From positions 227,399 through 244,834 of the IMG/VR virus record IMGVR_UViG_638277085_000001: 17,436 nt of DNA; one strand, given 5' to 3'. Below the pieces are notes generated by a model, which did not search any database, was not told the DNA's origin, and was given only the letters and a program-made list of their open reading frames with translations. Numbering within the stretch: the stretch's first letter is position 1; each line of letters begins with the position of its first letter. Below, piece after piece: positions 1-17,436 of the stretch. The DNA is from a virus (lineage: Duplodnaviria > Heunggongvirae > Uroviricota > Caudoviricetes > Straboviridae). Position numbers and translations under genes: made by a program.

Positions 1-219
1 AATTACTTTGCTGTACTGAACAGCGAAGAGCAAATCGCAGTTGAGATTGCATTTGGTGGGTATTACAACGAAACTGAGGGTGATAGAGACCCTATACCAG
101 AAGATACCGATTTTCATTTGATTGGTTCTCAGGGTCATTATGAAGCTCAGGGTCGAATGTTTAATAGCAACTTGCGCGTATGGCTGCGAGGGGCGGGTAA
201 AATCACTATAATTTACTAA
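1..219 (+). CDS. 3' end of a hypothetical protein (5'-truncated by the window)
   Basis: Frame 1 is open from base 1 (NYFAVLNSEEQIAVEIAFGGYY...VWLRGAGKITIIY) to TAA at 217-219. It is followed directly by the RBS (AAGGGA) of the next gene. Confidence 0.7.
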   Translation, partial: NYFAVLNSEEQIAVEIAFGGYYNETEGDRDPIPEDTDFHLIGSQGHYEAQGRMFNSNLRVWLRGAGKITIIY

Positions 220-228
220 GGGAATACT

Positions 229-1683
229 ATGTCAAGTATTAATATACCTGGATTCGGTTACTCGGCTGTACCTGAATCGCCAAACGATGGGCAGCTATAC
301 GGTAGACGAAATGCCACATGGGAGTTAATTGCTCTCTCAGACGGTGTGTTAGAAGCACCCGCAGACGGACAAGAATATGTTCGAAAAGATTTTCAATGGG
401 TTTTGCCAACTTACCCAACTTATACCGCAAGTAATATTAGCCTAACGTCGTCGTTATTCGCGTCAACGAATGTTCACGATGCGCTTGAGGAACTTTACTA
501 CGAAAACCCACTCAATGTCGTACTTGTTCGCAGCGAAGATGATCTGCCAGCCCCACAAGTGATCAATGGTGTGTTGACGCACAAACTCGAAGAAAAGGAA
601 TATGTCATTGATGGTAATGTTACGATTGCAAATTCACTAGGGTTTCCGGGAGCGGGGATTAGTGCAACGATTAAAGCGATAAACCGTTCGGTGTTGACTT
701 ATACTGGAACCGATGCCATGTTCTATGATCTAGGGGCACAAGGAAATATTGAAATCGCTGGTCAGACTGAGTTCCAAGCCCCGAATGCCGACATGTTCAA
801 TTTGATTTCTGGTGCGGGTGGTTTCTCATTTCAGTCACGGTATGCTGACCGATTCAATAACTGTGACCGTCTAGGTGAAGTTTACTGCGGCGGATTATCT
901 ACGATTGTGTTCAATAACGGTACATTCAGAAACTTCAATCAAGGGCTTGTTGTTCACGACCCGGGCTTTTTTGAAGTAAACACGTTCTTCGTATTCGGAA
1001 ACAATCAAGCCGGTTGCACGTACTTTACAGTACAAGGAACATCATCAACTGGCTCGATTAACATCGACACAGTGACATGTTCTATCGGGACAAATGAGAC
1101 AATTTTCAATTTTAACCCGAATATCCAAGCAACTATTGATACGATCAACGTTCGAAACTGTAGTCTTCGTGGACCACTGAACGGTACGCTATTTGCACCG
1201 GGAAGTTTGACACCTCGTGATTTCAAATTTGAAAGTCTTGGTAACACTCTTATCCCGAATACGGTTCAGGGTGGTTTGTTGTCATTATCTAGCAATGCGA
1301 CACCAACTGTAGTCGGGGCAGTAAATACTCCAACACTTGCGGCAGGTACATGGGTTGTTCAAGAAACATCACATTTCCTAGGTTCAACGGGAGGTCGTTT
1401 GACTTCGCAAGTTATTAGAGACATTTCGACTAGTATTGATGCGTCAATGACAGTTGAACCATCATCAGGTCAGGGTATCGTAATTCGCGCATACTTAGCT
1501 AAAAACGGTGTTCCGATTGCAGCAAGTGCAAAAACAACAACTGCTGATAGTGGCAGAGAGGGCTTCTTGTCATTGACATGGCAAATGGACATATCTAAAG
1601 ACGATTATATCGAGTTATTTGTTGAAAACCGTTCTGGTTCAACGTCGATTATTGTCACAGATGCTACGTTACGCATCCCGTAA
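229..1683 (+). CDS. Putative trimeric virion fibre/decoration protein: two N-terminal fibritin-foldon-like motifs, beta-rich middle, C1q/BclA-like C-terminal head
   Basis: 484 aa with RBS AAGGGA. EAPADGQEYVRKDFQWVL matches the T4 foldon EAPRDGQAYVRKDGEWVL at 14/18 positions. It also has an ASNI...STNVHDALEEL fibre motif and a C-terminal YLAKNGVPI...DDYIELFVEN typical of gC1q/BclA-type jelly rolls. It is adjacent to inh, as hoc is in T4. Confidence 0.6.
   Translation: MSSINIPGFGYSAVPESPNDGQLYGRRNATWELIALSDGVLEAPADGQEYVRKDFQWVLPTYPTYTASNISLTSSLFASTNVHDALEELYYENPLNVVLVRSEDDLPAPQVINGVLTHKLEEKEYVIDGNVTIANSLGFPGAGISATIKAINRSVLTYTGTDAMFYDLGAQGNIEIAGQTEFQAPNADMFNLISGAGGFSFQSRYADRFNNCDRLGEVYCGGLSTIVFNNGTFRNFNQGLVVHDPGFFEVNTFFVFGNNQAGCTYFTVQGTSSTGSINIDTVTCSIGTNETIFNFNPNIQATIDTINVRNCSLRGPLNGTLFAPGSLTPRDFKFESLGNTLIPNTVQGGLLSLSSNATPTVVGAVNTPTLAAGTWVVQETSHFLGSTGGRLTSQVIRDISTSIDASMTVEPSSGQGIVIRAYLAKNGVPIAASAKTTTADSGREGFLSLTWQMDISKDDYIELFVENRSGSTSIIVTDATLRIP
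268..405 (+). repeat. Tandem pair of foldon-like motifs (protein-level repeat)
   Basis: VPESPNDGQLYGRRNATWELI and VLEAPADGQEYVRKDFQWVL share P-x-DGQ-x-Y-x-R-x3-W. Confidence 0.85.
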
Positions 1684-1689
1684 TAAATA
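1682..1689 (+). promoter_or_regulatory. T4-type late (gp55) promoter candidate for inh
   Basis: AATAAATA (7/8 to TATAAATA), about 30 nt upstream of the inh start and its GGAG RBS. Confidence 0.55.
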
Positions 1690-1719
1690 TAATTGAATGG
1701 ATAAATTTGGAGATTCACA

Positions 1720-2211
1720 ATGAGTCAATTGAAAACACACGCAGATTCACTAACTAAAGCAGAACTAGATGAGTTTGCACAAGAGTTTTACGGCATAGAG
1801 CTTGATCGTCGTAAATCAAAAGGCGCTATGACTAAAGCTCTTCTTGAGGGTGCGGAAGGTAAAACTCCACTGAAGCAACTTCCGTGGGAAGAACTTCTTC
1901 TTGAAGAAACACCCGAGCCAGTCGTAGAGACGGAAGTCAAAGAAGAATCCGAATCTGTTAAAGTTGAGATTCCAACAGATGATTCTTTCGAGCCTCTACC
2001 ACTACCTTTCAAACGCGGGCATGAACGTTTCATGATTGCGTCTGATTCTGCCGTTGAATCGGCAAAGGGAATTGTTGCAGGTAAAGTCTCGATTGACGAT
2101 GTGCTTGCATCAGATCTTCGCGTAGTTAAATCAATCTTGCATTATGTCGAGCAAGACGGCAAGGTGCTAGTGCGTGAAACTCGCAATAGTCAATTCATCA
2201 CAATTAAATAG
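1720..2211 (+). CDS. inh: Inh, inhibitor of prohead protease gp21 (paralogue 1)
   Basis: C-terminus SILHYVEQDGKVLVRETRNSQFITIK closely matches T4 Inh (SLIYYINRDGSVLIRETRNSSFVTLK). N-terminal ELDEFAQEFYGIELDRRKSK motif and an acidic linker. RBS GGAG. Confidence 0.88.
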   Translation: MSQLKTHADSLTKAELDEFAQEFYGIELDRRKSKGAMTKALLEGAEGKTPLKQLPWEELLLEETPEPVVETEVKEESESVKVEIPTDDSFEPLPLPFKRGHERFMIASDSAVESAKGIVAGKVSIDDVLASDLRVVKSILHYVEQDGKVLVRETRNSQFITIK

Positions 2212-2219
2212 GAACTGAA

Positions 2220-2552
2220 ATGACAACACCAATCAACACTGATATGAACCTTGCAGTCACTCTTGATGATTTGACTGTAGCAGCGGCAATCGCCGCAAAA
2301 AGTGGGTACGATGATGTGACAACTTCCGCACTAAATCACGCGGGTGAGTCATACATCATTGTAGACAAGCAAACTTATGAAGAGCTTAAAGCTGCGATTG
2401 AGACTGCTAGTCCGTTGAGTTCAATCACTGGTCTTTCTCAAGAATGTGTTGACATTCTAGCAGGAGCAGTTGATTCAGCAACGACACTTTGCCGCGAACA
2501 CACTAACAGTCGATTCTTCCGAATCGCATGGACTGTTACAGTAACGCCATAA
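2220..2552 (+). CDS. Hypothetical protein with an Inh C-terminal-like motif
   Basis: 110 aa, RBS AGGA. TLCREHTNSRFFRI keeps the L-x-R-E-x-x-N-S-x-F-x-x-I pattern of the Inh C-terminus but lacks the Inh N-terminal helix region. Confidence 0.55.
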   Translation: MTTPINTDMNLAVTLDDLTVAAAIAAKSGYDDVTTSALNHAGESYIIVDKQTYEELKAAIETASPLSSITGLSQECVDILAGAVDSATTLCREHTNSRFFRIAWTVTVTP

Positions 2553-2555
2553 TAG

Positions 2556-2582
2556 AAAAGCCCGCATTTAGCGGGCTTTTTT
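2556..2582. terminator. Bidirectional rho-independent terminator
   Basis: AAAAGCCCGC-ATTTA-GCGGGCTTTTTT, between convergent genes. Confidence 0.9.
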
Positions 2583-2610
2583 GTGTCTACGAGACGCGCT
2601 GTAAGCGATT

Positions 2611-3795
2611 CTAAGCGACGAACGCGACACGCTGTACGATTGTCTGTTTTTCGTCGCGAAACTCGTCGTGAGCTTTTACAGTCGCTTTTACAGTTACTGT
2701 AGTGCCGTTCTCAATCTTTTCGCCTTCTTTATCGCGTAGGCGAGTTGAGCCAAACCACACGATTAGGTTGTTTTGTTCGTCTCGGAAATGATGGATGAAC
2801 GTGTCGCCATAGTAGCCTTCAGATACGATGACTTTTTCAAGTGTCACATTGAAGTTTTCACGTTTTTTGATGATACCGACGTGCTCAGATTCAGGCAACT
2901 CTGCTTTACGTTCAGCTTCGCGTTTAGCTAGAATCTCACGCTCTTTTGCTTTGTTAAAAGCTAAGATAGCTGCCGCAATATAACCAGTCTGTTTGTACTC
3001 GATGAATGGAGCAGCACATGACGCGATAACATTGTGCATGAAATCGTTCGTCGCTTCTTGAGTTGAAACCCATTCTAAGATCTCTTTTGCTTGCTCTTCA
3101 CACTTATCGTAATCGTATTCCGCAAGCATTGCATCACGCTCTTCACGCAGTGCTGGTGAGCCAACATTAATCATGTCGATAACCCACTGACGAGTCACAC
3201 CACCGCCATGGTAACAGCCTTTGTGCTCAACATACATAGCAGCCCATGTAACAATCTGAAGTGCGTTGTATGAGATTTTACGAGAACCACCACCCCATGA
3301 CTCTTCATCACCGAAATCAGCGATTGCAGTGTAGAACGTAGCTAGTGAGTCGATGGATTTAGTTGGTAGGTAGTATTTCAAGCATGAACCGCCAACGCGC
3401 ATTTCTTCTTTCGTCTCTTCATTTTGAATGACGTAGGTTACATTACGCTGACGTTTAGAGTTGCAGTGATCGCAAGTTGTGTCACCTAGAAGATGACGAT
3501 GATTAGTCTCGTTGTTAGAGCGAACAAGATTTGTTGCGTGGTCAAGTTGAGTCAAGAAAGACCAACCTTTAGTTGACGGGTATTCACCGCGAATAGTAAC
3601 ATCAACGTAATATTCACGATATTTTTGATGATTGATGATAATGATTTCTGAGTACACTTCACCGAACTCAAATGTGATTTCAGCAACACCAAGACGTTTT
3701 GCAATCTTGTTAGTAGATGCAACACGCGCTTCGAACTCGCTCATGTAGATTGATTTGATTGTGTAAGTGTTTTCGAATTTGTTTAGTGAAGTCAT
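2611..3795 (-). CDS. Early hypothetical protein with putative Zn-binding motif and C-terminal OB-fold-like region
   Basis: 394 aa. CDHC-x2-KRQR ... GGSCL. The C-terminal GYYGDTFIHHFRD...IVWF...VTVKATVKAHDEFRDEKQTIVQRV has an OB-fold-like strand pattern. It has its own sigma70-type promoter. Confidence 0.6.
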   Translation of the reverse strand: MTSLNKFENTYTIKSIYMSEFEARVASTNKIAKRLGVAEITFEFGEVYSEIIIINHQKYREYYVDVTIRGEYPSTKGWSFLTQLDHATNLVRSNNETNHRHLLGDTTCDHCNSKRQRNVTYVIQNEETKEEMRVGGSCLKYYLPTKSIDSLATFYTAIADFGDEESWGGGSRKISYNALQIVTWAAMYVEHKGCYHGGGVTRQWVIDMINVGSPALREERDAMLAEYDYDKCEEQAKEILEWVSTQEATNDFMHNVIASCAAPFIEYKQTGYIAAAILAFNKAKEREILAKREAERKAELPESEHVGIIKKRENFNVTLEKVIVSEGYYGDTFIHHFRDEQNNLIVWFGSTRLRDKEGEKIENGTTVTVKATVKAHDEFRDEKQTIVQRVAFVA

Positions 3796-3837
3796 AATAT
3801 TCTCTCTTGTTGTGGACGATTCGTTTCGTTGATAGAG

Positions 3838-3866
3838 ATATTACGGCTTTTTGGTGTAGTCGTCAA
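3838..3866 (-). promoter_or_regulatory. Sigma70-type (early) promoter
   Basis: Minus strand TTGACG-17 nt-TAATAT, just downstream of a terminator and 42 nt upstream of the 394-aa ORF. Confidence 0.7.
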
Positions 3867-3877
3867 CCAATAGATAC

Positions 3878-3902
3878 AAAAAAAGCGCAAAATGCGCTTT
3901 TT
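3878..3902 (-). terminator. Rho-independent terminator
   Basis: Minus strand AAAAAGCGCA-TTT-TGCGCTTTTTTT, ending the 5569->4011 unit. Confidence 0.85.
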
Positions 3903-3999
3903 AATTATCAATCAGGTAAGAAATCTGCTGACTCGGGGTGAATTTGTGTTTTTCAGCACGCGCTTCAGTCAATTCAGTTGACTCTTAGGATGTTTTCAT
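3901..3999 (-). pseudogene. Possible interrupted small ORF with an internal-protein-like leader
   Basis: ATG AAA ACA TCC TAA, then the same frame stays open: MKTS*ESTELTEARAEKHKFTPSQQISYLIDN. It fills the gap between the upstream gene and the terminator exactly. Confidence 0.3.
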
Positions 4000-4010
4000 T
4001 TATTGCTCTT

Positions 4011-4973
4011 CTATTTATCTAAGTTAAAAATTGTAACATCATCATGAGTCACAAACGATGGTTTGTAACCGTATTGCGGACCAAGGCGATTGAATAACCG
4101 CTTGTACAGACTGATTCGTTTCTCGTTCCCATCTTTGATTGATGTTGCAATTGTCTCACAGTTGTATTTCTTAGCAAAGTTCACTGTTTCATTGACTACC
4201 GTTGCAAATACTTTCATTGGGTTTTCAGAAGCAGTCAGATCATTAGTCCATCCACTCTCACCGCGAACTTGAAAATGCACCTCAACAGCTTGTACAAACT
4301 CAGGCGGATTGAAATTGAAAATCTCATCATTACCACCCCAATCAATGCCTCGCGGTATTAGAATGACGCGATAAACTTGTTTACCTATCTGAAATAGACC
4401 CTCGATTGGTTTCTTGTCACCCACGGGAACGTCGCCTTTCGGGTACATGACTTTCGCGGGCTTGTCAAGTGATTCCGTCAAATTAACCGAAGACAGCCAC
4501 TCGCGCCATGTCTTTTTATTTCCGATTTTCGCAAACGGAATATCGTCATGGTCTAGCCACTGTGCCGAGCGGTCATACGACTGAGAAGTATCAAATCCGC
4601 GGTAATCATCGCCAACCCATAGCCATTTATGATGCCAGATTTGATTGACTTGACGTGGCTTAGAAACAGCACCGTCTTTGTAAGTGATCATCATACCCGC
4701 GGCTGGTTCCTGTACAGTGTCAAATTCAACTGAGTCATAGAACGCAACGCCACCTTTTTTATAGTCAATTCGGACAATGTTCGGTGTGAATTGCGGATTT
4801 GCTATTGATACTTGAGTACGAGCATCAGCAACCATTTGCTTGAACTCGTCAGGAACATAGTCAACGTGAACATATAATGAACCGCCAATGTCTTTACCAA
4901 CGCCCCATTTGCTGCGTTTTACTGCACTACCTTTTCGGGTTTTTAATGTAGCGCGTTCAAAAATTATGCTCAT
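4011..4973 (-). CDS. Two-domain late protein; N-domain resembles the non-catalytic N-terminal domain of DNA-phosphorothioation-associated putative methyltransferases
   Basis: 320 aa, coupled to the upstream gene (GAGG TAA TA ATG). Motifs VGKDIGGSLYVH, NIVRI, FD-x4-P, IWHHK-x5-DY-x2-F and IGNKKTWREWL, then an LTESLDKP linker and a second domain (ENPMKVFATVV...RISLYKRLFNRL). Confidence 0.55.
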   Translation of the reverse strand: MSIIFERATLKTRKGSAVKRSKWGVGKDIGGSLYVHVDYVPDEFKQMVADARTQVSIANPQFTPNIVRIDYKKGGVAFYDSVEFDTVQEPAAGMMITYKDGAVSKPRQVNQIWHHKWLWVGDDYRGFDTSQSYDRSAQWLDHDDIPFAKIGNKKTWREWLSSVNLTESLDKPAKVMYPKGDVPVGDKKPIEGLFQIGKQVYRVILIPRGIDWGGNDEIFNFNPPEFVQAVEVHFQVRGESGWTNDLTASENPMKVFATVVNETVNFAKKYNCETIATSIKDGNEKRISLYKRLFNRLGPQYGYKPSFVTHDDVTIFNLDK

Positions 4974-4975
4974 TA

Positions 4976-5569
4976 TTACCTCGTTGCTGCGTTTGTGATA
5001 TTTCTGATCATACGCACTGCGAATTGAGTGTCGCCTGTCATGGCTGCTGACGCCGCCTTATCGACGTAAAACGTGCTATCTTCGATCATGTTCAAGTGAT
5101 GGTAGATTTCACGAAAATCATGGCGGTCGAACTCTTTAGTGGTGAAACGAAGCGCGCCTGCTTTCTTGTCATCGTCGTGAACACGTTTGTATTCATCAAT
5201 GACTCGAATCATTTCACTAGCGTATTTCTTCATTTCCATGTTATCGAGCTTCAAACGTTTTGCTGCTTGAATTACCTCGTCACGAGGACGCTCAAGTTCA
5301 ATCGCATCTTTAAGAATGTTCAGGCTGTGAATGGTATTCACTGCTGCCTTTTCCATTTGTAATTTGTGATCTTCAAGCGTTCGATTATGCTTTCTCAACT
5401 CACCAGTTGCGGTAGCACTTGCAATCAAGCCAGCAAAAACTCCCCAGAACCCGCCTTTACGCTGCAAGCGTTTCTTAACTTCGCCTTTCGAACCTGCTGT
5501 AATTGCTTGAAATTGAGCCCATTTGCCGCTTTTTCTTGCTTTATCCATTTCTGTTAAAAATTCAATCAT
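4976..5569 (-). CDS. Putative internal head/ejected protein (capsid-targeting-like leader, hydrophobic Gly/Ala helix, helical body)
   Basis: 197 aa. Starts MIEFLTE (L-x-E, gp21-type site). Contains GGFWGVFAGLIASATATG. Preceded by TCTAAATA and RBS AAGGGG. Confidence 0.55.
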   Translation of the reverse strand: MIEFLTEMDKARKSGKWAQFQAITAGSKGEVKKRLQRKGGFWGVFAGLIASATATGELRKHNRTLEDHKLQMEKAAVNTIHSLNILKDAIELERPRDEVIQAAKRLKLDNMEMKKYASEMIRVIDEYKRVHDDDKKAGALRFTTKEFDRHDFREIYHHLNMIEDSTFYVDKAASAAMTGDTQFAVRMIRNITNAATR

Positions 5570-5594
5570 AGTTTTAACCCCTTATTGTTTACTG

Positions 5595-5602
5595 TATTTA
5601 GA
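5595..5602 (-). promoter_or_regulatory. T4-type late promoter candidate
   Basis: Minus strand TCTAAATA (7/8) followed by CAGT, the same tail as the uvsW promoter. It lies right after a terminator and 25 nt upstream of the ATG at 5569. Confidence 0.65.
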
Positions 5603-5610
5603 CGTAAACG

Positions 5611-5637
5611 AAAAAAGGGCGACCGAAGTCACCCTTT
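5611..5637 (-). terminator. Rho-independent terminator with C(UUCG)G loop
   Basis: Minus strand AAAGGGTGAC-TTCG-GTCGCCCTTTTTT. Confidence 0.9.
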
Positions 5638-5651
5638 AACAGTTGGTTAAA

Positions 5652-6278
5652 TTAACCGTAGATTGCTTTGATGTTATCAAAGAACGAAGAAGATTTATTT
5701 ACCTTCGCGATTACGTATGTAGCATTCATCCGAACCATGTTCGATACGTTGATTTTTTCAAGCTCTTCTTTATCGAGATTTGCATCAGTGACAAGTTTTA
5801 GAATGTCGCGTGCATTGTCTCGCAATGCAATTGATGTCAGATAGCGAATTTGCTGCTTTGCTTCAAGTGATTTGAATGCATCAATCGCATCTTGACCAGC
5901 AACTGCAACTGAAAGACCCAGCCCGCGATTAAGTGCGCGAGTCAAAAGCTTCTCCATGCCTTCGATTGGCTTGCGTGGCGTCGCTCGTTTTGGGATGTCG
6001 ATAGCTAGACGACCTTTGTTTTTCAGCGAGTAAACGTGAACTTCACGAACGCCGTACTTCTCAAATCGTGTTACGATGATCTCATCAGAGTTCTGTACGT
6101 TATCTTGTACACGTCGTCGTAGAGTTTCGTTGTACTCGCCGCCATTTAGTGCATAGACAAGTTCAGCAACGGTTAGATCACGATGTGAAAGTAGCTCGAT
6201 AATCGCAGGGCGAAAGTTTTTGCTGCTAACTTTGTCATTTGAAGCAAGTGCTTTGCGTACGATTTCAACGTTTTTCAT
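5652..6278 (-). CDS. Putative DNA-binding protein with N-terminal winged-helix-like region
   Basis: 208 aa, basic. RPAIIELLSHRDLTVAELVYAL...RRRVQDNV...VHVYSL resembles an ArsR/MarR-type wHTH pattern. RBS GAGAG. Confidence 0.45.
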   Translation of the reverse strand: MKNVEIVRKALASNDKVSSKNFRPAIIELLSHRDLTVAELVYALNGGEYNETLRRRVQDNVQNSDEIIVTRFEKYGVREVHVYSLKNKGRLAIDIPKRATPRKPIEGMEKLLTRALNRGLGLSVAVAGQDAIDAFKSLEAKQQIRYLTSIALRDNARDILKLVTDANLDKEELEKINVSNMVRMNATYVIAKVNKSSSFFDNIKAIYG

Positions 6279-6294
6279 AATATATTTCTCTCAA

Positions 6295-6570
6295 TTAAAT
6301 TTCTTTCTCAACGGGAACTTGAATTTCATCAAATTGCGTATCGTGGTATTGCTCATACGCTTCGTGAAAGCTATCAAGTTCATCGTCAACTATAATCTGT
6401 TCGCCGGTCTCGAAAACATACATGATGCTATCGTATAAACCAGTGGCAGTATTGTACATTGGTTCAGTTGTGAATCTCACACCGCACGGCGTGAAAAGCT
6501 CAATTCTGACTTCAGGGACTGGGACTTGCTCTGCATTGTGTACTGCAAAGGCTTGTTCTAATCTAGTCAT
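6295..6570 (-). CDS. Small acidic early hypothetical protein (91 aa, MTRLEQAF...)
   Basis: Start reassigned to ATG 6570 (RBS AGAGAG), because the track's TTG at 6603 overlaps the -10 box. Confidence 0.7.
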   Translation of the reverse strand: MTRLEQAFAVHNAEQVPVPEVRIELFTPCGVRFTTEPMYNTATGLYDSIMYVFETGEQIIVDDELDSFHEAYEQYHDTQFDEIQVPVEKEI

Positions 6571-6582
6571 AATGTGCTCTCT

Positions 6583-6622
6583 GTATTGTCTCAACGAAAA
6601 CAAGTTTAGGTCAAGACAATAC
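6583..6622. repeat. 9-bp perfect inverted repeat straddling the -10 element (operator-like)
   Basis: GTATTGTCT (6583-6591) and AGACAATAC (6614-6622), 22-nt spacer. Confidence 0.6.
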
Positions 6623-6631
6623 TAATGTCAA
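6603..6631 (-). promoter_or_regulatory. Sigma70-type (early) promoter
   Basis: Minus strand TTGACA-17 nt-TAAACT, immediately after the stop of 6632..7120. Confidence 0.8.
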
Positions 6632-7120
6632 TTACTTTTTGCGCCATTTTGCAAGTTTTTCATCGTATTCACTGTGCTTCCACAAATCAAACACGATAGT
6701 ACCGCTCTGGAACCACCACACAAGTGAGATTGTATCATTCAGCTTAGGATCTTTAGGGTTCTTTCCTAAGTAAAGCTCAGTACTCGGGTGCGAGTGGTAG
6801 ATTGCTTTTTTGACAGCGAACTTATATCCGCCTTCTGGCATACCAATTTCTTTCGGTGGGTAGATATTACCCAGATACGCTACTTGATATACTGTGTTTT
6901 TGAACACAACACGAGCCGAGTCAATATTGAAAAGCAAGTTTTGATACTTAGCAGCATTCGGGGCAATCTTCCATTTATTCTTAGGCTTGGTTTCGAGTAG
7001 TTTATCAATCTCGGGTTCTGGTATCAATTTACCGAGATTGTGATTTCCCCATTCTTCCTCAAGAGAAAGACTAATATGAATGCCGTAAAGCGTGTTTTCA
7101 TATTCGTTAAATCGAAGCAT
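6632..7120 (-). CDS. Putative internal head protein; C-terminus tentatively RelE/YafQ/HigB-like
   Basis: 162 aa. Starts MLRFNEY (like T4 IP leaders M-K-T-F/Y-x-E-F). Coupled to the inh paralogue (GAGG TAA caac ATG). C-terminal IYHSH...SLVWW...IVFDLWKHSEYD. Confidence 0.45.
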   Translation of the reverse strand: MLRFNEYENTLYGIHISLSLEEEWGNHNLGKLIPEPEIDKLLETKPKNKWKIAPNAAKYQNLLFNIDSARVVFKNTVYQVAYLGNIYPPKEIGMPEGGYKFAVKKAIYHSHPSTELYLGKNPKDPKLNDTISLVWWFQSGTIVFDLWKHSEYDEKLAKWRKK

Positions 7121-7124
7121 GTTG

Positions 7125-7643
7125 TTACCTCAGATAAGTGAAGCTATTTGAATTGCGTTCATGAACTAACAATTCACCGCGAAGCTTAACCCAATGTTCA
7201 ATTGTCTTTAGATCGTGCGAGTCTCGACGACCGATGTGCCAATCATGAATGATTTCAGCCGATAACGGTTGATATAATTCATCACCGCGACGATATGTAG
7301 GCATCCATTTAGGCTTGAATTCATCTTCAATATCAATTTCGACCTTAATCGCATCAACTGGATCGACTAGAACTACGCCAACACGTTCTAAATGCTCGTG
7401 AGAATCAACGTCAACGCATTCAGCGTCTTTAGCATCTGATTCATCGACTAAATCACAACGAGTCTCAGAATCAATTACAGCGCATTCTAGCGGTACTTCG
7501 GTTTGAGCTACGATTTCATGAGCGATAAGCTCTTCGATCATTTTGCTCTTTGTAAGGGATTTGTCAAGCTCGATGTCATAATGTTTCAACGCGAATTCAG
7601 CGACCCCTCTCTTAGTCTGTTTCTTTAGATATTCAGTAATCAT
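7125..7643 (-). CDS. inh: Inh-family paralogue 2 (prohead protease inhibitor-like)
   Basis: Start reassigned to ATG 7643 (RBS AAGGA), 172 aa. AEFALKHYDIELDKSLTKSKM parallels paralogue 1, and TIEHWVKLRGELLVHERNSNSFTYLR is an Inh C-terminus. It is divergent from uvsW, like T4 inh. Confidence 0.72.
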   Translation of the reverse strand: MITEYLKKQTKRGVAEFALKHYDIELDKSLTKSKMIEELIAHEIVAQTEVPLECAVIDSETRCDLVDESDAKDAECVDVDSHEHLERVGVVLVDPVDAIKVEIDIEDEFKPKWMPTYRRGDELYQPLSAEIIHDWHIGRRDSHDLKTIEHWVKLRGELLVHERNSNSFTYLR

Positions 7644-7651
7644 ATTATTCC

Positions 7652-7858
7652 TTAGCACGTAATAGTGACCCATTCGTTTTGGTTCAAATCAAAGAATGTC
7701 AGAGTATCGACACAACGTTCATTCTTCCTCATTTCTTCGCGATTCGTTTCAAGAACAGGCAAATAATGCTTGCACAATGTGCCGTGATATTTGCGCCCGT
7801 CGCGTTCTAATTTAAGACATCCTTGTGTCATACAGGACATCATTTCTTCTCGTGTCAT
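7652..7858 (-). CDS. Small SH3/Sm-like protein, probably WYL_2 (DUF2693) family
   Basis: 68 aa, RBS GAGGT. MTREEM...G...GTL-x3-YLP...TLTFFDLNQNEW follows the pattern of this common T4-like phage family. Confidence 0.5.
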   Translation of the reverse strand: MTREEMMSCMTQGCLKLERDGRKYHGTLCKHYLPVLETNREEMRKNERCVDTLTFFDLNQNEWVTITC

Positions 7859-7871
7859 GATTTTAGACCTC

Positions 7872-7879
7872 TATAAATA
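7872..7879 (+). promoter_or_regulatory. T4 late promoter for uvsW
   Basis: Perfect TATAAATA, 42 nt upstream of the uvsW ATG. Confidence 0.85.
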
Positions 7880-7889
7880 CAGTTATACA

Positions 7890-7897
7890 TATTTAGA
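7890..7897 (-). promoter_or_regulatory. Late promoter candidate for the leftward WYL_2-inh-internal protein unit
   Basis: Minus strand TCTAAATA (7/8), 31 nt upstream of ATG 7858. Confidence 0.65.
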
Positions 7898-7921
7898 CAA
7901 AACTCGCATAGAGAGAAAAAC

Positions 7922-9445
7922 ATGACAGATATTAAAATTGAGTACTTCGATGAGAGTTATGCGAGAGTCGTAGCCGAGCCAAGCATTACTCATGAAATGA
8001 TTGATTACTTTTCATTTCTAACTGACGGGTACAAATTCAACCCTAAATTTAAAATGGGCATATGGGATGGCAAGATTCGACTAATGACGTATCAAGGTCT
8101 ATTGCCATACGGTCTAGTCGGTCAAGCTAAAGCGTTTGCATCAAACATGATGTACACGATTGAAACTGATCCACTACTTGATCCGATTGAGAAAATTTCT
8201 CGTGAAGATTTTGAAGCATGGGTTTCTTCTCTTGATATTTACGGTGGCAGCAATAAAATTAGCCCGTACTGGTATCAAATGGATTCAGTATTTCACGGTA
8301 TTAACAATCAGCACAGCCTTTTGAATCTACCAACATCGGCGGGTAAATCGCTGATTCAGTCACTTTTGACACGTTGGTTTTTAGAAAATCACGAAGCTCA
8401 GAAAGTGTTGATTATCGTCCCAACGACTGCACTAGTTCAGCAAATGCGTGACGACTTTTTAGACTATCGCTTGTTTGAACACGGTGACATATATCAAATT
8501 CGAGGTGGCGTAGATAGAGACGCAATCGGCGACTGCCGTATTGTTGTTTCAACATGGCAATCGGCTGTTAAGCAAGATAAAGCATGGTTCGATCAGTTCG
8601 GTATGCTTCTAGTCGATGAATGTCACTTAGCAACGGGTAAGTCGCTTGACGGCATCATCAAAAAAATGACCAGTTGTGAATACAAAATAGGTCTTACTGG
8701 TTCACTTAGAGACGGTAAAGCTAATATTCTACAGTACGTGGGTTCATTTGGTGATATTTTCAGACCTGTATCGACTGCACAGTTAATGGAAGAAGGGCAA
8801 GTAACTGATCTGAAGATCAATTGCTTGATGCTTGAATATCCTCAGCCACTACGTGATGAAATGAAAGGCAGTTCATATCAAGAAGAAATGAAATTCATTC
8901 TTGAGAACAAACAGCGAAATCGTTACCTGATTAAGCTTGCTCATCATCTGAGTGCTAAGAAAGGCGAGAACACGCTATTGCTGTTCAAGAACATCAAACA
9001 TGGTAAATTGCTCTACGAAGCATTGAAGAAAGTCTACGATCCTGAGAAAGTGTTCTACGTATCAGGTGAAACTAAGACTGACGACCGTACACATGTTAAG
9101 AAAATTGCAGAAGATATTGACGGGGCAGTTATTGTCGCATCATACGGTGTATTCTCGACTGGTATCAGTATCAAGAAACTACACAACGTAATTTTCGCAC
9201 ACCCGACAAAGAGTAAGATCATCAACTTACAGTCGATTGGTCGTATTCTACGTAAGCACGGTTCGAAAGTTACTGCGAAGCTGTTTGACATTATCGACAA
9301 CTTGGCGATCAAGCCGAAACGAGCTAACGCTAAGAAGCCGTATACGCATGTCAATTATACTATGAAGCATGGGATGCAGCGCATTGAGCTTTACAACCAA
9401 GAAGAGTTCAAGTACGCAGTCAAGAAAGTCGACCTTGCTGCATAA
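7922..9445 (+). CDS. uvsW: UvsW, SF2 RNA-DNA/DNA-DNA helicase
   Basis: 507 aa. N-terminal FSFLTDGYKFNPKFKMGIWDGKIRL, Walker A LPTSAGKS, DECH, GLTGS and LQSIGRILR. Synteny with inh and uvsY. Confidence 0.97.
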   Translation: MTDIKIEYFDESYARVVAEPSITHEMIDYFSFLTDGYKFNPKFKMGIWDGKIRLMTYQGLLPYGLVGQAKAFASNMMYTIETDPLLDPIEKISREDFEAWVSSLDIYGGSNKISPYWYQMDSVFHGINNQHSLLNLPTSAGKSLIQSLLTRWFLENHEAQKVLIIVPTTALVQQMRDDFLDYRLFEHGDIYQIRGGVDRDAIGDCRIVVSTWQSAVKQDKAWFDQFGMLLVDECHLATGKSLDGIIKKMTSCEYKIGLTGSLRDGKANILQYVGSFGDIFRPVSTAQLMEEGQVTDLKINCLMLEYPQPLRDEMKGSSYQEEMKFILENKQRNRYLIKLAHHLSAKKGENTLLLFKNIKHGKLLYEALKKVYDPEKVFYVSGETKTDDRTHVKKIAEDIDGAVIVASYGVFSTGISIKKLHNVIFAHPTKSKIINLQSIGRILRKHGSKVTAKLFDIIDNLAIKPKRANAKKPYTHVNYTMKHGMQRIELYNQEEFKYAVKKVDLAA

Positions 9446-9453
9446 TAGATACG

Positions 9454-9481
9454 AAAAAGGGAGCAATTTGCTCCCTTTTTT
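9454..9481. terminator. Bidirectional rho-independent terminator
   Basis: Perfect inverted repeat AAAAAGGGAGCAA-T-TTGCTCCCTTTTT between convergent units. Confidence 0.92.
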
Positions 9482-9482
9482 A

Positions 9483-9593
9483 TTAGTCAGAAAAGATTGC
9501 CGAGAGAATCGCACCGATTAACTCGAACAGAAATTCAAATGGCGCCCAGAGCCAGTCGAAAAACCCACGATCTCGTTTACGATCTCTTCCCAT
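9483..9593 (-). CDS. 36-aa basic/hydrophobic micro-protein (not in ORF track)
   Basis: MGRDRKRDRGFFDWLWAPFEFLFELIGAILSAIFSD. Starts 4 nt after the uvsY.-2 stop and ends at the terminator. Confidence 0.65.
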   Translation of the reverse strand: MGRDRKRDRGFFDWLWAPFEFLFELIGAILSAIFSD

Positions 9594-9597
9594 ACCT

Positions 9598-9768
9598 TTA
9601 CCCGTTTAGAAGTTGTGTTTCGACAAGTTGCTGATCGCCGCCAGATTCAGAAATAGCCATTTCTGCTAGATGTTGCTGACATTGACCTGCGTGAACTGTG
9701 CCTTGTGGCGTATCAATCGTGACATCGCCTTCTTTGATAGGTTGCTTGCATACAACACAATGTGCCAT
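9598..9768 (-). CDS. uvsY.-2: UvsY.-2-like small protein (CxxC...H...C)
   Basis: Start reassigned to ATG 9768 (TAATG overlap), 56 aa. CVVCKQPI...DTPQGTVHAGQC...ISES...QLVETQLL matches T4 UvsY.-2 (CVVCKTPI...ETDKGPVHPGPC...VSES...QLNETQLL). Confidence 0.85.
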   Translation of the reverse strand: MAHCVVCKQPIKEGDVTIDTPQGTVHAGQCQQHLAEMAISESGGDQQLVETQLLNG

Positions 9769-9941
9769 TAGTCTAACCCCGATTTTGTAAGTGATTGGTA
9801 GAGTGCGAAGTCGTTGACTTGCAATGAGCCATTCAATTCCCACCCGTCGTTTAGTAGCTCTTGCACCTCTTCTTCGAATTCATCTGCGAACTCGTGACGC
9901 CGAGATACTACTTTGTATTTATGTCTAAGCCAGTTCTGCAT
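9768..9941 (-). CDS. 57-aa protein, DUF1737-like (not in ORF track)
   Basis: MQNWLRHKYKVVSRRHEFADEFEEEVQELLNDGWELNGSLQVNDFALYQSLTKSGLD. Starts 1 nt after the YqeY-gene stop, and its TAA overlaps the next ATG. Confidence 0.7.
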   Translation of the reverse strand: MQNWLRHKYKVVSRRHEFADEFEEEVQELLNDGWELNGSLQVNDFALYQSLTKSGLD

Positions 9942-9942
9942 A

Positions 9943-10356
9943 CTACATACCTATTGCTAGTTTGAATAGAGCAGACGCTTTACCACCATCGAAAACTTTA
10001 CCTGTAGCCTTTAGAGCGCCCATTAGTTTGCCCATATCACGCATAGAATCTGCACCAGTTTCTAGCACGAAGTTAGAAACAAACGTGTCTAGCTCTGAAT
10101 CGGATATTTTTGCTGGTAGTAAAGACTCAAGAACAGCGTTTTCCGCGTTCAGGATGTCAACATGGTCGCCTTGTGCATGTTCAAGTGCCAGATTGTTGTT
10201 GTCGATTGCGCTTGAGATCACTTTGATGCAAGACTCATCATCGTGTTTTTGACGACGGTCAAGTTCACCCATAATGACACCCAAGACAGACGCAACTGCG
10301 TTGTTGCGGTCTTTACGAGCTTGTAGGCGTGTTGCTTTGATTGTTTCGATGATCAT
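9943..10356 (-). CDS. GatB/YqeY domain protein
   Basis: 137 aa. IKATRLQARK...VLGVIMGEL...AENAVLESLLPAKISDSEL...SMRDMGKLMGALK...DGGKAS is the YqeY pattern. ATGA overlap with uvsY. Confidence 0.85.
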   Translation of the reverse strand: MIIETIKATRLQARKDRNNAVASVLGVIMGELDRRQKHDDESCIKVISSAIDNNNLALEHAQGDHVDILNAENAVLESLLPAKISDSELDTFVSNFVLETGADSMRDMGKLMGALKATGKVFDGGKASALFKLAIGM

Positions 10357-10766
10357 ACTATACCACTCTCAATTTTTCTATTATCAATAATGTGTTTAAT
10401 TGTGAAGCCCATTTGGCTAATGCCTTTCAAAGCTTCTTCGATGAAAGATAACACATCTTTCATATGTTGAAAACGTGCAATCGCTAATTGAAGAGCTTCA
10501 TCACCAGCGAGTGCGTATTTCATTTCACTTTTTTCAACGATAAAATCACAAACTTCATCGTCATGCTTGCCGCTATAAAAGAGCCAGCGGTCTTTTCTCA
10601 CTGCTTCCATTTTCATTTCAGCTTTAATAAGAAGCTGTCTTGCATCGGCTCTATATGCAAGCCACTTTGCATGAAGTACTGGGATTCGAATGGCTGCTGT
10701 TTCTAGTGCAGTCGTATCGATCTTAACGTCTTCATGGTATTCTGCTTTTAAATCTTGTAACTTCAT
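10353..10766 (-). CDS. uvsY: UvsY recombination mediator
   Basis: Start reassigned to ATG 10766 (RBS GAGGG), giving 137 aa as in T4. DVKIDTTALETAA...LHAKWL...FYSG...EKSEMK...KGISQMGFTIKHIIDNRKIESG. Confidence 0.95.
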   Translation of the reverse strand: MKLQDLKAEYHEDVKIDTTALETAAIRIPVLHAKWLAYRADARQLLIKAEMKMEAVRKDRWLFYSGKHDDEVCDFIVEKSEMKYALAGDEALQLAIARFQHMKDVLSFIEEALKGISQMGFTIKHIIDNRKIESGIV

Positions 10767-10786
10767 ATAATACCCTCGCTTCATCA

Positions 10787-10816
10787 AGTATACATATCAA
10801 ACGGGTTTTTGTAAAC
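10787..10816 (-). promoter_or_regulatory. Pre-replicative (T4 early-type) promoter of uvsY
   Basis: Minus strand GTTTACA-17 nt-TATACT. Confidence 0.85.
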
Positions 10817-10825
10817 ACGAATCTC

Positions 10826-10866
10826 ACTAATATTACTAACTTCACTAAAACTACTAATTCTACTAA
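10826..10866. repeat. Five ACTAA units at an exact 9-bp period
   Basis: ACTAA at 10826, 10835, 10844, 10853 and 10862, with variable 4-nt spacers (TATT, CTTC, AACT, TTCT). Confidence 0.9.
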
Positions 10867-10869
10867 GAT

Positions 10870-10890
10870 GAGACGGAATTTTTCCGCCTC
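10870..10890 (-). other. 9-bp RNA stem-loop without a U tract
   Basis: Minus strand GAGGCGGAA-AAA-TTCCGTCTC. It is fully paired only on the minus strand (G.U wobble). Confidence 0.55.
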
Positions 10891-10910
10891 TTACCTTTTG
10901 CTTCGCGTAT

Positions 10911-10932
10911 AAAAAAAGCCCCGAAGGGCTTT
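10911..10932 (-). terminator. Rho-independent terminator of the gene 34-35 unit (UUCG loop)
   Basis: Minus strand AAAGCCC-TTCG-GGGCTTTTTTT, directly after the gene 35 stop. Confidence 0.92.
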
Positions 10933-10933
10933 C

Positions 10934-13618
10934 TTATTGCATTGCGTAATCAATCGCAGTGATTGTGTCTTCATAGAAACAAGCAACTTTGACTTCAGAC
11001 ACGATAGGCAAAGCCCACATTGTCTGACTTTCAGTTACAGATCCCTCATCACGATAGCGCAAGAACATCTTGGCGTGGTCTGATTTCCATCTGTAGAAAC
11101 TAACTGCGTTCGTTGTGTATGAACCAACGCCTTTTGCTGTTAAGCTACTTGGATCATCTTCAGGGTTGTAAACGCCGAAGTAGTTTTCATATTTGTCTTG
11201 GAACGCTTGATGTTGAGCATCTGTCCACGTATGCGGTAGAATGAATGCTTGCATCAGAATCCATTTTCCGTTAGCGGCAGGGAAGTTATCAACACGATCA
11301 ATCGTTGCAAATGTTGAAGCATCTGTTCCATCGGCTAATTTCAATGTGCTAAACGCATCAGCGCCATCTTTGACTCGACAACTAAAATGTAAATAACCCG
11401 CGTCTTTATCAATTGAGTTTACCCACAATGACAAGAAGTATGGTCTTGTCGGGTCAATATTGATTTCAGACATTTCAATCATTGATTGTGTGCCTGTAGA
11501 GCGTGTGAAACACTTCTCGCCATTCGAAAGAACATAATTCCCCCAATGAACGTTATCTGTTTCTCTGACTGGCATATTGACATTCTCGTATAGATTCGAG
11601 TTCGAGTTGTATGCATTAAACCAGCTTGTGTCATTCACTACGTTGCCTGATATTGGTGAATTTACAATATCTTGAGCAGCTAGACCATTTATATTCGAAA
11701 TCAAATGAGGTGTTCCGCTAGGAACTGCAAACCCGCCTTTGTAAACGAGTGCATAATCGAAGTACTCTTGGTCAAGATCTGACCAAACGCCAAATGTAAC
11801 TGCACCTGCTGGGACTTGAACAAAAAACTCTTGAGTTTCGAATAATTCCGCTGACCCGAAGAAAATATTCTGCCTTGCAACTTCAGTATTCACCGCATTG
11901 TACATTCTCAAGTTACACGACTTCGTACCGCCACCGATAGCAGTAGTTCTATCAATACACGCTCTTACTTTGTAGATCAGGTATTGACCTTCAACAACAC
12001 CGAAGTCAGATAGATTGTATCGAGTATCAACGGGTACCGTATCACGTGCTAGAAGCGCGTTTCCGAATCCTGCTGAACCGATTCCGTCTTTGTCTTCGAA
12101 TGCAGTATCAACAATGCTGTCGCCGTCTGACGGGTGGTCGAATATACATCGATCATATACAATACCTAAATCAGCACGACCGAACGCCGCATAACTGTAG
12201 CTGTATTGGCTGAAGTACGAACTTCCTCTATACTCGACGGGATTGTATTGATTAATTGCAGCATCAACCGCCGCATCGCCGTACATCGAACCGTTAGAGA
12301 CGATGATGAAGATTTCATTCGTCAGGTTATTCAATGCATTGACGAAGTTTCCGCGTTCAGTTGAACTACTCAAAAGATACTTACTGCTTGTTTTCACTGT
12401 CAAATCATCATTCATAATCAGAAGACGAATTTGATATGCTTGTTTAGTTTCGGGCGTGAAAAGCCTAACATCATTCAAATAGCATGATGCTAGATTCGAA
12501 CTACCGTTTGCAACACCCGTAGCAACTAGACGATAATTGTTATTCGAGAATTCGCGAATGTGTCTAGCCGCAAGTTCATATTCACCGACTCGTGATCCTA
12601 CAGGCGCATATATCCACAATTCAGTTACATTAACTGTTTGTCCGGGACCTGGCGTAGAGCCGCCTGACGCAGCTTGCGCACCGATTGCATAATACCAGTT
12701 TGAGTGATTCACTGACCCATCAGCAAGTGAGTTTGAGCCTGTGTTGTACTCAATACCACCCCAATACTGAACGTCAGATTGGATTGAAATCGCTTCATAG
12801 CCACGAACCCCACCAGTACGAGCATCATAATCCCCTGTGTAGTTTTTAATCAACGGAGCATCAGAAATCATGAAGTTAGTCAACCAACGTTTTCCAGTTG
12901 GTAGTTTAGCAACATCTGACGTATACCCACAATACCAGTACATATTACTTGTTGACAGAGTACTAGGCGTCGTGAAACGAGCATAATGACGCTTCCATAA
13001 AATTCCATCAACTATACGTTCATTGCCTGCTGACTCAAACACATCACCCGGGATGTGACCTAGTGTATATGGGTTTGATGCACCGTCATACCAGCGAGAA
13101 TGAAACAGAGCTGCGGTATCATGATCAGTATCGACTTCATATCCAACCCAGCATGACATTGTGTATGTTCGATTCGGAAGAAGTCGAGTTTGTGGAACTG
13201 AAAACACAATTTGATCGTTGACCGCCGCAGTCGGCTGCTCGACAACGTATTTTGATGACCCTGGGTTTTCTTTTTCAACAACGACCCATGAGCCTGTTTT
13301 TGTCGTTTGTTCAGTAACAAATTGACCTCCAGCCAAGTTACCGTTTGTCAGATACTGACCTACGCCTTTCGCTGCGAAGTTGTTACTTTGTTTCCAAATA
13401 TTCGTAATGCCGACTTCAGGGTAATGCAGCTTGAATTGGAATTTACCGTCCTCACGACGAAATTCTTCAAGTGAGTTTAACGCACTGAATTTGGCTTCAA
13501 TGTCGGGATCCGTCCCGACACTTCTAGCCTCAGCATCGGAGGTGAAAAATACACCTCCTGTAGAATCATGGCGAAAGATTAGTAACCAATCGCCTTCACG
13601 TTTAAGTCTTTCGTACAT
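10934..13618 (-). CDS. 35: Long tail fibre hinge connector gp35, greatly extended
   Basis: 894 aa, follows gene 34, RBS AAGGTGA. The central part (FVNALNNLTNEIFIIVSNG...YSYAAF...DTAFEDKDGIGSAGF) matches T4 gp35 (FVSFMNSLTNNRIVAILTSG...VSYAAF...DVVFDSLEDVGATGF). Confidence 0.85.
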   Translation of the reverse strand: MYERLKREGDWLLIFRHDSTGGVFFTSDAEARSVGTDPDIEAKFSALNSLEEFRREDGKFQFKLHYPEVGITNIWKQSNNFAAKGVGQYLTNGNLAGGQFVTEQTTKTGSWVVVEKENPGSSKYVVEQPTAAVNDQIVFSVPQTRLLPNRTYTMSCWVGYEVDTDHDTAALFHSRWYDGASNPYTLGHIPGDVFESAGNERIVDGILWKRHYARFTTPSTLSTSNMYWYCGYTSDVAKLPTGKRWLTNFMISDAPLIKNYTGDYDARTGGVRGYEAISIQSDVQYWGGIEYNTGSNSLADGSVNHSNWYYAIGAQAASGGSTPGPGQTVNVTELWIYAPVGSRVGEYELAARHIREFSNNNYRLVATGVANGSSNLASCYLNDVRLFTPETKQAYQIRLLIMNDDLTVKTSSKYLLSSSTERGNFVNALNNLTNEIFIIVSNGSMYGDAAVDAAINQYNPVEYRGSSYFSQYSYSYAAFGRADLGIVYDRCIFDHPSDGDSIVDTAFEDKDGIGSAGFGNALLARDTVPVDTRYNLSDFGVVEGQYLIYKVRACIDRTTAIGGGTKSCNLRMYNAVNTEVARQNIFFGSAELFETQEFFVQVPAGAVTFGVWSDLDQEYFDYALVYKGGFAVPSGTPHLISNINGLAAQDIVNSPISGNVVNDTSWFNAYNSNSNLYENVNMPVRETDNVHWGNYVLSNGEKCFTRSTGTQSMIEMSEINIDPTRPYFLSLWVNSIDKDAGYLHFSCRVKDGADAFSTLKLADGTDASTFATIDRVDNFPAANGKWILMQAFILPHTWTDAQHQAFQDKYENYFGVYNPEDDPSSLTAKGVGSYTTNAVSFYRWKSDHAKMFLRYRDEGSVTESQTMWALPIVSEVKVACFYEDTITAIDYAMQ

Positions 13619-13626
13619 AAGTCACC

Positions 13627-16600
13627 TTAAATTGCGTGACCGAATGTGAACTCCAGCACGCCTTGATTGTTTGTTGACATTCTTACAGAGCCAACTTGAA
13701 TGTAGTCTCTGTATTTAACGTTGTCACCAGTACCGCCATCTGGCGTGAACAAGTCAATTCGCTCAGATAGAGTCTTACCTGCACCAGCCGATAGAGCTTG
13801 GTGTGGGTCTGAAGCATTCACTGGGTCTGCTGTACGTACATCACTTGTTACTTGAACAATACCTGGGTTCGTACGACTTGACTTGATTAGTCGGTCGTTC
13901 GAGATCGTACCGCTCGTGATGTTCTCACCTGAGTGATTGTGACTATTGTCGTTAACTTGCACGTTTGTAGAAACGTTTCCGCTTCCGTCAATTGTGAAGT
14001 TACCAGTCAAGTCGCCAGTGAACGTCACTGTACGCGCTGTAACCCACTTCTCAGCCGCTTTTGCTACGTTATTGATACCCAAGTACTTCTGACGAAGTGT
14101 ACCTGCTGCTGGGCTTGAATAAGTCCCGTATGTTGCATCAACGTTTGCGCTTGATTCGTTTTCAGTAACTGTGCTACCGAAAGTCGCACCACTTGCTTGT
14201 GTAGTATAACCAGACGAATTAACTTGCCAGCGAACAAAATCAGCCGCGCCTTGAATCGAGAACGTAGCAGTTGATGAAGCACCGCTTCCCCCGACGCGAA
14301 TGCGGGGAGCAGAATCAAACCAATCTAGCTTAACAATATCACCAGTCGGTGCATTCTGTACTTGAAGCCAGCCACCTGCATTAATTTCGACGTTTTTAGC
14401 ATTGAACGTATAAGTTCCGTTGATCGTTTGATTAATATCACGACGAGCAAACTGAGTACTGTCTAAACCATCTAGCAATTCTGAGTCATCAGCCTTTGCA
14501 TTCAATGGCAAGTAGTTGCGCAATGCATAATTCAAGCTGTACGGCGTAACTGCATACGGTGTACGCAAGTAAGCTGTATATGCTTGAGTTGAACCGTCAG
14601 TGCTGTTACCAACGAATGTTTCTGCTGGCGTAGCTAGACGAACAACACCGAAGCGTGTTTCATCAGAACGTGAATTCGTAGAAGTACGAGTCCAACGAAG
14701 CAAGTCTTTTGGCGATACGTAAACTGGTGTGTTATCAACGCCACCGATTGTCGCAGTGTCAATTTCAGCATTTGTTGCACGACGTGCAAGACCGTATTGT
14801 GTTTCAGTGGCACGACGGCGATCAAGTGTCAATGGTGTGACAATTTTATCGGCTGCTGCTGCTGTGCCGTCCCAAGACGTACCGTTCCACGTTTGCTGAA
14901 CTTTAGCTTCTGTTTCAGTCGCTGTTTCTAGGGTACCGCGTTGCGTTGTTGTTGCCAGTGCGATTTCTAGATTGATGCCGTTCCAAATGTCACCTGTATG
15001 TGAGATACCCGATACGCCGTAACCCGCGCCTTGAGCAACGCCATCACTAGTAAAGTGATCGTATGCAAGCCATGTTGCAACTTTCAGAGGCGTAACTATA
15101 CGTGTATCATCAGTCCCTGCGTCAACTTCGACTTGAGTTGCAATCTCAGCAACACCGCGACGAGATTCAGTCGCTGTACGACTGTTTAATGTCTCAGGTG
15201 TAACGAAAACAGTTGTCCACGCTTCACCTGTCCCGCTGATTGCGTTTGTTTCAGCTTGAGTTGCTGAACGTGCAATACCGCGAATTGTTGAGCTTGCTTT
15301 CCACGCTGCTAATTTCTTAGGCGTGATGATTGCATCATCAACTGTTGAGTCGTTTACACGAAGCTCAGTGCTCTTAGCAACCCATAGAGTACCCGGTTGG
15401 TTCTCAGTAGCTCGATATTCATCAAGCATTTTCGGAGTTACAATGCGAAGATGATCAGTTTTGTCATATACAGTATCAACAACACCGTTAACTGTTCTGT
15501 CAGAACGCATATTTGCAGTGGAAGCTACTGTGCCATTAGCGTTAATGTTGTTTGACGCCTTGACAAGTTCTGCAACGCCTGTTAAATTCTCTTCCGCTTG
15601 CGCAGCATGAAACTTCTTAGGCGTGATCACTTGCACATCGTTAGTTGTGCTACGTGTTTCAGTCTGTGTCGCAATTTCAACAACACCGCGACGTGTTTCA
15701 GTTGCTGTACGAGCGTTCAAGCTTCTCGGCGTGATCATGATGTCATGACGGAATGCACTATCTGGGTAGCGAACTAACGCGCCAGAACGTGATTCTTCAA
15801 GTGCTTCATCAACACCAAGAGTCGCGATACGAGCCATACCGACTTGATCTTCGGCTGCACGACGTGCATCTAAAGTTTCAACGGTAATTACGTGATCTTT
15901 CAACGGACTCTGATCAGCCCATGGTTTTGCAACATCTTCTGGATGTGCATATTCAATGCCGTGAGCTAGAGCCTCAGTTGGGTCAGCTAGTGGCACGATA
16001 CCCGGACGTTTTCGGTGAAGTTCATCTGCAATGTCGATACGAGTTGCAATGTTACCGAATGACCATACTTTACGAGTTCCGTCATAGTACAGTACGAATG
16101 AGTAACCGCTGTCATAGTCGCTAATATCGAACGATTCTACGAAGAATGGAACGAAATCGACGTAATGACGATATTTTTGATAACGGTAAGTCTCGAAGTC
16201 CAAGAATACTTTGTATTCATCTGGGCCGTGACCTGGGTCATCATCACCAAAATTCGGGTGAACTTGAACTGTTACAGGTTTGTGCGCAGTCTTGTTGTGT
16301 GAAATCTCGATCCAGTCACCATCAACTGGTTTTTCTGGTAGCGTGATTGTCATTGCACTAACTGCATCAGCGATTTCAATCGCGTAACGAGTACGTGGTT
16401 TTAGCGTAACTGCACTTGATTCACCCACATAGTTCCACAAATGCGGGTTGTTCGCAATAGTGATAACCCAAACGCCAGTGCCGTTGTCATCAATAAACGT
16501 GATGTCAGCTCCACCTATTGTGTCTAAGCTGATTACTGCACTGCGATCACCTGAAACAGGGTCTTGAACAACCTGACCTACTGCTGTTGGTCGAACGCCG

Positions 16601-17397
16601 ATTTGAATTGTCGTTTGACTTTCAAGATATGCAACATCTTTAAGATGAATTGTATCGCCCACGTTCGGGTGTAGCGGTAGAGAGATCGCGATTGTTTTTA
16701 CTGAACCTTCGTATGTGACAGTTTCACCTACGTTCGTAAAGTAACCACCAGTAGTTAGATAGCCACCTTGTTGACTTGGATGGCTGTCATCTAGGTACGT
16801 GTGGTATAGTTGCTGTTCAATTTGATACGTCCATGCAATCCCGTTGTACACAAGATAAATTGTACTGTTCGGGCGATTGAATGATAGACTTGCATCAGAT
16901 TGAATTCCGCCATTAATGCCATACGACTGAATAGTTAGACCGCCTGCTGCTGCAATCGTACATGGGTAAGTCGATAGAATACCGCGCCCATCTTTGATTG
17001 TAACAGTATCGCCGGTTAATGGCGTTTCTGGTAGTGTAATTGTAATTGCTGAACTAGCTGTCAACCATAATAAGTCACCTACGTTTGCACCAACTGAAGA
17101 ATCTGTATCTTCCCACTCTGGGTCGGTACGCATCTTCTTCCACTTCTGTGGGTCAAATGGTTCGGGCGCGGTGATTTCAATGATGTTTTTGTAGAGACGT
17201 TGGTTAAATTCAACGATGAAATCTACTTTGTAGTGCGCTCGTGATGGATCATACTCTTGAACAGTGTTTTCATCAATGAAGTAGCCTTGGTTAATACCGT
17301 CGAGCAATTCATCTACTCGTGGGTTTGCTACGTTAATTACATTTTGACCACTTGCATCAAGACCTGACGCACGAAATGCTCTGCGGAATTCCGACAT
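13627..17397 (-). CDS. 34: Long tail fibre proximal subunit gp34
   Basis: 1256 aa, RBS AAGGAG. N-terminus MSEFRRAFRASGLDASGQNVINVA...ENTVQEYDPSR...MRTDPEW matches T4 gp34. Also LP-x2-P-x2-GD repeats and ATETRRGVVEIATQ repeats. Confidence 0.95.
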   Translation of the reverse strand: MSEFRRAFRASGLDASGQNVINVANPRVDELLDGINQGYFIDENTVQEYDPSRAHYKVDFIVEFNQRLYKNIIEITAPEPFDPQKWKKMRTDPEWEDTDSSVGANVGDLLWLTASSAITITLPETPLTGDTVTIKDGRGILSTYPCTIAAAGGLTIQSYGINGGIQSDASLSFNRPNSTIYLVYNGIAWTYQIEQQLYHTYLDDSHPSQQGGYLTTGGYFTNVGETVTYEGSVKTIAISLPLHPNVGDTIHLKDVAYLESQTTIQIGVRPTAVGQVVQDPVSGDRSAVISLDTIGGADITFIDDNGTGVWVITIANNPHLWNYVGESSAVTLKPRTRYAIEIADAVSAMTITLPEKPVDGDWIEISHNKTAHKPVTVQVHPNFGDDDPGHGPDEYKVFLDFETYRYQKYRHYVDFVPFFVESFDISDYDSGYSFVLYYDGTRKVWSFGNIATRIDIADELHRKRPGIVPLADPTEALAHGIEYAHPEDVAKPWADQSPLKDHVITVETLDARRAAEDQVGMARIATLGVDEALEESRSGALVRYPDSAFRHDIMITPRSLNARTATETRRGVVEIATQTETRSTTNDVQVITPKKFHAAQAEENLTGVAELVKASNNINANGTVASTANMRSDRTVNGVVDTVYDKTDHLRIVTPKMLDEYRATENQPGTLWVAKSTELRVNDSTVDDAIITPKKLAAWKASSTIRGIARSATQAETNAISGTGEAWTTVFVTPETLNSRTATESRRGVAEIATQVEVDAGTDDTRIVTPLKVATWLAYDHFTSDGVAQGAGYGVSGISHTGDIWNGINLEIALATTTQRGTLETATETEAKVQQTWNGTSWDGTAAAADKIVTPLTLDRRRATETQYGLARRATNAEIDTATIGGVDNTPVYVSPKDLLRWTRTSTNSRSDETRFGVVRLATPAETFVGNSTDGSTQAYTAYLRTPYAVTPYSLNYALRNYLPLNAKADDSELLDGLDSTQFARRDINQTINGTYTFNAKNVEINAGGWLQVQNAPTGDIVKLDWFDSAPRIRVGGSGASSTATFSIQGAADFVRWQVNSSGYTTQASGATFGSTVTENESSANVDATYGTYSSPAAGTLRQKYLGINNVAKAAEKWVTARTVTFTGDLTGNFTIDGSGNVSTNVQVNDNSHNHSGENITSGTISNDRLIKSSRTNPGIVQVTSDVRTADPVNASDPHQALSAGAGKTLSERIDLFTPDGGTGDNVKYRDYIQVGSVRMSTNNQGVLEFTFGHAI
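14630..15870 (-). repeat. gp34 shaft repeats (protein level, approximate limits)
   Basis: About 9 imperfect A-T-E-x3-G-x2-(E/R)-x-A-T-x2-E units, e.g. ATETRRGVVEIATQTE, ATESRRGVAEIATQVE, ATETQYGLARRATNAE, SDETRFGVVRLATPAE. Confidence 0.8.
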
Positions 17398-17436
17398 TTC
17401 ATTGCTCCTTTGTTTAGATATGCAATTCGCTATGTT

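Follow-up and report, generated by a model that had tools for sequence, protein, structure and literature searches.

Late genes of a KVP40-type Vibrio phage that probably encode new injected internal proteins of the head

The stretch of DNA analysed here (the window, 17,436 nucleotides) is the right end of the genome of a T4-like Vibrio phage of the KVP40 type. The genes under study are KVP40.0371–0377, every one annotated as hypothetical; A, B and E denote KVP40.0371, KVP40.0372 and KVP40.0375. The first gene of the late operon, G (7652–7858, minus strand; 68 aa, phrog_18485), has a weak match to WYL_2 (SH3-like) in Pfam, under the cut-off. It is followed by F (7125–7643, minus strand; 172 aa), an acidic paralogue of the prohead protease inhibitor Inh with a pI of 4.96, whose stop codon lies 4 nt ahead of the start of E (6632–7120, minus strand; 162 aa), a basic protein with a leader resembling a capsid-targeting sequence (CTS) and a RelE/ParE-like fold. 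D (6295–6570, minus strand; 91 aa, acidic, pI 4.1) and C (5652–6278, minus strand; 208 aa, basic) appear to be an early cassette inserted between two late units. The sequence-only reading described the ORFs driven by sigma70 promoters as leaderless, which holds for D and C, except that C, starting at 6278 and 16 nt downstream of D, has no promoter of its own. B (4976–5569, minus strand; 197 aa, basic, pI 9.5) begins with the leader MIEFLTE. A consists of an N-module (residues 1–167; 4473–4973, minus strand), in which the leader MSIIFE precedes a domain ending in N-L-T-E, and a C-module (residues 168–320; 4011–4472, minus strand) with a GNAT-like fold. A second Inh paralogue, H (1720–2211, plus strand; 163 aa), has AATAAATA 30 nt upstream. 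The locus is syntenic in about 44 KVP40-like phages; the departures are the absence of C from nt-1, the exchange of the A C-module and a rearrangement in D479. Because of this synteny we regard the locus as only modestly variable, and the earlier description of it as a variable locus is not well supported.

The late-type motif TCTAAATA occurs twice on the minus strand ahead of these genes, as the sequence-only reading had noted. The copy at 7890–7897, 31 nt upstream of the G ATG (7858), stands ahead of the G-F-E operon and is divergent from the TATAAATA of uvsW (7872–7879, plus strand); it is kept in ValKK3, QD01 and F86. The copy at 5595–5602, 25 nt upstream of the B ATG (5569), is kept in ValKK3, QD01, nt-1 and F86, and D479 has CATAAATA at the identical 25-nt spacing ahead of its B homologue. 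Overall, the late promoters are counted as kept in four to five relatives. Right after the E stop codon and before D-C lies a sigma70-like early promoter (TTGACA-17-TAAACT; 6603–6631, minus strand), of which TTGAC[A/G]-N17 and the -10 box are kept in 5/5 phages compared. An intrinsic terminator (5614–5637, minus strand), whose stem-loop is kept in relatives, ends D-C together with any transcription running on from G-F-E. The B-A late unit is closed by a PeSL-like composite (3838–3902, minus strand; for the concept see PMC4122927) of a terminator (3902–3880) and a sigma70-like promoter (3866–3838) that serves a 394-aa gene. The motifs, leaders, internal LTE, interleaved early promoter and terminators are thus all at the places first proposed, and all are kept in relatives with the exception of the F leader.

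Short motifs of this kind can arise by chance, and within the window their number is what chance would give: three matches to T[AC]TAAATA are not significant, being reached by 29/200 shuffles, and sigma70-like sites are exactly as numerous as in the average shuffle. If TCTAAATA were no promoter here, the genes would be ordinary hyperplastic-region ORFs of mixed timing. Evidence from the whole genome and from relatives, however, makes such a coincidence very improbable. Genome-wide, 6/12 copies of TCTAAATA are on the sense strand with a gene no more than 70 nt downstream (5.3% expected, P=1.6e-5), one of these genes being the tail-tube gene gp19; the positional enrichment of TATAAATA has P=6e-15; and phages with 72–80% DNA identity share the motif together with its spacing and the terminator that flanks it.

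The ORF starts singled out in the sequence-only reading, MITEY (F, 7643), MLRFNEY (E, 7120), MIEFLTE (B, 5569) and MSIIFE (A, 4973), are all present. Within the first eight residues, [LIF]-x-E is found in 48/372 genes (13%, against about 9.5% expected), and because it is so frequent the motif alone is weak evidence; proteins that clearly do not belong to the virion, the Acb1 homologue for example, have it too, as do replication-type proteins. It is commoner behind late-type motifs (15/37 vs 53/335; odds ratio 3.6, P=0.001).

Comparative data make a much stronger case for these sequences as leaders than the bare motif. ValKK3, QD01, nt-1 and F86 keep the leaders of A, B and E; among close relatives, leader conservation is no higher than that of the remainder of these well-conserved proteins. 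The E leader spans residues 1–22 (nt 7055–7120) and consists of MLRFNEY followed by L-E-E22, with F4, E6 and Y7 in register with the T4 CTS, for which the pattern M-K-T-[YF]-x-E-F... was used. In alignments, both F4 and the terminal [L/I]-x-E22 are invariant; the D479 homologue begins MKTFSEF. Residues 1–20 of E are predicted to be disordered (model pLDDT 33). Across diverse A homologues neither the sequence nor the length of the leader is constant, and E6 is kept in at least 90% of sequences; the D479 orthologue, 64% identical, has the different leader MIEFIAE. Relatives of the A N-domain in T4-like contigs from IMG/VR start with MKSFKEFIYE, MITFKRFLVE or MIKLKNLLIE. One of these lies inside a five-ORF array in which every ORF starts M-x-[TS]-F-x-[EK]-[FY], and another is 2 kb from an S77 protease. 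The B leader (nt 5549–5569) is invariant in nine full-length homologues, and the D479 homologue has MIEFITE at 39% overall identity. The A and B leaders fit the Alt type and the rule for the cut site, and nothing beyond these. The mature A, B and E proteins have pI values of 9.0–9.7, as do T4 IPI*, IPII* and IPIII*. MITE of F was rejected as a capsid leader because nt-1 has MIDFLKK and F86 has MIETH at this position. The proposal of capsid-targeting-like leaders is therefore supported in part: comparison favours it for A and E, whose families include canonical members, and for B, whose leader is conserved; it fails for F.

These observations also bear on whether A, B and E might be late cytoplasmic proteins that are never packaged and whose N-terminal motifs are merely inherited, with no targeting role. 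The frequency of the motif, its occurrence on the Acb1 homologue and replication-type proteins, and its loss in F would fit this explanation. We nevertheless judge it unlikely: leaders differ while the motif is kept (from MSIIFE to MIEFIAE in A), distant family members carry the canonical T4 CTS, leaders are predicted to be disordered, and genes behind late promoters have the motif more often.

T4 Inh is a minor head protein and an inhibitor of the gp21 protease; T4 Alt is a packaged ADP-ribosyltransferase. F and H belong to the Inh family by sequence, with putative inhibitory activity. Both fall in phrog_8608, ‘prohead protease inhibitor’ (F, E=3e-66; H, E=2e-77), and match phrog_1051 less strongly (F, E=4e-4; H, E=2e-12); the link from F to T4 Inh is weak. 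F matches H by BLASTP (E=2e-7), H matches the C-terminus of T4 Inh (E=2.5e-7), and the genome has exactly two copies. The proposed linkage of the cargo genes to Inh paralogues holds even in the rearranged D479, where Inh-E lies near uvsW and Inh-B-A adjoins gp23. The paralogues may also control cargo maturation, as was proposed. The processing protease would be of the gp21 type: L012 matches PF03420 (Peptidase_S77, the gp21 family) with E=1.5e-104, and the gp21, gp22 and gp68-like proteins retain [L/I]-x-E N-termini of the T4 type, with MELQLLIE, MQIKEQLLE and MKFISE where T4 has MNEPQLLIE, MLKEQLIAE and MLLIPE.

In protein A, the internal LTE noted earlier is part of N-L-T-E at residues 164–167 (nt 4473–4484), between two modelled domains. 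In sequence comparisons it is the exact module boundary, at which the C-module has been exchanged: identity between clades is 28% in the C-module vs >93% in the N-module, and the switch comes directly after N-L-[TS]-E. The D479 orthologue is a stand-alone N-module that stops three residues past L-K-E at the junction. Searches of Pfam and NCBIfam and PADLOC-independent sequence searches give nothing above cut-off for the A N-module, B or E. The N-module contains an invariant QIWHHKWLWV..DDY..F block. Its domain is embedded in giant ORFs (L019, L020 and L032, of 2467+, 3274 and 4220 aa), has a BFVD match of 37% identity within a 1232-aa protein, and adjoins methyltransferase-like regions in unrelated phages. 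Three Atlas clusters align it, on a poor Atlas model, with the N-domain of a Dnd-associated putative methyltransferase (TM 0.39–0.40), for which NCBIfam gives no match.

The A C-module resembles GNAT proteins in an AlphaFold model (range 171–320), the one structure used for the comparison. VIA superposes it on 3shp_B with Z 8.9 and rmsd 3.1 over 109 residues; like the fold call for E, this derives from a shallow alignment (9–13 sequences), and the Z scores of the two proteins, 6.7–8.9, are middling. Most of the top 50 VIA matches and every top Foldseek match (E ~2e-3) are GNAT proteins. Pfam and NCBIfam give no GNAT match, just DUF6934 under cut-off. On inspection, the alignment contains the N-x-x-R-x-x-L-Y-x-R helix that GNAT motif B typically has, and no G-x-G of the acetyl-CoA loop (Q/R-x-x-G-x-G/A) is seen in the loop region. 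The C-module is paralogous to the N-domains of L003 and L006 of the same genome (BLASTP, PHROG), which share the motif L-[CT]-E-A-F-D-R-P at residues 10–17. A relationship of the GNAT-like module to the N-terminal 260–280 residues of Alt, either that of T4 or the Alt-like protein of KVP40, was rejected, since the profile comparison gave no signal (hhalign probability 0.1). LTE-A-F-D-R looks like ITE-L-F-D-E to the eye, which we do not count as evidence of homology.

Residues ~45–154 of E are predicted to adopt a RelE/ParE-like fold, on which two independent searches, VIA and Foldseek, agree. VIA gives Z scores of 6.7 to 5 with YoeB, RelE, YafQ, HigB and ParE, and 11/12 matches with Z ≥5 belong to the RelE/ParE superfamily; the best superposition (Z 6.7, rmsd 3.0) covers 84/88 residues, nearly the whole toxin. 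Foldseek scores are middling (E 0.03 or worse). E has no sequence match in Pfam, NCBIfam or the PDB, hence no sequence-family backing for RelE. Its C-terminal region contains an invariant H149-x-E151-Y152, and the acidic gene upstream is the Inh paralogue. Neither Pfam nor either fold search supports the name ‘JAB domain-containing protein’ that UniRef gives to the nt-1 orthologue. P0035 (6973 aa) was set aside as a relative of E because its profile match (E=1e-10) has no single matched stretch. Beyond these, IMG/VR yielded just a VH7D-like contig as a wider E-family locus, and two metagenome scans were empty.

One extension of these data, which we consider quite unlikely, is that each Inh paralogue, besides regulating the protease, is an acidic antitoxin- or chaperone-like partner of the basic cargo that follows it. 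F would then restrain E and keep it harmless in the producing cell until it is locked into the prohead, and E, freed of its leader and injected as a toxin with the DNA, would shut off translation or replication in the host at time zero. We know of no toxin of a toxin-antitoxin fold class that is delivered by the virion and has an Inh-type keeper.

The B family is confined to KVP40-like phages. B has no match in the protein atlas, no enzymatic signature and no known fold. Its lack of relatives beyond this phage group is a weak point of the cargo reading.

A further explanation is that A, B and E are accessories of the head core or scaffold that are directed to the prohead, are processed by the protease, help to build or size the large prolate head and are then degraded or expelled, rather than injected as effectors. 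The position of B and A directly after gp23 among the head genes of D479, the linkage with Inh paralogues, the featureless sequence of B, and the morphogenetic roles of T4 gp67, gp68 and IPIII, which have a similar leader type, are all compatible with this. An effector nevertheless fits better with an A N-domain that recurs in giant polyvalent-type proteins and beside methyltransferase-like regions; the toxin-like fold of E points the same way, and exchange of the A C-module between clades would be unexpected for a structural part. We therefore consider a scaffold role rather unlikely.

We favour the reading that A, B and E probably represent new ‘internal proteins’ that are injected from the phage head, since they begin with short leaders resembling those by which T4 loads its head, and give a probability of roughly 0.6 to their being leader-targeted, gp21-cut, injected head cargo expressed from late promoters. 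By analogy, they would be new members of a known cargo system, that of the T4 IPs and Alt. What the analysis shows is the order of the genes, their motifs and conservation, their homologies and the predicted folds; from these we infer packaging, cleavage, injection and function. The genes would be transcribed from gp55-type late promoters. The short N-terminal leader would bind the prohead scaffolding core, as the T4 capsid-targeting sequence does, and a gp21-type S77 protease would cut after [L/I/F]-x-Glu. Predicted cuts fall after E6 and E167 of A, which would split it into an 18-kDa and a 17-kDa module (approximate masses); after E7 of B; and after E22, possibly also E6, of E. The basic mature proteins would remain with the DNA in the head and enter the cell together with it. 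The GNAT-like A C-module and the RelE/ParE-like E make early host takeover or counter-defence a likely role for these two, judging from their models; for the locus as a whole, the anti-defence or takeover function proposed in the sequence-only reading may also apply. In the literature searched, neither virion proteomes nor N-terminal sequences nor transcriptomes of KVP40-like phages turned up.

A phage opens its attack on host defences with the proteins injected from its head, and to our knowledge their repertoire beyond the T-even coliphages is almost unknown. If confirmed, the present reading would supply a rule for finding cargo (late promoter, leader ending in [L/I]-x-E, Inh neighbour) in the large marine and aquaculture vibriophages considered for phage therapy. 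It would also tie the T4 cargo system to the domain pool of injected ‘polyvalent’ proteins, and make the RelE/ParE-fold protein and the GNAT-like module candidates for time-zero takeover or counter-defence.

Among known systems, A, B and E resemble T4 IPI, IPII and IPIII, small, basic, late proteins whose leaders have aromatic residues around positions 4 and 7 and are cut by gp21 after [I/L]-x-E. The two-part, 22-residue leader of E resembles the 19-residue leader of IPI, and A and E family members elsewhere carry a near-identical CTS. In contrast to the IPs, to which the mature parts have no sequence similarity, the genes of A, B and E lie beside inh and uvsW instead of at the T4 ip loci; with 6 residues in A and 7 in B, two of the leaders fall short of the 10 residues of the T4 CTS and belong to another sequence type. 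The leader MELITE of T4 Alt, cut after Glu, is of the same type as MIEFLTE of B and the internal N-L-T-E of A. MIGFQQLTEN opens the Alt-like protein of this phage and MLTFNELKEN that of D479, the latter similar to MLRFNEYEN of E, and BFVD fold matches of A include proteins labelled Alt, but A, B and E have no ART domain. T4 leaders have 7–65 residues and are cut after Glu (PMC9026906).

With polyvalent proteins, A shares an N-domain found inside ORFs of 2400–4200 aa and fold matches to phage proteins containing deaminase, Zeta-toxin and ParB/Srx domains. In the polyvalent proteins of phages and conjugative elements, a GNAT family neighbours ART domains (Iyer et al., 2017; PMC5512222). A has no match among polyvalent-associated Pfam families, and its domains stand alone or in two modules; a serine protease of the T4 type, in place of a zincin-like peptidase, is predicted to release them at [L/I]-x-E. 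Like RelE/ParE toxins, E is basic, lies behind a small acidic gene and superposes on nearly whole toxins; unlike them, it has an added N-terminal leader and helical extension, sits in the late operon of a lytic phage, and is preceded by an Inh paralogue and not a known antitoxin. The Inh position beside uvsW is syntenic with T4 inh-hoc. In contrast to T4, there are two Inh paralogues in KVP40 and three in D479, and leader-bearing genes come after each of them.

Genes A to G lie in the window, which forms the final 17.4 kb of a virus genome of 244,834 bp. Over the region that contains them, Vibrio phages PVA8, PC-Liy1 and V07 share 99% identity, phi-pp2 93%, and ValKK3, VH7D, QD01, nt-1 and F86 72–80%; all of these are KVP40-type T4-like jumbo phages. 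The relatives' records label the genes 'hypothetical protein KVP40.0371-0377' and give the name 'prohead protease inhibitor' to two neighbours. Because T4 inh and hoc diverge from uvsW at the corresponding site, the cluster occupies the inh-hoc position. The sequence-only reading called this locus variable. Its gene order is shared by about 44 phages, and the term therefore applies only to modules and to deeper lineages.

Our gene calls match the deposited ones. Genes G (7652–7858, 68 aa), F (7125–7643, 172 aa) and E (6632–7120, 162 aa), like all genes from G to A, are on the minus strand, and a late-type motif, TCTAAATA, lies at 7890–7897 (minus), 31 nt ahead of G. Directly after the stop of E, a sigma70-like promoter (TTGACA-17-TAAACT, 6631–6603, minus) precedes D (6295–6570, 91 aa) and C (5652–6278, 208 aa), which begins 16 nt after D and is followed by a terminator (5637–5614, minus). 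A second TCTAAATA (5595–5602, minus) stands 25 nt ahead of B (4976–5569, 197 aa); A (4011–4973, 320 aa) comes next, with a terminator (3902–3880, minus) and then a sigma70-like promoter (3866–3838, minus) serving a 394-aa gene. These elements divide the cluster into three units: G-F-E behind a late promoter, D-C behind an early promoter and closed by a terminator, and B-A behind a late promoter and closed by a terminator, after which a further early promoter follows. Both late motifs are thus where they had been placed from sequence alone, and early cassettes do interleave with the late genes. The late motifs, early promoter and terminators are all kept in ValKK3, QD01, nt-1 and F86. The terminator and early-promoter composites resemble the PeSL elements of nt-1 and KVP40, which have been proposed to mediate cassette shuffling in those phages (PMC4122927); at 3838–3902 the terminator is followed at once by the promoter, forming one such PeSL-type composite. 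At 7872–7897, two late motifs stand back to back and diverge, TATAAATA (plus) for uvsW and TCTAAATA (minus) for G, separated by 10 nt, a layout kept in relatives. In nt-1, the deposited G orthologue (6467–6754 of the locus) begins upstream and reads through the late promoter region (MIFSLCEFCLNMYNCIY...); its start is probably mis-called.

In the window alone, matches to T[AC]TAAATA do not exceed chance (three were reached in 29 of 200 shuffles). Genome-wide, 12 of 13 copies of TATAAATA precede a gene, on its sense strand, by no more than 70 nt (5.3% expected, P=6e-15), as do 6 of 12 copies of TCTAAATA (5.3% expected, P=1.6e-5), one of them upstream of a gene with 57% identity to T4 gp19 (tail tube). 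Aeromonas phage Aeh1 as a rule has C at position -12 (PMC1524935). The leader motif [LIF]-x-E by itself is weak evidence: 48 of 372 genes have it among their first 8 residues, with about 9.5% expected. Among the carriers is a homologue of the anti-CBASS protein Acb1 (genome positions 182506–182961; PF23474, E=1.7e-46), whose fit shows that the bare motif is unspecific. Directly behind a late-type motif the leader motif is enriched (15/37 versus 53/335 genes, odds ratio 3.6, P=0.001). We consider it highly improbable that the whole pattern is due to chance.

The genome encodes a Peptidase_S77 protease (E=1.5e-104). The N-termini of the protease (MELQLLIE), the scaffold (MQIKEQLLE) and a gp68-like protein (MKFISE) have T4 counterparts in MNEPQLLIE, MLKEQLIAE and MLLIPE; judged from these sequences, the processing machinery is kept. 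Other leaders in the T4 record are MKTYQEFIAE (IPII/III), MKTFKEF...ITE (IPI), MELITE (Alt) and MIDKDYIAE (Inh). In T4 IPIII, replacing the P1 Glu by Asp blocks cutting and leaves targeting intact. The initial 10 residues of IPIII are enough to direct it to the capsid; positions 4 and 7 serve this targeting and positions 8 and 10 the cutting, and propeptide length runs from 7 residues in Alt to 65 in gp23 (PMC9026906, PMC3012670). That A, B and E are accessory proteins of the core or scaffold and stay uninjected is unlikely. Mature A, B and E have basic pI values (9.0–9.7), like the T4 internal proteins (9.0–9.65).

The strongest cargo candidate is gene A, which comprises two modules. The N-module (residues 1–167) has the invariant blocks K-G-S..[VI]-K-R and QIWHHKWLWV..DDY..F, and occurs as a stand-alone protein (176–180 aa), fused to other C-terminal parts, or within ORFs of >2400, 3274 and 4220 aa. 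The stretch ahead of the core varies in length and sequence across the family, and Glu6 is kept in at least 90%. Relatives on three AT-rich IMG/VR contigs, one of 135 kb, start MKSFKEFIYE; others start MITFKRFLVE or, on a 368-kb contig, MIKLKNLLIE. The MKSFKEFIYE member belongs to a run of five ORFs (MLTFKEFLDE, MKSFKEFIYE, MKTFTKFMSE, MKTFKEYISE, MKSFKEFYKN), the pattern of the T-even IP cassette array, and the ORF next to the MITFKRFLVE member starts MITFKEYMLE, with an S77 protease 2 kb away. The run of five successive ORFs, all with T4-type capsid-targeting starts, occupies 2224–5424 of an IMG/VR contig of 135,688 bp (GC 29%) and adjoins an NMNAT-Nudix gene; by sequence, it looks like an internal-protein cassette array of an uncultured T4-like phage. 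The giant ORFs that contain the N-domain are on four IMG/VR contigs (L019, L020, L021 and L032); in L019 and L021 the domain lies downstream of SAM methyltransferase-like regions. Atlas structure matches, at TM 0.39–0.40 and on a poor Atlas model, hint at a likeness to the N-domain of Dnd-associated putative methyltransferases.

Comparison of the KVP40 clade with the ValKK3/nt-1 clade gives only 28% identity for the C-module of A (residues 168–320), versus >93% for the N-module, and the drop begins directly after N-L-[TS]-E. In the rearranged relative D479, the orthologue (64% identity, start MIEFIAE, 175 aa only) stops 3 residues past L-K-E, the site of N-L-T-E in KVP40. In the AlphaFold model (pLDDT 80.7) the N-terminus is disordered and the C-module resembles GNAT, for which VIA gave Z 8.9 and the top Foldseek PDB hits were all GNAT; no GNAT sequence family matched, and no clear CoA loop is seen. 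In BFVD the fold matches comprise multidomain phage proteins that carry deaminase, Zeta-toxin or ParB/Srx domains, together with ADP-ribosyltransferases labelled Alt, in keeping with the pairing of GNAT and ART domains described for polyvalent proteins (PMC5512222).

The C-module also forms the N-terminus of two proteins elsewhere in the genome, L003 (31688–32569), which adjoins an Alt-like gene, and L006 (67502–68353, start MKFSEYQNELTE). In both, L-[CT]-E-A-F-D-R-P occupies residues 10–17, preceded by MIIFED... and MKFSEY.... By sequence these are candidate cargo genes, together with four others. L003 (MIIFED) and L004 (62017–63072, MIIFEN) lie behind late-type motifs, TATAAATA and CCTAAATA. 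L005 (58233–59687), a HEAT-like protein of 484 aa encoded behind TCTAAATA, has the start MKLFTEFYQE, which is in register with the T4 leader. L007 (32600–34264) is Alt-like and starts MIGFQQLTEN; L008 (156073–157191) has a weak PARP-like match.

Gene B has a family found only in KVP40-like phages, where MIEFLTE is invariant. The D479 homologue is only 39% identical, yet starts MIEFITE, with CATAAATA at the same 25-nt distance and the A orthologue next. Searches of Pfam, NCBIfam and the protein atlas found no fold or family for B. That A, B and E are late proteins that are never packaged is improbable.

In the family of gene E (n=9), F4 and [L/I]-x-E22 are invariant. In the model (pLDDT 75.8) residues 1–20 are disordered and the fold begins at about residue 23. 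Two independent fold searches place residues ~45–154 in the RelE/ParE superfamily: VIA aligned 84/88 residues with YoeB (Z 6.7, rmsd 3.0), 11 of 12 VIA matches with Z ≥5 are RelE, YafQ, HigB, YoeB or ParE, and Foldseek E-values are weak but consistent. The D479 homologue (35% identity), directly 3' of an Inh gene and beside uvsW, starts MKTFSEFHYEN...V-L-D-E, a canonical T4 leader. The Alt-like protein of D479 starts MLTFNELKEN, close to MLRFNEYEN of E; that of KVP40 starts MIGFQQLTEN.

Genes F and H (1720–2211, plus, 163 aa) are the only two Inh paralogues in the genome (phrog_8608), and H matches the C-terminus of T4 Inh (E=2.5e-7). The MITE start of F, earlier read as a leader, is not conserved in relatives and is therefore not counted. 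The proposed linkage of the candidate cargo genes to Inh paralogues is conserved: F and E are 4 bases apart in KVP40, and D479 has Inh-E close to uvsW, while its Inh-B-A group immediately follows gp23. All Inh-like proteins here have acidic pI values (4.9–5.0). An acidic Inh paralogue followed 1–4 nt on by a basic RelE/ParE-fold gene (7125–7120 junction; 8592–9495 of the D479 locus), a pair kept in D479, is laid out like a toxin-antitoxin pair; that an Inh-type keeper is paired with a packaged RelE-fold toxin is doubtful.

The most economical reading, to which we assign a probability of about 0.6, makes A, B and E head cargo of the T4 type. Their predicted leaders (residues 1–6 of A, 1–7 of B and 1–22 of E) would direct them to the head, the S77 protease would trim them, and they would be delivered together with the DNA, A being a two-module precursor. 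Action against defence systems, and control of their maturation by the Inh paralogues, are inferences only. Our literature search found no paper mentioning these genes. The scheme of capsid-targeting sequences, gp21 cutting, injected internal proteins and Alt, and shuffling internal-protein cassettes is already known; new are the identification of these vibriophage genes and families as probable members of T4-type cargo, their connection with domains of polyvalent proteins, a probable cargo protein with a RelE/ParE fold, and the rule that such genes have an Inh neighbour.
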